Notes under the pieces: generated by a model
The model's input: the letters and a program-made list of their open reading frames with translations, nothing else
Database searches by the model: none
What the model was told of the DNA's origin: nothing
Position numbers and translations under genes: made by a program
Part shown: positions 1 through 62,211 of the stretch, in pieces
Layout of the letters: every line of letters starts with the position of its first letter
Position numbering within the stretch: the first letter of the stretch is position 1
DNA from: Symbiobacterium sp.
Lineage (GTDB): Bacteria; Bacillota; Sulfobacillia; UBA995; UBA9673
Reading direction: 5' to 3'
Assembly (NCBI GenBank): GCA_020725405.1
Contig: DYFB01000077.1
Coordinates: 1-62,211, forward strand
Length of the DNA stretch: 62,211 bases

Positions 1-132
1 CAGGCCCAGGGCCTCATCAGCTTGCACGCCACATACCGCACACTTCGTCAACCTTGCTGAACCGCCGGATGCGGACCCGCATGTCCGGTGGTGTGGGAGG
101 ACGGGGAGCGAGACGCTCCCCTCCTACCCGAT
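1..132 (+). mobile_element. 3' end of class C (IIC) group II intron: end of the RT ORF plus domains V and VI
   Basis: Frame 1 reads QAQGLISLHATYRTLRQPC-stop (1-60), like intron-encoded RT/maturase C-termini. Short domain V AACCGCCGGATGCGGACCCGCATGTCCGGTGGT has the CGC triad. Domain VI hairpin has a bulged A at 126 and ends ACCCGAT at 132. Confidence 0.93.
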
Positions 133-146
133 CGCCCGGCAGGGGG

Positions 147-1052
147 TCAGCTCGGGAGTATGCCCATCTTCTCGAGGACGTAGCGGGCCCGGGCGGTTGA
201 GGTGTGCTTCGCTCGGGAGAGCGCCTGCCCGGCTGCGGCGATGCGGGCCAGCCGCTCGGGGTCGGCGAGGAGAGCCTCAATCTTGTCCAGCATGTCCCCC
301 GGGCTGCCGAAGAAGACGGCGCTCTCCCCGTCGACGAAGTTGTCGGGGATGAGGATAGGCAGCCGCTCGCTGAGGAGCAGGGCCCCGTGGTAGGGTATTT
401 CCCAGTAGCGGAAGGTGTCCCAGGCCACGCCGCGCAGTGAGACGGCGATCTTGCTCCGGTTGAGTATCCAGCAGAACTGGTCCCGCGGCAGGTCGGCACC
501 CAGATAGACCGTGTATCCCTGGCGGCGCAGGAGCTCGGCGCACCACACGCGGACCTCCACGGTCGGCCTGGCCACGAAGGAGACCGCGATGTCCCTCTCC
601 GTATCGGCCGGGAGCATGACCCGAGGCGGCGCCGCGAGAGGCAAGGGGAAGAGGTCGGGCTCCAGCGAGTACATCTCCATCTTGAAGCGGTGGGTATAGC
701 GGATACCGGCCGGCCAGCCGCCGCGCTCCTCACCGTGGAGGAGGGCCACCGGGCAGCGCGGGAACCGGTCCTGGATCTCCCGCCACACGGCCACCGCCTC
801 GGGCCGGATGCTCCCGACGATCACGGCGTCGAACGCCTCACACATGTCGAGGATATCGATGAGTTCCACGGGCCTCCGGTGTCCGGGGCCGCCGGCCGGC
901 TCATCGTAGAAGTTGTACTGGAACACGCTATAGTCCTTGTAGGGATAGCAGTAGACGCGTTCGGGCCCGAGAAGCTCGTCCAGGCCCTCGTGCAGGATGT
1001 CCTCCTGAAAGCATATATCGGGACTCGTGAGGAATAGGATGGTCGTCGGCAT
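147..1052 (-). CDS. CgeB-like glycosyltransferase (Glyco_trans_1_2 C-terminal domain), paralog 1
   Basis: LNRSKIAVSLRG..DTFRYWEIPYHGALLLS..F.DGESAVFF..RIAAAGQ..HT..RA motif. Start placed at ATG 1052 by alignment with the paralog at 11254. Confidence 0.85.
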   Translation of the reverse strand: MPTTILFLTSPDICFQEDILHEGLDELLGPERVYCYPYKDYSVFQYNFYDEPAGGPGHRRPVELIDILDMCEAFDAVIVGSIRPEAVAVWREIQDRFPRCPVALLHGEERGGWPAGIRYTHRFKMEMYSLEPDLFPLPLAAPPRVMLPADTERDIAVSFVARPTVEVRVWCAELLRRQGYTVYLGADLPRDQFCWILNRSKIAVSLRGVAWDTFRYWEIPYHGALLLSERLPILIPDNFVDGESAVFFGSPGDMLDKIEALLADPERLARIAAAGQALSRAKHTSTARARYVLEKMGILPS

Positions 1053-1095
1053 ACGGCTCTGCGCTGACCTCACTCCCACGGGCACTCTATCCTAC

Positions 1096-1103
1096 AAGAT
1101 ATG
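1096..1103 (-). promoter_or_regulatory. SigK/SigE-like -10 element (CATATCTT)
   Basis: Matches CATAnnnT about 45 nt upstream of the GT start; the -35 AC is not matched. Confidence 0.4.
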
Positions 1104-1318
1104 CAGTCTGTCTGAACCTGGCAACAGCCCAAGCCAGGGCGCCCCGGCCTGGGTTCGCCTTCCGGCGCCCGAGGTTCAGTCGTCGGAGATCACTATCACC
1201 CCTTGCCGACGGTCGAAGCCGCGCCCCCCTCAACCGCGGCGCGGGCCGGCAGGATAAGCGACCAGGGCTCCCGAAGGCATCCGCCATCCGGCTGCCGCCT
1301 GCAAGTGAGGAGTGCGCC

Positions 1319-2806
1319 ATGGACAACAAGGAGCTTGATGATCTGCGGAGAGAAGTGGAGGCCCTCAGCGAACGGGTCCGGCGACTGGAAGGTCAACTGT
1401 CTGGCCTCGCCGTCCGACCCCCGGCCGGAGCCTCAGCGGCCGGGCCGGGGGCAGCCCCGTCGGCGGCCGGGCCGGGGGCAGCCCCGTCGGCGGCCGTTCC
1501 GGGGGCAGCCCCGTCGGCGGCCGTTCCGGGGGCAGCCCCGTCGGCGGCCGTTCCGGGGGCAGCCCCGCCGGCGCCCGTTCCGGGTCCGGCCTCGGGGCTG
1601 CCCACGGGCGAACCGGAGAGCCTGGAGAGCCGCATCGGTGGCCTGTGGCTTAACCGCATCGGTGCGGTGGCCCTGGTATCGGCCCTGGCCTTCTTCCTGA
1701 AGTACGCCTTCGACCATGGCTGGGTGAGCGAGTACGGACGGATCGCCATCGGTCTTGCGACGGGGGTGCTGCTCCTGGGGGCCGGCGAGCACTACCTCAG
1801 TCGGGGACGGATGGTCCGGTTCGGGATCGGCCTCGGCGGGGCCGGTATCGCCGCCTTTTACGTGACCATCCATGCCGCTCTGAGTTTCTACGGCCTGATC
1901 GATCCCCTGACCGCCAAGGTCCTGATGTCGGCGGTGACCTTGCTCGCCCTGGGTCTTGCCCTTCGCCGCAACCTGGTCGCCTTTGCCGTTGTGGGCCTGG
2001 CCGGCGGCTACCTGACCCCGCTCCTCACCTCCGGGGCTGGAGCCTACGTGGCCCTCTACACCTATCTACTGGTCTTCAGCCTGGTCATTCTGGCCGTGTC
2101 CCTCGGCAAGCGCTGGCATGGTCTTTCCCTGCTCGGCCTGCTCTTCACTTACACTCTCTACATTGCCGGCCTGAACGCGAGCCATCCGGGTCCGAACGCG
2201 ATCTCTCCGGGAGAACTCGCCGCCTACATGTGGTTCCTGTCCTTGTTTCACCTCCTCTTCATGGTCGCTGGTCCGGCCGGCGGTCTGTGCCGGCGGGAAC
2301 CGGCCGACGGGTGGCTGATAGCCGGTTCGGTCGTGTCGTCACTGCTCTACGTCTCCCTGGCCGGCGCCCTCCTCTTTGGGGGGCACCGAGGCTTGCTGGC
2401 CCTCGCTCTTCTGGGCTGGGGGGCCTTCTGCCTGGCGGTCATGGTGGTCGTCGGCTGCCGCGGCCAGCAGCGCGACCCGCGCCTGGGCCACTGGATGCTG
2501 GTCCTGGCCTTCGGCTACGTGGCTTTCGCCGTTCCCTTCGGACTTGACGCCCGCTGGGTTACGGTCGCCTGGCTGGTCCAGTCACTGGCGGTGGTCGCCC
2601 TCGGCATATGGAGGAGGGCTTCCCTCCTGCGCTGGCTCGGCATCAGCCTTCTGCTGGTGACCGCGGGCAAGCTCGTGCTGGTAGACCTGGCCGGGCTGGA
2701 GACCGTCTGGCGGATACTGATGTTCCTGGCCTCGGGCCTGGTCTTCCTGATGGCCTCATACCTCTACCAGCGCTTCCTCGGCCCACAGCAGGGTCAGGCG
2801 GCCTAG
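1319..2806 (+). CDS. DUF2339-family multi-pass membrane protein
   Basis: N-terminal coiled coil, Ala/Pro/Gly linker, LESRIGGLWLNRIG..FFLKYAF motif, many TM helices, C-terminal KLVLVDL..RIL.F..G..YLY. SD GAGGAG. Confidence 0.85.
   Translation: MDNKELDDLRREVEALSERVRRLEGQLSGLAVRPPAGASAAGPGAAPSAAGPGAAPSAAVPGAAPSAAVPGAAPSAAVPGAAPPAPVPGPASGLPTGEPESLESRIGGLWLNRIGAVALVSALAFFLKYAFDHGWVSEYGRIAIGLATGVLLLGAGEHYLSRGRMVRFGIGLGGAGIAAFYVTIHAALSFYGLIDPLTAKVLMSAVTLLALGLALRRNLVAFAVVGLAGGYLTPLLTSGAGAYVALYTYLLVFSLVILAVSLGKRWHGLSLLGLLFTYTLYIAGLNASHPGPNAISPGELAAYMWFLSLFHLLFMVAGPAGGLCRREPADGWLIAGSVVSSLLYVSLAGALLFGGHRGLLALALLGWGAFCLAVMVVVGCRGQQRDPRLGHWMLVLAFGYVAFAVPFGLDARWVTVAWLVQSLAVVALGIWRRASLLRWLGISLLLVTAGKLVLVDLAGLETVWRILMFLASGLVFLMASYLYQRFLGPQQGQAA
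1436..1585 (+). repeat. In-frame 27-bp tandem repeat, about 5.5 copies (AA[G/V]PGAAPS)
   Basis: Unit GCGGCCG(GG/TT)CCGGGGGCAGCCCCGTCG read directly. Confidence 0.95.
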
Positions 2807-2834
2807 GGAGCGGCCCGGAGAGGAGGGCGCCGAC

Positions 2835-4223
2835 GTGACGACACGGGGAGCCGCGCGACGGGGAGCCGACCAAGTCGGAGCGCCTGAACTGGCCTTCTTC
2901 TCGTCGCCCATCGCCGACCGGGAGGAAGTGGCCGCCTCCGCGGCCCGCGTAAGGCGTGAGCTCGAGAGGTGTCTCCCGGCCGGGGGGAGAGGCCCGGCAG
3001 CCCTCCCGGTAGCCTGCGTCCTCACGGGCGGTACCGAGGCCCGGGTGCTCGACTGGCTTGCCGCTCGGGAGCGGGAGAAGCGGCCCGACGACCCCGGAGC
3101 GGGCTCGTCCGGCGGCCCGGCCCCGCCCGACCGGGTCCCGGTCGTCCTGCTGGCCCTGCCGCAGTCGAACTCCCTCCCGGCCTGCTTCGAGATTCTGGCC
3201 CGCCTGAGACAGGTCGGCCGGGCGGGGCGCATCGTCGTCTTCGAGCGCGGCGGGTGGCGGGAAGAACTCGTCGCCCTGTGGACGATGGGGCGGACAGCGT
3301 CCTTCCTGAGGACAGCCCGGCTGGGCCTTCTCGGCGGCCCGTCGGCCTGGCTCGTGGCCAGTTCCACGCCAGCCGGGCTCGTGCGCGAGGTGTGGGGCCC
3401 GACCGTCGTGGAGCTTCCCCTGACCGACCTCATTGCGCGGGCCCGCCGGTTGGCCGGCCCGGACCTGGTCGGCGAGGCCGCTTCCCTCCGGGAGAGGGCC
3501 CTCGGGGTGGTGGAACCGACGGACGACGCCCTCGTCGGGGCTCTCGCGCTGGCCCGGGCCCTGCGCGAGGTGGTCTCCGAGCACGGCCTCGACGCCGTGA
3601 CCCTGAGGTGCTTCGACCTCCTCGAGCCCCTGGGCAACACCGGCTGCCTGGCTCTGGCGCTCCTGAACGACGAGGGTGTGACGGCCGCCTGCGAGGGCGA
3701 CATCCCCGCGACCCTGACCATGATGCTCCTACAGAGCCTGACCGGGCGCCCCTGCTTCATGGCCAACCCCTCCGACCTCGACCCTGAGAGGGGGCTTGTC
3801 ACCTTCGCCCACTGCACCGTCCCCCTCGGACTCGTGACGTCCTTCCGGCTCAGGTCGCACTTCGAGTCGAGGACCGGCGTCGGCGTGGAGGGCCGCCTGG
3901 CGGACCAGGAGGTCACGGTGGCCCGCGTGGGCGGCCCGGACCTCCGCGGCCTCGAGGTCTTCCATGGGACGGTGACCGGGCCCGGCCTGCCCGGCCTGTC
4001 CGGCGGCGTCGCCTCCGCGAGGGGGACGGCCTCGGCGGTGGACCCCGGACTCCCACGGGAGGATCTCTGCCGGACCCAGGTCACCGTGGACGTAGGACGG
4101 GAGCAGGTCCTTCGTCTTCTCGAGCGCCCGCTCGGGAACCACCACGTCATCTGCCCGGGAAGGCACACCGGGGCGGTCCGGACGTTCGCCGAGCTGTTCC
4201 TCCCGGCCCCGCGTCTTATGTAA
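2835..4223 (+). CDS. L-fucose isomerase-like protein
   Basis: LTGGTE, DAVTLRCFDL, CEGD, FMANP, FAHCTVP, HFES, CRTQ and PLGNHH motifs. Confidence 0.8.
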   Translation: MTTRGAARRGADQVGAPELAFFSSPIADREEVAASAARVRRELERCLPAGGRGPAALPVACVLTGGTEARVLDWLAAREREKRPDDPGAGSSGGPAPPDRVPVVLLALPQSNSLPACFEILARLRQVGRAGRIVVFERGGWREELVALWTMGRTASFLRTARLGLLGGPSAWLVASSTPAGLVREVWGPTVVELPLTDLIARARRLAGPDLVGEAASLRERALGVVEPTDDALVGALALARALREVVSEHGLDAVTLRCFDLLEPLGNTGCLALALLNDEGVTAACEGDIPATLTMMLLQSLTGRPCFMANPSDLDPERGLVTFAHCTVPLGLVTSFRLRSHFESRTGVGVEGRLADQEVTVARVGGPDLRGLEVFHGTVTGPGLPGLSGGVASARGTASAVDPGLPREDLCRTQVTVDVGREQVLRLLERPLGNHHVICPGRHTGAVRTFAELFLPAPRLM

Positions 4224-4250
4224 ACGCCTCAGCTGCACCCCTCATATGCT
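4224..4250 (+). promoter_or_regulatory. SigK-like promoter AC-N17-CATATGCT
   Basis: AC at 4224-4225, 17-nt spacer, CATATGCT at 4243-4250, upstream of the nucleotide-sugar operon. Confidence 0.6.
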
Positions 4251-4282
4251 GGTAGAGGGCTTTCCCTGAGGGGTGCGGCAGT

Positions 4283-5278
4283 GTGAGAGTTCTCATCACC
4301 GGAGTCACCGGTTTCGCCGGAAGCCATCTGGCGGAGTACGCCCTCGCCCAACCGGGGGTCGAGGTCTACGGCACCTGCCGCACGCGGAGCCGTCTTGACA
4401 ACATCATTCACCTCGAGGGCCGCCTGCGACTGGTCGAGTGCGATCTCCGCGACCCGTTCTCCGTCCAGGCCCTCATCGCCCTGACGAGACCGGACCGGCT
4501 CTTCCATCTCGCGGCCCAGAGCTTCGTCCCCACCTCCTGGACCGCCCCCGAGGAGACGATCGTGACGAACGTCCTCGGCCAGCTCAACCTCCTCGAGGCC
4601 GTCCGCAGGCACAGCCCGGAGACGCGCTTTCAGATAGCCTGCTCTTCGGAGGAGTACGGGCTCGTCCACCCGGACGAGGTGCCGATAGACGAGTCGAACC
4701 CGTTGCGCCCGCTCAGCCCGTACGGTGTCAGCAAGGTGGCTCAGGACCTCCTGGGCTACCAGTACCACGCCTCCTACGGCCTGCATACCGTGCGGACCAG
4801 GGCCTTCAACCACACCGGGCCCCGCCGGGGGGAGGTCTTCGTGACATCGAGCTTCGCCAAACAAGTGGCCGAGGTCGAGGCCGGCCGGCGCCCCCCCGTC
4901 CTGCACTGCGGCAATCTCGAGGCCCGCCGGGACTTCACCGACGTCCGCGACATGGTCAGGGCCTACTGGCTGGCCCTCGAACACGGTGAGCCGGGAGAGG
5001 TCTACGTCATCGCTTCAGGCCGGAGCTACTCCATTCGAGAGGTCCTCGAGATGGTTCTCGGAATGGCCGCCGTCCCCATCCGGGTGGAGGTCGACCCGGA
5101 ACGACTCCGTCCCTCGGACGTGCCCATCCTCGAGGGCAACGCGGCCAGGTTCCGGGCGAGGACCGGGTGGGTCCCGGAGATACCCTTCACCAAGACCATG
5201 GCCGACCTCCTCGACTACTGGCGGGCGGTCGTGGCCGGTCGTCCGGCCCCGGTGGAGGGCGTCCAGGGTGGCCGGTGA
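4283..5278 (+). CDS. GDP-mannose 4,6-dehydratase / GDP-4-keto-6-deoxymannose reductase-like SDR
   Basis: ITGVTGFAGSHL, HLAAQSFV, SSEEYG, SPYGVSK, RAFNHTGP and RRDFTDVRD motifs. Confidence 0.9.
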   Translation: MRVLITGVTGFAGSHLAEYALAQPGVEVYGTCRTRSRLDNIIHLEGRLRLVECDLRDPFSVQALIALTRPDRLFHLAAQSFVPTSWTAPEETIVTNVLGQLNLLEAVRRHSPETRFQIACSSEEYGLVHPDEVPIDESNPLRPLSPYGVSKVAQDLLGYQYHASYGLHTVRTRAFNHTGPRRGEVFVTSSFAKQVAEVEAGRRPPVLHCGNLEARRDFTDVRDMVRAYWLALEHGEPGEVYVIASGRSYSIREVLEMVLGMAAVPIRVEVDPERLRPSDVPILEGNAARFRARTGWVPEIPFTKTMADLLDYWRAVVAGRPAPVEGVQGGR

Positions 5279-6353
5279 CAAGCTGAAGGGTTTGGTCCTG
5301 TGCGGCGGTCGCGGAACGCGCCTGCGCCCCCTCACCTATACGCGGGCCAAGCAGCTCATCCCCATCGCCAACCGGCCCAGCGTCTTCTACGCCATCGACG
5401 ACCTCGCCGCGGCCGGCATCCGCGACATCGGCGTGGTCGTCAGCCCGGAGACGGGGGCGGAGGTGGAGGAAGCCTTCGGCGACGGCGAGGCCTGGGGGGT
5501 CAGCTTCACCTTCATCCTCCAGGAAGCTCCGCTCGGGCTGGCCCACGCGGTGAAGACGGCCCGTCCCTTCCTCGGTCGCGACTCCTTCCTCATGTATCTC
5601 GGCGACAACCTCCTCTCCGGAGGTCTCTCCCGCCTGGTCGAGGTCTTTCGGAGCGGCGACCTCCACGCCCTGGTGCTGCTCACCCGGGTCGAGGACCCGA
5701 CCCAGTTCGGCGTCGCCGTGGTCGACCTGCAGGGCCGGGTCGTCCGGCTCGTCGAGAAGCCCAAGGACCCACCGTCGGACCTCGCCCTGGTTGGGGTTTA
5801 CGTGTTTCATCCGGTGATCCACGAGGTCATCGAGACCCTTCGGCCGAGCTCGCGAGGGGAGTACGAGATAACCGACGCCATCCAGGGGCTTCTCGACCGC
5901 GGCCTCCGGGTGGCCGCCCACCGGGTCGAGGGCTGGTGGAAGGATACCGGCAAGCCCGGCGACCTCCTCGATGCCAACCGGGTCGTTCTCTCCCGGCTCA
6001 GCCGGCGCCTCGACGGCGACGCGGTCGACTCCGAGGTGAGCGGGGAAGTCGTCGTCGAAACCGGGGCCAGGGTGGTCCGGTCGGTCGTCCGCGGCCCGGT
6101 CCACATCGCCGCCGGCGCCCTCGTCGAGGAGAGCCACGTCGGCCCCTACACGTCGGTGGGGCGGGGAGCCCGGGTTGTCCGGAGCGACGTCGAGTACTCC
6201 ATCATCCTCGACGAGGCCGCGGTTATCGACCTCCCATGCCGTCTTGACGCATCCGTCCTGGGGCAGGGCGCCACCGTGCGCGGCGGGGCCAACCGCCCGC
6301 ACCGCCACTCCGTCCGCCTCGTCCTGGGGGACCGGAGCCTGGTCAGCCTATGA
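5268..6353 (+). CDS. rmlA: glucose-1-phosphate thymidylyltransferase (long form)
   Basis: GGRGTRLRPLT..KQLIP, LGDN, VEKP, GEYEITDA and WKDTG motifs. GTG start at 5268 after SD GGAGG. Confidence 0.93.
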   Translation: MAGDKLKGLVLCGGRGTRLRPLTYTRAKQLIPIANRPSVFYAIDDLAAAGIRDIGVVVSPETGAEVEEAFGDGEAWGVSFTFILQEAPLGLAHAVKTARPFLGRDSFLMYLGDNLLSGGLSRLVEVFRSGDLHALVLLTRVEDPTQFGVAVVDLQGRVVRLVEKPKDPPSDLALVGVYVFHPVIHEVIETLRPSSRGEYEITDAIQGLLDRGLRVAAHRVEGWWKDTGKPGDLLDANRVVLSRLSRRLDGDAVDSEVSGEVVVETGARVVRSVVRGPVHIAAGALVEESHVGPYTSVGRGARVVRSDVEYSIILDEAAVIDLPCRLDASVLGQGATVRGGANRPHRHSVRLVLGDRSLVSL

Positions 6354-7114
6354 CCCGGCCTCCGGGCGGAGCGGCGGGTTCCATCCTCCTCACCGGAGGC
6401 GGGGGTCGCCTGGGACGGGAACTCCTCCGCCTTCTTCCCGGCCTCGTCGCCCCGTCCCGGGCCGAGCTCGACCTTACCCGCCCCGCCTCGGTCGGCCGGG
6501 CCTTCGGCTTCCACCGGCCGGCGGTCGTCGTCCACGCCGCCGCCTTCACCGACGTCGCCCGGGCCGAGCGCGACCGGGAGGAGTGCTGGGCGGTCAACGT
6601 GCGGGGGACGGCCGCGGTGGTGCGCGAGGCCGCCCGCCACGGCTGCGCCCTCATCCACATCTCCACGGACTACGTCTTCCACGGCTCGCGGGGCTACTAC
6701 CGGGAGGACGAGCCTCCCGGGCCGGTCCGCAACTACTACGCCCTGAGCAAGCTCGCCGCGGAGGAGGTCGCCCGTCTGGCGCCCCGTCACCTCGTCATCC
6801 GCACGAGCTTCCGGCCGCGCGACTGGCCGCACCCGGTCGCCTTCGTGGACCTCTACACCAGCCAGGACTACGTCGACGTCGTGGCGCCGGACATCGCCCT
6901 GGCCATAGTGAAGTGGCGGCAAATACCCTACGACACCCTGCACATCGCCACGGAGAGGAAGACGGCCTTCGAGCTCGCCCGCCGCCGGCGTCCCGACGTC
7001 CGGCCGGGACGCCGGTCCGAGGCCGCGGTCGACCTGCCGGAGGACATCTCTCTTGACATCGCGCGCTGGCGGGGTCTGAAGGCCGGCTGGCTCGGGGAGG
7101 AGGGACCGGGGTGA
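6350..7114 (+). CDS. rmlD: dTDP-4-dehydrorhamnose reductase
   Basis: LTGGGGRLG, HAAAFTDV, HISTDYVF and NYYALSK motifs; ATGA overlap with rmlA. Confidence 0.88.
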   Translation: MTRPPGGAAGSILLTGGGGRLGRELLRLLPGLVAPSRAELDLTRPASVGRAFGFHRPAVVVHAAAFTDVARAERDREECWAVNVRGTAAVVREAARHGCALIHISTDYVFHGSRGYYREDEPPGPVRNYYALSKLAAEEVARLAPRHLVIRTSFRPRDWPHPVAFVDLYTSQDYVDVVAPDIALAIVKWRQIPYDTLHIATERKTAFELARRRRPDVRPGRRSEAAVDLPEDISLDIARWRGLKAGWLGEEGPG

Positions 7115-7153
7115 CGGGGACGGGGTGGGGACCGGGGTGACGGGGATGGGGTG
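7102..7153 (+). repeat. 26-bp G-rich tandem duplication at the rmlD/rmlC junction
   Basis: GGGACCGGGGTGACGGGGA(C/T)GGGGTG x2 with one mismatch. Confidence 0.9.
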
Positions 7154-7700
7154 GGGGGTGACCCCCCTGCCTGAGGTGGCGAGGGCCCTCACCTTCCAGG
7201 ACTACGGCCGGGGCCCGGAGCTCGAGGGCGTCTACCACCGTCCGCTGCGGAAGCACCGGGCCCTGGAGGGCTGGTTCATGGAGTACCTGCGGGTGACGGG
7301 AGGAAGGGCCGAGACCGACGTCGGAGTCCCCGGGGACTTCGAGGTCCGTCAGGTTTCCTTCTCCTACGCCGCGCCCGGGCGGCTGAACGCCTTCCACCTT
7401 CACCCGCGGGAGCGGCAGGACGAGCTCTGGTGTGTCGTCGACGGTCTTCTGGCCGTCTGGCTCGTTGACGTGAGGGAGGGGTCGCCGACGGCCGGGCTGC
7501 GGCGCCGCTATATCCTCTCCGGGGAGGAGCCGGCTCTTCTCCACATCCCGTCGGGTGTGGCCCACGGCTACCGGGCCGGCCCGGCCGGGGCCCTCCTGGT
7601 CTACGCCGTGACGTCGCAGTTCGACCCGGTCCACCCCAACGAGGCCCGCCTCCCCTGGGATCACTTCGGCGCCGGGCTGTGGGAGGATGACCGTGGCTGA
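7137..7700 (+). CDS. rmlC: dTDP-4-dehydrorhamnose 3,5-epimerase family (cupin)
   Basis: GWFMEY, AFHLH, QDELW, DVREGSPT and IPSGVAHGY motifs. Exact start uncertain (7125, 7137 or 7146). Confidence 0.85.
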   Translation: MTGMGWGVTPLPEVARALTFQDYGRGPELEGVYHRPLRKHRALEGWFMEYLRVTGGRAETDVGVPGDFEVRQVSFSYAAPGRLNAFHLHPRERQDELWCVVDGLLAVWLVDVREGSPTAGLRRRYILSGEEPALLHIPSGVAHGYRAGPAGALLVYAVTSQFDPVHPNEARLPWDHFGAGLWEDDRG

Positions 7701-8652
7701 CTTCAGGCGGGTCGTCGTGACCGGCGGCGCCGGTTTCATCGGGTCGAACTACGTCCGCTACGCTCTCGACCACCACCCGGAGTGGGAGATCGTCGTCCTC
7801 GACAAGCTGACCTACGCCGGGAACCTCGCGAACCTGAGCGAGTCCATGGGGCGCATAACCTTCATCCGCGGCGACATCGCCGACCCCGACGACGTGGACC
7901 GGGTCGTGGCCGGAGCCGACGCCGTGCTCAACTTCGCGGCCGAGTCGCACGTGGACCGGTCTCTGGCCGATGCCAGGCCGTTCGTCAGGACGAACGTCGA
8001 GGGGGTAATGGTCCTCCTCGAGGCCGTCCGCCGGCACGGCGTGGGCCGCTTCCTCCAGGTCTCCACGGACGAGGTCTACGGCGACCTCGCGGGGACCGAC
8101 CGGCGGTCGGTCGAAACCGACCCGTTCCGGCCCCGGAGCCCCTATGCCGCGACCAAGGCCGGCGCCGAGCACCTCGTCTGGGCCTACGGCGCGTCTTTCG
8201 GGCTCGACGTCGTGGCCACGCGGGGCTCAAACACCTACGGCCCCTGCCAGTACCCGGAGAAGATCATCCCCCTCTTCACGGTGAACGCCCTCCGAGGCCT
8301 ACCCCTCCCCCTCTACGGGGACGGGAGCGCCGTCCGGGACTACATGCACGTCGAGGACCACTGCTCCGGTATCGACGCCGTCCTCCACCGGGGGGCCGCC
8401 GGGGAGGCCTACAATCTCGGCGCCCGGCTCGAAATCTCCGGCCTGGACGTGGCCCGCCGCATCCTGGACCTCCTCGGGGCCCCCGGGGAACTGATTCGCT
8501 TCGTGGCCGACCGTCCTGGGCACGACTACCGCTACTCCGTCGACCCCTCGAAGGCCGAGGCCCTCGGGTGGACGAGGGCCTGGACCTTCGAGAAGGGTCT
8601 CGCTCAGACGGTCCGGTGGTACGCCGAGAATGTCGCCCGGTGGGACGGCTAA
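7687..8652 (+). CDS. rmlB: dTDP-glucose 4,6-dehydratase
   Basis: TGGAGFIGSN, DKLTYAGN, AAESHVDRS, VSTDEVYG, SPYAATK and DRPGHD.RY motifs. Confidence 0.95.
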   Translation: MTVADFRRVVVTGGAGFIGSNYVRYALDHHPEWEIVVLDKLTYAGNLANLSESMGRITFIRGDIADPDDVDRVVAGADAVLNFAAESHVDRSLADARPFVRTNVEGVMVLLEAVRRHGVGRFLQVSTDEVYGDLAGTDRRSVETDPFRPRSPYAATKAGAEHLVWAYGASFGLDVVATRGSNTYGPCQYPEKIIPLFTVNALRGLPLPLYGDGSAVRDYMHVEDHCSGIDAVLHRGAAGEAYNLGARLEISGLDVARRILDLLGAPGELIRFVADRPGHDYRYSVDPSKAEALGWTRAWTFEKGLAQTVRWYAENVARWDG

Positions 8653-9269
8653 CCGGGCGGGCGCCGCGGCGTCAGCCTGCGGACACTGAACATGACGTGC
8701 GGCGTGGGCTCGGACCAGTCGGGCGACTCCCGGATGAACTCCTGAATGACTCTGGACGGACCGGGCGCGCCAGCGTCGTGGAAGGCCGCCCACCCATCCT
8801 TGACGATGAACGGCGACCAGCCCAGGAAGTCGGCCTTCACCGACTTGTAGTCGTGGGCGGCGTCGATGAAGAGAAGGCCCACGGGCTTCGTCCAGATCCT
8901 GCAGACATCGGCCGTCTTCCCGGTGATGGGGGTGACGATGTCCGTGAGACCGAGCCACTCCATGTTGGACCGGAACTCAGGAAACGTCGTCGCCGTCGGG
9001 TCCCAGAAGAGATGCTGGTGCTCCTCGGAGCCGCGCCAGTGGTCTACGGCATAGACCCGCGCGCCGTGGCCGGCCTTACTGCCGAGGCCCAGCCAGGCTG
9101 TTGACTTGCCCTTCCAACTCCCGAGCTCCACGATGGCCAGGTGCGCCGGGGTGATGGAGGCAAGATAGGCCAGCCGCCGCCCCTCGTCAATCGAGAGCCA
9201 GCCCTCGATCTGGTCCAGCTCGTCCTCATTCGGCAGGGTCAGGACCGTCACCCGATCACCTCCTCTCAC
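8649..9269 (-). CDS. class I SAM-dependent methyltransferase (Methyltransf_24-like, probable sugar O-methyltransferase)
   Basis: IEGWL, VELGSWKGKST, VYAVDHW, LFIDAAHDY and FHD motifs. Confidence 0.85.
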   Translation of the reverse strand: MRGGDRVTVLTLPNEDELDQIEGWLSIDEGRRLAYLASITPAHLAIVELGSWKGKSTAWLGLGSKAGHGARVYAVDHWRGSEEHQHLFWDPTATTFPEFRSNMEWLGLTDIVTPITGKTADVCRIWTKPVGLLFIDAAHDYKSVKADFLGWSPFIVKDGWAAFHDAGAPGPSRVIQEFIRESPDWSEPTPHVMFSVRRLTPRRPPG

Positions 9270-9279
9270 GGCCTCGGCC

Positions 9280-9954
9280 CTACGGACCCTCGGCGAGGAG
9301 ACCCCCGGTCGTGGCGAAGGCCCGGACCCAGGGAACGGTGTCCTTCCACTTGTTGATGAAGCGCTCGCGGTTGCGGCGGCCTATCTCCGCCGATATGCCC
9401 CCGCTCGCGCCCCCGTAGTGGAAGTAGGGGGCGTAGGTCGTGGTCATCCCGGGCTTCCCGGCGAGGCCCAGGCGCAGGTTGTAGTCCGCGTCCTCGAAGT
9501 AGGCCGGGGCGAAGGTCTCGTCGAAGGGCCCGATCTCCCGGTAGAGCTCCGGGCTCAGAAGGAAGCAGGAGTAGCTGGCCTCCTGGCGGTCTTCGCCCGG
9601 AACCGGGAGCTCCACGCCTTCCAGGTCCTGCGGGCCCAGGTTGTGCTCGACCTTGATGTCAAGGGGAGAGAGAAAGCCGTAGCCCCGCTCGGCCGCTCTC
9701 TCGACGAGACGGTCGACGGTCTGAGGGTGGAACAGGACGTCGTCGTTGGAGACGAGGACCCAGTCGGCTCCCCAGGCCAGGGCTGACTCTATCCCCCTGT
9801 TCCAGGAGGCGGCGAGCGACGGCAGCCTCCCGGACGAGTTGTCGACGATGAAAAGCCTCAGCCTGTGGCTCGTCTCAAGGGTGTTGAGGGCGGCGAAGAG
9901 CAGGTCCGGGCGCCGGAAGTTCACGAACACAGCCCCGAGTCTGAAGCGCTGCAT
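9280..9954 (-). CDS. family 2 glycosyltransferase
   Basis: IVDNSS, SWNRG, SNDD and GPFDETF.PAYFEDADY motifs. Confidence 0.88.
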   Translation of the reverse strand: MQRFRLGAVFVNFRRPDLLFAALNTLETSHRLRLFIVDNSSGRLPSLAASWNRGIESALAWGADWVLVSNDDVLFHPQTVDRLVERAAERGYGFLSPLDIKVEHNLGPQDLEGVELPVPGEDRQEASYSCFLLSPELYREIGPFDETFAPAYFEDADYNLRLGLAGKPGMTTTYAPYFHYGGASGGISAEIGRRNRERFINKWKDTVPWVRAFATTGGLLAEGP

Positions 9955-9957
9955 GGG

Positions 9958-11046
9958 TCACCCTTCCCAGTTCGGTTTCATCAGCAGGTTGAGGTACCGT
10001 TCCGCGGTGCGGTCCCAGGCGTTCTCCTCCACGTAGCGAGCGGCTCTCTCGACGAGGGCCTCCCGCTCGCCGGAGTTATTCCTGAGCAGCCTGATGGCGG
10101 CGGCGATGGTGTCCGGCCGCGGGTCGGGTATCTTGAGGACCTCGTCCGAGAGGTCGGCGAAGTAGACGGCTCGGGTGGTCACGACCGCCTGCCGGGCGGC
10201 GATAGCTTCGTGGGCCATCATCGAGGTCGAGACGGAGGTGCCGTGCTCGGAATAGGGCAGGACGATGAGGTCCACGGCGTGCTGGTAGCGTCCTAGGTCC
10301 TCGTCGGGGACCGGTTCGTGGACAAGGATGACGTTGTCGACAGCGTTCCGCATGGGGTCGCCCCGGCTGAGGCCGCAGGCGACGTAGATGTGGTCGACGG
10401 CCCGGGGGTTCACCGGGTGGGGCGTCGCGCTGATGTACCCGAGCGCGTCCGGGACCTTGCGGACGGCCTCGACGATGTTGGGAATGTTCTTGTGCCTCGC
10501 GGCGAAGCCGAAGAAGCCGACGACGAAGCGGCCGTCGGGGAGGCCCAACTCGGCCCGCGTCTGGGAGCGGTCGCCGAACTGCGCGCGGTAGTCCGGGCAG
10601 CCCATCGGGATGACGGCGAGACTCGACCGGGCCGGCCGGACCGCCCCGCTGAGAAGGTTCCTCCGGGCGACCTCCGAGTGGACGACGAATCTCGCCCGGC
10701 TCCGGAACAGGAAGAGGTGCTGGGCCCCCATCCAGCCGCTCTGGTCGGTGTTGTGCATCGTGATGATGAGGGGGCTCGCCACGGGCTCGAGAAGCCGGAG
10801 GACCTGAACGAGGTTGAAGTAGTAGAGGCTGTACTCATGCTGGAGGAGGATGCCGTCGTAGGCCCGCTCCGCGAGATACGTGCCGATCGTTTTCGGGTGG
10901 GTGGCCACGTCGCTCGTCACTCCGAGGGTGGAGAACCCGCCCCGCAGATTGCGGGTATAAGAAGCGATGCCGCAGCGGCGCCCCCAACTGGGGCAGATGA
11001 GCAGAAGGTGCACGTTCCGATCTCCTCGGTTGCCGATCAGGCCCAC
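9958..11046 (-). CDS. family 4 glycosyltransferase
   Basis: CGIASYT, LQHEY, FFGF..HK and DLIVLPY motifs; GT-B layout. Confidence 0.85.
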   Translation of the reverse strand: MGLIGNRGDRNVHLLLICPSWGRRCGIASYTRNLRGGFSTLGVTSDVATHPKTIGTYLAERAYDGILLQHEYSLYYFNLVQVLRLLEPVASPLIITMHNTDQSGWMGAQHLFLFRSRARFVVHSEVARRNLLSGAVRPARSSLAVIPMGCPDYRAQFGDRSQTRAELGLPDGRFVVGFFGFAARHKNIPNIVEAVRKVPDALGYISATPHPVNPRAVDHIYVACGLSRGDPMRNAVDNVILVHEPVPDEDLGRYQHAVDLIVLPYSEHGTSVSTSMMAHEAIAARQAVVTTRAVYFADLSDEVLKIPDPRPDTIAAAIRLLRNNSGEREALVERAARYVEENAWDRTAERYLNLLMKPNWEG

Positions 11047-11082
11047 CGCCTTCAGGGCGCCCCAGCTCAGGATGCCTTAGGC

Positions 11083-11109
11083 ATATTATGTAGCCCTGCG
11101 GAACGGCGT
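11083..11109 (-). promoter_or_regulatory. SigK-like promoter AC-N17-CATAATAT
   Basis: Exact AC-17-CATAnnnT spacing upstream of the GT4-GT2-methyltransferase operon. Confidence 0.6.
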
Positions 11110-11154
11110 TCGTTTCCGCCGCTCGCGGGCCGTGTCCCGGGGAGTCGCCTCCTT

Positions 11155-11162
11155 CATACTCT
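11155..11162 (+). promoter_or_regulatory. SigK/SigE-like -10 element (CATACTCT)
   Basis: CATAnnnT upstream of CgeB-like paralog 2; the -35 is not an exact match. Confidence 0.4.
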
Positions 11163-11253
11163 GAGATGAGAGCCGCCGCTCAGGCCGGCCCGTCGGTCCC
11201 GGCCCCGGGCGAACCCGGAACGGGGCGGGGCGGGGAGAGAGGGGGACCGGCCG

Positions 11254-12165
11254 GTGGCGCCGTCCATCCTGTACATCACGAGCCCCAAAATCAGGTTCCT
11301 CGAGGACATCATCCACGAGGGCCTCGACGAGCTCCTCGGTCCGGATAACGTCTACTGCTACCCTTACAAGGACTACTCGCGCTTCCAGTACAACCTCTAC
11401 CCCGAGTCGGCGGCCAAAGAGCCGCACCGCAAGCCGATCGGGCGCAGCCGGCTCATGGAGCTCGGCAACGAGGTCACCGCCGTGGTGATCGGGAGCGCGC
11501 GCGCCGAGGCTATCGCGACCTGGCGCAGCATCGAGGACCTGTTCCCCGATCAGCCCGTGGGCATCCTCAACGGGGAGGAGGACTTCGTCCCCTGGCCCAC
11601 GGACATCCGCTACACCCACCGCTTCATAATGGACTTCCTCCCGGAACACCAGGAGCCCGGGGTATACCCCCTGCCGATGGCCGCGCCGCCCCGGGTCATG
11701 CTGCCGGAGGACGTCCCGCGCGACATCGCCGTTTCCTTCGTCGCCCGGAACACGCGCGACGTGCGGATCCGCTGCGCCGAGCTCCTCCGCAAGGCCGGGT
11801 TCATGGTCCTGATGGACGCGGACCTGCCGCGCGAGCAGTTCTGCTGGATACTGAACCGCAGTAAGATAGCTGTCTCGACCCGCGGCGCGGCCCACGATAC
11901 CTTCCGCTACTGGGAAATCCCCTACCATGGTGCGCTCCTCTTGAGCCAGCGGCTCCCCATCCTCATCCCCGACAACTTCGTGGATGGGGAGAGCGCGGTC
12001 TTCTGGGACACGCCCGAAGAGATGGTGGCGAAAATCCGCGAGCTCCTGGCCGATCCGGACCGCCTGGCCCGTATCGCCGCCGCCGGCCGTCGCCTGAGCT
12101 GGGAGAAGCACACGGCTTCGGCCCGGGCCCGCTATCTCCTGGAGAAAATGGGGGTTCGGGTCTAG
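11254..12165 (+). CDS. CgeB-like glycosyltransferase, paralog 2
   Basis: Colinear with 147..1052, sharing long identical peptides (DTFRYWEIPYHGALLLS, LPILIPDNFVDGESAVF). Confidence 0.87.
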   Translation: MAPSILYITSPKIRFLEDIIHEGLDELLGPDNVYCYPYKDYSRFQYNLYPESAAKEPHRKPIGRSRLMELGNEVTAVVIGSARAEAIATWRSIEDLFPDQPVGILNGEEDFVPWPTDIRYTHRFIMDFLPEHQEPGVYPLPMAAPPRVMLPEDVPRDIAVSFVARNTRDVRIRCAELLRKAGFMVLMDADLPREQFCWILNRSKIAVSTRGAAHDTFRYWEIPYHGALLLSQRLPILIPDNFVDGESAVFWDTPEEMVAKIRELLADPDRLARIAAAGRRLSWEKHTASARARYLLEKMGVRV

Positions 12166-12198
12166 ACGAGCAGGTCCCTCGCAGCATCGAAAGCCAAT

Positions 12199-12363
12199 AT
12201 GCCAGCAGACACCAGGGCTTCTCGGGTGAGTTCAGACGGGCGAGCCTTCAACCCTGTTGAGGTTCACCCCAGGAACTTCCGCAACTACCGCCTGATCTGG
12301 GAGCTTTACAGATCGAGCAAGAAACAAACTGCATCTCCTTCCCGCGCCAAGCGCCGAATGTGA
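12199..12363 (+). other. 54-codon lower-GC small ORF, possible foreign gene remnant
   Basis: MPADTRASRVSSDGRAFNPVEVHPRNFRNYRLIWELYRSSKKQTASPSRAKRRM; visibly more A/T-rich than its flanks. Confidence 0.3.
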
Positions 12364-12388
12364 CACCCGCCGGCTCACGCTCGACCGG

Positions 12389-13366
12389 TCAGCGTTCGGC
12401 CAGAAACTCCCGGTACCAGGCGGTGGTCTCCCGGAGACCCCGCTCGAGGCTGTAGGTAGGGCGCCAGCCGAGCACGCGGCGGGCCTTCTCCGCCGATAGG
12501 TACTGCCGGGGTATCTCGGCCGCGGCCGAGTCGAGGATGACCGGCTCGAGGTCCGGGCGGTCCAGGAGCGACAGGATGAGACGGACGACCTCGAGGACGG
12601 TCACGGGGACCTCGCACCCGGCGTTGAAGGCTTCCCCCGGCCGGGGCAGGGTCTGGAGGCGCTCGGCGGCCAGAAGGTAGGCGGCCACCGCGTCGCGGAC
12701 GTAGAGGTAGTCCCGGGTGGCCAGGCCGTCGCTCCGAAGGACGGGCCGTTCGCCCCGCAGGACCGTACGGATGGTCCCCGGGACGAGGCGGTTGAAGTTG
12801 AGGTCGCCCCCGCCGTAGACGTTCCCGCAGCGCAGGATGACCACGGGGAGGTCGTAGGTGTGGGCGTAGCCCTGGGCCAGGAGGTCGGCGCAGCTCTTGG
12901 ACACATCGTAGGGGTGCCGGCCCTGCAGAGGGGCTTCCTCGGTGTAGGGGAGGACTTCGTGCTGTCCGTAAGCCTTGTCGGTCGAGGCCACGACCACGCG
13001 GGTCACCGTCCGCCGGTGGGCCCGGACGGCCTCGAGGAGGTTGTAGGTCCCCCGGATGTTGGCTTCGAAGGTGGACAGGGGAGACCGGTGGGCGGTCCCG
13101 ACGATGGTCTGCGCCCCGAGGTGGAAGACCGTGTCGATCTCGTACTCGTTGACGACGCGCTCGAGCCGCCTGTGGTCCTCGAGAGAGCCTGTCACGGTCG
13201 CGACCCGGGCCCGGTAGCCGCAGGCGTTCAGGTGGGCGGCGGGGACCTCGTCGCGGACGAGGCAGACGACCTCGGCGCCCCGGTCGACCAGCTCGCGGAC
13301 GAGCCAGGAGCCGACGAACCCCGTGCCCCCGGTGACGAAGACCGGCCGCTCCCGCCAGAAGTCCAT
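12389..13366 (-). CDS. rfbG: CDP-glucose 4,6-dehydratase-like SDR
   Basis: DFW...[34 protein letters not shown] and NVYGGGD motifs; directly downstream of rfbF. Confidence 0.8.
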
Positions 13367-13370
13367 GGGG

Positions 13371-14144
13371 TCAGTCCCAGACCTTCCAGGGAGGGCGGCC
13401 CGACGCCCAGAGCTGGTTAAGGGTGTTGACGTCCCGCAGCGTGTCCATGCACTGCCAGAAGCCGTGGTGCCGGTAGGCCATGAGCTGGCCGTCCAGGGCG
13501 AGGCGGGCGAGAGGACCCGTCTCGAAGACGGTGTCGTCCCCGGAAAGGTAGTCGAAGACCTCCGGCTCGAGAACGAAGAAGCCGCCGTTTATCCAGCCTC
13601 CGGCGGCCGCCGGCTTCTCGGTGAAGCACGAGACCCGGTCACCGTCGAGCTCGAGCTCTCCGTAGCGGGACGGCGGTCTGACGGCCGTCAGGGTGGCCAG
13701 GCGGCCGTGGGTCCGGTGGAAGGCGACCAGGGCGGCGATGTCGACATCGGAGACGCCGTCACCGTAGGTCAGGAGGAAGGTTCCCCCGCCGGTGAAGGGG
13801 CGGGCCCGGAGCAGGCGTCCCCCCGTCTGCGTCTCGGCCCCGGTGTCGAGGAGGGTCACCGTCCAGTCCTCGCCTTCGCCTCCGCTGTGGATGCGGACGC
13901 GGCCGTCGGTCAGGGTGAGGGTGAGGTCGCGGGTGAGGTGGTAGCGCTCGAGAAAATGGCGCTTGACCACCTCGGCCCGGTAGCCGAGGCAGAGGACGAA
14001 GCTCGTGTGCCCGTGGTGGGCGTAGAGCTTCATTATGTGCCAGAGGAGAGGCCGGCCGCCCACCTCCACCATGGGTTTGGGCCGCACGGCCGTCTCCTCC
14101 GACAGGCGCGTGCCGAGACCTCCGGCGAGGATGACAACGACCAT
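13371..14144 (-). CDS. rfbF: glucose-1-phosphate cytidylyltransferase
   Basis: [40 protein letters not shown] and [11 protein letters not shown] motifs. SD GGAGG before ATG 14144. Confidence 0.95.
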
Positions 14145-14198
14145 GGCCCTCACCTCCCGCGGGCGGCGTGGGGCGCTGGCCGGAGACGCTCCCAGCCC

Positions 14199-14225
14199 AG
14201 CCTATGCCCCGTGCGCAGGGGCCGT
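14199..14225 (-). promoter_or_regulatory. SigK-like promoter AC-N17-CATAGGCT
   Basis: Exact AC-17-CATAnnnT spacing upstream of rfbF. Confidence 0.6.
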
Positions 14226-14255
14226 GAAGGGCTGCTCCGGCCCCGAGCGGCCTTG

Positions 14256-14285
14256 TTGACACGCTCCGAGACAGCGGAGTATCAT
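14256..14285 (+). promoter_or_regulatory. SigA promoter of trpS (TTGACA-N18-TATCAT), predicting a leaderless mRNA
   Basis: The -10 ends 6 nt before ATG 14292; no SD. Confidence 0.7.
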
Positions 14286-14291
14286 TTGCCC

Positions 14292-15272
14292 ATGGCGCGG
14301 GTCTTCTCGGGCGTCCAGCCCTCCGGCGATCTCACCATAGGCAACTACCTCGGGGCGCTGCGGCACTTCGTGGTCCTGCAGCACGAGCACGAGTGCTACT
14401 TCTGCGTCGTGGACCTCCACGCCCTGACCCTTCCCCAGGACCCCGGGGAGCTGAGGGCGAGGACCGAGAAGGTCGCCGCGCTCCTCTTGGCCTGCGGTCT
14501 CGACCCGGCTAGGGTGACCCTCTTCGTCCAGTCCCATGTCCCCGCCCACGCCGAGCTCTGTTGGCTGTTCTTCGGCCTCACCTACCTGGGCGAGCTCTCG
14601 CGGATGACCCAGTTCAAGGACAAGGCGCGAAACCGGAAGACAGTCACCACCGGGCTCCTGAACTACCCGGTCCTGATGGCCGCTGACATCCTCCTCTACC
14701 AGGCCGGTCTGGTCCCCGTGGGCGACGACCAGAAGCAGCATCTCGAGCTGGCGCGGGACATCGCGGTGAGGTTCAACAACCGCTTCGGGGAGACGTTCGT
14801 CGTTCCCGAGCCGATGATCGCCAAGGTCGGGGCGCGCATCATGTCTCTCGACGACCCGACGAGGAAGATGTCCAAGAGCGAGACGCCTGACAGCTACGTG
14901 GCCCTCCTCGACCCGCCCGAGGTCGTGGCGGCCAAGCTGGCCAGGGCGGTCACGGACTCGGGGCGCGAAATCCGCTACAGGCCGAAGGAGAAGCCCGGCA
15001 TCTCCAACCTTCTCACCATCTACGCTCTCTCGGCCGGGAAGACGGTCAGGGAGGCCGAGGCCGAGTTCGACGGTCTGGGGTACGCCGACTTCAAGAAGGC
15101 CGTGGCCGAGGCTGTCGTTGAGACCCTCCGGCCCATCCAGGCCCGCTACCGGGAGCTGATAGGGTCGGCCGAGCTGCGGGACATCCTTCGCGAAGGAAGC
15201 CGGCGCGCGGCTGATGTCGCCGCCGTGACCCTCCGGACCGTCCAGGAGAAAATGGGTATCCTTCTTCCCTGA
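14292..15272 (+). CDS. trpS: tryptophan--tRNA ligase
   Basis: FSGVQPSG..TIGNY, YPVLMAADIL, VPVGDDQKQH and KMSKS motifs. Confidence 0.97.
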   Translation: MARVFSGVQPSGDLTIGNYLGALRHFVVLQHEHECYFCVVDLHALTLPQDPGELRARTEKVAALLLACGLDPARVTLFVQSHVPAHAELCWLFFGLTYLGELSRMTQFKDKARNRKTVTTGLLNYPVLMAADILLYQAGLVPVGDDQKQHLELARDIAVRFNNRFGETFVVPEPMIAKVGARIMSLDDPTRKMSKSETPDSYVALLDPPEVVAAKLARAVTDSGREIRYRPKEKPGISNLLTIYALSAGKTVREAEAEFDGLGYADFKKAVAEAVVETLRPIQARYRELIGSAELRDILREGSRRAADVAAVTLRTVQEKMGILLP

Positions 15273-15374
15273 CCACCCTACCGCCCCAGCGCTCCACCGC
15301 CGCCTGCGACTCCGAGCGCGGTACCGCGGCCACCGGTTGAAGGAACTTCATGGGTCGATTGCTAATCTCGCCCC

Positions 15375-16685
15375 GTGCGGACCAATCGGACCCAACGGAG
15401 GGACCTCAACCCTGCGCCGGTGGCCCCCGCGGCGACGGCGGTGGCTCTTCTTCTGGCCGTCGTCGTAGGCCTGGCCGCCCTCAGCCCGAGCCGGCCGTTC
15501 CAGCCCTGGCCGCCGGCCGGCGGGTTCGCCGGACCGACGGTCGGCGGACCGGCCGGCCCTTCGGGCGCTCTCGCCGGCTCGTCCGCCGGGCCGGACGGGT
15601 CATCCCCTTCCGGTCCGGGCGCCCCGTCGGCCGCTTCCGGTGGTCCGGTCACGCTCCTTCTCGGCGGGGACCTCCTTCTCGACCTGGCCGTGGGCCGGAC
15701 GCTGGCCGCGGAGGGCGCGGCCCGCACGTTCGCCGGCTGGCTCGACCTGCGGGACAGGTGGGGCCCCGCCCTCGGGTTCGCCAACCTCGAGTCCCCGGTC
15801 TCCGACGTCGGCGAGGCCCTGAGCGGCAAGCGCTACACCTTCCGGGCCGAGCCGCCGGCAGCTCCGGCCCTGCGCGAAGGCGGGTTTGAGGTCGTCTCTC
15901 TGGCCAACAACCACGCCCTTGACTTCGGTACCGCGGCGCTCCTGGATACTCTGGCCCGGCTGTCGGCGGCGGGTGTGACGGCCGTCGGGGCCGGGGCCGA
16001 CGCCGGCGAGGCTTACGCTCCGCGGATCGTGCGGGCCGGCGGGGCGGACCTCGCCTTCCTCGCCTTCACCGACACCTTCGCCGTGCCCGTCGCCCACCGC
16101 GAGATGTGGGGGGCCGGCGCCGACCGGCCCGGGACGGCCCTCCTCACCGAGCGGGCCCGCGTCCTCGAGGCCGTCGCCGCGGCCCGGGGCAGCGGCGCGG
16201 ATATCGTGGTCGTCTCCGTCCACTGGGGCTACGAGTACGTGCGCCGGCCTGCCCCGGCCGAGCGGGCCCTTGCCCGGGACATCATCGACGCCGGCGCCGA
16301 CCTCGTCGTGGGCCATCATCCCCACGTCACCCAGGGCCTCGAGATCTACCGGGGACGGCTCATCCTCTACAGCCTCGGCAACCTCCTCTTCGATTCGGAG
16401 AAGTCTCCGGACCGGGCAGTCGCCGCCCTGGTAACCTTCGTGCGTGACCCGGCCGGCACATGGGCGCCGGGCGAGTGCCGCCTTCGCGCCATGACCATGG
16501 ACCGGCGGAGCCTCACTCCCTGTCCCGCGGGTGACGCCGGGGCCCGGGCCCTGCTCGAGGAAGTGGCCGACCTTTCCCGGGCCCTCGGGACCCGTGTCCG
16601 CCTGGAGGGTGACGAGCTCGTCGTCGAGGGGTTGGCCTCTCCGGGGAGTGAGCCGCCGGAGGAGGCGGAGGTGGGCGGACGGTAG
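15375..16685 (+). CDS. CapA-family (PGA_cap) metallophosphatase, membrane-anchored
   Basis: GGDL, ANLESP, LANNHALDFG, SVHWGYEY, GHHPHV and YSLGN motifs; N-terminal TM and low-complexity linker. Confidence 0.9.
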   Translation: MRTNRTQRRDLNPAPVAPAATAVALLLAVVVGLAALSPSRPFQPWPPAGGFAGPTVGGPAGPSGALAGSSAGPDGSSPSGPGAPSAASGGPVTLLLGGDLLLDLAVGRTLAAEGAARTFAGWLDLRDRWGPALGFANLESPVSDVGEALSGKRYTFRAEPPAAPALREGGFEVVSLANNHALDFGTAALLDTLARLSAAGVTAVGAGADAGEAYAPRIVRAGGADLAFLAFTDTFAVPVAHREMWGAGADRPGTALLTERARVLEAVAAARGSGADIVVVSVHWGYEYVRRPAPAERALARDIIDAGADLVVGHHPHVTQGLEIYRGRLILYSLGNLLFDSEKSPDRAVAALVTFVRDPAGTWAPGECRLRAMTMDRRSLTPCPAGDAGARALLEEVADLSRALGTRVRLEGDELVVEGLASPGSEPPEEAEVGGR

Positions 16686-16789
16686 TCACGCCCTTCTTCC
16701 GAAGCTGGTAGTTGGCCACGCGAGGGTGGGGCGGGATGCGAGCCGCCGGCGCGCGAGGCGCGCCGGCGGCCGGACGACCATCGGTCAGG

Positions 16790-18568
16790 TCAGGGCTTGA
16801 GGCGGCCCATCAACACGGCCGCTTCGGCCCGGGTGAGTTCCCGGAGCGGCCGGAAGGTCCCGTCCGGGTACCCCTGCAGGAGGCCCTTCTGACCGGATTC
16901 CACCACGCCGCCGAGAGCCCAGGCGGCGATGAGGGTTGCATCGGTGTACTGCGGGGGTGTGGCTCCGGCCGGGAGCGGGCGGCCGGCCGCGATTCGCGCG
17001 GCCACGACCGCCGCCTCCTGGCGGGTGAGCCAGCGATTCGGCTCGAAGAGGCCGGCGTCGGTGCCTGTCATGTACCCCGCGCCCAGGACGCGGCGGACCG
17101 AGTCGTAGTACCAGCTTCCGGGCAGAACGTCGGAGAGCGGGGGCGTCGTCGCCGGGGCCGGTCCGAGGTCGAGGGCCCGTGCGAGCAGGGCGGCGAACTC
17201 GGCCCGGGTGACGGGGAGCTCGGGTTGGTAGCGCGCGTCTCCGGTCCCCTCGACGATGCCGGCGGCAGCCAGGCGGGTGATGACGGTGTAGGCCCAGTGG
17301 TCGCTGGCGACGTCCTCGAACGGGAGGTCAGCCGCCGGAGGTGGCGAGCTGCCGGGCGGGGTGGTGCCGGGCGCGCCTCCGTCATCGGGCGAGGTCCCGC
17401 CGCCGGGCGGGGTGCCGCCACCGGGAGGGGTGCTCGCAGGAGTGGTCCCGCCGCCCTGGCCGGGGCCGGGGGCCGAAGCGGGCTTCCCGAGCCCGCCCGA
17501 CGCTCCGGCTGTTCCGGCGATGACCTGCCAGAACCGGGCGTCCTCCTGCCCGAGCGACCAGAGAGCCACGCCCGCGAGGTCGTAGCGGTTCACTAGGTCG
17601 ACCTTGAAGTCGATTGAGTGGCTGTTCTCGTACCAGACCTGGTGCTTCACCCCGCCGCTGTAGTAGGTGAAGTAGGGGACCTTGTAGGTGTCGTGCCAGT
17701 AGACGGTCGCCCCGTAGCGCTCGGCCAGGCCTGGAGCCTGCCAGGCCCTGACGCTGCTTACGCCTCGGGAGGACCAGTCGTAGCCGTAGCCGGCGAGGCC
17801 GAGGAGGAGCTTCTCCTTGGGCACGACCGTGAGGGAGTACTTGATGACCCGCTCGACCCAGTCGGCGGCGGCGACAGGCCCGGGGCCGGACCAGGTCCCG
17901 TGCTGGTCGTAGGTCATGAGGACGAGGTAGTCCACGACCCTCCCCAGGGCGGCGAAGTCGAAGCACGCGGCGAAGCTGTTGATGGAGTCGTCGGGCGACC
18001 ACTTGGCCGGCACGGCCATGGTCACGAGAAGGCCGGCCGGCTTGAGCCTCGCCGACAGCTCCTCCATGAAGGCGGTGACGCCCGGACGCGTCCACGGCGG
18101 CATGCCCTCGAAGTCGATATTGACTCCGTCGTAGCCGTTGTCGACGAGCATTCTGTAGATGTTCTCAATCGAGCGCTGCCGCAGGCGGGGGTCCATCAGG
18201 ACACCGTTGTCGCTGAGCTTGTTGATCAGGGGGAGGACCTTCTGCCCGCTCTTCCGGACCATGTCGGCCAGGGCAGCGTGACCTGTTTCGCGGGGCCAGA
18301 GGGTGCCGTCGGCCCTCAAGGTGTACCAGTAGGGTGAGAAGAAGTCAATCCTGGACAGGTTGGCCTTGAGGGAGTTCATGGGTTCGGGCTCACTTCCCCA
18401 CTGCGCCCAGTAGCCCATGAACATCTTCCGGGAGAATGACTCGGCGAGGGCCGTCCGGGGGTGGTTTACGGCGGCGGCGAGGGTGACGACGAGCGCCGCG
18501 GCGACAGCCGCGGCCAAGAGGCGGCCGGGAATCCCGCGGGTCCTGCGGATACAAGCCGTCGGTCTCAT
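16790..18568 (-). CDS. secreted GH18 glycoside hydrolase (YaaH/SleL-like) with C-terminal SLH domains
   Basis: Signal peptide, DGVNIDFE catalytic motif, MTYDQH, WSLGQED, Pro/Gly linker and three SLH repeats (TRAEFA, TRQEAA, GYPDGTFRP..TRAEAA). SD AGGAGG. Confidence 0.92.
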   Translation of the reverse strand: MRPTACIRRTRGIPGRLLAAAVAAALVVTLAAAVNHPRTALAESFSRKMFMGYWAQWGSEPEPMNSLKANLSRIDFFSPYWYTLRADGTLWPRETGHAALADMVRKSGQKVLPLINKLSDNGVLMDPRLRQRSIENIYRMLVDNGYDGVNIDFEGMPPWTRPGVTAFMEELSARLKPAGLLVTMAVPAKWSPDDSINSFAACFDFAALGRVVDYLVLMTYDQHGTWSGPGPVAAADWVERVIKYSLTVVPKEKLLLGLAGYGYDWSSRGVSSVRAWQAPGLAERYGATVYWHDTYKVPYFTYYSGGVKHQVWYENSHSIDFKVDLVNRYDLAGVALWSLGQEDARFWQVIAGTAGASGGLGKPASAPGPGQGGGTTPASTPPGGGTPPGGGTSPDDGGAPGTTPPGSSPPPAADLPFEDVASDHWAYTVITRLAAAGIVEGTGDARYQPELPVTRAEFAALLARALDLGPAPATTPPLSDVLPGSWYYDSVRRVLGAGYMTGTDAGLFEPNRWLTRQEAAVVAARIAAGRPLPAGATPPQYTDATLIAAWALGGVVESGQKGLLQGYPDGTFRPLRELTRAEAAVLMGRLKP

Positions 18569-18691
18569 GACGAACCTCCTCGGAGCGGTCAGGAGTGGAA
18601 CCGGCCGGGTGATGTGGTCCGGACCGGCAAGTGAGTTGACATAAGATTGCGCTTGGCGTAGGTCCATTCCTTCAGGTAAAGGTGGGTAACG

Positions 18692-19351
18692 GTGGAAAGG
18701 ACCAAGCAGAACTGGATGCGTGACCGCCTGGGGTGGCTGGGCCTCGCCGTCGTGTCGGCGGCCGCTCTCGTCCCCATTACGGTCACGGCGGCCGCTGGCA
18801 GGCTGTCTTGGGGAGACGCGGCCGTCCGCGACCTCGTCCTTGCCTATCGCCTGCCGGCTCTCGAGTGGACTATGCTGGTCATGAGCTGGCTCAGCTCGGA
18901 GTACGTGACGCCCCTGGTCCTGGCGGCCGTGGTGGCCGTCGGCTGGCGCCGGGCGCGGCGGCGGGTGCTCGTCGCCGCCGCCGTTGTCGCGACCTCGACC
19001 CTCTGGCAGATAGCCCTGAAAGCCGTTGTCGGACGGCCGCGCCCCGAGCCCCTTCTCTATCCCCTGTGGCACGGGGCGGGGTTCCCGAGCGGCCACGCGC
19101 TGACGGCTCTCGTCCTCGCCTACGTCGTCTGGCGGCTGGCCCCGGCTCTCGGGTTCTCTCGACGGGCCCAGACCCCCCTCGGCTGGGCCGTCGTCCTCTA
19201 CCCGCTCCTGGTCGGGGTGAGCCGTATCTACCTCAACTCCCACTATCTCAGCGACGTCACCGGCGGAGTTCTGCTCGGGCTCGGGCATCTCGGGCTGGCG
19301 TTCGGTCTTTTCGGCGCGGACTGGCTTGACCGGGAGGGGATCCGGTCGTGA
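18692..19351 (+). CDS. PAP2-family membrane phosphatase
   Basis: K..VGRPRP, FPSGH and SRIYLNSHYLSDV motifs. Start may be ATG 18716. Confidence 0.92.
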   Translation: MERTKQNWMRDRLGWLGLAVVSAAALVPITVTAAAGRLSWGDAAVRDLVLAYRLPALEWTMLVMSWLSSEYVTPLVLAAVVAVGWRRARRRVLVAAAVVATSTLWQIALKAVVGRPRPEPLLYPLWHGAGFPSGHALTALVLAYVVWRLAPALGFSRRAQTPLGWAVVLYPLLVGVSRIYLNSHYLSDVTGGVLLGLGHLGLAFGLFGADWLDREGIRS

Positions 19352-19812
19352 GCGGCGGGACCCCGCGCCGGACCGTCGTCATCGATGCCGACGCCTGCCC
19401 GCGGGGAGCGGTCGAGACCGTGCGGCGCCTCCAGCCAGGCTTCGGCTACCAGGTCTTGACCGTGGCCTCCGTCAACCACGTTATCGAGCCCTGGGGTCCC
19501 TGGCACGAGCATGTCGTCGTCGACGCTGGGCCCCAGGCGGCCGACCTCGCCGTGGCCAACGCGGCTCGGGCCGGCGACGTCGTGGTCACCCAGGATTGGG
19601 GGCTTGCCGCGCTCGTCCTGGCGAAGGGCTGCCGGGCGGTCTCCCCCGGCGGCTACACCTTCCGCCCGGAGACCGTGGACCTCCTTCTGGAGGAGCGGCA
19701 CGTCAAGGCCAAGGTGCGCCGGGCGGGAGGGCGGACGCGCGGGCCGCGGGCGCGAAGCCGCGAGGACGAGGAGCGCTTCGAAAAGGCTCTCAGGGCCGCG
19801 CTCCGGGCGTGA
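19348..19812 (+). CDS. YaiI/YqxD (DUF188) family protein
   Basis: IDADACP, AAD and GDVVVTQDWGLA motifs. Confidence 0.9.
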   Translation: MSGGTPRRTVVIDADACPRGAVETVRRLQPGFGYQVLTVASVNHVIEPWGPWHEHVVVDAGPQAADLAVANAARAGDVVVTQDWGLAALVLAKGCRAVSPGGYTFRPETVDLLLEERHVKAKVRRAGGRTRGPRARSREDEERFEKALRAALRA

Positions 19813-20638
19813 CTCCCGCAGCCCCCTGCGGCCGGGCGTCAGCGTCCGACCAGGGCTTGATGTCGACGACCGGCGATCCGGGCCGGGCGTCGAGCCCGTC
19901 GACGAGGAGCCGGCCATTCTGCCGGGCCACCAGGCGCACGAGGCACAGACCGATCGGGTTGGGCCGGTGCGGGCTCCGCAGGGCGAAGACGCCCCGCTCC
20001 GGGCGGGACCGGTCTCCCTTTGGATGCCCCTTGAGCCGCCGGCGGTCCTCGCGGGAGACCTCGTGCATCCAGTAGGCTATCCAGAGGTAGGGGTAGTCCC
20101 TGGATTCCGGCCGGCCAGCCGTCTCGACGCCCTCCAGGGCCGGGGCGAAGCGCGGGAAGACCGTTATCTCCGCGAGGCGCGGGAACCCCGGCGGCACGTC
20201 CTCCCCGACCTCGGCGACCCGGGTCACCTCGCCCACGGCCTCGAGCCAGAAGGTGGAGGCCACCGAGGGCGTGACGCGGCCGAGGTAGTCGTAGATGGCC
20301 CGATGGAGGGCTTCGGCTCCGAGGTTCGAGCAGTGCTCCTTGGGGTCGGGCAGGCCCCCGAGGGCGACGAGGACGTCCTCATTCCGGATGGCCAGGGCCC
20401 CGTCGAGGGTCCGGCCCCGGGCGAGCTCGGTGAGGGCGCTCCCGCAGGCGATGGCGGCCGGGCAGCCGTGGACCTCGAAGCTGATGTCGGCTACCCGGCC
20501 GTCGGCCACCCGGATGTAGACCCGGAAGAGGTCCCCGCACCCGGGGTCGCCCGACTCCCCCGTGCCGTCGGAATCGTCCATCCTCCCGACGTTCCGGGGG
20601 TTCGCGAAGTGGTCGAGCACCTTGTCCCCGTAGCTCAA
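19790..20638 (-). CDS. fusion of IscU/NifU-N Fe-S scaffold and TrmO/TsaA-type SAM-binding methyltransferase domain
   Basis: N-half: VLDHF.NPRNVG, GCGD, GC.AAIA, LP..KEHCS. C-half: GVFALRSPHRPNPIGL, GLDA..GSPVVDIKPW. One continuous frame. Confidence 0.88.
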   Translation of the reverse strand: MSYGDKVLDHFANPRNVGRMDDSDGTGESGDPGCGDLFRVYIRVADGRVADISFEVHGCPAAIACGSALTELARGRTLDGALAIRNEDVLVALGGLPDPKEHCSNLGAEALHRAIYDYLGRVTPSVASTFWLEAVGEVTRVAEVGEDVPPGFPRLAEITVFPRFAPALEGVETAGRPESRDYPYLWIAYWMHEVSREDRRRLKGHPKGDRSRPERGVFALRSPHRPNPIGLCLVRLVARQNGRLLVDGLDARPGSPVVDIKPWSDADARPQGAAGVTPGARP

Positions 20639-20693
20639 GCGGCATCCGTCCTTCCCTGGTCCCGCGGCCGGCCGGAGCCGATCCGCGCGTTGC

Positions 20694-20748
20694 CCCGCGG
20701 CGTCTCCGCCCGCGGCGTCCCCGCCCGCGGTGTCCCGCAGCGTCTCCG
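20694..20748. repeat. degenerate 15-bp intergenic tandem repeat
   Basis: CCCGCGGCGTC(T/C)CCG units between kbl and the IscU-TrmO gene. Confidence 0.65.
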
Positions 20749-20749
20749 G

Positions 20750-21934
20750 TTAGATAATGCCCATGTCCCGCCCGATGCGCCGGAAGACCTCGAGGGCGAA
20801 GTCGAGGTCGGCCCGCGTGTGGGCGGCGGAGATCATGACCCGGATGCGGGCCTTTCCGCGCGGCACGGTGGGGAAGCCGATGGCCATGGCGAAAATGCCG
20901 GCGGCGAACAGGGCCCGGCTGAACTCGCGGGCCCGGTCGGCCTCACCGACCATGACCGGGGTTATCGGGGTCTCGGTCCGCCCGGTATCGAACCCCAGCC
21001 GGCGCATCTCGCCCTGGAAGTAGCGAGCGTTCTCCCAGAGCTCGAGCACGAGCTTGTCGCTCGCTTCGAGAAGGCGGACGGCCTCAAGGTTGGCCGCCGC
21101 CTCGGCCGGCGTAAGCGACGAGGAGAACAGGAACGGCCGGCCCCGCTGCTTCAGGAGGTCGATGAGCGGGGTCGGGCCGGCGACGAACCCTCCGACGCAG
21201 CCCAGGGCCTTGGAGAGCGTCCCGATCTCGACGTCGATGCGCCCGTGGAGGTCGAAGTGGTCGACGATGCCGCGCCCGGAGGAGCCGAGGACCCCCTCGC
21301 CGTGAGCGTCGTCCACCATGGAGATGCAGCCGTACTCCTCGGCCAGGCGGGCCACCCCGGGGAGGTCGGCGATGTCGCCGTCCATGCTGAAGACCCCGTC
21401 GGTGACGATGAGCTTGCGGCCCTCGACGCCGGCGTCCGCCTTCAGCATCTCCTCGAGAGCGGCGAGGTCGAGGTGGGGATAGGGCTTGATCTCCGCCCGG
21501 CTGAGCCGGCAGCCGTCGATGATGCTGGCGTGGTTAAGCTCGTCGCTGTAGATGATGTCGCCCCGGCCCACCAGGACCGGGATGGTCGCGAGGTTGGCGT
21601 TGAAGCCGGATTGCAGGACGACGGTCGCCTCGGTCTTCTTGAACCGGGCCAGCTCCCGTTCCAGCTGCTCGTGGATCGTCATCGTCCCGGCGATGGACCG
21701 GACCGCGCCGGGGCCCACCCCGTACTCGTCGATGGCTCGCTTGGCCGCCTCCTTGAGGCGGCCGTGGGCGGCTAGGCCGAGGTAGTTGTTCGAGCACATG
21801 TTGAGCACGCGTCGCCCGCCGATGACCACCCAGGCCCCCTGCTCGCTCTCCAGGGTGCGGATGTCGTTGTACAGGCTCGTCTCGTGCAGCTCGCGCAGCT
21901 CCTCGTCCACGAAGGCCAGCGCTCTTCTGGACAC
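20750..21934 (-). CDS. kbl: glycine C-acetyltransferase / 8-amino-7-oxononanoate synthase family
   Basis: [48 protein letters not shown] and GTLSKA motifs. Confidence 0.92.
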
Positions 21935-22089
21935 TCCGGCATCCCTCCGTTTCGCCTTCCTTCCCGGGTGAACGGCGAAGCCGACCCCCGGGCTCTGGTG
22001 CCTCCGGGAGTCAGTTCTCCGTCGTCCCAGGCCCTTCCTTGGACCTTGCGGGGAGAGGAACGACGGGGCCGGCCCCGAAGTCCCGGCGC

Positions 22090-22926
22090 ATGAGCCCCAC
22101 GGTCCTCGTCGGCGGTCTCCGTTTGGCCTACTCCTCGCGGGGAGACGGTCCCCCCGTCCTCCTCATCATGGGTCTCGGCCTCGGCCGCTGGGCCTGGGCC
22201 CGCCAGGTTCCGCCCCTGTCGCGGCGCTTCAGGGTCATAACCTACGACCACCGCGGAACCGGCGAGAGCGAGGCCTCTCCCCCGGGCTATGGTATTGAGG
22301 ATCTTGCCGCCGACGCCCTCGGCCTTCTCGACGCGCTGGGGATAGCCCGAACCCACGTCGTGGGCCTGTCTATGGGCGGCCAGATCGCTCAGGTCCTGGC
22401 CGGCGGACGGCCCTCCCGGGTGGAGCGTCTTGTCCTCTGCGCCACGTCGCCCGGGGGGCCCGGGGCTGTTCACCCGGATCCGGCTCTCTGGGGGGAGTTC
22501 CTCGACATCACGCGGATGCCGACGGACCGGGGGGCGGAGGTAAGCCTCAGGCTGGTCTTCGGCCGGGAGTTCAGGGACCGCGACCCCCGCACCGCCGCCC
22601 TCGTGGCCCGGGCCTACCGGGAGAACCTCCCTTCCCCGGAGACGGTGGCCGCTCAGGGGCTGGCCTGTGAGCGATTCGACGGGGCCGCCCTCGCCGCCCG
22701 CATAACCGTCCCGACCCTGGTCGTCCACGGTACGGCCGACGTCCTCGTCCACCCCGATAACGCGCGCCTTCTCGCCTCGCTCATCCCCGGAGCCACGCTT
22801 CTCCTCTACGAGGGGGCTGGCCACGGGCTGATCATCGAGCAGGCCCGGCGGTTCAACCGGGACGTCGCCGCCTTCCTCGGCAGCGGTGGCCGGGAGGCGA
22901 CGGCCGGGGGGCGGGCAGGGGGCTAG
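22090..22926 (+). CDS. alpha/beta fold hydrolase
   Basis: IMGLG, D.RGTG.S, GLSMGG nucleophile elbow, HGTAD and GH motifs. Confidence 0.92.
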
Positions 22927-22985
22927 CCCCGACCGTCCGGGAGTCAGCCATCCCTGCCCAGGGTTGTCGGTTTTTGGGAGGAGAG

Positions 22986-23012
22986 GCAGGCTTTTGGGCC
23001 GCAGCGTCGAAC
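22986..23012 (+). promoter_or_regulatory. SigH-like promoter (GCAGGCTTT-N11-GTCGAAC)
   Basis: Resembles RNAGGAWWW-N11/12-RNNGAAT, upstream of the sensor kinase. Confidence 0.45.
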
Positions 23013-23109
23013 TATACCTCCGGGCAGGCGCCGCCCGGCGGGCGGGCGGGCGGGCGGGGGCCCGGAGCATTGCAGCATAATCACGGCCCATGTCTTCTGG
23101 AGGTTCGGC

Positions 23110-24744
23110 GTGTCCGGTTCCTTCCGCTCGGGCGCAAGGCGGAGTCGCTTCCGGTTCGGAGTACGCTGCCAGCTGGTCGGGCTGGTCCTCCTCATCCTCC
23201 TTTCCCTCCTATCGGCTGTGAACATGACCGAGCCGTACGAGGCCTACCCTGGCAGGGAACCCGAGACCGGCCGTGGGCGCTACGAGCTTGTCGGGGCGGC
23301 CTTCACCGACGCCTCCGCCCGTGGCATCCGGACCGGGGCCCGGGTCGCCGATACCCCTGACCTCCTCATCATGCTTCTTGTCAGCGGGGTATCGCTGGCC
23401 ATGGCCCACACCGTCGGAAACCGCCTGGCCCGTCGCCTGGCCGCCCTCCAGGAGCGGGCCGCCGCTATCGCCGGTCCGTACGGCGGCCCGGACGCGAACC
23501 CGGCGGACGATGCCGGCGGTGACGAGCTCGAGGAGGCGGCCCGGGCGCTAGATCGCATGGCCGCGCGGATAGAGGCGGTGGAGAAGGAGCTCCTGGCAAG
23601 CAACCGGAAGTTTCGGGCTCTCGTCGAGAGCGTCCCCCTACCCGTTGTCGCCGCGGACGCCGAGGGCAACGTCACCCTCTGGAACCGGGCGGCTGAGCGG
23701 GTCTTCGGCTGGACGGAGGCCGAAGTCCTCGGCCGGCAGAGCCCGGCCGTACCCGACGAGGAAGGCGACGAGGCCATGGCCCTGTGGGCGAGGGTCCTCG
23801 CCGGCGAGTCCCTCTCCGGCCTCATCGTCCGCCGCCGCCGCCGCGACGGCTCGCCCATAGATATCAGCCTGTCGCTCGCCCCCTGGGGGGACGGGACGCA
23901 GGGCGGCCTCGGCGTCTTCCTCGACATAACCGAGCGCCTGCGCTTCCTGCAGGTCGCCGCGCACATGCTCCGGAACCCCATGGCCGGCGTGAGCGGGCTC
24001 GTCTCCCTTCTCGAACGCCGGGTGGCCGCGGGTCAGCCGGTCGGCGACCTGGTCCCCCTCCTCCGGCGGGACACGGAGAGGCTGGCCGCGCTCCTCTCGG
24101 CTATCCTCGAGGCCTTCCGGGTCCAGGAGGGACAGATCGGACCCGAGCTCGAGCGGGTCGATCTTACCGGCACCGTGCTCAGCGCGCTCGACTCCCTGCG
24201 TGTGGCCGGGGTCGCCGAACGCATCCGGTTGGAAGGCCTCTGCTGTGACGGCCCCTGCTGGATATGGGGGGACCCCGAGCCTCTCCGGGACATGGTGCGG
24301 ACCCTGGTGACGAACGCACTGACCTATTCCCCCGACGACGAGCCGGTGGTGCTCAGTCTCTCCTGCTCGAACGGGCTGGCGACTCTCTCGGTCGCCGACA
24401 GGGGGGCGGGCATCCCACCGTCCGAACTCGACCGGGTCTTCGAGCCCTTCTACCGCTCCCGGGAGCTCGTAGGCTCGGAAAAGGGCGGGCTGGGCCTGGG
24501 CCTCTACGTCTGCCGGGAGATAGTTAGGGCCCACGGGGGCCGGATATGGGTGGCGAGCGCGGAGGGCCGGGGAGCCGTCTTCCGGGTGGAGCTGCCCGTC
24601 TGCCAGGGCGAGGATCCGGGCGGCGGGGCCGAGAGAAGCGAGAGGAGGACGGGAGCGGCTGACGAGAAGAGGATAACGGGGGAGGAGCAACCGACGCGGG
24701 CGAAAGAGAGAGCGGAAGGGGAAGACGAAGGAGCCGATGGCTAG
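23110..24744 (+). CDS. membrane sensor histidine kinase (TM-HAMP-PAS-HisKA-HATPase)
   Basis: Two TMs, HAMP-like DEL..A.ALDRM, PAS WNRAAERVFGW..DITE, H-box AHMLRNP, and N, G1, F, G2 boxes. Confidence 0.92.
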   Translation: MSGSFRSGARRSRFRFGVRCQLVGLVLLILLSLLSAVNMTEPYEAYPGREPETGRGRYELVGAAFTDASARGIRTGARVADTPDLLIMLLVSGVSLAMAHTVGNRLARRLAALQERAAAIAGPYGGPDANPADDAGGDELEEAARALDRMAARIEAVEKELLASNRKFRALVESVPLPVVAADAEGNVTLWNRAAERVFGWTEAEVLGRQSPAVPDEEGDEAMALWARVLAGESLSGLIVRRRRRDGSPIDISLSLAPWGDGTQGGLGVFLDITERLRFLQVAAHMLRNPMAGVSGLVSLLERRVAAGQPVGDLVPLLRRDTERLAALLSAILEAFRVQEGQIGPELERVDLTGTVLSALDSLRVAGVAERIRLEGLCCDGPCWIWGDPEPLRDMVRTLVTNALTYSPDDEPVVLSLSCSNGLATLSVADRGAGIPPSELDRVFEPFYRSRELVGSEKGGLGLGLYVCREIVRAHGGRIWVASAEGRGAVFRVELPVCQGEDPGGGAERSERRTGAADEKRITGEEQPTRAKERAEGEDEGADG

Positions 24745-25105
24745 AGTGCTGGTCATCGAGGACGAGGCGACCATCGCCCTCATCCTGTCGGAGGTCCTCA
24801 GGGAACAGGGACACGAGGCCGTGACCGTGTCGGGTGGGGCGGCTGGATTAGACTGGCTCCGAGAGTCGCCACCTCCTGACGTGGTCCTTCTCGACCTTTT
24901 CATGCCCGGCCTGGGCGGCCGCGACGTGCTGAAGGCAATGCGGAGTGACCCCCGCCTGAAGGACGTCCCGGTGGTCCTGGTCACCGGGGCCGTCCCCTCG
25001 GTGGAGGACTTCCCGCCGAACGGTACTTATCAGGCCTTGATAACCAAACCGTTCGATCTCAGCGACATCACCGAAACCATAGACGCCTGCCTCAGGCGGC
25101 GGTAA
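24737..25105 (+). CDS. single-domain response regulator (receiver only)
   Basis: VLVIEDE, LLDLFMPG, VTG and KPF motifs. Confidence 0.93.
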   Translation: MARVLVIEDEATIALILSEVLREQGHEAVTVSGGAAGLDWLRESPPPDVVLLDLFMPGLGGRDVLKAMRSDPRLKDVPVVLVTGAVPSVEDFPPNGTYQALITKPFDLSDITETIDACLRRR

Positions 25106-25124
25106 CCCCGGGCGCCGACCCTGG

Positions 25125-25529
25125 TCAAGCTCTCAGACGCCCGAGCGGCGTCGGCCGCGATGGGAGGCGACCGGGCAGGAGATGCCGGGAGGTCTTGGGC
25201 GGGTAGGGGGTCCCCGAGAGCCCCGTCCGCACGACCGCCTCCTTGGTCAGCGCGATTTCCGACCTCCTCGTGGTCACCCGGATGGCCGGGTCGGCGTAGT
25301 CGACGAGGTAGGCCGGGATGAGAGAGCAGCCTAGGGCCCGCACGGCTTCGGCCCGGTGGTGGCCGTCGAGGATGACCAGGGTATGCCGGTCGACGACAAT
25401 CGGCTCCCTGAGCTCGCCGTCCTCCGCTATCTCCGCCGTGAGCGCGGCGAGGTGCTCCGGGATGACCTCCTCGTGCCGGGCCAGAGCCTGCACCTCGAGC
25501 AGGCCGAAGACGAGGGTGAGCCTCCTCAT
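25125..25529 (-). CDS. ParB/Srx-fold protein resembling SerK/SbnI free-serine kinases (134 aa)
   Basis: HEE, PIVVD...[11 protein letters not shown] and C-terminal TKE.V...G..YPPKTSRH motifs. ATG 25529 overlaps the trpB2 stop (ATGA). Confidence 0.8.
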
Positions 25530-26986
25530 CTCCCTTGACCTCCCCCCGCGGCCCGGCCCGCGATGCCCGGCACCGGGGGCAGCTCCCGGAGGGCCTGGTC
25601 TATCCTCTCCTGGGGGTGCTCGTGGTCCACGAGGCGGCCGGCGAGGTAGGCCTCGTAGGCGGCGAGGTCGAAGTGACCGTGGCCGCTCAGGTTGAAGAGG
25701 ATGACCCGGCTCTCTCCGGAGACCGCGCATTCGCGGGCGATGTCCACGGCCGCCCGCACGGCGTGGGCCGACTCGGGGGCCGGGAGGATGCCTTCGGTCC
25801 GGGTGAAGAGAACGGCCGCCTCGAACGCGGCCAGCTGCGGCACGGCGCGAGCCTCGACGAACCCTTCCCGGCAGAGGGCGCTGATGAGCGGCGCGGCCCC
25901 GTGGTACCGGAGACCGCCGGCGTGGATGCCCTCAGGGACGAAGCCGTGGCCGAGGGTGTACATCATGGCCACCGGGGCCACTCCGGCCGTATCCCCGTAG
26001 TCGTAGGCGAACCGGCCCCGGGTCAGGGTCGGACAGGCCGTCGGCTCGACGGCGATGAACCGCGTCCCGGACAAGGGCCGGGCCGCGCCCTGGGCCGAGT
26101 CGCCGGCCGCCTTCCGGGCCGCGCCCAGGTCTTCCCGGAGGAAGGGCAGGGCGAGGCCGCCGAAGTTGCTCCCCCCGCCGTGGCAGCCGATGACGAAGTC
26201 CGGCCGCTCGCCGGCGAGGTCCATCTGCCTCAAAGCCTCCTCGCCGATAACCGTCTGGTGGAGGAGGACGTGGTTGAGGACGCTCCCCAGGGCGTAGTGC
26301 GTATCAGACCGGGATACAGCGTCCTCGACGGCCTCGCTGATGGCGATTCCGAGGCTGCCCGTCGAGGCCGGGTCCCGGGTCAGGACGGCCCGGCCGGCCG
26401 CCGTGCGGTCGCTCGGGCTCGCCACGACTTCGGCGCCGTAGGTCTCCATGAGGGAGCGACGGTAGGGCTTCTGGTCGTAGCTCACCCGGACCATGTAGAC
26501 GCTGCACTCCAAGCCGAAGATGGCCGAGGCCAGGGAGAGGGCCGACCCCCACTGACCGGCCCCCGTCTCGGTCGCCAGGCGGCGGACGCCCTCCTTCCTG
26601 TTGTAGAAGGCCTGGGCGACGGCCGTATTGGGCTTGTGGCTGCCAGCCGGACTCACCCCCTCGTTCTTGTAGTAGATGCGGGCCGGGGTCCCCAGGGCCC
26701 GCTCGAGGTTCCTCGCCCGGACGAGGGGCGTCGGCCTCCAGAGGCGGAGAACGTCGAGGACCTCTCCGGGGATATCGATGTAGCGGGAGGTTGCGACCTC
26801 CTGCTCGATGAGGGCCATCGGGAACAGGGGGGCGAGATCCTCCGGTCCTAGCGGCTTCAGGGTCGCCGGGTGGAGAGGAGGCGCCAGCTCGAACGGCAGG
26901 TCGGCCAGAGCGTTGTACCAGGCTGTCGGCATCTCCCTCTCGGTGAGGATGAACTTACGGTCCTTCTCGCTTCCTTGGTCGCGCAT
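25526..26986 (-). CDS. trpB2: TrpB2-type (stand-alone) tryptophan synthase beta
   Basis: [63 protein letters not shown] and LSGHG motifs. Confidence 0.95.
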
Positions 26987-27075
26987 TGCCTTCCTCTCCC
27001 TTCTGCTTTCTGTGTCGCCTCTCTCGTGAACCGCCGGTGGTCCCCGCGGCCGAGCCGGTCTCCGGCGCCGAGCCC

Positions 27076-27109
27076 AAAAGAAAAGCTCCCGTCCCTTGGG
27101 GACGGGAGC
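27076..27109 (-). terminator. intrinsic terminator of the T-box leader
   Basis: GCTCCCGTCCC-CAA-GGGACGGGAGC followed by TTTTCTTTT on the minus strand. Confidence 0.9.
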
Positions 27110-27461
27110 CTCAGCTTCCGCGGTGCCACCCCGCTTAGACGACCCGCCGCCGGGAGGGGCGGGGACGCCTCGCTCGTTCTCGGGTACGGACCGGACGGCG
27201 CTCCCGGGCACCGGCGGAGCCCGGGTCGGCCGCGACCGCTCTTATACCCTATCCCTGGTAACGGAGGGCGACCGGCAGGGTCTACTCGGGAGGGCGGGGC
27301 CGGGTCTCCGGCCGGGTCCGGCCTTCGACGGCCGGGCGGTCCGCCCTATCCCTTTCGGCCTGCGGCTCACGGGTCCATTCAGCGCGCCTCCGGCGCCGGG
27401 CTCCCACCGTCCCCGGCTCGCTGGGGCCTTGCGGCTCTCGCCTACTAGTCCCGGTCATAGC
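27076..27461 (-). promoter_or_regulatory. Trp-specific T-box riboswitch
   Basis: Stem I with AGTA, AGCGAG and GGTGGGA motifs; specifier GAA-TGG (UGG at 27377-27375); T-box AAGCGGGGTGGCACCGCG (27136-27119); downstream terminator. Confidence 0.92.
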
Positions 27462-27481
27462 CCCTCGGTGCTGTTGCGAAA

Positions 27482-27511
27482 AGGGTAGCACCTAGCGCGT
27501 GTAGGTGTCAA
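27482..27511 (-). promoter_or_regulatory. SigA promoter for the T-box-trpB2 operon (TTGACA-N18-TACCCT, TG-extended)
   Basis: Lies about 20 nt upstream of T-box stem I. Confidence 0.6.
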
Positions 27512-27920
27512 CCAAATATTGCTCACGGACACCTGGATGGCTCCTCGCCAGCTGTTCCAGGGCGCGAAAACACGATCTGAGACCCGGGGACCTTTGTGCG
27601 GCGGCTACCATCTTCGAATCGTGGTTGAACGTGAGGCAGTACCGCCACGAACCGTCGTCTAGCTCGACCCTGGCGTCGATAATGACGTCGGACATGGCTC
27701 GGGCGGCCAGGCTGCGAACCCTACCGACCCCTCCCCTGAGTCGAAGCGCCTCCTGAAGGCCCCGGCCGGGAACAGCAAGGTCCCTCATGAACCGGAACAC
27801 GTCTAGGAAGTTCGATTTGCCCGAGGCGTTGGGCCCGATGAGGAACACGCGGTCTGGGAGGGTAACCTCAACTGATGTGAAGTTCCGCCAGTTACGGAGG
27901 AGCAGGTGCGAGAAGCCCAT
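27492..27920 (-). pseudogene. truncated AAA_21/ABC-type ATPase remnant
   Basis: L.NWRNF and Walker A IGPNASGKSNFLD, but no signature or Walker B motif; lower GC. Confidence 0.8.
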
Positions 27921-27999
27921 ACCAGCACCCCCGCAGCGGCGAGAGAAGGAACCACCCTCATTCCAGCGCGGGCCCATTAAGAACCAAGCGGACCAGGGG

Positions 28000-28902
28000 T
28001 CAGTTCAGCTTCTCAATCCTCGGCCGTATCTGAGCCCTCTCGATGAGGTCGTAGTAGTCCTTCTCGGTCAGCTCGTCGGGCCGTTTGCCCGAGATGGCGA
28101 CGAGGAGGGCCTCGATGACGTTGGTGGCGAACGAGCGCCCGCCGATCTCGGGCGTTGTGGTCACGAGGTAGGAGACGCCCTTCTCCTTGAGCCGGGATAC
28201 GTCCGAGGCCGTCACCGTGTTGGTCAGGATGACCTTGCCGTCCAGGCGCTCGGGGGCGTAGCGGTTGATGAAGTGGAAGTCTCCGGAGAGGATGTCGGCC
28301 CACTCGTAGACATCCCGGAACTTGCGCTTGGGTTTGCTCTGGCTCTCCCCGGTGGGGTAGAGGACGCTGATGGGAAGGTTGACGACTATGGGGGCGATGA
28401 CCGCCGCGAGAGCGTGCAGGGCCCTCACGGACCGAATCTTGATGGGCACTTCGAGGGCGAACATGAGGTCTCCGAAGAGCGGCTTCGCCCCGGCGGCCAT
28501 GAAGGCCTCCACGTGCGAGTAGCGGGCCGTGCCCGCGGTGATGAGGACGTTCCTGCCCCGGACGGGGATGCCGTGGACCGGCTCGAGCTCCAGAATCACC
28601 TTCTTCTCGAGGGTGTCCTTGACCCCGCCTCCGTCGACGATGGGGGTGACCTTAGGTATGGACGCTATCTTGAGGGCGTCCTTGAGCATCCACTTCTTCC
28701 GGCCGGCCCGGATGTAGAAATCTATCCCGCCCATGCCAAAGCAGGCGACCTTACCGTCAAGCTCCCGGAGCAGCTCCTTGGCCTTGTCGATGCTGCCGTC
28801 CGTCCCGACCCGTTCGATGAGGAACTTCTCACCGAGAAACTCCGCCTCGGCCTTGTGGTCCCGGGACGACGCCCCCAGGCTGATGCTCACTACTCGCTTC
28901 AC
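28000..28902 (-). CDS. conserved hypothetical protein (family often auto-labelled quinate 5-dehydrogenase; function unverified)
   Basis: KRVVSISLG.S.RD, IER.GTDG, GMGGID, VDGGGVK.TLE, GDLMFAL and GRSF.TNVIEA motifs. SD GGAGG, GTG 28902. Confidence 0.75.
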   Translation of the reverse strand: MKRVVSISLGASSRDHKAEAEFLGEKFLIERVGTDGSIDKAKELLRELDGKVACFGMGGIDFYIRAGRKKWMLKDALKIASIPKVTPIVDGGGVKDTLEKKVILELEPVHGIPVRGRNVLITAGTARYSHVEAFMAAGAKPLFGDLMFALEVPIKIRSVRALHALAAVIAPIVVNLPISVLYPTGESQSKPKRKFRDVYEWADILSGDFHFINRYAPERLDGKVILTNTVTASDVSRLKEKGVSYLVTTTPEIGGRSFATNVIEALLVAISGKRPDELTEKDYYDLIERAQIRPRIEKLN

Positions 28903-29006
28903 CGGCGGAACCTCCCCCTGAGCGCGGTCACCTTGACGGTGCCTCCCGGCGGGCGGCCGCCCGGCCGGCGCCCTGGTGAACAACTCTGTGCACACAGGGT
29001 TCCACG

Positions 29007-30464
29007 CTAGACGGAGACCTCCTTCCACCGGCCCCGCCGGAAGCGGGCGATGAGGTAGGCGGCCCGGACAAGCCAGTCCAGGGCCATGGCCAGCCAGGCC
29101 CCGAGGAGCCCCATCCGGAGAACGCTCACGAGCAGGAGGGAGGCGCCGAGCCTCACGACCCAGACCCCGAAGGCGGTGATGTGGAGGACGCTGCGGGTGT
29201 CCCCGGCGCCGCGGAGAGCGCCGCTGAGGACGAAGCCGAGGGCCTCGGGAAGCTGGATGCAGGCGACGACCCGGAGGGCCACCACGCCGAGGGTGATGAC
29301 CGCCGCGTCGCTCGTGTAGAGGCGGAGGAGGGCCGCCGGGAAGAGGAAGAAGACGAGGCCCATGAGGCCCATCACCCACAGGGCGAGACGCGCGCACTCC
29401 CAGCCGCTGCCCTCGGCCCGGTCGGGACGACCCGCCCCGAGGTTCTGGCCGACCAGGGTGGTGGCGGCTACGGAGAGGGCGATGCCGGGCATGTAGGAGA
29501 GGGACTCGATATTGAGGGCCAGGGAGTGGGCGGCGAAGGCCACCGTCCCCAGGGTGGCGACCACGCGAGCGTAGAAGAGCATTCCCAGGCTGTTGACGAC
29601 GCGCTCGAGCGCGGCCGGGACTCCGATGCGGACGATGCGGGTCATCACCCCGGGATCGACGCGGAAGAAGGTCCGGTTCCGCTCCCGGCCGCCGAACCCG
29701 AGGTCGATGACCGTCCGCCCGGACAAGACCATGACCGCCAGCACCAGGGTCCCGAGGGAGCGGGACACGGTGGCGGCGAGCCCCGCCCCGGCCACGCCCA
29801 TGGCCGGCAGGCCGAGGTGACCGTAAATCAGCCCCCAGGCGAGGGCGACGTTGAGAAAGTTCACCCCGGTGTTTATCCACATCGGGGTCCGGGTGTCGCC
29901 GGCTCCGCGCAGGGCGGCCGTGAGCACGGTGAAGACGGCCATAAGGCCGAGTCCGGGCATGAGGTAGCGGAGATAGACCGCCCCCAGCTCGACGACGTCC
30001 GGCTCGGCTCCCATGAAGGCGATGATGGGCCGGGCGAAGGGGATGGTCCCGGCGACGAACACGACGGCCAGGGCCGCGCCGAGAAGGAGCGACTGGTGGG
30101 CGACCCGGCTGGCCCCGGCCGGTTCGCCGGCCCCGGTGAAGCGGGCCACGAGGGCCGTGGTCCCCGCCCCGAGGCCCATGAAGAAACCCATCACGAGCCA
30201 CAGCGGCTGAAAGCTCAGGCCGACGGCGGTGATGGCCGCGGCGCCGAGGTGCCCCACCATGATCATCCCGACGATTTGGGTGACGGTGTGGAGAACATTC
30301 TCCAGGAACACCGGCCAGGCCAGGTGGAAGATGGCCCGCCGGACATCCATCCTGGCCGTGAGGGCCGCCGCGGCCGGCGACCGGGCCTCCTCGCCCGCGG
30401 GTGGAGGAGAGGGCCCGCCGGCGGGCGGGACGCCCTGGCTCGTGGACGGGATTGGTTGGCTCGT
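29007..30464 (-). CDS. MATE-family efflux transporter
   Basis: LAWPV..E, two LRGAGDT repeats, GV.GAGLAT and VGQNLGA motifs. Start uncertain: ACG 30464 after the SD, or ATG 30350. Confidence 0.93.
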   Translation of the reverse strand, partial: TSQPIPSTSQGVPPAGGPSPPPAGEEARSPAAAALTARMDVRRAIFHLAWPVFLENVLHTVTQIVGMIMVGHLGAAAITAVGLSFQPLWLVMGFFMGLGAGTTALVARFTGAGEPAGASRVAHQSLLLGAALAVVFVAGTIPFARPIIAFMGAEPDVVELGAVYLRYLMPGLGLMAVFTVLTAALRGAGDTRTPMWINTGVNFLNVALAWGLIYGHLGLPAMGVAGAGLAATVSRSLGTLVLAVMVLSGRTVIDLGFGGRERNRTFFRVDPGVMTRIVRIGVPAALERVVNSLGMLFYARVVATLGTVAFAAHSLALNIESLSYMPGIALSVAATTLVGQNLGAGRPDRAEGSGWECARLALWVMGLMGLVFFLFPAALLRLYTSDAAVITLGVVALRVVACIQLPEALGFVLSGALRGAGDTRSVLHITAFGVWVVRLGASLLLVSVLRMGLLGAWLAMALDWLVRAAYLIARFRRGRWKEVSV

Positions 30465-30562
30465 AAGGGAACCTCCTCGCTGGCCCGGCGTCCACGGGCG
30501 GCGGTGAGGCCTGGGCCTGCCCGGTGAGCTGAGTAGTTCGAGGCCGGAGAGGAAGGTTCCTT

Positions 30563-30619
30563 CGGGTCTCGAAAAGCTTACCGGGTCTCGGAAAGCTTGC
30601 CGAGTGTCGAAAAGCTGAC
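30563..30619. repeat. three 19-bp direct repeats in the divergent intergenic region
   Basis: CGGGTCTCGAAAAGCTTAC / CGGGTCTCGGAAAGCTTGC / CGAGTGTCGAAAAGCTGAC. Confidence 0.85.
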
Positions 30620-30805
30620 TCCGCGCCGGCCCGGAAGACCGAGCCGGGGTGGAACTTCGCCGGGCGTCAGGGGGTATTAGGGTAGCGTGGGCCCGGGGAA
30701 GGGGAAGAAGAGCGCCCCGCGGGCGTCCCGCTGGGGGAGCGCCCCGCAAGAAGAGCGCTGCGCCGGAAGAGAATTCCGCAAGAAGATCGTCTGGAGGAGA
30801 TAGCG

Positions 30806-31588
30806 GTGGCAGAGATCGTCAGAGTTGCCGGTCCGGTCTTCGCCGGTCCAAGCGCCGACGGCGGGGTCAACGCCGGCTTTGTCAGGACGAAACTTGGAGC
30901 CCTGGTCATCGACGCCTTTCTGACCCGCGAGGACGGCCGGGACCTCGCCGCGGTGGCCGAGTCCGAGGCCGGCCGCATCACGGCCACGGTCTACACCCAC
31001 GAGCACCTCGACCACGTCCTGGGGAGCACCGATTTCCCCGCCGGCGGGGTCATCGTCAGCTCGGGTACGGCCCGCGGCCTCCGCCGCGACCTGAAGCGCT
31101 ACGGTGAGGAGCTGGAACGGCAGGGGCTTCGGCCCAAGCTTCCGACCCTCATCTTCGACTGCCGAATCACTCTCCCGTGGGACCCGGAAGTCGTCGTCGT
31201 CGAGCTCGGCGGGCACGCCGAAGGCTCGACAGTTGTCCACGTGCCCGGGGAGCGGGTCCTCTTCGCTGGGGACCTCGTCTTCCGCGGACGCCCGCCCTTC
31301 GTCGGCTCGATGGGGCCGGAGAGATGGCTGGCCGCCCTCAGAACGCTCGAAGGCTGGGACGTCGAGACGGTCATCCCGGGGCACGGTGCGACCGGAGGCC
31401 GGAAGGTTCTCACCGAGCAGCGGGTCTGGTTGGAGGACTTCCTCGGCCGGGTGAGTGAGCTGAGATCGGCCGGAACGCCGCTTGAGAAGGCGACGACCAT
31501 CCTGGCCGGTGAGTTCGGCTTCGAGGGTCGCCGCGTTGAGGGGCTGCGCCTCGGGCTCCAGAGCCGCCTCGGGTTCGGCGCCGACTAG
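30806..31588 (+). CDS. MBL-fold metallo-hydrolase
   Basis: THEHLDHVLG, GGH, FAGDL and IPGHG motifs. Confidence 0.92.
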   Translation: MAEIVRVAGPVFAGPSADGGVNAGFVRTKLGALVIDAFLTREDGRDLAAVAESEAGRITATVYTHEHLDHVLGSTDFPAGGVIVSSGTARGLRRDLKRYGEELERQGLRPKLPTLIFDCRITLPWDPEVVVVELGGHAEGSTVVHVPGERVLFAGDLVFRGRPPFVGSMGPERWLAALRTLEGWDVETVIPGHGATGGRKVLTEQRVWLEDFLGRVSELRSAGTPLEKATTILAGEFGFEGRRVEGLRLGLQSRLGFGAD

Positions 31589-32535
31589 GGGCGACCCCTT
31601 CCCTTACCCTGCTCTCCCGGCTCGAGCAGGCTCTCTTCCAGGACGAAGGACGGACGCGGGCCGCGGGCGAGCGTGAAGTACTCCCGGCTGAGGACGGCGG
31701 CCGCCTCCGGACCCGTCGGCGCTCCCCGCTCGAAGTCGTAGAGCCCGCCGTAGGCCCGCTCGACGTTGTGTCGCTGGGTCCGGTGGGAGAGGAGGGCGGC
31801 CATCTTGGTCTCGAGGGTGGACGAGATGTCTATCGCCGCCTCGGGCTGCCCCGGGCTCACCGGGATCCGGACCGGCGCCGTCGCCGGGAGGCCCTGCTCC
31901 GCGGCAAGGCGTCCCCTCGGGGGGGACGCTCCGCCCTCGGGGCCGGGGCCTGGCCCCTCCTGCCGGGCGGCGGCCGTCCAGTCGTGGGGCCGATAGCGCC
32001 AGACGGCTGACGGGAGAGCCGCGTACCAGAGGCGGGGTTCTCGCCCTCCCGCCTCCCGGTCGGTTCGCCCGAGAACGCGATCGTAGGCCCGGAGGGTCAG
32101 GGCGTGGATGGCCACGTGGTCGGGGTGGCCGTAGATCCCGTCCGGACCGAAGGTGACCACGGCGTCAGGGCGGAAGCGGGCCATGATGCGGCCTATCCGC
32201 GCCACGGCCTCCCCCGCGTCGGCCTCCGCGAGAGCCCTGTCCGGATAACCGAGAAAAACGGGTCCCCGGGCTCCCATGATCCGGCAGGCGGCCCCGAGCT
32301 CGCGGGCCCGGACGCGTCCCAACTCCGACGGGGGACAGACCGGCACGGAGGGTTGGCTTCCCCGCTCGCCCCGTGTGGCCGAGACGACGAGGGCTTCCCC
32401 GCCTCCGGCGACGTGGCGGGCCACGGTGCCGGCGGTGAAGAACGACTCGTCGTCCGGGTGGGCGAAGACGAGGAGGAGGCGGCCGGGGTCCCGGGACCGC
32501 GGCCTAGCTCGGACGTCCCTCGACCGCAGCCTCAC
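31585..32535 (-). CDS. PIG-L/LmbE family deacetylase
   Basis: [21 protein letters not shown] and K..AL..HRTQ motifs. Confidence 0.9.
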
Positions 32536-33806
32536 TCCGACGCCCCGCCGAGCCCCGGATAGAGGGGGAAGGCCCGGCAGAGCTCGGCGACCTTCGCCCT
32601 GGTCCGGGTAGTCACAGTCTCACTCTCGGGGTCCAGGAGCACGTCGGCGATGAGGTTGCCGATGACGGTCATCTCGCGCTCGCCCATACCTCGGGTGGTG
32701 ACGGCCGGCGTGCCGATGCGGATGCCGCTCGCCACCTTCGGCGGCTTGGCGTCGAAGGGGATGGTGTTGAGGTTGACGGTGATGTTCACCCCGGCCAGGA
32801 TGTCCTCGGCCAACGCTCCGGTGAGGCCACGCCCGGCGAGACGGCCGGCGGTGACGTCGATGAGCAGGAGGTGGTTGTCGGTCCCGCCCGAGACAAGACG
32901 CAGGCCGCGCTCGGTCAGGACCGCGGCCAGGCGGGCGGCGTTGAGCTTCACCCGGCGCTGGTACTGGCGGAACTCCTCCGTGGCGGCCTCCCGGAAGGCC
33001 ACGGCTTTGGCGGCGATGACGTGCATGAGAGGGCCGCCCTGGAGGCCGGGGAAGACGGCCTGGTCGATGGCTTTGGCGAACTTGGCCCGGCAGAGGATGG
33101 CCCCGCCCCGCGGCCCTCGGAGGGTCTTGTGGGTCGTGGTGGTGACGAAGTCGGCGTGCGGAACGGGGTTGGGGTGCTCCTTCGCGGCCACGAGACCCGC
33201 GATGTGGGCCATATCGACCATGAACAGGGCCCCGTGAGCCTCGGCGATGTCCCCGAGGCGGGCGAAATCGATGTAGCGGGGGTAGGCGCTCGCCCCGGCG
33301 ACGATGAGCTTCGGTTTGAACCGGCGGGCCAGGGCCTCGACGGCCTCGTAGTCGAGGAGCTCGCTCTGGCGGGCGACCCCGTAGGGGATGAAGTTGAAGT
33401 AGCGGCCGGAGATGTTGAGCGGGTGGCCGTGGGTCAGGTGCCCGCCGTGGGTGAGGTCCATGCCGAGGACGGTGTCCCCGGGATTGAGGACCGCGAGATA
33501 GACGGCCGTGTTGGCCGGAGCCCCGGCATGAGGCTGGACGTTGGCGTGCTCGGCCCCGAAGAGCTGCCTCAGCCGCTCGATGGCCAGCTCCTCGACCACG
33601 TCGACGAACTCGCAGCCGCCGTAGTAACGCCGGCCGGGGAGACCCTCGGCGTACTTGTTGGTCAGCACCGAGCCCTGGGCCTCCAGGACGGCGCGGCTGG
33701 TGAAGTTCTCCGAGGCGATCAGCTCGAGGTTGTCCCGCTGGCGGGCGAGCTCGGACTGGATGGCCCGGTGGATCTCCGGGTCGACCTTAGCCAGCTCGTG
33801 GGTCAA
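32532..33806 (-). CDS. glyA: serine hydroxymethyltransferase
   Basis: [35 protein letters not shown] and GGTDNHL motifs. Confidence 0.97.
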
Positions 33807-33820
33807 GAGAGTCTCTCCCT

Positions 33821-35395
33821 TCAGGTATCCTGGTTTGGGCCCCAGCGGTAGACCAGGGCCGCGGGGTCGAGGTCCCGACCGGTGAGCCCGGCCAGCTTCT
33901 CTCGCCAGGTCCGGGACGCTCCGGGTCGCCAGTACTCGGCGACCAGGGTCCTGAAGACCTCTGGGTTGCCGAGGACGGCGCCGTCGAAACGCTCTCTCAG
34001 GGCCCGGTGGGTCGCGGCCGCGATGAGGTCGGCCAGGACGTAGTTCTGCCAGTAGACCGGGTACCCGGCCGGGAAGGGCCCACCGGCCCAGCGGTGGACC
34101 GGGCGCGGCTGGCAGAGGAGGTAGCGGGCCTCGCGGGCGGCGTGGAGGTTGGTCAGGTCCTGCCGAGGGTTCTCGTAGGCCCGGTACTCCCAGGTGACGT
34201 TGGCCGCCAGGGTCCGGTGGCCGGCCATCATCTGCACGCTGTGGGCCCGGGTGACCCGCTGGACGAGGTCATCGTCAAGGCCGAACCCGCGGAGCCACTC
34301 GGGGTCGAAGGTGAACCAGCCCCAGAGCTCGGCCATCCCCTCGCAGAACACGCCGGGCTCGTCCTGCAGGATCTGCGAGTTCTCCCCGGCGTAAACGGCG
34401 TGGAGGCAGTGGCCGTACTCGTGGAAGAGGACGTGATAGTAGTTGTGCCCGTCCTGGGGATTGGTCAGGACGCGGACGTCGGACGGCGGGTCGATGGGGA
34501 CGCAAAGGCCGCCGTAGGGAATGTCGTGGAAAACGATGCGGATGCCGAGCTCCCGCGGGTCGCGTCCGAAGGAGCTGACGAAGTCCTCGAGGACCGGAAC
34601 GATGCGGTCCTTGGGGAAGGGAGCTGTGGGAACGGCTGTCGCCTTCTCGACGAGATAGCCGAGGTCCCACGGCTCGACCGACTCAAGACCGGCGGCTCCG
34701 GCGGCCTCGGCCAGGAAGGCCCGGTAGGGGGCTGCCGAGGCTTCCTCGGTATGGTTGATGATGGAGATGACCTCGGGCCGGCTGAGGGAGGCGAGGCTGA
34801 GAGAGAGGTCGACGTAATCGGCGTACCCGGCCCGGCGGGCCAGGTCGTTCCGGCGCTCGATGAGTTCGACCGTATCGCCGGCCACCTCCATGGAGAGCGG
34901 GGCGATGGACACCCAGGCCTCGCGGCGCAGGGCGCGGTCGGTCTCCTGGCGGAGGATGCGGTTCCGCTCGGAGTGGCTGACCTCGCGCCCGAAGACCACG
35001 GGGCGGAAGGCGACGATGCGGTCCATTATCCGGTTCTGCAGGGTGTAGATCTCCGGGACCGAGTTCACCTGGGCCAGGGCCATCGAATCCCACAGCACCC
35101 GGAGCTTCCGGGCCGTGAGGGGGTCGGGGGCCCGGTCGAGCCAATCCCGCACCAGGGTACGGTAGGAGGGATCGAGGAGAATCTCGGACCGCTCTCTCTC
35201 GAGCTCGTTGAGCTCGGTCCCCGCGCCTCCGGTGTACTTCGCCCACCAGCAGAGAGCGATCCGGACCGAGAGGTCGTGCAGGACGTCCTCGAGGCGCCCC
35301 AGGAACTCGACGAGGGACGCGGCGTGGGTGACCCGGGGGGCTTCGGGCCGCGCAGGCCGCGTTCCCTGCGCGCTTACGTCGGGGTTCGTGGTTAT
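33821..35395 (-). CDS. M3/M2-type zinc metallopeptidase (gluzincin)
   Basis: LFHEYGH and downstream EG.AE; RN.LAR..GY.DY. The frame is open to 35395, but the first canonical start is 35152. Confidence 0.85.
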
Positions 35396-35480
35396 CTACC
35401 TCCAGGGGGCCAGCGAGCCGGCGGCTGCTCGGCGCAGCTTCTGCGAGCAGCGCAGAAGCACCCGGTCCGGCGGCCGCGCT

Positions 35481-35726
35481 TCACTCTCCGAGCTCCGACC
35501 TGAGCCAGGTCTTTATCTCGTCCTCGGACGGAAGCCGTCCCTGGCTGTAGAGCTTGCCGTTGATGACCAGACCTGGGGTCGCCATGACGCCGGCGTCGGT
35601 GATCTCCTCGAGGGAGCTTATCTTCCGGACATCGGCCGCCACGTCGAGGGAGGCGAGGGCGTTGAAAACCCTCTGCTCCAGAGTGCTGCACCGGGCGCAG
35701 CCTGGACCGTAGACTCGGATCTCCAC
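35481..35726 (-). CDS. small thioredoxin-like redox-active disulfide protein
   Basis: GPGCARC, GVMATPGLVING motifs; SD GGAGG. Confidence 0.92.
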   Translation of the reverse strand: MEIRVYGPGCARCSTLEQRVFNALASLDVAADVRKISSLEEITDAGVMATPGLVINGKLYSQGRLPSEDEIKTWLRSELGE

Positions 35727-35848
35727 TCTGCCGCCTCCTCCGGGTTCGCCTTACCAGCGACATGGTTTCACGCCCAGCATTGTTCACCACAACCGGCCCT
35801 CAACCCTCTTGCCCTGCCAGGTTTCGGCCGGGGTCCGGTCGGCGCCCG

Positions 35849-35929
35849 CGCCGGGCGTGTCGGGCGCGCCGGACGTGTCGGGCGCTCCGGGTGCGCCGGG
35901 TGCGCCGGGTGCGCCGGGCGCTCCGGGCA
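35849..35929. repeat. 9-bp-period intergenic tandem repeat
   Basis: GCCGGGTGC-like units just downstream of the aminotransferase stop. Confidence 0.75.
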
Positions 35930-35934
35930 AGGAC

Positions 35935-37143
35935 CTACCCCGCGGCTCCGGCGGCCGCGGCGTACACGGCCTCGGCGGCGGCGAGGGCGGCGCCCGGCTC
36001 GACCCTCCGGCCCTGCCGGTTGAGGGCGGCCTCCAGGGCGGCGAGGACCAGGAGGACGTTCTCCCGCCGTGACGAGTGGCCGAGGAGACCGATGCGCCAG
36101 ATCCTGCCCCGGGTCGGACCGAGTCCTCCCCCTATCTCCACGTTGGCTCGGGCCAGGAGCTCGCGCCGGACTGTGAGGTCATCCACCCCCTCGGGGACCT
36201 TAACCGAGAGGAGCATCGGGATACGGTAGCCCTCCCGGGCGAACGGCTCGAGGCCCATGGCCGCGACTCCAGCCAGGAGGGCCCGGCCGTTCAGGCGGTG
36301 CCGGGCGAAGCGAGCCTCCAGCCCCTCCTCGAGAACGAGGCGGAGGGCCTCGTAGAGGGCGTAGATCATGTTGACCGGGGCGGTGTGGTGGTAGAAGCGC
36401 TCGGCGCCCCAGTAGGAGATGACCATGGGGAGGTCGAGGTACCAGCTCCGGACCTTGGTCTTCCGCCCGAGGAGGACCTCGACGGCCCGGTCCCCGGCTG
36501 TAAGGGGCGCGAGACCCGGCGGGCAGGAGAGGCACTTCTGGGCCCCGCTGTAGACGACGTCGAGCCCCCACTCGTCGACCTTGACCTCTGTCCCGCCGAG
36601 GCTGGTCACGGCGTCGACGATGAAGAGGGCTTCGTGCTCCCGGCAAAGGCGAGCCAGAGGTTCGAGCGGCTGGAGGACGCCGGTCGACGTCTCGGCGTGG
36701 ACCGCGGCCACGGCCCGCACCCCCGGGTTGGCCGCCAGGGCCCGGGCGACGTCGTCGGGGTCCAGGGGCTCCCCCCAAGGGGCCTCGATCCGGACCGGGC
36801 GCCCGCCGGCCCGCTCGACGATGTCGGCCATCCTCTCCCCGAAGAGCCCGTTCACCCCCACGATGACCGTGTCGCCTGGCTCGATGAAGTTCACCAGGGC
36901 GGCCTCCATCCCGGCGCTCCCCGTGCCGGAGACAGCCATGGCCAGGCGGTTCCGGGTCTCGAAGACCCGGCGGAGAAGGGCGGCGGTACCGTTCATCACC
37001 TCGAGGAAGGCCGGGTCGAGGTGCCCGACGCAGGGGAGGGAGAGGGCCCGGAGCACCCGGGGGTGGACGTTGCTCGGTCCCGGACCGAGGAGGGTCCGCT
37101 GGGGCAGGTCGAGTCCGGGGACCGGTTCGCCCGCAGTGGTCAC
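35935..37143 (-). CDS. alanine-glyoxylate/serine-pyruvate aminotransferase (class V)
   Basis: LLGPGPSNV, GTGSAGMEA, HAETSTG, VDAVTSLGG, SGAQKCL and YHHT motifs. Confidence 0.93.
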   Translation of the reverse strand: MTTAGEPVPGLDLPQRTLLGPGPSNVHPRVLRALSLPCVGHLDPAFLEVMNGTAALLRRVFETRNRLAMAVSGTGSAGMEAALVNFIEPGDTVIVGVNGLFGERMADIVERAGGRPVRIEAPWGEPLDPDDVARALAANPGVRAVAAVHAETSTGVLQPLEPLARLCREHEALFIVDAVTSLGGTEVKVDEWGLDVVYSGAQKCLSCPPGLAPLTAGDRAVEVLLGRKTKVRSWYLDLPMVISYWGAERFYHHTAPVNMIYALYEALRLVLEEGLEARFARHRLNGRALLAGVAAMGLEPFAREGYRIPMLLSVKVPEGVDDLTVRRELLARANVEIGGGLGPTRGRIWRIGLLGHSSRRENVLLVLAALEAALNRQGRRVEPGAALAAAEAVYAAAAGAAG

Positions 37144-37382
37144 GACTGGCTCACCTCACGGGGACGCGGGTTCCCGACCCGGGTCATCACCGGTGGGAGG
37201 GTCGCGTCGTCGGGATGGTCTCTTCGGCCGGGCCGCGGCCGCTTCCTTCTCCGGCTCCCGGTGGCCGGGCCGGGCTGGACCTGGGTCCGAGCCCGCCCCG
37301 TCCGGAGGTTCAGGACCACGCTTTCCCCGCCGGGCCGGTGTTCTCTTCCCTCAGGTACGATGGAGACGAGCGGCCCCCGTGT

Positions 37383-37501
37383 TAGGCTCTAGGCGCTAGG
37401 CTCTAGGCGCTAGGCGCACGGCGCTCGGCGCATGGCGCATGGTGCTCGGCGCTAGGCGCATGGTGCTCGGCGCATGGCGTACGGCGCTCGGCGCATGGCA
37501 C
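37383..37501. repeat. 17 x 7-bp heptamer array (NNGGYKC-like)
   Basis: TAGGCTC, TAGGCGC, ACGGCGC, TCGGCGC, ATGGCGC and ATGGTGC units in exact 7-bp register. Confidence 0.95.
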
Positions 37502-37527
37502 CCCGCGCGCGTCATCCGGCGAGTCCG

Positions 37528-38421
37528 TCAGCCCCTGGTCTCGGCCCGGGGCATGGGCGTCCCCTCGGCGTCGTAGAGGACGACATCCGCCCGGCCACGC
37601 GGGGCCTCGACCTCGAGCCGATCCCCGGGAAGGATGAGGCTACCGGCCGGGAGTTCGCGCCAGAGGCCGGAGCCGGGGGAGAAGAAGGACCATCCGGTCA
37701 GGCTGACGGCGTGCCCGGAGCGGTTGAGGAGAACGGCCGTCCCGCTCTCGGGATCGAGAGACTCGAGGACCACGTCTCCGGCCCCGACGACCACCAGGGG
37801 CGGCCCGGTTCCGGGGTTGCGGTCGGCCGCGCTCCTGGCCATGACGGCCGCGGCCTCCGGGGAGAGGTCGGGCTGGTAGGTTATCTCCCACTCCTCTCCG
37901 GCCGGTCGGTCGGGAGGAGCGGCCTTAGGGCCGGAAGGCGCGGCCGGAGGGCCGGAGGCGTCCGGACCCGCCCCGGACCCCGGCGTGGCTCCGCCCAGCG
38001 GTCCGGTCCCTGCGGCGGCTGGCGGGCCGGCACCTGCGGCGTCCGGCGGGCCGGCACCTGCGGCGTCCGGCGGCTCGGGGGGCGCTCCGGCTCCCGGCGC
38101 GTCACGAGAAGAGCCTCCCGGCTCGCCTGGAGGAGCCTGAGGACCGGCGGGAACGGGAACCTGTCCGCCGGGCGAAGGCAGGAGGGCGTCGGCCGCGGCC
38201 CCGACCAGGGCCAAGGCCAGGGCGACCGTGGCCAGAAGCAGTCCGGAAGGCTTCCGGGCGGGATCCCGCCGCCGGGCCGGCCGGCCGGCCGGGACCCGTC
38301 GCCGGGCCAGCGTGAGCCAGAGCAGAGCGGCGGCAGTCGCGCCCAGGAGGAGCCACTGACCTGCGGCGGGAGTGTCCTGGAGCGCCGGAACCAGGTCTCG
38401 CGTCGCCGATAGCACTGACAC
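37528..38421 (-). CDS. membrane-anchored protein with C-terminal lamin-tail-like domain
   Basis: SD GGAGGTG and GTG 38421; two TMs, Pro/Ala/Gly linker, L.N.SG.AVSLTGW..LP.G.L.PG motif. Confidence 0.6.
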   Translation of the reverse strand: MSVLSATRDLVPALQDTPAAGQWLLLGATAAALLWLTLARRRVPAGRPARRRDPARKPSGLLLATVALALALVGAAADALLPSPGGQVPVPAGPQAPPGEPGGSSRDAPGAGAPPEPPDAAGAGPPDAAGAGPPAAAGTGPLGGATPGSGAGPDASGPPAAPSGPKAAPPDRPAGEEWEITYQPDLSPEAAAVMARSAADRNPGTGPPLVVVGAGDVVLESLDPESGTAVLLNRSGHAVSLTGWSFFSPGSGLWRELPAGSLILPGDRLEVEAPRGRADVVLYDAEGTPMPRAETRG

Positions 38422-38542
38422 GCAGGGACACCTCCGGGTATGTTCCCGGTAGTATCCCCGGCGCGGCCGCGGGTGAACCACCCGTCCCGACCGCCCGTAG
38501 GGCGCCGAACCACTACCGAACACTGACGAGAGAAGGCCTGAC

Positions 38543-39790
38543 ATGGCGCGACTGCGCATCCCCGCACCACCCGCTCTGGGCCGGGACATGAACCTCATCA
38601 TCATCTCTCTGATCCTGGCCAACATCGGGACCCATGCCGAGCAGCGGTTCTTCCAGCTCTACGTCCGCGAGCTGGGTGGGTCGGCCGTGAGCATCGGCCT
38701 TCTGGCGACCATCGCTAGCCTGGTCATTGTCGTCCTCTCGCCTGTGGGCGGGTGGCTGACCGACCGCTACCGCCGGGTGAAGCTCTACGCGGCGGCCCCG
38801 CTCCTTGGAACCGCCGGCTGCCTCCTGATGCTGACCGCGCCCAGGTGGGAGTGGCTCATCCCGGGGCTCATCCTCAGCTGGATGCCCGGGCTCATCGTCG
38901 GCCCCGCCCTCTTCGGTCTCGTCAGCGACCTCGGTCCGGTGGAGACCCGGGGCACGCGCTTCGCCTACCAGATGGCGGCCGCGGGCGTTTGCGCGACTCT
39001 CGGCCCGCTGGTGGGGGGATACATCTACAAGTACTTCGGCTACCGGACCTTCCTCGCCGCGCAGGCGGGAATGCTCGCGCTCGCGTCCCTCGTGCGCTTC
39101 TTCGTCCGCGACCCGAGGGACTCGGCCCGCCGGGATGCGGGCTACCGGCACCCCGGCCTTCTTCCCGGCCTGGCCACCGCCTTCCGGCAGATGGCGGGCT
39201 CCCGCCAGTTCATGCTGGTCTTCCTCGTCTCGACCGTGGCCACGTTCGGGATGGGGGCGGCCATGCACTTCACGTCGGTCTTCATGAACGAGGTTCTCCA
39301 CGTGAGCGAGGCCGACATGGGAATCCTCTACGCCGTCGCCGGGGCGGCCGGCATCGCCGCCAGCCTGGTGGGAGGGGTCGCCGCCGACCGGTTCGGGCGG
39401 AAGCCGGTCCTCGCCCTGACCGTGTTCGGGATGTCCCTCGGCCTTCTCTGGTTCAGCGGGGCCCGGACCCTGGCCTCTCTGGGAGGAGCCTGGCTCTTCC
39501 AGGGGTTCGCCGGCAGCCTGGGCGGTCCGGCGGCCGACGCGCTCATGGCCGACCTCACGGAAAAGGAGACGCGCGGCACCGTCCGGTCGGTCTTCACGGG
39601 CCTGCAGACTCTGGCCTTCCTGCCGGCACCCGTCCTGGGCGGGCTACTCTGGGAGCGGGTGGCGCCGGTCGCTCCGTTCTACGCGGGAGCGGCCATCATT
39701 GCCCTGGCGGGCGCCGTTCTCGTCATCTGGGTGCGCGAGCCGGGCCGGGCGGGGGCGTCCGGAGTTGAGGCCCCACAGTCGGCCGGCTGA
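38543..39790 (+). CDS. MFS transporter
   Basis: GGWLTDRYRR and GG.AADRFGRK motif A repeats; about 12 TMs. Confidence 0.93.
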   Translation: MARLRIPAPPALGRDMNLIIISLILANIGTHAEQRFFQLYVRELGGSAVSIGLLATIASLVIVVLSPVGGWLTDRYRRVKLYAAAPLLGTAGCLLMLTAPRWEWLIPGLILSWMPGLIVGPALFGLVSDLGPVETRGTRFAYQMAAAGVCATLGPLVGGYIYKYFGYRTFLAAQAGMLALASLVRFFVRDPRDSARRDAGYRHPGLLPGLATAFRQMAGSRQFMLVFLVSTVATFGMGAAMHFTSVFMNEVLHVSEADMGILYAVAGAAGIAASLVGGVAADRFGRKPVLALTVFGMSLGLLWFSGARTLASLGGAWLFQGFAGSLGGPAADALMADLTEKETRGTVRSVFTGLQTLAFLPAPVLGGLLWERVAPVAPFYAGAAIIALAGAVLVIWVREPGRAGASGVEAPQSAG

Positions 39791-39844
39791 GGCCGTGCCG
39801 GGCCAGCCGACAGGCTGAGGGCGTCGCCGCCCGTCCGGTGGCTC

Positions 39845-40687
39845 TCAAGGTAGGCCGAGGAGCCTGGAGGCATTCCCGCCCAGGATCTTGACCTTGGTCT
39901 CCTCGGAGAGGGGCAGGGCCCGGACTGCGGCGAGATTTCCCTGGATATCGAGATAGCCCGGCCAGTCCGACCCCCAGATGACCTTGTCGGCGACGCGTTC
40001 GAGCTCGGGAAAGTGCTCGAGGAGCCGCTTTGGCGGTATGCCGGATATCTCCATGTAGACGTTGGGGTGAAGGCGGGTCAGGAAGAAGGCCCGGTCGTAC
40101 CAGAAGCCGCGGCCGCTGTGGGCCATGATGACCCGGAGGCCGGGGAAGTCCACGGCCACGTCGTCCAGGAACAGGGGGTCACCGTACTTCATCCTCGACC
40201 CCCGGAAGACCGACGAGCCGGTGTGGAACATGACCGGCAGGCCGAGTTCCTCGGCCGCGGCGTAGACCGGGTAGACCACCGGGTCGTTCGGATAGAAGAA
40301 CTGGTAGGTCGGGTACATCTTGAGCCCGCGGAAGGCGTAGGTCTCGACGAGGCGCCTGAGCTCCCGGCCGGGGCGGTTGACGAGGTGGGGGTTGAGACTG
40401 GCGAAGGGTATGAACCGGGATCTCCCGGCGCAGAGCTCGGCCACCTTCTCGTTGGTGGTCACCCCGGTCGTCGCCGGGCTGTCCTCGGCGAGAAGGCAGG
40501 CGTAGTCGACGCCCGCCGCGGCAAGGAAGGCGTCGAGGTTGTCCGGGTCGGCGAAGGCCTTGAGGTGGTCATCCAGCCCGGGGCCGTACGTCTCCCGCAT
40601 CCACTCCACTATCCAGGGTTTGGCCGATCCCTCGACGACGGGGTGGACGTGGAAGTCCACGACCGGCGGCGCATCCTTCGGGGGCAT
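39845..40687 (-). CDS. amidohydrolase_2 family protein
   Basis: DFHVH, GLKMYP, MFHTG, MAHSG and WGSDWP motifs. Confidence 0.92.
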   Translation of the reverse strand: MPPKDAPPVVDFHVHPVVEGSAKPWIVEWMRETYGPGLDDHLKAFADPDNLDAFLAAAGVDYACLLAEDSPATTGVTTNEKVAELCAGRSRFIPFASLNPHLVNRPGRELRRLVETYAFRGLKMYPTYQFFYPNDPVVYPVYAAAEELGLPVMFHTGSSVFRGSRMKYGDPLFLDDVAVDFPGLRVIMAHSGRGFWYDRAFFLTRLHPNVYMEISGIPPKRLLEHFPELERVADKVIWGSDWPGYLDIQGNLAAVRALPLSEETKVKILGGNASRLLGLP

Positions 40688-40823
40688 AGCGACCTCCCAA
40701 CGCCGGTCCGGAGCAGACCGGCAACGGTGCCGGAGCCGGCCCCTCGCCAGCCCCGAGCTGGGAGGAGGTTTCTCCCGGGGTCCGGGTTTCCCTCTGTTGT
40801 GTTCTTGTCCCGACGCCGCCGGG

Positions 40824-40831
40824 CATAGGCT
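40824..40831 (+). promoter_or_regulatory. SigE-like -10 element (CATAGGCT) of pdaB
   Basis: CATAnnnT 21 nt upstream of GTG 40853; pdaB is SigE-dependent in Bacillus. Confidence 0.5.
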
Positions 40832-40852
40832 TTGGCGGGGCGGTGGTCGCCG

Positions 40853-41638
40853 GTGAGATGGAGCTTCTACAACCTTAGGTGGCTCCGGGGCGCCGCCCTC
40901 TGCCTTCTCGTCCTAGTGGTCTACCCGCTTGCCGCCGGTTGGGGCGGCGGCCCGGCCCGGATGGTCGCCCTCATCTCCGGGACGCCACGCCTCCTCCCGA
41001 TATACGGGGTCGACACCACCGAGAAGAAGGTCGCCATCTCTTTCGACGCCGCCTGGGGGGCCGAGAGAACCCCCGATATCCTCGACACTCTCGACCGCTA
41101 CGGGGTCAAGACAACGTTCTTCCTCGTAGGCTTCTGGATAGACGCCTACCCGGAGACCTTGAAGGAGATAGCGGAGAGGGGGCACGAGATCGGGAACCAC
41201 ACGGCCACCCACCCGCATCTGAACTCTCTCGGCAAGGAGGCCATAAAGGAGGAGCTCGCCTCGGTCCACGAGCAGATACGCGCCCTGACCGGACAGGAAC
41301 CCATCCTCTTCCGGCCGCCGTTCGGGGAGTACAGCAACAAGGTCATCGAGGCCGCCCAGGAGCTGGGCTACTACACCATCCAGTGGAGCGTCGACTCCCT
41401 CGACTGGCAGGACCTCAGCGCCGACGCCATTTACGACAGGGTCATACGAGCCATCCACCCCGGGGCCATCGTCCTCTTCCACAACAACGCCGTGAACACG
41501 CCGGGGGCCCTGCCCCGCATCCTGGAGACTCTCCAGGCCGAAGGCTACGAGGTGGTCCCCATATCGCAGCTTATCTACAGGGATAACTACTTCATCGATC
41601 ACCGGGGGTTCCAGAGGCGCCGACCAGGCGGGCCCTGA
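40853..41638 (+). CDS. pdaB: polysaccharide deacetylase, sporulation PdaB type
   Basis: PIY.VDT.EKKVAISFDAAWG, HEIGNH..TH, FRPPFGEY, WSVDSLDW and IVLFH motifs. Confidence 0.85.
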   Translation: MRWSFYNLRWLRGAALCLLVLVVYPLAAGWGGGPARMVALISGTPRLLPIYGVDTTEKKVAISFDAAWGAERTPDILDTLDRYGVKTTFFLVGFWIDAYPETLKEIAERGHEIGNHTATHPHLNSLGKEAIKEELASVHEQIRALTGQEPILFRPPFGEYSNKVIEAAQELGYYTIQWSVDSLDWQDLSADAIYDRVIRAIHPGAIVLFHNNAVNTPGALPRILETLQAEGYEVVPISQLIYRDNYFIDHRGFQRRRPGGP

Positions 41639-42518
41639 CCTCCTCACGCCGCCGGGCGTCGTCGTCAAGACTGAGGATGCGGCGGAGGTTTCCGCCGAGG
41701 ATGGCCTCCAGCGCGGCTCCCGGCAGGGGAAGGGCTTCGATCCAACTCCGGACGGCGGAGTAGCTGTGGCCTCCCTCAGGAAGCCGAAGCCCGTGCGGGC
41801 CACCGCTGGCGAAGAGGAGGCGGCCCGGCGGCACGTTCGAGGCCACCACCCTGAGCAGCTCGGCCGACATGTAGGGACCGGAGAGGTCGAAGTAGATGTT
41901 CGGACGGAGGCGGGCGGCCCGCCATAGGGCCGAGTAGTACGGGAGCCCGGCGTGGGCGAGGATGAAGCTCGTGGCTGGGAGACGGTCGGCGAGGTCGATG
42001 ACTGAGAGGCCCGTCGGGCGCGACCCTCCAAGGTGCAGGAGGACCGGGACCCCGAGCTCGCCGCACCGCTTGGCGGCGAGGAAGAGCTCGCGTTCGACGT
42101 TGAAGCCGTGAAGCCACGGATGGACCTTGACTCCCTTGAAGCCCGACTCGAGGTAGAGCTCCATGATGTCGGGATGCTGGGGGTCGGCGGGGTTGATGAA
42201 GACGAAGCCGATGAAACGGTCAGGGTGGGCGGCCACGGCTTCGGCCACCTCTTCGTTGTCGGGGCGGTCAGCGGTCCCGCACCAGTCGGACGGGCCAGCC
42301 TCCGGGCAGGGATCCCGCTTCTCGACGAGGCGGTTGTAGCGGGCGCGGCAGATAGGGCCCAGGGCGGAGAGGAGGAGCCTCGTGGGAACCTCGGCCGGGG
42401 GGGGCTCGACGGCCTCGGCGAAGAGGACGGTCCGATTGACCCCGCCTTCGTCCATCACTCGGAGCAGCTCGGCCGGGGGAAGCTCGCGGCTGAGGTAACA
42501 GTGGGCGTCAATTATCAC
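41592..42518 (-). CDS. amidohydrolase_2-like protein with degenerate metal site
   Basis: IDAHCY, GVKVHP, LLHLG, LAHAG and LFASGGP motifs. Confidence 0.85.
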   Translation of the reverse strand: MIIDAHCYLSRELPPAELLRVMDEGGVNRTVLFAEAVEPPPAEVPTRLLLSALGPICRARYNRLVEKRDPCPEAGPSDWCGTADRPDNEEVAEAVAAHPDRFIGFVFINPADPQHPDIMELYLESGFKGVKVHPWLHGFNVERELFLAAKRCGELGVPVLLHLGGSRPTGLSVIDLADRLPATSFILAHAGLPYYSALWRAARLRPNIYFDLSGPYMSAELLRVVASNVPPGRLLFASGGPHGLRLPEGGHSYSAVRSWIEALPLPGAALEAILGGNLRRILSLDDDARRREEVRARLVGASGTPGDR

Positions 42519-42676
42519 AATGAGGCCCTCCGATAAGCCTCGCCCCGATAGGCCGCGTCACCCGGGAGGCTGTTGGCAGAAGCTTCTACGCCTGGGGTGT
42601 GGTTCCTGCCTTAATCTTGACGACCCTTCTCCTCTTGCCTGTCCCGGTCCAGCCGTTGGGCGATCCGCGGCTCGAC

Positions 42677-43177
42677 TCACCTATCCCTCTCAAGCCGGTC
42701 GGCGAGTCCCGCCGGGCCGGCCGACGCCGATCGCAGGGGCGTCCGGACCGAGGTGAGGTAGTAGGCCAGGACGACGATGTGGATTCCCAGGCTCAGGACG
42801 AAGGCGTAGGCCAGGTTCCAGCCCGGGGAGTAGACCCGGAGGCCGGCCCGGAGGAAGAAGAACTCGATGAGGGTGAAGCCCGCCGGGAAGAGGAGGAGCC
42901 AGCCGAGACGGGCCAGAGAGTGCTCCGGCAGGAAGTAGACGAAGAGGATGACCGAGGGGACCCAGGCCAGGATGGCCCAGAAGGGTATGCCGAGGATGGG
43001 CCACATGACCTGCCCGAAGCCGTAGAGTCCGAAGATGGAGAAGGCGAGGATATTGACAAGCAGTCCGAGCGCGAACCCGGCGATGATCCCGAAGGGGATG
43101 AGACGCCTGAAGTGCTCCTGCGGGATGGCCAGCAGCGCGACGACCCACACGACGACCGCCAGGATGACCCAGCCCAT
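42677..43177 (-). CDS. membrane protein (CBO0543-like)
   Basis: About 5 hydrophobic helices, E......G...Y..GWN motif; SD AGGGAG. Confidence 0.65.
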   Translation of the reverse strand: MGWVILAVVVWVVALLAIPQEHFRRLIPFGIIAGFALGLLVNILAFSIFGLYGFGQVMWPILGIPFWAILAWVPSVILFVYFLPEHSLARLGWLLLFPAGFTLIEFFFLRAGLRVYSPGWNLAYAFVLSLGIHIVVLAYYLTSVRTPLRSASAGPAGLADRLERDR

Positions 43178-43216
43178 GACCGGACTCCCTTCGCCTGCGT
43201 AGTCTTTCCGGCAGCC

Positions 43217-43926
43217 CTATAGTGTCGCCAAAGAGACCAGGACTATGCAGGGGAGAAGGCAGCGGGTCCCGCCCGGCACCAGAGCGGCGACCCGGTCCGG
43301 CTCGACCGGCCGGGCGAGGTCGGCCGCGGCGCACTCCATCTCGAGGACCTCCATCATACGGTCGCAGACCGCGGCCGTCCGGCCGAGGGCTTCCCCCGCC
43401 CTTTCGAGGCCGGCAACGGGGCGGCCGCCGCCCAGGACGGAGCCCCTCCGCCCCCCGCCCGACCCCTCCGCGGCCAGGGACCTCACGTAGGCCGCCGCGC
43501 TGCGCTTGGCGTGGCTGTAGACGATGATGTTGCAGCGGAGGCCGAACTCCATGTGGCGGACGTAGTCCTCCAGCGAAGCGCGGTAGGCCGGAGCCGCCGC
43601 CGAACACGCCGCTCACCAGGAACACGCCGGCGGCGTCGTCGTGGCCGTAGACCACCCCTGGTATATCTCGGACAGAACGCCCAGCCGGTCGAAGGCGATC
43701 GAGTGCTCGCTGAGCCAGTCGTAGCTGGTCACCGAACTCGGGCAGCACTCCTGGTGCATGATGAGGTGGAAGGCCATTCCGGTGAGGCCCATGAGGTGCG
43801 GCGTATCGAGGCACTCATCCCGGCTGCCTTCAGGACGCCCTCCACCGCCCCCACGTAGCTGGTCCAGTTCGGCGCCATCAGGGCCCCGGTCTCGCGGCGC
43901 CTGCCGCTCTGGTTCTTTCCGGTCAT
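43217..43926 (-). pseudogene. frameshifted hypothetical gene (possibly BtrH N-terminal-like)
   Basis: Protein-like segments spread over different frames (TSYVGAVEGVLKAAG / LMGLTGMAFHL..CPSSVTSYDW / FGLRCN..YS.AKR.AA.Y) after SD GGAGG and ATG 43926. Confidence 0.6.
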
Positions 43927-44028
43927 TCCAGCATCCCTCCCTGGTTGGGCGCTGTCTTTCCCGGGTCATTCCTCCGCCGGGCCGCAACTCGCGCGCTGGC
44001 GACGCGGCAGCTGGGAGGACGCGCGGGG

Positions 44029-44057
44029 TTGCGCCCCGCGGCCCCGGGCCCCATAAT
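44029..44057 (+). promoter_or_regulatory. SigA-like promoter (TTGCGC-N17-CATAAT), predicting a leaderless mRNA
   Basis: The -10 ends 6 nt before ATG 44064; no SD. Confidence 0.6.
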
Positions 44058-44063
44058 GGGCCT

Positions 44064-44849
44064 ATGACCATCTTCGCCGGAGTGGACATCGGCTCGGCCG
44101 CGACCAAGGCCGTCGTCATCGAGATTCTCCCGGAGGGCAGGGCCCGCATCAGGGGCCTCCATCTCGCCCCCACCGGGTACGACAACGAGGCTGCCGGACG
44201 GACCGTCCTGTCCGGGGCTCTTGCCCGGGCCGGCCTCGAGCCCGGCGCTCTCGTCCGGACCGTGACCACGGGCTACGGACGCCACGCCCTGGCCACCGAT
44301 TCGGCCGTGACGGAGATAACCTGCCACGCCCGGGGCGCGGCCGAGCTCGTCCCCGCGGCTGGCTCGGTCATCGACGTCGGCGGCCAGGACAGTAAGGCCA
44401 TCGCCCTCGGCGAGCGGGGCCGCGTCCTCGACTTCGTCATGAACGACAAGTGCGCCGCCGGCACCGGCCGGTTCCTGGAGGTCATGGCTAGGGCTTTGGA
44501 GGTCCCCCTGGACGAGTTCGGCCCCCTCTCCCTGACCGCCCGCGAGGCGGCCGAGATAAGCAACACCTGCACGGTCTTCGCCGAGTCCGAGGTCATCTCC
44601 CAGAGAGCCGCCAGGCGGTCCAAGGAGGAGATTATCGCCGGCATTCACCGGGCCATGGCCCGGCGCATCGCTGGGATGGCCCGCCGCGTCGACCTGCGGG
44701 CGCCCGTGGTCATGTCCGGCGGCGTGGCCAGAAACGTCGGCCTTGTCCAGGCGGTCGAGAGGGAGCTAGGTCAGACCCTCGTCGTCCCGGAGCTCGCCCA
44801 GTTCGCCGGAGCCCTGGGCGCGGCCCTCCTGGCCTGGGAGAAGGGCTGA
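44064..44849 (+). CDS. 2-hydroxyacyl-CoA dehydratase activator (HgdC/BadG-type ASKHA ATPase)
   Basis: GVDIGS..TK, TTGYGR, EITCH, IDVGGQDSK, MNDKCAAGTG and CTVFAESE motifs. Confidence 0.93.
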   Translation: MTIFAGVDIGSAATKAVVIEILPEGRARIRGLHLAPTGYDNEAAGRTVLSGALARAGLEPGALVRTVTTGYGRHALATDSAVTEITCHARGAAELVPAAGSVIDVGGQDSKAIALGERGRVLDFVMNDKCAAGTGRFLEVMARALEVPLDEFGPLSLTAREAAEISNTCTVFAESEVISQRAARRSKEEIIAGIHRAMARRIAGMARRVDLRAPVVMSGGVARNVGLVQAVERELGQTLVVPELAQFAGALGAALLAWEKG

Positions 44850-45427
44850 TGGGCTGGAGGGCTGCGGCCGGAGGCGCGGCCGGAGGCCCGGCCGGAGGCC
44901 CGGCCGGCGGAGGCAAGGGCGGCCGGGCGGTGGTCGTCCGGGGCGCGGCCGTCCTCCTCATCCTCGCGGCGGCCGCCGGCTTCCTTGCCGCGCGTGAGAG
45001 CCGCTTCCTCGCCGAGGCCAGGGACATCGTGGCCGTCAGGTTCCTCGTTGAGAACGCCGGGCTCGGGGACGGGGGCGAAGGCGAGGGCCACCCCGAGGTC
45101 ACCGTCGAGGTGGCGGTGAGCCGGGCCGAGCGGGAGCGCGGGCTCATCGGCCGCGCGGGCCTCGCCCCCGCGACGGGTATGCTCTTCGTCTACCGCGACG
45201 AGAAGCCCAGGCGCTTCACGACCGAGGGGATGAGCTTCGCCATCGACATCATCACCCTGGCGACGGACGGCGTGGTGACCGGGATCTTGACCAGGTCTCC
45301 CGGGGCGCCGCCGCTCGATACCCCGCCCGCCCGCTACGTCCTCGAGGTTCCCGCCGGCTGGGCGGCCGCCCACGGCGTAGCACCCGGGACGCGGGCGGTC
45401 CTCCTGAGGCGGGGAGGTCCTCAGTGA
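44849..45427 (+). CDS. DUF192-domain membrane-anchored protein
   Basis: VEVA...ER.RGL, GMLF, IDII and YVLEVPAG motifs. Confidence 0.88.
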   Translation: MGWRAAAGGAAGGPAGGPAGGGKGGRAVVVRGAAVLLILAAAAGFLAARESRFLAEARDIVAVRFLVENAGLGDGGEGEGHPEVTVEVAVSRAERERGLIGRAGLAPATGMLFVYRDEKPRRFTTEGMSFAIDIITLATDGVVTGILTRSPGAPPLDTPPARYVLEVPAGWAAAHGVAPGTRAVLLRRGGPQ

Positions 45428-46443
45428 GGACCCGGGGATTGAGCCGGGGCCAGCTTCTCGCCGGGGCGGCGGCGGTCTTCTACGCCCTCCAGAACCTGTC
45501 CATGCGGGTGGCGGCCCCGGCCGTCGACCCGCTCGTGGTCACCCTCTTCGCCGGTTTCCCCACGCTCATCACCGCCCTGGCCGTCACTCTGGCCAGTCCC
45601 TCGAGGCGCGCGCGGCTCGCCCGCCTCGGCGGCGAGGCCCGGGGACGCTGGCTCATGGCCGGGCTGGCCGCGGCGGGCGTGGTCATGTACCTCGTCGGGA
45701 ACCCCCTCTTCGTCCGGGCTCTCGCTCTCGGCGGGGCGGTCGTGGCCACTCCGACCGGGAGCACCGTTGTCATCTGGTCGGCTCTCCTGGCTGCGGTCCT
45801 GCTCAGGGAGCGGATGAATCGCCTGGCCACCGCCGGCATCGCCGTCTTCGTCGCCGGGGTTCTTCTCCTGTCGCTTGGCCAGGCGTCGGAGGTGCCGGCC
45901 GGCCCCGGGTGGTACTGGGCCATACCCCTCGGAACGGCCGCCGGTCTGTGCTGGTCAACGGGTGGCCTGGGAACGCGCCTCGCGCACTCCCGGGGGGTGG
46001 ACACGTTCGCCATCCTGGCCCTCTACGGGGTGGCCGGGCTCGGCGCCGTCGGGCTCGTGAGCTCCGTCACGGGCGGGCTCGGAGGCTTCTTCGCCTGGCT
46101 CGGCGGCCGCCCGGACGCCGGCGGGACCCTCGCCGCTCTCGTCCTCGCCGGCCTGTTCAACCTCGGCGCCGAGGTCACCCTGACGGTGGCCCTGCTCCTG
46201 GAGACGGTGGCCAGGACCGCGGTCATCAGCTCGTCCTCGGTGACCATCGTCGCTCTCCTGGCCTGGGCCTTCCTCGGCGACGCCCTCAACCTAACCATGC
46301 TGGCCGGCGTCCTGGCCGTGTTCGCCGGGGCGGCCCTCGTCCAGAGCCAAACGGTGCGGGCCGGAGCCCCCGGGGCCCTGCCCGGGCCGACGGTGGCCAG
46401 CGGCGGTCCGGCCGCAAGCGCGGGGCCCTCGAGCGGGGCGTAG
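45424..46443 (+). CDS. DMT/EamA-family transporter
   Basis: About 10 TMs in two repeats, LLRER and FLGD motifs. Confidence 0.85.
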   Translation: MRTRGLSRGQLLAGAAAVFYALQNLSMRVAAPAVDPLVVTLFAGFPTLITALAVTLASPSRRARLARLGGEARGRWLMAGLAAAGVVMYLVGNPLFVRALALGGAVVATPTGSTVVIWSALLAAVLLRERMNRLATAGIAVFVAGVLLLSLGQASEVPAGPGWYWAIPLGTAAGLCWSTGGLGTRLAHSRGVDTFAILALYGVAGLGAVGLVSSVTGGLGGFFAWLGGRPDAGGTLAALVLAGLFNLGAEVTLTVALLLETVARTAVISSSSVTIVALLAWAFLGDALNLTMLAGVLAVFAGAALVQSQTVRAGAPGALPGPTVASGGPAASAGPSSGA

Positions 46444-46548
46444 AATTCTACCGAACGGCAGGAAGAATCCCCCCGCGGTGAGAACACTCCCGGGGCGCGG
46501 GCCATCGGGCCCGGGGTCCGGCCAACCTTCGCTCGAGGCGGTGACTCC

Positions 46549-48705
46549 TTGCACCAGATTTCCACGGCCAGCTACGACCCTATAGTCATGGAGAGGTTCT
46601 TCAACCCGAGCTCCGTCGTCGTCGTCGGGGTTTCCCGGATGACGGGCGAAGGCTCTTTCAACATCCTGGAGAACCTTATCGCCTTCGGCTACCGGGGCCG
46701 CCTCTACGGGGTGAACCCCAAGGCGACCGAGATTCTCGGCGTCCCGTGCTTCCCGCGGGCCCAGGACCTCCCGGAAGTCCCGGACCTCGCCGTCATCACC
46801 GTCCCCCGGGAGATCGTCCCGCAGGTCATCCGCGACTGCTGTGAGAAGGGCATCCGCCTTTTCATCCTGGTCACCCAGGGTCTCGCCGAGGCCGACGAGC
46901 GGGGAGTCGTCCTCCAGGCCGAGTTCATGGCCGAGCTTCGCCGCCACGGCGCCCGTCTCATCGGCCCCAACACCCTCGGGACAGTGAACGTCTTCGACTC
47001 CTTCTCGTCCTCCTTCATGCCGATCACCCGGAAGGAGCCCCTGGGGTCGGCCATCATCTGCCAGACGGGGCTCTTCCTGGCCACCGACCTCGGACCGACG
47101 ACCGGTCTCGGCAAGGGGGTCGACGTCGGCAACCAGGCCGACATCGGGTTCCCCGAGTGCCTCCGCCATCTCGGCGACGACCCGCGGGTCGAGGTGGTGG
47201 CCCTGCACATGGAGGGCCTCCGCCCCGGCGAGGGCCGGGAGTTCGTCAGGGTCGCCCGGGAGGTCACGGCGCGCAAGCCGGTGCTGGTCTACAAGACGGC
47301 CCGGAGCGTGGTCGGGGCCGAGGCGGCCGGATCTCACAGCGGTTCGCTGGCCGGCTCGGACGTGGTCTACCAGGCGGCCTTCGACGAGGCCGGGGTCATC
47401 CGCCTGGCCGACGTCGACGACCTTGACGACAGCGTCAAGGCCTTCCTGCATCTTCCGCCGATGCGGGGACGGCGCGTGGCGGTCATCAGCGCCTCCGGCG
47501 GCGGGGGCATCATGGCCGCCGATGCCTGCGAGGACTACGGGCTCGAGCTCGCCAGGTTCTCGCCGGAGACGATGAAGGGCTTGCGCGAGCTCTACCCCTC
47601 CTGGATGGAGCCGGGGAACCCCCTCGACGTCTGGCCAGCCTCCATCGGCAAGCTCTACCCGCCGGTTTTTCAGGCCTGCTTCGAGCTTGTTGCCTCCGAC
47701 CCCAACGTGGACGGCATCCTCTGCATAGGGGGAGCCTTCACCCTGGCCGGCCTGGACGTCGGCGACTTCGTCGTCCTCGCCGCCGAGACCAGGCGCGACA
47801 AGCCCATCGTCTGGTGGCTCCAGGGGCGGAAGGCCGCCAGCATCGCCGCCCGGGTCGAGGCCTCGCGGAAGTGCGCCGTCTACCCGTCGGCCGACCGGGC
47901 CGTGCGGGCCCTCGCCCGGCTGGCCCGCTACCACGTCGACGTGAAGGGGCGGAATGAGGAGCCTCTCCTCCGGCCGGAGGGCCTCCCGCCGGCACCGGAG
48001 GCGGCGGCGAGCCCCGCCACTTCGGCCGTGGATCCCGCCGGCCCGGCCGTCGGGGGCGGGGTGGACGGGGCGGCCGCCGGCTTCCGCCTCCTCGAGAGCT
48101 ACGGCATCCCCGTGGCCCGGTGGGCCACCGCCGCCACCCCGGAGGAGGCCGCCACGGCGGCCGGGCGTCTGGGCTTCCCCGTCGTCCTGAAGGCGGCCGG
48201 TCCGCCCGCCCTCCACAAGACCGAGCTCGGGGCCGTCCGGCTGGGGCTCGGGACACCCGAGGCCGTGGTCGAGGCCGGTCGCGACATCGTGACCCGGGTC
48301 GGCCACCTTGGCCTTGGCGGGGTCGGTCTCCTCGTCCAGGAGTACCTCCCCGACGGCCACGAGGTCATCGTCGGGTCTAGGCGCGACCCCCACTTCGGAC
48401 CGACGGTCCTCTTCGGTCTGGGGGGCATCTTCACCGAGGTCCTGAAGGACGTGGCCGTGGCCCTGGCCCCGGTCGGCCCGGCCCAGGCCGGAGTTCTCGT
48501 CCGGAAGACGCGCGGCCACGCCGTCCTGGAGGGGGCCCGGGGCCGGGAACCGGCCGACCTGGAGGCCCTGGTCGACCTCATCGTCCGGTTCTCGTGGCTG
48601 GTGACCGACCACCCGGAGATCGCCGAGATCGACCTTAACCCGGTGAAGGTCTTTGCCGCTGGCCGGGGCTGTGCGGCGGTGGACGCGAGGGTTCTCCTGG
48701 GCTAG
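46549..48705 (+). CDS. ADP-forming acyl-CoA synthetase (acetate--CoA ligase family, alpha-beta fusion)
   Basis: FFNP.SV.VVG.S, IGPNTLG, SHSGSLAG, SGGGG, NPLD, HKTELG, DP.FGP..FGLGG and EIDLNP motifs. Confidence 0.93.
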   Translation: MHQISTASYDPIVMERFFNPSSVVVVGVSRMTGEGSFNILENLIAFGYRGRLYGVNPKATEILGVPCFPRAQDLPEVPDLAVITVPREIVPQVIRDCCEKGIRLFILVTQGLAEADERGVVLQAEFMAELRRHGARLIGPNTLGTVNVFDSFSSSFMPITRKEPLGSAIICQTGLFLATDLGPTTGLGKGVDVGNQADIGFPECLRHLGDDPRVEVVALHMEGLRPGEGREFVRVAREVTARKPVLVYKTARSVVGAEAAGSHSGSLAGSDVVYQAAFDEAGVIRLADVDDLDDSVKAFLHLPPMRGRRVAVISASGGGGIMAADACEDYGLELARFSPETMKGLRELYPSWMEPGNPLDVWPASIGKLYPPVFQACFELVASDPNVDGILCIGGAFTLAGLDVGDFVVLAAETRRDKPIVWWLQGRKAASIAARVEASRKCAVYPSADRAVRALARLARYHVDVKGRNEEPLLRPEGLPPAPEAAASPATSAVDPAGPAVGGGVDGAAAGFRLLESYGIPVARWATAATPEEAATAAGRLGFPVVLKAAGPPALHKTELGAVRLGLGTPEAVVEAGRDIVTRVGHLGLGGVGLLVQEYLPDGHEVIVGSRRDPHFGPTVLFGLGGIFTEVLKDVAVALAPVGPAQAGVLVRKTRGHAVLEGARGREPADLEALVDLIVRFSWLVTDHPEIAEIDLNPVKVFAAGRGCAAVDARVLLG

Positions 48706-49597
48706 CCGGCTTCCTCTCCTCCAGGGCCGCCCCCGGGACGGCCTGGAGGACGACGATGGCCCCCAGGATGAAGACGCAGCCCGCCACCTGGAGAAGGCTC
48801 AGGGCCTCGCCGAGGACGAGGAAGGCCAGAAACCCCGCCCACACCGGCTCGAAGGTGGCCGTGATGATGGCCGAGGTCGCCCCGATGAAGCGGAGCCCGC
48901 TCACGAAGAGACCGAAGGGGAGGGCCCCGGCCGCCACGGCCAGGTAGAGGAAGACGCCCCAGTCCGCGACGGTCCACGGCCGGGCGAGGACGACCCACGG
49001 CGGCCGGAGGACGGCCCAGAAGAGGCTGCCCGCCCCCATCCCCCAGAAGAGGAGGGTCCACGGGTCATACCTCTTCACCCCGAGGCTCCCGGCTACGGTG
49101 GCGAAGGCGAAGGCCGCGGTCGAGGCCAGGGCGGCGAGGAGGCCGACGGTCGTCGTGGCCAGCCCTCCTCCGGCCTGCCCGAGGAGGAGTAGGAGCGAGC
49201 CTCCGAGGGCGAGTCCGAGGACGAGGTAGGTGGCTGGACCGGGCCGCCGGCCCAGGACGAACATCTCGTAGGCGGTGGTTAGGACCGGGGCCAGGTACTG
49301 GATGAAGATGGCCACGGCCACGCTGGTCTGACTGATGGCGAAGTAGTAGGTGAACTGGCTCGCGGTGAGGCCGGCCGTCCCGTAGAGGGCGAGGAAGGGA
49401 AGGTCGGCCATCCGGACCCGGAAAAGGCGGCGGTTGGTCACCGCCAAGCAGGCTCCGATGAGGAGGAAGCCCAGGGTCACCCGGAACTGGACCAGGGTCG
49501 CCGGGTCATGGCTTGGGCTGGCCATGACGTGCTTGGCTACGACTCCTGAGGTCCCCCAGAGGACGGCGGAGGCAAGGACCATGGCGAACCCTCTCAA
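48635..49597 (-). CDS. EamA-family transporter
   Basis: LWGTSG, IQYLAP and EPV......LGE motifs; about 10 TMs. Confidence 0.9.
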   Translation of the reverse strand: MRGFAMVLASAVLWGTSGVVAKHVMASPSHDPATLVQFRVTLGFLLIGACLAVTNRRLFRVRMADLPFLALYGTAGLTASQFTYYFAISQTSVAVAIFIQYLAPVLTTAYEMFVLGRRPGPATYLVLGLALGGSLLLLLGQAGGGLATTTVGLLAALASTAAFAFATVAGSLGVKRYDPWTLLFWGMGAGSLFWAVLRPPWVVLARPWTVADWGVFLYLAVAAGALPFGLFVSGLRFIGATSAIITATFEPVWAGFLAFLVLGEALSLLQVAGCVFILGAIVVLQAVPGAALEERKPASPGEPSRPPPHSPGQRQRPSPG

Positions 49598-49808
49598 TCG
49601 CTGGCTCAGCCCTAACCAGCTCCCCCCGTGCGGCCCCCGGTCGGCTGGTCCGGCCCGGAGGCCGGAACCGGCTCCATCAGGCCCTTGAAGCGGCGTGAAT
49701 GGACGGGTATTTGGCGCGGCCCCCGATAACCCTCCTCCCGGTTCGATAGGTTGTTTCCCCCAGGGGGCGCGGGGAAGACTATCGGCCCGAAGGGGAGGGT
49801 CGAGGCCG

Positions 49809-50312
49809 TTGCGTCACACCGAGATTATCGTCCTGCGCCTTTTCCAGGAGGAGTTCCCGCTCTGCCCGCGGCCGTTCCTGGAGCTCGCCTGCCGCGCCAA
49901 CCGCGGGTTCTGCCGGCCCCGGACGGTCTACCTCGAGGTCCTCGGTCCCGGCCCGAAGAGGCGGGCCGTCGTCGCCCGTCACAAGGTGCGGCCGATATCC
50001 GAGCGCGAGGTCATCGCCGCCGCGGTCTCCCTGGTGCGGCGCGGTCAGGTCCGGCGCATCGCCGGCATCTTCGCCCCCCGGTCCGACGCGGCCCCGGGGT
50101 CGACCTCCTGGCGGATCATGAAGGAGCTCGAGGGGGGGCTCCCGCTCGTGCCCGAGCCCTACCGCGAGCTCTCCCGCCGGGTCGGGGTCCGCGAGGAGGA
50201 GCTCATCGAGAGGATACGGGCCCTCCGGCAGGAGGGCCGGCTCCGCCGGCTCGGCGCCGTCTTCGGGCCGCCCGCCTCGACGCGGCCGGCGGGGAAGGGT
50301 GGGGGAGGGTGA
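49809..50312 (+). CDS. tandem AhbA/AhbB(NirDL)-type HTH protein lacking the catalytic domain
   Basis: Q.EFPL.PRPF..LA...G.VRRIAGIF and LPLVPEPY.EL....G.LRRLGAVF motifs. SD GGAGG, TTG 49809. Confidence 0.75.
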   Translation: MRHTEIIVLRLFQEEFPLCPRPFLELACRANRGFCRPRTVYLEVLGPGPKRRAVVARHKVRPISEREVIAAAVSLVRRGQVRRIAGIFAPRSDAAPGSTSWRIMKELEGGLPLVPEPYRELSRRVGVREEELIERIRALRQEGRLRRLGAVFGPPASTRPAGKGGGG

Positions 50313-50376
50313 GCCTCGAAGATAACCCGAAGTAAGAGGCTTCAGGACCGGCCAGGAGCGGCGGACCCCGGGCAAT

Positions 50377-50466
50377 GAGACGGTTCGCGCCGAGACTGTT
50401 CGCGCCGAGACGGTCCGCGCCGAGGCGGTCCGCGCCGAGGCGGTCCGCGCCCAGACGGTCCGCACC
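50377..50466. repeat. 6 x 15-bp tandem repeat upstream of the DUF3870 gene
   Basis: GAG(A/G)C(G/T)GT(T/C)CGCGCC units. Confidence 0.93.
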
Positions 50467-50478
50467 GGGGGGAGAAGA

Positions 50479-50799
50479 GTGCCCAGAGACGACACCATTT
50501 TCCTGACCGGCTACGCGCGGCTTCCCTCGGGGATAACCGCCTCCCGGCTCTCGGACGTCGTCGGCGTGGGCCTCGAGGTCGAGCCGGGCACCGGACGGAT
50601 CGTCGAGGCCGAGTGCACCCTCGCCACCGCCCTCGCCCGCGAGTTCTTCCGGCGCCTGGTCGTCGGGCGGAGCCTGGAGACCGACTTCCAGGCTATGGTC
50701 AAGACCATCGAGCGGCGCTACCACGGCAGCGCCCAGAAGGCCCTTATCACGGCCCTGAAGACCGTTCTCGACAAATACCAGTCGCGGCGCGACGGCTGA
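50479..50799 (+). CDS. DUF3870-family protein
   Basis: TGYARLP.GI.A, ECTL.T and RY.GSAQKALI.A motifs. Confidence 0.85.
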   Translation: MPRDDTIFLTGYARLPSGITASRLSDVVGVGLEVEPGTGRIVEAECTLATALAREFFRRLVVGRSLETDFQAMVKTIERRYHGSAQKALITALKTVLDKYQSRRDG

Positions 50800-50817
50800 G
50801 CCTAGGAGGCCGCCGAC

Positions 50818-51237
50818 ATGACCAGGGAAGTCTCCTCCGGGGGCATCGTCTTCCGCGAGGAGCCCGACCTCGCCTTCCTCATGATCCTCGACGGCTACGG
50901 TCGCTGGACGTTTCCCAAGGGTCTCGTCGAGACGGGCGAGACGTCCGAGGAAGCTGCGGTCCGCGAAGTGGAGGAGGAGACCGGGCTCCGGACCGAGGTC
51001 GCCGGCGAGCTCGGCCAGACCCGCTACGTATACCACCACCCGCGCAAGGGCCGGGTCCACAAGACCGTGACCTTCTACCTCCTCCGTCTTACGGGCGGGT
51101 GCCTCACCCCCCAGACCGGCGAGATAGCCGCGGCCGAGTGGGTCAGCCCCGAGGAGGCCGCCCGGCGGGTGGACTACGAGGGCTACGACCGCCTGGTGGC
51201 CGCGGCCCTGAGGACCCTCGGGCGGACCGGGTATTGA
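50818..51237 (+). CDS. NUDIX hydrolase (Ap4A hydrolase-like)
   Basis: SSGGIV, W.FPKG and Nudix box G..E.GE...AAVREV.EETG. Confidence 0.93.
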   Translation: MTREVSSGGIVFREEPDLAFLMILDGYGRWTFPKGLVETGETSEEAAVREVEEETGLRTEVAGELGQTRYVYHHPRKGRVHKTVTFYLLRLTGGCLTPQTGEIAAAEWVSPEEAARRVDYEGYDRLVAAALRTLGRTGY

Positions 51238-51328
51238 TCCGCTTCAGCGGTCCTCCCGACGCCGGCTGCCTGCCTGCGGAGGACTTCGGCGGCCGCCATC
51301 CAATACCCACCCCCGGAGGGATGCGTCC

Positions 51329-52174
51329 ATGCGCGAGCTTGACGTATCAGAGGTGACCCAGGCCGTGGAGGAGCTCTGCATCCAGGCCTGCTACAACCTC
51401 CCCCGGGATGTGGTCGAGGCCCTCGAGGCCGCCCGGAGGAGTGAGGAGTCGGAGGTCGGCCGGGAGATCCTCGACATCTGCATCGAGAACGCCCGGGTGG
51501 CCGCCGAAGAGCAGGTCCCCATCTGCCAGGATACCGGGGTGACCATCGTCTTCCTCGAGCTCGGCCAGGACCTCCACCTCACCGGCGGGGACCTCTACGA
51601 GGCCGTCGCCGAGGGGGTCCGCCGGGGGTACGACAAGGGCTTTCTCCGGAAATCGGTCGTCGCCGATCCTCTCTTCACCCGGAAAAACACCCGTGACAAC
51701 ACCCCGCCCATCATCTACACCGATATCGTCCCGGGCGACCGCCTGCGGGTCGTAGTCGTGCCGAAGGGGACCGGCAGCGAGAACATGAGCGGTCTCAGGA
51801 TGCTCACCCCGGCCGCCGGGGCGGAGGGCGTGAAGCGGTTCATCGTCGAGACGGTCGACAAGGCCGGCTCCAACCCCTGCCCGCCGGTCATCGTCGGCGT
51901 AGGCGTCGGCGGGATGATGGACAAGGCCGCTCTCCTGGCGAAGAAGGCTCTCCTTCGCCGGGTGGGCGAACCCCACCCGGAGCCCGAGGTCGCCCAACTG
52001 GAGCGGGAGACTCTCGTCGAGATAAACAGCCTCGGCATCGGGCCCCAGGGGCTCGGCGGCCGGGCGACGGCCCTCGCCGTCCACATCGAGACCCACCCCA
52101 CGCACATCGGAGCCCTGCCGGTGGCGGTCAACATCCAGTGCCACGCCGCGCGCCACGCCGAGCGCGTGCTGTGA
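51329..52174 (+). CDS. class I fumarate hydratase, alpha subunit
   Basis: PICQDTG, LRKS.V, DNTP, KGTGSEN, NPCPP, GPQGLGG and CHA.R motifs. Confidence 0.93.
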   Translation: MRELDVSEVTQAVEELCIQACYNLPRDVVEALEAARRSEESEVGREILDICIENARVAAEEQVPICQDTGVTIVFLELGQDLHLTGGDLYEAVAEGVRRGYDKGFLRKSVVADPLFTRKNTRDNTPPIIYTDIVPGDRLRVVVVPKGTGSENMSGLRMLTPAAGAEGVKRFIVETVDKAGSNPCPPVIVGVGVGGMMDKAALLAKKALLRRVGEPHPEPEVAQLERETLVEINSLGIGPQGLGGRATALAVHIETHPTHIGALPVAVNIQCHAARHAERVL

Positions 52175-52190
52175 GGAGGAGGGACGCGAC

Positions 52191-52751
52191 GTGTCCGAGA
52201 CCAAGAAGCTGAAAGCCCCCTTGAGCGAGAGCGACGTCCGGGCCCTCCGGGCCGGTGACCGGGTCCTTGTCTCCGGGACCGTCTACACGGCCCGCGATGC
52301 GGCCCACAAGCGCCTGGTCGAGGCCATCGAGGCCGGCCGGGAGCTTCCCTTCGACCTAGAGGGGCAGCTAATCTACTACGTCGGACCCTGCCCGGCCAAG
52401 CCCGGCCAGGCCCTGGGGTCGTGCGGCCCGACGACCAGCGGGCGGATGGACCCCTACGCTCCGATCCTCCTCGCCCGGGGGCTCCGGGCCATGATCGGCA
52501 AGGGCTCCCGGGCCCCGGCCGTGGTCGAGGCCATGAAGAGGCACGGGGCGGTCTATCTCGCCGCCATCGGCGGAGCTGGGGCCCTCGCCGCCCGGACGGT
52601 CAGGAAGGCCGAGATGGTGGCCTACGAAGACCTCGGACCCGAGGCCGTCCAGCGCCTCGAGGTCGAGGACTTCCCGGCCGTGGTCTGCATCGACGCCGAG
52701 GGGAACGACCTTTACGAGACAGGCCGGGCTCGCTACCGCACGGCCGGATGA
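52191..52751 (+). CDS. class I fumarate hydratase, beta subunit
   Basis: TARDAAHKR, GPTTSGRMD, MIGKG and DLGPEA motifs. Confidence 0.93.
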   Translation: MSETKKLKAPLSESDVRALRAGDRVLVSGTVYTARDAAHKRLVEAIEAGRELPFDLEGQLIYYVGPCPAKPGQALGSCGPTTSGRMDPYAPILLARGLRAMIGKGSRAPAVVEAMKRHGAVYLAAIGGAGALAARTVRKAEMVAYEDLGPEAVQRLEVEDFPAVVCIDAEGNDLYETGRARYRTAG

Positions 52752-53059
52752 GGGCCGGCAGACCACCGCCGGCTGACGGCCGGCCGCCCGCCCGACCGGC
52801 GGCCTCTAGCGGCTGACGAGCGGCCTGCCGCGCGAGACCCGGCGGACCGTGGCCCGGTGTGGAGGATTGCGCGTCAGGTGCTATAAGTATAGAGTCATAG
52901 CAGAGACTGTGGCAGGCGCGACCCTCGGTCGGCCGGCCGGGTCCGGCGGCGCGGCCGGGCCCCCCGAGGCCGGCGACCGTTTGACGCTGAAGCCGCTTCG
53001 TTCGTGCCGGCCGGGAAACCCGCGCCTCCTCCCGGCCTTCGGACCAGCGAACGGAACCC

Positions 53060-53144
53060 GGCGAACGGCTGGAAGACGACTGGCCCGGCTCCCATCGCGG
53101 CGCTCGGGCCGGGCCGGTCCTCGCTTCCGGTTGTTCGCCTTTTT
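53060..53144 (+). terminator. long terminator-like hairpin in the malic enzyme leader
   Basis: 16-bp outer stem (53060-53075 / 53124-53139, three G-U pairs) plus 13-bp inner stem, followed by TTTTT. Confidence 0.65.
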
Positions 53145-53183
53145 GTCTCCCGCGCAGGACGTGAGAGGAGGATTACGGTCGAG

Positions 53184-54425
53184 ATGGGTCTCAGGGAAGA
53201 CGCCCTGAAGCTCCACAAGGAGAACCAGGGCAAGCTCAAGGTGGTCAGTAAGGTCCCGGTGAGGGACAAGAACGACCTCAGCCTGGCCTACACGCCGGGC
53301 GTGGCCGAGCCCTGCAAGGAGATTCACAAGGACGTCTCGCTGGTCTACGACTACACCAACCGGGGCAACTTCGTCGCCGTGGTCACCGACGGCACGGCCG
53401 TCCTCGGTCTCGGGGATATCGGTCCCGAGGCCGGTTTTCCGGTGATGGAGGGTAAGTGCGTCCTGTTCAAGTGCTTCGCCGGGGTCGACGCCTTCCCGCT
53501 CTGCGTGGCCTCGAAGGATGTCGACGACATCGTCAACACGGTGAAGCTCGTCGCCCCGACCTTCGGCGGGGTGAATCTCGAGGACATCTCCGCGCCGCGC
53601 TGTTTTGAGATCGAGAACCGCCTCAAGAAGGAGACCGACATACCCATCTTCCACGACGACCAGCACGGCACGGCCATCGTCTCGGCTGCGGCCGTTCTTA
53701 ACTCGCTCAAGGTCGTCGGCAAGGGCTTCAAGGACGTCAAGATAGTCATCAACGGAGCGGGCGCCGGCGGGACAGCCGTCTCCAAGATTCTCCTCAGCAT
53801 GGGCGCCGGCGAGATCATCCTCTGCGATACCAAGGGGGCCATCTACGAGGGCCGGACCGAGGGCATGAACTGGGCCAAGGAGGAGATGGCCCGCATGACC
53901 AACCGCGAGCGGGTGAAGACCCTGGCCGAGGCCTTCGTCGGGGCCGACGTTTTCATCGGCCTCTCCGTGGCCGGCGCGGTGAGCCAGGACATGGTCCGCT
54001 CCATGGCCAGGGACCCCGTCGTCCTGGCCATGGCCAACCCGGTCCCGGAGATATTCCCCGACGAGGCCAGGGCGGCCGGGGCCAAGGTCATCGGCACCGG
54101 CCGGTCGGACTTCCCTAACCAGGTGAACAACGTCCTCGCCTTCCCCGGCGTTTTCCGCGGGGCGCTCGACGCCCGGGCGACCGACATCTCCGAAGGGATG
54201 AAGATAGCGGCGGCCCACGCCATCGCCGACCTCATCACCGACGAGGAGCTCAGCCCGGACTACGTCATTCCGAAGCCGATGGACCGGCGCGTGGCTCCGG
54301 CCGTGGCCGAGGCGGTCGCCGCCCAGGCCGTCAAGGAAGGCATAAACCGGGTGGCCGTCGACCCCGAGGAGGTCGCCCGCCGCTGCGAGGAGCTCGTCGA
54401 GAAAGCCAACGCCGAGATAGGGTAG
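53184..54425 (+). CDS. NAD(P)-dependent malic enzyme
   Basis: LSLAYTPGVA, DGTAVLGLG.IG, VMEGK, NLEDI.APRCF, FHDDQHGT and GRSDFPNQVNN motifs. ATG 53184 after AGGAGG. Confidence 0.95.
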   Translation: MGLREDALKLHKENQGKLKVVSKVPVRDKNDLSLAYTPGVAEPCKEIHKDVSLVYDYTNRGNFVAVVTDGTAVLGLGDIGPEAGFPVMEGKCVLFKCFAGVDAFPLCVASKDVDDIVNTVKLVAPTFGGVNLEDISAPRCFEIENRLKKETDIPIFHDDQHGTAIVSAAAVLNSLKVVGKGFKDVKIVINGAGAGGTAVSKILLSMGAGEIILCDTKGAIYEGRTEGMNWAKEEMARMTNRERVKTLAEAFVGADVFIGLSVAGAVSQDMVRSMARDPVVLAMANPVPEIFPDEARAAGAKVIGTGRSDFPNQVNNVLAFPGVFRGALDARATDISEGMKIAAAHAIADLITDEELSPDYVIPKPMDRRVAPAVAEAVAAQAVKEGINRVAVDPEEVARRCEELVEKANAEIG

Positions 54426-54521
54426 CCGGCGCAGGCAGTGACCACCGGGCGGGCCTGGCGCGGCCGGGTTCGCCCGGACCGGTGAATCGATGAACGGGAG
54501 ATGAACGGGAGGTGACCCGCT

Positions 54522-54923
54522 TTGTACCGCCCCGTGGCATCACGCGAGGTGCGTTACGCCGACCTCGACCTGTGGCCGTTCAGGATAAAGGCCGGGATGT
54601 GGGCCTGGATACTCCACCGGGTGACGGGGCTCGTAATTGTTTTCTACCTCGTCCTGCATATTTTGGTCATCTCGAGCGTCCTGTGGGGTCCGGGGACGTT
54701 CGACGCCACGATGGACGCCCTGCGCAGGCCCGTCTTCGCCGCCGGCGAGCTCATGCTCGTCGGCGCCGGCCTCTACCACGGGCTGAACGGTATCCGCATC
54801 ATCCTCTTCGACCTGGGGGTCGGGATCCGGCAGCAGAAGGCCTTCTTCGCCGGGGTCCTCGCCCTTTCGGTGGTCGGCTTCGCCTGGGCGGCCAAGGTCT
54901 TCTGGCCCCTTATCTTCGGCTGA
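54522..54923 (+). CDS. sdhC: succinate dehydrogenase/fumarate reductase cytochrome b subunit
   Basis: GMWAWILHRVTG and YHGLNGIR motifs. Confidence 0.92.
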   Translation: MYRPVASREVRYADLDLWPFRIKAGMWAWILHRVTGLVIVFYLVLHILVISSVLWGPGTFDATMDALRRPVFAAGELMLVGAGLYHGLNGIRIILFDLGVGIRQQKAFFAGVLALSVVGFAWAAKVFWPLIFG

Positions 54924-54938
54924 GGGGGGGATAGGCGC

Positions 54939-55286
54939 ATGAGAGGAGCCAGGGGAGTCTGGGGATGGCTCCTGCAGAGGGTCACGGCCGTCGGTCTGGC
55001 GGTCGTCCTCACCGTCCACCTTTACGTCCTGCACTTCGCCGGGGAACACGCCGTCCTGACCGTGGCCGACGTTTCGGTGCGACTCAGGACGCTGACCTTC
55101 ATCCTGGTCGATTTCGGCCTTCTTGCCTTCGCTCTCTACCACGGCCTCTACGGCCTGAGAAGCGTCATTCTCGATTACACCACGAGGGAGAGCACGGTCC
55201 GGGCGGTCACCGTCGGCCTTTGGGCGCTGGGTTCGATCGCCTTCGTCTACGGTGCGCTGGCTCTCCTACTCCTCATAAAGGGTTAG
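54939..55286 (+). CDS. sdhD: succinate dehydrogenase membrane anchor subunit
   Basis: WLLQRVTA and YHG.YGLRSVILDY motifs. Confidence 0.9.
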   Translation: MRGARGVWGWLLQRVTAVGLAVVLTVHLYVLHFAGEHAVLTVADVSVRLRTLTFILVDFGLLAFALYHGLYGLRSVILDYTTRESTVRAVTVGLWALGSIAFVYGALALLLLIKG

Positions 55287-55299
55287 GGGAGGGATACCG

Positions 55300-57009
55300 G
55301 TGATATACCACGAGGTGCTGGTCGTGGGCGGCGGCCTAGCCGGCCTGCGGGCGGCCATCGAAGCCCACGACGCGGGCTGCGAGGTCGCGGTCCTCTCCCG
55401 CGTCCACCCGGTACGCTCGCACTCCGTGGCCGCCCAGGGCGGTATCAACGCCGCGTTGGGGAACCACGAGAAGGCCCAGGACGACAGCCCCGAGCGGCAC
55501 GCCTTCGACACCATCAAGGGTTCGGACTATCTCGCCGACCAGGACGCCGTGGAGATTCTGACGAGCGAGGCTCCGGTCTGCATCTACGAGATGGAGCACT
55601 GGGGGTGCCCGTTCAGCCGGACCGCGGACGGGCGCATCGCCCAGCGGCCCTTCGGCGGGGCCGGCTACCCGCGCACCTGCTATGCGGCGGACAAGACCGG
55701 TCACGCCCTTCTCCACACCATGTACGAACAGACGCTTAAGCGCCGCATCCGGGTCTACGAAGAGTGGCAGGTGGTGAGCCTGGCCGTCGAGGACGGGCGG
55801 TGCTACGGCGTGGTCGCTCTCGACCTCCGGACGGGGGCCCTCGAGGCCGTGGGGGCCGGGGCCGTCATCTTCGCGACCGGCGGGGGCGGTCGCATCTACG
55901 GCAACTCGACCAACAACATCATCAACACCGGGAGCGGCATGGCCGTCGCCTACATGGCCGGCGTGCCCCTGAAGGACATGGAGTTCATCCAGTTCCACCC
56001 GACCTCGCTCTTCGGCAACAACGTCCTCATGACCGAGGGCGCCCGGGGCGAGGGCGGCTACCTCCGGAACGCCCTCGGCGAGCGGTTCATGGAGAAGTAC
56101 GCTCCCCAGGCCATGGAACTCGCCCCGCGGGACATCACCGCCCGGGCCATCCAGACGGAGATCAACGAGGGGCGCGGCTTCCCCGGGGGCTACGTCCACC
56201 TCGACCTCACCCACCTCGGGGCCGAGCGCATCATGGAGCGCCTGCCGGCCATCCGGGACATAGCCATAAACTTCACCGGGGTCGACCCCATCTACGAGCC
56301 GATTCCCATCCAGCCCGGCCAGCACTACTTCATGGGGGGCATAGACACCGACTCCACCGGGGCGACCGAGGTCGCCGGCTTCTACGCCGCCGGCGAGTGC
56401 GCCTGCGTCAGCGTCCACGGGGCGAACCGCCTGGGCGGGAACTCGCTCCTGGAGACCATCGTCTTCGGCCGCATCGCCGGAAGGCACGCCGCCGGCTACG
56501 TCAAGGGCGAGGGCGGGGAGGCGGCCCGAAGCGGCCTGGCGAAGGTCATGGCCCGGGTCCTCGGGGAGACCGAGAAGAAGGTCCTCCGGGTCCTCGAGGC
56601 CGACGGTCCCGAAGACCCGGCCGACCTCCGGGACGAGCTGAGGGAGACCATGTTCAGGACAGTCGGGCTCTTCCGGGACGAGAAGACGATGACCGCCGGC
56701 CTGGAGAAGGTCCACGAGCTCCGCGAGCGCTACCCGCGGATGGGACTGAGGCACCGGGGGCGCCGCTACAACCTTGACTGGGCCCGCAACCTCGAGCTCG
56801 AGGGCATGATCCTCGTGGCCGAGGCTATCGCCGCCGGGGCCCTTGCCCGCCGGGAGAGCCGCGGCTCGCACTTCCGGACCGACGCGAGGGAGCGGGATGA
56901 CGAGAGCTTCCTCAAGCATACCATAGCCCGGCTGACGGGCGACGGGCCCCGGCTCGAGTACCGCCCGGTGACCATCACCAGGTGGGAACCCAAGGCCAGG
57001 ACCTACTGA
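55300..57009 (+). CDS. sdhA: succinate dehydrogenase/fumarate reductase flavoprotein
   Basis: GGGLAG, RSHSVAAQGG, QFHPT, TEG.RGEGG, ELAPRD, HGANRLGGNSL and RESRGSH motifs. Confidence 0.96.
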   Translation: MIYHEVLVVGGGLAGLRAAIEAHDAGCEVAVLSRVHPVRSHSVAAQGGINAALGNHEKAQDDSPERHAFDTIKGSDYLADQDAVEILTSEAPVCIYEMEHWGCPFSRTADGRIAQRPFGGAGYPRTCYAADKTGHALLHTMYEQTLKRRIRVYEEWQVVSLAVEDGRCYGVVALDLRTGALEAVGAGAVIFATGGGGRIYGNSTNNIINTGSGMAVAYMAGVPLKDMEFIQFHPTSLFGNNVLMTEGARGEGGYLRNALGERFMEKYAPQAMELAPRDITARAIQTEINEGRGFPGGYVHLDLTHLGAERIMERLPAIRDIAINFTGVDPIYEPIPIQPGQHYFMGGIDTDSTGATEVAGFYAAGECACVSVHGANRLGGNSLLETIVFGRIAGRHAAGYVKGEGGEAARSGLAKVMARVLGETEKKVLRVLEADGPEDPADLRDELRETMFRTVGLFRDEKTMTAGLEKVHELRERYPRMGLRHRGRRYNLDWARNLELEGMILVAEAIAAGALARRESRGSHFRTDARERDDESFLKHTIARLTGDGPRLEYRPVTITRWEPKARTY

Positions 57010-57028
57010 GGAGAAGGGGTGGACCCTA

Positions 57029-57769
57029 GTGGCGAAGCTCGACATCGAGAGAATCCGGCTCAAGGTCTACCGCTTCGACCCTGAGACGGACCGGGAGGCG
57101 CGGATAGACACCCACGACGTCCCCTACGTCGACGGGATGACCGTTCTCGACGCCCTCTTCCATGTTCTTGAAAAGATCGACGGCTCGCTCGCCTTCCGGT
57201 TCTCCTGCCGGGAGGGCATCTGCGGGGCCTGCGCCATGTTCATCAACGGCTCCTATCGTCTGGCCTGCGAGACCCAGGTGGCCCGCGTCCTCCGGGAGGG
57301 GCACCGGGAGCTCCACGTCATGCCCCTGCCGCACCTCCCCGTCATCAAGGACCTCGTCGTGGACATGACCCGCTTCTGGCAGAACTACGAGGCCATCGCC
57401 CCCTGGATAGTGACCAGGACGGCCGACCCGGAGAAGGAGCGCCTCCAGTCCCCGGCGCAGCGGAAACTCATCGACGAGTACGTGGGCTGCATCCTCTGCG
57501 GGTCCTGCTTCTCGTCGTGCCCGTCCGTCTGGACCGGTAGGGAGTACCTCGGGCCGAACGCCATGATGAAGACCTACCGCTGGGTGGTCGACTCGCGCGA
57601 CGACGCGGCGGTCGAGCGGCTCGGTCGGGCGGGGAACGAGAAGGGCGCCTGGCGCTGCCACACCATCTTCAACTGCACCGAGGCCTGCCCGAAGAAGATA
57701 AACCAGACGTCGGCCATCCAGGGGCTCAAGCGACGGACCGTCGCCGCCATGCTGCGCGGGGCGCGATGA
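57029..57769 (+). CDS. sdhB: succinate dehydrogenase iron-sulfur subunit
   Basis: CREGICGAC, CILCGSC...CP and CHTIFNC..ACP motifs. Confidence 0.96.
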   Translation: MAKLDIERIRLKVYRFDPETDREARIDTHDVPYVDGMTVLDALFHVLEKIDGSLAFRFSCREGICGACAMFINGSYRLACETQVARVLREGHRELHVMPLPHLPVIKDLVVDMTRFWQNYEAIAPWIVTRTADPEKERLQSPAQRKLIDEYVGCILCGSCFSSCPSVWTGREYLGPNAMMKTYRWVVDSRDDAAVERLGRAGNEKGAWRCHTIFNCTEACPKKINQTSAIQGLKRRTVAAMLRGAR

Positions 57770-58623
57770 CGCGCAACCTCCACCGCACTCTTCTCGGCTG
57801 CGGCGTCGTGGTCCTCGTCGTCAGCCTGGGTCTTAACGTCTGGGCGGCCCTGATGATCTCCCGTCTGACTGAGGCCATCGACAAGGTGAAGGCGGCTGCC
57901 GCGAGCCGGGCGGCCGTCCTCGAAGGGCTTCTTGCCGAGCTCAGCGGGGAGGTCGACCGCCTGAAGTCCCCCCCCTGGGTGAGCCGCCTGTCCGAGACCA
58001 TGGACGCGGAGGGCTACGAGCCGGGAGGCCCGGTCCGGGTGACCCTGGCTTGGGCCCTCCTCGAGCTCGACCCCGGGGCCGAGGTGAGGGTCGTTTACAT
58101 GCCGACCGACGACCCGGCCGCCGGCCGCGAGGTGAGGGCCCAAGGCGTCGGCGGCCTCAGCTTCACGGTCACCCTCGAACTCCCGCCGGAGACGGACTGG
58201 CAGTACCAGATCGTCGGGGTCGTGGGCGGAGTGCGGCGCGCTTCGGCCGTGCGTCAGCTCGACCTCAGGTCCAGGCTGGGGCCGGGGAAGCTGGCTGTCC
58301 GCCGGACGGTGGCCACAGGCCAGGCCCTGGTCTACGAGGTCAGGCAGGAGCCGGTGCCCCTCCTGGCGGCCCACCGGGTGACGGCGGTCCGGGCAAGCTA
58401 CCGGACCCGGGACGGGGTCGCCCACCTCGTCCAGGTCTACCGCGAAGACGACGAAGCTCCCGGCGGGGACGAGACCGGGGCCCTGCGCTGGGGCCTCTAC
58501 GTCGGAACGGGCCAGCCCGGGGAGCTCACTCTGGAGGTCACCTTCGGCGAGGACCTGACCCGGACGTTCACTCTGGGGTCGGACCTCGACGGGACCGTCG
58601 TCCTGGAGGCGGGCGGCGGGTAG
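57766..58623 (+). CDS. hypothetical membrane-anchored protein
   Basis: N-terminal TM, coiled-coil-like stretch, beta-rich C-terminus; ATGA overlap with sdhB. Confidence 0.7.
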   Translation: MTRNLHRTLLGCGVVVLVVSLGLNVWAALMISRLTEAIDKVKAAAASRAAVLEGLLAELSGEVDRLKSPPWVSRLSETMDAEGYEPGGPVRVTLAWALLELDPGAEVRVVYMPTDDPAAGREVRAQGVGGLSFTVTLELPPETDWQYQIVGVVGGVRRASAVRQLDLRSRLGPGKLAVRRTVATGQALVYEVRQEPVPLLAAHRVTAVRASYRTRDGVAHLVQVYREDDEAPGGDETGALRWGLYVGTGQPGELTLEVTFGEDLTRTFTLGSDLDGTVVLEAGGG

Positions 58624-58654
58624 GCTGGGCTCTGAACGTCCTTGCCTAGCAGGC

Positions 58655-59677
58655 TCACCTTTCGCGGAGGCGCCGCCTCACGGCCTTCTCGCGGGCGGCA
58701 AACCCCTCCCAGGTGTCCTCGAGCGACTTCCTGGCGATGGACAGCCCCTTCACCTTCCCGACCGCCTCCATGTAGGGTTCCTGGAGGCGCGTCCCCTGGA
58801 GGTTGTACAGCCCCCAGACGAGGGCTCCCAGAAGGGCCAGGAAGGGGATGATCCGCAGGGCCGCCGGGCGGTCGAGGAAGAGGACGGCGGAGAACGATAG
58901 GATCAGGAAAGCGAGCCCGACCGTTCCGGCCCCGCGTCCGCCGTAGAGGGGGTTTTCTCGGATGGCCCAGGCCCGGTCCTCGAGTTTCCTGAGCCTCGGC
59001 CCCCATTCGTCGAGCTCGCGCTCGACCTCGGCCAGGCGCGCCCGGTATTCGCTCAGGACCTTCTCGTGGAGAAGGTCGATCGCCCTGCCGAGCTTCAGGT
59101 CGAGGGACAGGACCGTCCTCGCGTCGTCGGGGCCGGCTTCGGCCAGCTCCGCACTGAGACCATCGAGGGACTCAACGAAGCTCTCGCGGGTGGGTTCGCC
59201 CAGGTACGGGGCTGCGGAGACGAGCCCACGGGCCTGCGCCAGCCCGGCTGCGAGTCGGTCGCGGGTCTCCCGCAGGAGCTCGGGAGCCCAGAGTGAGGCC
59301 GGCTCCTGCTCCGCCGCGGGTGGACCCGCCGGATCGGCGGCGGTGATGTCGGCTATTCGCTTCCGAACGTGCTGGGTGAGTTCCGGCCCGAGCACAGGCC
59401 GGAGGGGCGGAGAGGCCCTGTCCCACGGGAAGAGCCTCTCCATCACCGCGGTCCTGACCGCGGCCGCCGCTTCCTCGAGGGACAGGGCTCCCGGCTCCTC
59501 GGCCGCCAGCCCAGCCACGGTTTCGGCGGCGGAGTCGAGCCTGCCGAAGACCTCGCGCCTGGTGTCTTCGTCCGTCTCGAAGAGCTCGTTACCGACGAGG
59601 AGGTCCGCCAGCTCGTCCCGCCAGCGGCGGATGACCGCCACGGCCCACCGGAGATAGGGCGCACTTGAGCCCGCCAT
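58655..59677 (-). CDS. hypothetical helical membrane protein
   Basis: Helical Glu/Leu/Arg-rich body with two TMs near the C-terminus. Confidence 0.7.
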   Translation of the reverse strand: MAGSSAPYLRWAVAVIRRWRDELADLLVGNELFETDEDTRREVFGRLDSAAETVAGLAAEEPGALSLEEAAAAVRTAVMERLFPWDRASPPLRPVLGPELTQHVRKRIADITAADPAGPPAAEQEPASLWAPELLRETRDRLAAGLAQARGLVSAAPYLGEPTRESFVESLDGLSAELAEAGPDDARTVLSLDLKLGRAIDLLHEKVLSEYRARLAEVERELDEWGPRLRKLEDRAWAIRENPLYGGRGAGTVGLAFLILSFSAVLFLDRPAALRIIPFLALLGALVWGLYNLQGTRLQEPYMEAVGKVKGLSIARKSLEDTWEGFAAREKAVRRRLRER

Positions 59678-59880
59678 GCCATCGACCGTCCGTTCCCGGG
59701 AGGTCCCGAGCGTGAGGGCACGCCTGAGCCAGGCTTGCGGAGGCTCTTTCTACGCCGGAGCTGCCGGAACCTCCCAGGACCCGGGCCACGTCGAGAGCAG
59801 GGCGCCGAGGGGTTCAGGCCTCTCGGGTTCACCCCCGCCCCCGCCGTGTTGAGTCGTGTCGCCGGGCGGCCTCCGCCCGC

Positions 59881-61593
59881 CTACCTCACCTCGGCCCTCT
59901 TGCGGTGCTCCTCCTCGGCCAGGACGCGCCTTAAGACCTTGCCGACGATGGTCCGGGGGAGTTCGGAGCGGAACTCCACGTACTTGGGCACCTTGTACCG
60001 GGCCAGCTTGCCGCGGCAGTACTCGATGACCTCCTCGGCCGTGAGCTGGTGGCCGGGCTTGGTCACGATGAAGACCTTGACCGTCTCGCCGCGGTACTCG
60101 TCCGGCACGCCGATAGCCGCCGCCTCGAGGATGGCCGGGTGCTCGTAGAGGACCTCGTCGATCTCGCGGGGGTAGATGTTGAAGCCGCCGGCGAGGATCA
60201 TCTCCTTCTTGCGGTCGACGATGTAGGTGTAGCCGTCCTCGTCCATCCTGGCGATGTCGCCGGTGTAGAGCCAGCCGTCGCGGATGGTCTGGGCCGTCTC
60301 GTCGGGGCGGTTCCAGTAGCCCTTCATGACCTGTGGGCCCTTCAGGATGAGCTCGCCGGTCTCGCCGACCGGGACCTCCCTCCCGCCGGTCTCGACATCG
60401 ACGACCCTGGAGACGGTGTCCGGGAGGGGTAGGCCGATGCTCCCCTCCTTGCGCCGGCCGAAGAGCGGGTTGGAGTGGGTGACGGGCGAAGCCTCGGAGA
60501 GACCGTAGCCCTCGGAGAGGTAGGCTCCGGTGACCTCCTCGAACTTCTTCTGCACCTCGACCGGGAGCGGGGCCGACCCCGAGAGGCAGGCGTTGACGGA
60601 CTTGAGGTTGTACTTCTTGACGTCCGGGTGCGAGTTGATGGCGATGTACATCGTCGGCGCCCCGGGGAAGAGGGTCGGCTTCCACTTGTCGATGGCCTTG
60701 AGGATGTCCTCGACGATGAAGCGCGGCTGGAGGACCATCGTGGCCCCGATGGCCGAGGCGAGGTTCAGGCAGCAGGTCATACCGTAGCTGTGGAAGAGGG
60801 GCAGGACGGTCATGATGACCTCCTGACCCATACGAGTCTCCGGGTACCAGCAATAGACCTGCGTGGCGTTGACCACCATGTTGCGGTGGGTGAGCATGCA
60901 CCCCTTGGAAACGCCCGTAGTCCCGCCCGTGTACTGGAGGCAGCAGAGGTCCTCGGCTGGGTCGAACTCGATCTCCGGCGGCCGGGGCTGGTAGCGTTTC
61001 AGGAGTTCCGTGAACTGGTGGTGCCCCGGGCCGGAGGGCGCCTGGACGTAGGTGCCCTCCTTCCTGGCCTTGATGGGGTAGAGCTGGTTCAGGGGGAAGG
61101 GTAGGAAGTCCTTGATACCGGTCCAGACGCAGGTCTCGAGCCCGGCCGCCTCCCTGACGTTCATGATGCGTTGAGACAAGAGGTCGAGCCCGATGATGAT
61201 CTTCGCCCCGGCGTCGCGGATCTGGTGCTCGATCTCCCGCTCCACGTAGAGCGGGTTCATGGCCACGATGACCCCGCCCGCCTTGGAGACGGCGTAGTAG
61301 GAGATGACCATCTGCGGGCAGTTCGGGAGCATGACCGCGATACGGTCGCCCTTCCTCAGCCCGAGGTCGGCCAGCGCCGCGGCCAGGCGGTAGACCTTGT
61401 CCAGGAGCTGGCGGAAGGTCAGCTTCCCGCCCATGAAGATGGTGGCCGTGCGGTCGGGGAACTCCCGCGCCGCCTTCTCGAGGAGCCCGTGGACCGGGAT
61501 GTCCGGGTACTCCAGGTGACGCGGCACCCCCTCGGGGTAGTTCGCCTGCCATCTCTCCTCCCAATTCGGCGCGCCTTCTCTGGTCTTGGCCAC
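59881..61593 (-). CDS. fadD: long-chain fatty acid--CoA ligase
   Basis: QYTGGTTGVSKG, LPLFHSYG, EGYGLSE, GWLYTGD, IVDRKKE and VGK motifs. Confidence 0.95.
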   Translation of the reverse strand: MAKTREGAPNWEERWQANYPEGVPRHLEYPDIPVHGLLEKAAREFPDRTATIFMGGKLTFRQLLDKVYRLAAALADLGLRKGDRIAVMLPNCPQMVISYYAVSKAGGVIVAMNPLYVEREIEHQIRDAGAKIIIGLDLLSQRIMNVREAAGLETCVWTGIKDFLPFPLNQLYPIKARKEGTYVQAPSGPGHHQFTELLKRYQPRPPEIEFDPAEDLCCLQYTGGTTGVSKGCMLTHRNMVVNATQVYCWYPETRMGQEVIMTVLPLFHSYGMTCCLNLASAIGATMVLQPRFIVEDILKAIDKWKPTLFPGAPTMYIAINSHPDVKKYNLKSVNACLSGSAPLPVEVQKKFEEVTGAYLSEGYGLSEASPVTHSNPLFGRRKEGSIGLPLPDTVSRVVDVETGGREVPVGETGELILKGPQVMKGYWNRPDETAQTIRDGWLYTGDIARMDEDGYTYIVDRKKEMILAGGFNIYPREIDEVLYEHPAILEAAAIGVPDEYRGETVKVFIVTKPGHQLTAEEVIEYCRGKLARYKVPKYVEFRSELPRTIVGKVLRRVLAEEEHRKRAEVR

Positions 61594-61777
61594 TTCGTCC
61601 TTCCTCCTTCCGTGTTGCCCAGCAGGCCTACAAGGCGACGGTGCCGTGTCATAATTGGCTGAGAAGCCTGACGAATTCCTTCCGTGGCGGGCGGGAGTTC
61701 GAGCATTCGAGCCGACCGGGCGGCCAGGCGAGTCGACCGGGCGGCCAGGCGGGGAGGTCCCACGCCGGGCCGACCCG

Positions 61778-62054
61778 ACGGCTGTCCCCCTCGGGGTAGG
61801 GGTCGTAGATGTCCATCACGAGGAGCATGGCCTTGCTGTTGAGACTGCGGATCTCGGCGAGGGTGGTCGGGAAGTTCTGGCGGAGGTTGTTCAGGTTCAC
61901 CCAGAGCCCCCACGGCCAGCGAATCGCCGAGGGCGACGCAGGACGGCTTGGGAGCCGGTTTCGCGGCCAGGGCCGCGCCCGGGCAGGCCGTAAGCGTCAC
62001 GCTCAGGGCGAAGGCCGCCAGAACGGCCGGGCCGATGATACGCTTTGCCTTCAT
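61778..62054 (-). pseudogene. secreted SGNH/GDSL hydrolase remnant
   Basis: Signal peptide and VALGDSLAVG, then a frame change into NF.TTL.EIR.LN....LVMDIYDPY; the rest of the fold is missing. Confidence 0.7.
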
Positions 62055-62098
62055 CCTCTCCCTCCTTTCGCGTCGTGAACGCGACCCACGTGCAGGCT

Positions 62099-62211
62099 GG
62101 GAGGGGGTGCAGACTGTGGGAGGGGGTGCAGACTATGGAACGGGGTGCAGACTATGGGAGGGGGTGCAGACTGTGGGAGGGGGTGCAGACTGTGGGAGGG
62201 GGTGCAGACTG
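62099..62211. repeat. 19-bp G-rich tandem repeat (at least 6 copies, runs off the window)
   Basis: GGGAGGGGGTGCAGACT(G/A)T units with no spacers. Confidence 0.95.

Follow-up and report, generated by a model that had tools for sequence, protein, structure and literature searches.

A tryptophan T-box operon pairs TrpB2 with a minimal SerK/SbnI-like protein: a probable O-phosphoserine-fed route for indole salvage

The window, i.e. the whole 62,211-nt stretch of DNA that was analyzed, carries on its minus strand a two-gene operon, in which a T-box leader with a UGG (Trp) specifier and an intrinsic terminator precede trpB2 and an ORF encoding a protein of 134 aa, subsequently designated mini-SerK. 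Judged by sequence and predicted fold, mini-SerK is a minimal member of the SerK/SbnI lineage of free-serine kinases, and the operon probably provides a serine kinase on demand, which would supply O-phospho-L-serine to TrpB2 for the salvage of indole. This interpretation had been put forward in a preliminary description of the DNA and is supported by each of the checks proposed there that were open to computation. The evidence comprises the anatomy of the operon, the homology and predicted fold of mini-SerK, its conserved linkage, natural fusions and the gene content of the genomes. The sequence occurs in metagenome DNA runs from groundwater, subsurface and rock, with no RNA run among those listed.

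Anatomy of the operon and its leader

Sequence and profile checks confirmed the two-gene operon under a Trp T-box, leaving the SigA promoter as the only weak element. The features are as follows:

27482-27511 (-): promoter-like site, read from the sequence; -35 TTGACA at 27511-27506, 18-nt spacer, TG at 27490-27489, -10-like TACCCT at 27487-27482
27365-27461 (-): T-box stem I with specifier loop GAA-UGG-A; RF00230 model positions 7-103, 42.4 bits, E 6.6e-8
27137-27364 (-): G+C-rich leader linker in the place of stems II, IIA/B and III; no Rfam model positions aligned
27098-27136 (-): T-box sequence and 5' part of the antiterminator, GGGUGGCACCGCG; RF00230 positions 183-216, 17.2 bits, E 0.2
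27072-27112 (-): leader intrinsic terminator; hairpin 27112-27082 with a 14-bp stem (9 G-C), then the UUUUCUUUU U run
25526-26986 (-): trpB2, TrpB-like PLP enzyme of the TrpB2 class; 486 aa, ATG at 26986
25125-25529 (-): mini-SerK, ParB/Srx-fold protein; 134 aa, corresponding to SerK minus approximately residues 117-203
25084-25098 (-): weak terminator-like hairpin, 27 nt past the mini-SerK stop; 6-bp stem, poor U tail

A SigA-type promoter had been named upstream of the leader. The TTGACA -35 hexamer is indeed present, but the match is only partial: the -10, in the context TGcTACCCT, agrees with the consensus at 3 of 6 positions. A consensus promoter scan of 24900-27800 returned 0 promoter-like sites, and therefore the site ranks as a weak candidate of the extended -10 type only.

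The T-box with a UGG specifier, in turn, held up well. Stem I aligned to RF00230, a match that recurred in a whole-genome scan, and since its specifier loop is aligned as GAA-UGG-A, the specifier codon is UGG (Trp), located at 27377-27375. A single tRNA-Trp(CCA) is encoded in the genome; the GCCA 3' end of this tRNA, with G as discriminator, can pair with the T-box bulge UGGC (27128-27125). Both matches come from a scan in E-value mode. The gathering score of RF00230 is 93 bits, which the leader does not reach: it matches in part only, at 42.4 and 17.2 bits, on either side of a G+C-rich linker of ~230 unaligned nt. The default gathering-score Rfam scan of the window missed it. The hallmarks of a T-box are nevertheless all found, i.e. 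the specifier loop in stem I, the bulge that fits the discriminator of the tRNA, and overlap of the terminator with the antiterminator. The terminator hairpin is contained in the MFE fold of 27160-27070; the antiterminator was assigned from motif and position with its pairing judged by eye, RNAfold of this region not having returned the canonical bulged helix.

The product of trpB2 exceeded the cut-offs of both TrpB2 models (NF009057, 702.9 bits versus 366; TIGR01415, 626.2 bits versus 518.85), whereas its score with canonical trpB (TIGR00263) was 151.2 bits and thus below the cut-off of 392.45, in agreement with its previous assignment. The closest PDB entries are the tryptophan synthase beta structures 6hul, 4qys and 6hte (E 6.5e-127 to 1.9e-113), while structures of canonical TrpB1 match far worse (E 1e-42 or weaker). 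Characterized TrpB2 enzymes are reported to prefer O-phospho-L-serine (PMC11917138, available part, citing Busch et al. 2014), and by analogy the TrpB2 of this operon may share this preference.

As noted before, the start of the 134-aa ORF overlaps the stop of trpB2, the ATG and TGA being shared as ATGA. The weak hairpin downstream of the ORF sits within the 3' end of a convergent response-regulator gene, 24737-25105(+).

Mini-SerK as a cut-down relative of SerK

In public annotation and in Pfam, mini-SerK is labeled as a ParB N-terminal domain. Profile comparison placed it elsewhere. Its best NCBIfam match is SerK (NF053625, E 2.9e-17, 62.7 bits), followed by SbnI (E 2.6e-8, 33.5 bits), while ParB models gave E values of 0.016-0.09 (ParB_N, 0.032), with 14.7 bits for PF02195 (cut-off 26.3) and 15 bits for TIGR00180 (cut-off 58.45). 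A profile of the mini-SerK family matched SerK structures with E 1e-25, SbnI with E 8e-13 and ParB/Noc with E 2e-3 to 7e-3. A faint local match to DUF1015 (E 0.21) lies at the DGHHR region.

The predicted structure tells the same story. The AF2 model is a compact single domain (pLDDT 97.1, pTM 0.89), whose top 9 Foldseek matches are SerK and SbnI. TMq amounts to 0.83-0.86 for SerK, with an rmsd of 2.3 A to 5x0b, and to 0.70-0.78 for SbnI, compared to 0.37-0.48 for ParB, Noc and Srx (Srx 0.37-0.46). Hence, by profile as well as by structure, the protein is nearest to SerK, then to SbnI, and far from ParB.

The motifs HEE, DGHHR and PPKTSRH and the lack of an HTH, on which the relationship had first been based, were all found in the sequence. 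Mini-SerK retains the His-Glu pair, the DGHHR motif, the TKE segment and the PKT(S/T)RH segment of SerK. His19-Glu20 is aligned to His29-Glu30 of SerK, and the column of this Glu is exactly the one altered in the SerK variants deposited as E30A and E30Q. Across 58 family members D55, G56, H57, H58, R59, Y78, K96 and H116 are invariant, and at least 90% of them share H19, E20, P110 and K112.

The protein had been described as about half the length of SerK and SbnI and as lacking their second domain. Indeed, ~87 residues are absent, but they are lost by an internal deletion, and the C-terminal PKT(S/T)RH segment is kept. The family profile accordingly aligns to SerK in two segments, residues 14-116 and 204-241 of 242, with profile positions 100-137 corresponding to the latter and residues 93-120 of mini-SerK to SerK 202-229; the NF053625 alignment likewise covers model positions 18-100 and the C-terminal segment.

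Measured against each established family, mini-SerK has the catalytic Glu and the nucleotide-binding DGHHR motif of SerK as well as its C-terminal TKE...PKT(T/S)RH segment, while scoring below the equivalog cut-off (NF053625, 380 bits) and lacking the two-domain architecture of ~240 aa. Of SbnI (NF033589, 350 bits, ~254 aa with a C-terminal regulatory part) only the N-terminal domain is represented. Neither the cut-off nor the HTH and dimerization domain of ParB/Spo0J/Noc is found in this protein with its single-domain model. Sulfiredoxins carry their catalytic cysteine in a G-C-H-R motif; in mini-SerK the motif reads D-G-H-H-R, without Cys.

Partners, fusions and genomic context

A survey of gene neighborhoods bore out the expected conservation of linkage to trpB2. 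TrpB2 is encoded directly beside mini-SerK on the same strand in 38 of 80 related loci, trpB2 being located upstream in 31 and downstream in 7, and the pairing in its two orders extends over several phyla. One further locus (L049) has the order trpB-like, trpA, mini-SerK. On a tree of 54 family members, which left out 27 of 81 rows where ORF calling had missed or mis-called the small gene, TrpB linkage requires 8 changes, at least 3 of which are forced by well-supported branches; the linkage thus does not represent one block passed down by inheritance. The GGUGGCACC motif of the operon's T-box is also found upstream of trpB2 in relatives: together with a GAAUGG(A/G) specifier it occurs within 650 nt upstream in 18 of the 38 linked loci, two of the 38 having no upstream sequence. 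A full T-box above the gathering score precedes trpB2 in three of 20 loci scanned (L003, L008 and L015). Six loci labeled CPR or Gammaproteobacteria run on into a gene clustering with TrpRS, one of which is annotated (TIGR00233, 258.9 bits). These neighbor classes (c1 TrpB2, c2 CysK/M-like, c3 TrpRS, c10 SufS) derive from blastp clustering with one annotated member each.

A second partner emerged from the loci without TrpB2. In 11 of these 42, all archaeal, a CysK/M-like PLP enzyme is encoded within 3 kb of the mini-SerK gene; the one member inspected has Aeropyrum pernix CysO (1wkv) as its best match (E 5.7e-76). Natural fusions combine a mini-SerK domain with a CysK/M enzyme (P0109, 395.7 bits, above cut-off) or two mini-SerK-like domains with a CysK/M-type enzyme (P0064). 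No fusion to TrpB2 occurred among the best 150 representatives of an exhaustive search, and a word-index search for longer or fused relatives, which carries little weight, returned none. Neither TrpB/TrpA nor a CysO-like neighbor is present in 30 of the 80 loci. A third partner class was not found; the genes next to mini-SerK in loci of Thermoplasmata type either match no family or have an unrelated function (such as aspartate carbamoyltransferase or topoisomerase VI).

Fusions of a different kind were also seen, joining mini-SerK to a hexapeptide/gamma-carbonic-anhydrase-type domain (P0138) or to a sugar-1-phosphate nucleotidylyltransferase (P0194).

Mini-SerK is not a general partner of TrpB2: of 201 genomes sampled from the same phylum, 83 encode TrpB2 and 2 have the small gene. 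SerC of the TIGR01364 type is absent from 51 of the 83 TrpB2 genomes, including both that carry mini-SerK, and absence of canonical SerC does not separate TrpB2 genomes with and without the small gene.

In the host itself, the absence of trpA and of other trp biosynthesis genes, previously noted for the window, holds for the whole genome at 95.35% completeness. The operon's TrpB2 is the only trpB above cut-off, trpC (IGPS) was not found, and trpD gave only a partial match of 47.9 bits. On the side of O-phosphoserine, neither serC (TIGR01364) nor DUF1015 was found in the genome, and for PGDH there was only an ACT-type match of 19.6 bits. With none of these genes found, O-phosphoserine would have no apparent origin other than the putative kinase, and Trp none other than the operon. 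A class-V aminotransferase of AGXT/PhnW type, 35935-37143(-), might serve as a SerC of non-canonical kind, and the genome also gave two weak partial matches to 2-Hacid_dh_C. Of the 38 genomes with the linkage, only 8 have a trpA above cut-off; 2-hydroxyacid dehydrogenase homologues are present in 30 and weak SerC-like matches in 14, and therefore relatives may have an alternative source of O-phosphoserine.

These data bear on three other explanations. The first, a variant of the preferred reading rather than its opposite and in our view unlikely, holds that mini-SerK is an incomplete kinase working only as a subunit, with TrpB2 or the CysO-like partner closing its active site or channeling O-phosphoserine. 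Such dependence would fit the ~87 missing SerK residues, the translational coupling through ATGA, the fusions to CysK/M-type enzymes and the adjacency kept in both gene orders; however, the compact and very confident single-domain model, the 30 loci without a PLP-enzyme neighbor and the absence of TrpB2 fusions both from the best 150 representatives and from the word-index search argue against it. A predicted complex of TrpB2 and mini-SerK (score 0.00, mark 0.32) counts neither for nor against binding.

There is only a slim chance that mini-SerK acts on another hydroxy-amino acid or metabolite, or, as has been suggested for DUF1015 'SerBK', removes the phosphate from O-phosphoserine via ADP/AMP, with TrpB2 using free serine. 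DUF1015 proteins, distant fold relatives of SbnI, are reported to replace SerB genetically (PMC13759103, available part), some plain TrpB enzymes are described as accepting serine only (PMC11917138, available part), and P0138 and P0194 are fusions to other domains. Against this stand the recurring partners, TrpB2 and CysO-like enzymes, which are the two classes of PLP enzyme for which use of O-phosphoserine is reported, the lack of a visible O-phosphoserine source in the host for an enzyme running in the phosphatase direction, and the catalytic Glu and PKT(S/T)RH segment shared specifically with SerK. It is highly improbable that mini-SerK is a nucleotide-binding switch, nuclease or sulfiredoxin-like repair protein of ParB/Srx type and a chance neighbor of trpB2: the database label, a size close to that of Srx and a Pyrococcus SerK homologue once reported as a nuclease (PMC5120207, available part) point that way, but the ParB models reach only E 0.016-0.03, an HTH or dimerization domain is lacking, TMq is far higher for SerK, the cysteine of Srx is missing from DGHHR, and a chance neighbor would hardly be found next to trpB2 in 38 of 80 loci, in different phyla and under a Trp T-box.

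Proposed mechanism and comparison with known systems

We therefore retain the reading of mini-SerK as a serine kinase feeding TrpB2. According to the standard T-box model, uncharged tRNA-Trp would pair through its anticodon with the UGG specifier and through its GCCA end with the UGGC bulge, which would favor the antiterminator over the terminator and permit transcription of trpB2 and the translationally coupled small gene. Mini-SerK would then phosphorylate L-serine, with Glu20 presumably acting as base like Glu30 in SerK, and TrpB2 would condense the resulting O-phospho-L-serine with scavenged indole to yield tryptophan. The phosphate donor may be ATP, ADP or another NTP; a SerK-like archaeal protein is reported to bind CTP rather than ATP (PMC12704722, available part).

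Considering both partners, the balance tips slightly towards the mini-SerK family, ~125-160 residues in length, being a portable module that provides O-phosphoserine on demand to fold-type-II PLP enzymes, either TrpB2 or CysO-type. If so, TrpB2 and mini-SerK, in many cases controlled by a Trp T-box and in some accompanied by trpS, would constitute a self-contained two-gene route from indole, serine and NTP to tryptophan, serving bacteria, CPR and DPANN that have neither the trp pathway nor the phosphorylated pathway of serine synthesis, and the CysO-type partner, sometimes fused, would provide the equivalent route to cysteine. It would also answer where TrpB2 obtains its unusual substrate: TrpB2 is widespread, as seen in the phylum sample, yet no dedicated supply of O-phosphoserine is described in the literature found, and the conserved pairing of TrpB2 with a shortened serine kinase under tRNA-Trp control is a testable answer. 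The ParB/Srx fold would have given rise to a minimal kinase scaffold of ~130 residues, these enzymes possibly being the smallest amino-acid kinases, and the routine mis-annotation as 'ParB N-terminal domain protein' would be corrected in at least 300 sequence clusters. Prediction of Trp and Cys auxotrophy and of indole cross-feeding should improve for uncultured subsurface bacteria, CPR and DPANN. The operon form had been thought undescribed in bacteria, and the literature searched likewise contained no published description of a module of trpB2 and mini-SerK, although supplementary data (Makino et al., Supplementary Fig. 13; datasets of PMC12704722) may list short members.

Among known systems, DUF1015 'SerBK' is a distant fold relative of SbnI with a proposed role in interconversion of serine and O-phosphoserine; unlike mini-SerK, it comprises ~400 aa, belongs to another family and is linked to serA/serC (PMC13759103, available part). 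The CysO pathway of Aeropyrum pernix follows the same logic of a kinase and a PLP enzyme using O-phosphoserine, as seen in the 11 archaeal loci and in the fusions, but its partner and product (cysteine) differ and this arrangement is absent from the window. SbnI of Staphylococcus (5uje, 5ujd, 6nr6), which serves staphyloferrin B synthesis, is a bacterial O-phospho-L-serine synthase of the ParB/Srx fold, whose N-terminal domain aligns with the mini-SerK profile. However, it is longer (~254 aa), carries an additional domain and also acts in regulation, feeds SbnA rather than TrpB2, and offers no alignment to the PKT(S/T)RH segment (second stretch, -1.8 bits).

The operon's TrpB2 belongs to the same class as the described TrpB2 enzymes, as judged by both curated cut-offs and its proximity to 6hul, 4qys and 6hte. 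For the TrpB2 enzymes described so far no dedicated serine kinase is reported in the literature found, whereas the TrpB2 of this operon has a candidate one. The best match to mini-SerK by sequence, profile and fold is SerK of Thermococcus kodakarensis (TK0378, 5x0b), an ADP-dependent kinase of free serine. This enzyme gives O-phosphoserine to a PLP-dependent beta-replacement enzyme for cysteine synthesis (PMC5120207, available part), a context resembling the one proposed for mini-SerK, and the available part of the same study by Makino et al. reports a lack of clear-cut homologues beyond four archaeal genera. Mini-SerK differs from SerK in its length of 134 versus 242 aa, with residues ~117-203 absent, and in being bacterial, T-box regulated and paired with TrpB2.

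Layout of the trpB2 operon and its T-box leader

On the minus strand, a promoter-like site, a T-box leader, trpB2 and a 134-aa ORF follow one another in 5' to 3' direction:

27511-27506, minus strand: TTGACA of the promoter-like site, followed after 18 nt by TGcTACCCT (sequence reading; weak, extended -10-like)
27461-27365, minus strand: T-box stem I (RF00230, 42.4 bits, E 6.6e-8, E-value mode)
27136-27098, minus strand: T-box sequence (RF00230, 17.2 bits, E-value mode)
27112-27082, minus strand: 14-bp terminator with U run
26986-25526, minus strand: trpB2, 486 aa
25529-25125, minus strand: small ORF, 134 aa
25105, plus strand: end of a response-regulator gene convergent with the operon

The overlap of the ATG of the small ORF with the trpB2 stop codon, noted in the preliminary description, was confirmed as ATGA. 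Since the convergent gene ends at 25105, the operon consists of two genes. The proposed SigA-type promoter is only a weak candidate, and a consensus scan of the operon region returned no sites.

Both leader matches score below the RF00230 gathering score of 93, Rfam at default settings reported no T-box in the window, and about 230 nt of G+C-rich RNA without RF00230 alignment separate stem I from the T-box sequence. In the alignment to RF00230 the specifier loop reads GAA-UGG-A, and therefore the specifier is UGG (Trp). The T-box bulge UGGC is complementary to the G-CCA end of the single tRNA-Trp(CCA) of the genome, and a whole-genome scan detected ten T-box matches elsewhere, one of them above threshold. 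Specifier loop, bulge, terminator and the presence of further T-boxes make the assignment firm, and the Trp T-box thus stands as first described. Among 20 related loci scanned, full-length T-boxes above threshold precede trpB2 in L003, L008 and L015. In 18 of the 38 trpB2-linked loci, the 650 nt upstream contain both the GGUGGCACC motif and a GAAUGG(A/G) specifier; upstream sequence is absent from two of the 38.

Several features surround the operon. The response-regulator gene is receiver-only (PF00072, 61.5 bits); its start is overlapped by a long ORF resembling a PAS-containing sensor histidine kinase (23110-25105, plus strand), and both converge on the operon 3' end. Immediately 5' of the promoter-like site lies a 161-aa ORF (27492-27977, minus strand) that has just the P-loop N-terminus of an AAA_21/AAA_15-type ATPase; truncation or a wrong gene call may account for it. 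A match to group II intron domain V/VI (RF00029, 48.5 bits, above gathering score) is located at the first edge of the window (60-132, plus strand). DNA near-identical to 25125-27511 is found in metagenome runs from groundwater, the subsurface and rock. Seven runs from four studies each contain at least half of the words sampled from this segment, and there is no RNA run among those listed.

Homology and fold of the two proteins

TrpB2 of the window scores above the cut-off in both curated TrpB2 models and below it in the canonical trpB model, and the structures close to it (6hul, 4qys, 6hte) are all tryptophan synthase beta. O-phospho-L-serine is reported as the preferred substrate of characterised TrpB2 enzymes (Busch et al. 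2014, as cited in the available text of PMC11917138).

For the small protein, Pfam yielded ParB_N alone and below threshold (E 0.032), while the NCBIfam models for the free serine kinases SerK of Thermococcus (E 2.9e-17) and SbnI of Staphylococcus (2.6e-8) ranked first and second, ahead of the ParB models. Comparison with PDB sequences aligned it to SerK in two pieces. Likewise, a profile of the 58-member family covered residues 14-116 and 204-241 of the 242 residues of SerK (E 1e-25), with SbnI at 8e-13 and ParB/Noc at about 1e-3. This two-piece alignment identifies the small protein as a SerK that has lost an internal stretch, about residues 117-203, rather than as the N-terminal domain alone. 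The minimal SerK/SbnI-like protein of the preliminary description is therefore retained as to kinship, but not as a protein that simply lacks the second domain. His19-Glu20 align with His29-Glu30 of SerK, whose Glu30 is altered in the deposited variants E30A and E30Q. Invariant among the 58 sequences are D55, G56, H57, H58, R59, Y78, K96 and H116, while H19, E20, P110 and K112 are conserved in at least 90%.

AF2 predicts one compact domain (pLDDT 97.1, pTM 0.89), for which SerK and SbnI entries fill the first nine places among PDB matches. The model superimposes on SerK with TMq 0.83-0.86 (rmsd 2.3 Å to 5x0b) as compared with 0.37-0.48 for ParB, Noc and sulfiredoxin; hence profile and structure agree that SerK and SbnI are nearest. 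In the available text of their paper, Makino et al. (PMC5120207) found no clear-cut SerK homologues beyond four archaeal genera.

Distribution, gene neighbourhoods and fusions

A word-index search recovered 59 relatives of 90-179 aa, and an exhaustive search 300 representative clusters at E <= 1e-30 and 1828 at E <= 1e-10. The family is patchily distributed: within the phylum of the host, the small gene occurs in 2 and TrpB2 in 83 of 201 sampled genomes. With one genome per species, 96 encoding stretches were collected and 80 kept. TrpB2 adjoins the small gene on the same strand in 38 of these, with trpB2 first in 31 and the small gene first in seven, and these TrpB2 proteins are 51-75% identical to that of the window. 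The linked loci carry the labels Bacillota, Caldisericota, Ignavibacteriales, several CPR phyla, Gammaproteobacteria (MAG labels), Micrarchaeota, Diapherotrites and Bathyarchaeia. The coupling of both genes thus extends well beyond the window, and they form a real, well-delimited and conserved module. In six of the 38 loci, the next gene on the same strand falls into one cluster with an annotated TrpRS. As L049, a locus of a Moraniibacteria MAG, has the order trpB-like (32% identical to the window TrpB2), trpA (PF00290, 231.9 bits) and small gene at 1704-4375, the link is not strictly confined to stand-alone TrpB2.

A maximum-likelihood tree was built from 54 members, with 27 rows left out because the ORF caller missed the gene. 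On it, TrpB linkage needs eight changes, at least three of them forced by starred branches, and no score this low arose in 500 label shuffles. Given the shortness of the protein and several long branches, the tree offers no more than rough guidance.

In 11 of the 42 loci without TrpB2, a CysK/M-like PLP enzyme of 390 aa is encoded within 3 kb of the small gene; the one member examined best matched Aeropyrum pernix CysO (1wkv; E 5.7e-76), which we take to be the enzyme that Makino et al. cite as O-phosphoserine sulfhydrylase. Genes of a SufS-like cluster occur in five loci, and the remaining 30 of the 80 offered no informative neighbour. At L009:4302-4709 (minus strand), in a Clostridia MAG, a five-tRNA gene cluster lies directly 3' of the small gene. 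Fusions were found in the following representatives:

P0109: small domain and cysKM (395.7 bits, above cut-off)
P0064: two small domains and a CysO-like enzyme
P0138, 297 aa: small domain and a hexapeptide-repeat/gamma-carbonic-anhydrase-like domain
P0194, 396 aa: small domain and a sugar-1-phosphate nucleotidylyltransferase
P0060, 649 aa, and P0063, 610 aa: two tandem copies each, low-complexity sequence between them, no further recognised domain

The P0138 and P0194 fusions do not obviously fit a role in O-phosphoserine supply.

Host gene content and the proposed mechanism

The lack of trpA and other trp biosynthesis genes, first noted for the window, holds for the host genome (2.23 Mb, 97 contigs, 95.35% complete, 0.2% contamination): the search found no trpA, no IGPS, no trpB above cut-off besides the window TrpB2, and of trpD only a partial match of 47.9 bits. 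Neither serC (TIGR01364) nor DUF1015 was found in this genome, PGDH was represented by an ACT-type match of 19.6 bits only, and 2-Hacid_dh_C by two weak partial matches (35.8 and 31.3 bits). Three of its four class-V aminotransferases are cysteine desulfurases. The fourth and trpS lie in the window:

35935-37143, minus strand: AGXT/PhnW/BhcA-type aminotransferase, about 217-219 bits against several models, each below cut-off
14295-15260, plus strand: trpS, tryptophanyl-tRNA synthetase (TIGR00233, 354.9 bits), about 10 kb from the operon

The former may act as a phosphoserine aminotransferase of non-canonical type or as a serine-glyoxylate aminotransferase. The whole-genome scan detected no T-box ahead of trpS. 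Among the 38 linked genomes, which are MAGs of unstated completeness, trpA is above cut-off in eight, serC in none (weak matches in 14) and PGDH in one, with some 2-hydroxyacid dehydrogenase homologue present in 30.

We consider it probable that the small protein provides T-box-controlled serine phosphorylation for TrpB2. Uncharged tRNA-Trp would stabilise the antiterminator, trpB2 and the small gene would be transcribed and translated together, the putative enzyme would phosphorylate serine, and TrpB2 would condense the O-phosphoserine with scavenged indole. What supports this most is the independent tie of the small protein, through adjacency as well as fusion, to the two PLP enzyme classes that reportedly use O-phosphoserine; the host also shows no other route to O-phosphoserine or tryptophan. 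Against it count the loss of part of the second SerK domain and the fact that most TrpB2 genomes lack the small gene. SerC is present in 32 of the 83 TrpB2 genomes and both genomes bearing the small gene are among the 51 without it; absence of canonical SerC does not explain which TrpB2 genomes carry the small gene. The phosphate donor may be ATP, ADP or another NTP; CTP was bound by a SerK-like protein from archaea (PMC12704722, available text).

In agreement with the preliminary description, which knew of no bacterial operon of this form, a search of the main texts of freely accessible papers found none that links TrpB2 to a serine kinase or ParB-like neighbour. The available texts of PMC11917138, PMC12727527 and PMC1262725 describe no TrpB2-serine kinase link, and those of the GapMind 2026 paper and the ParB-fold survey do not mention TrpB. 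As a supplier to a PLP enzyme, the small protein would resemble SerK and SbnI, but it scores below the membership cut-offs and lacks the architectures of both; what appears new is this logic in such a protein, paired with TrpB2.
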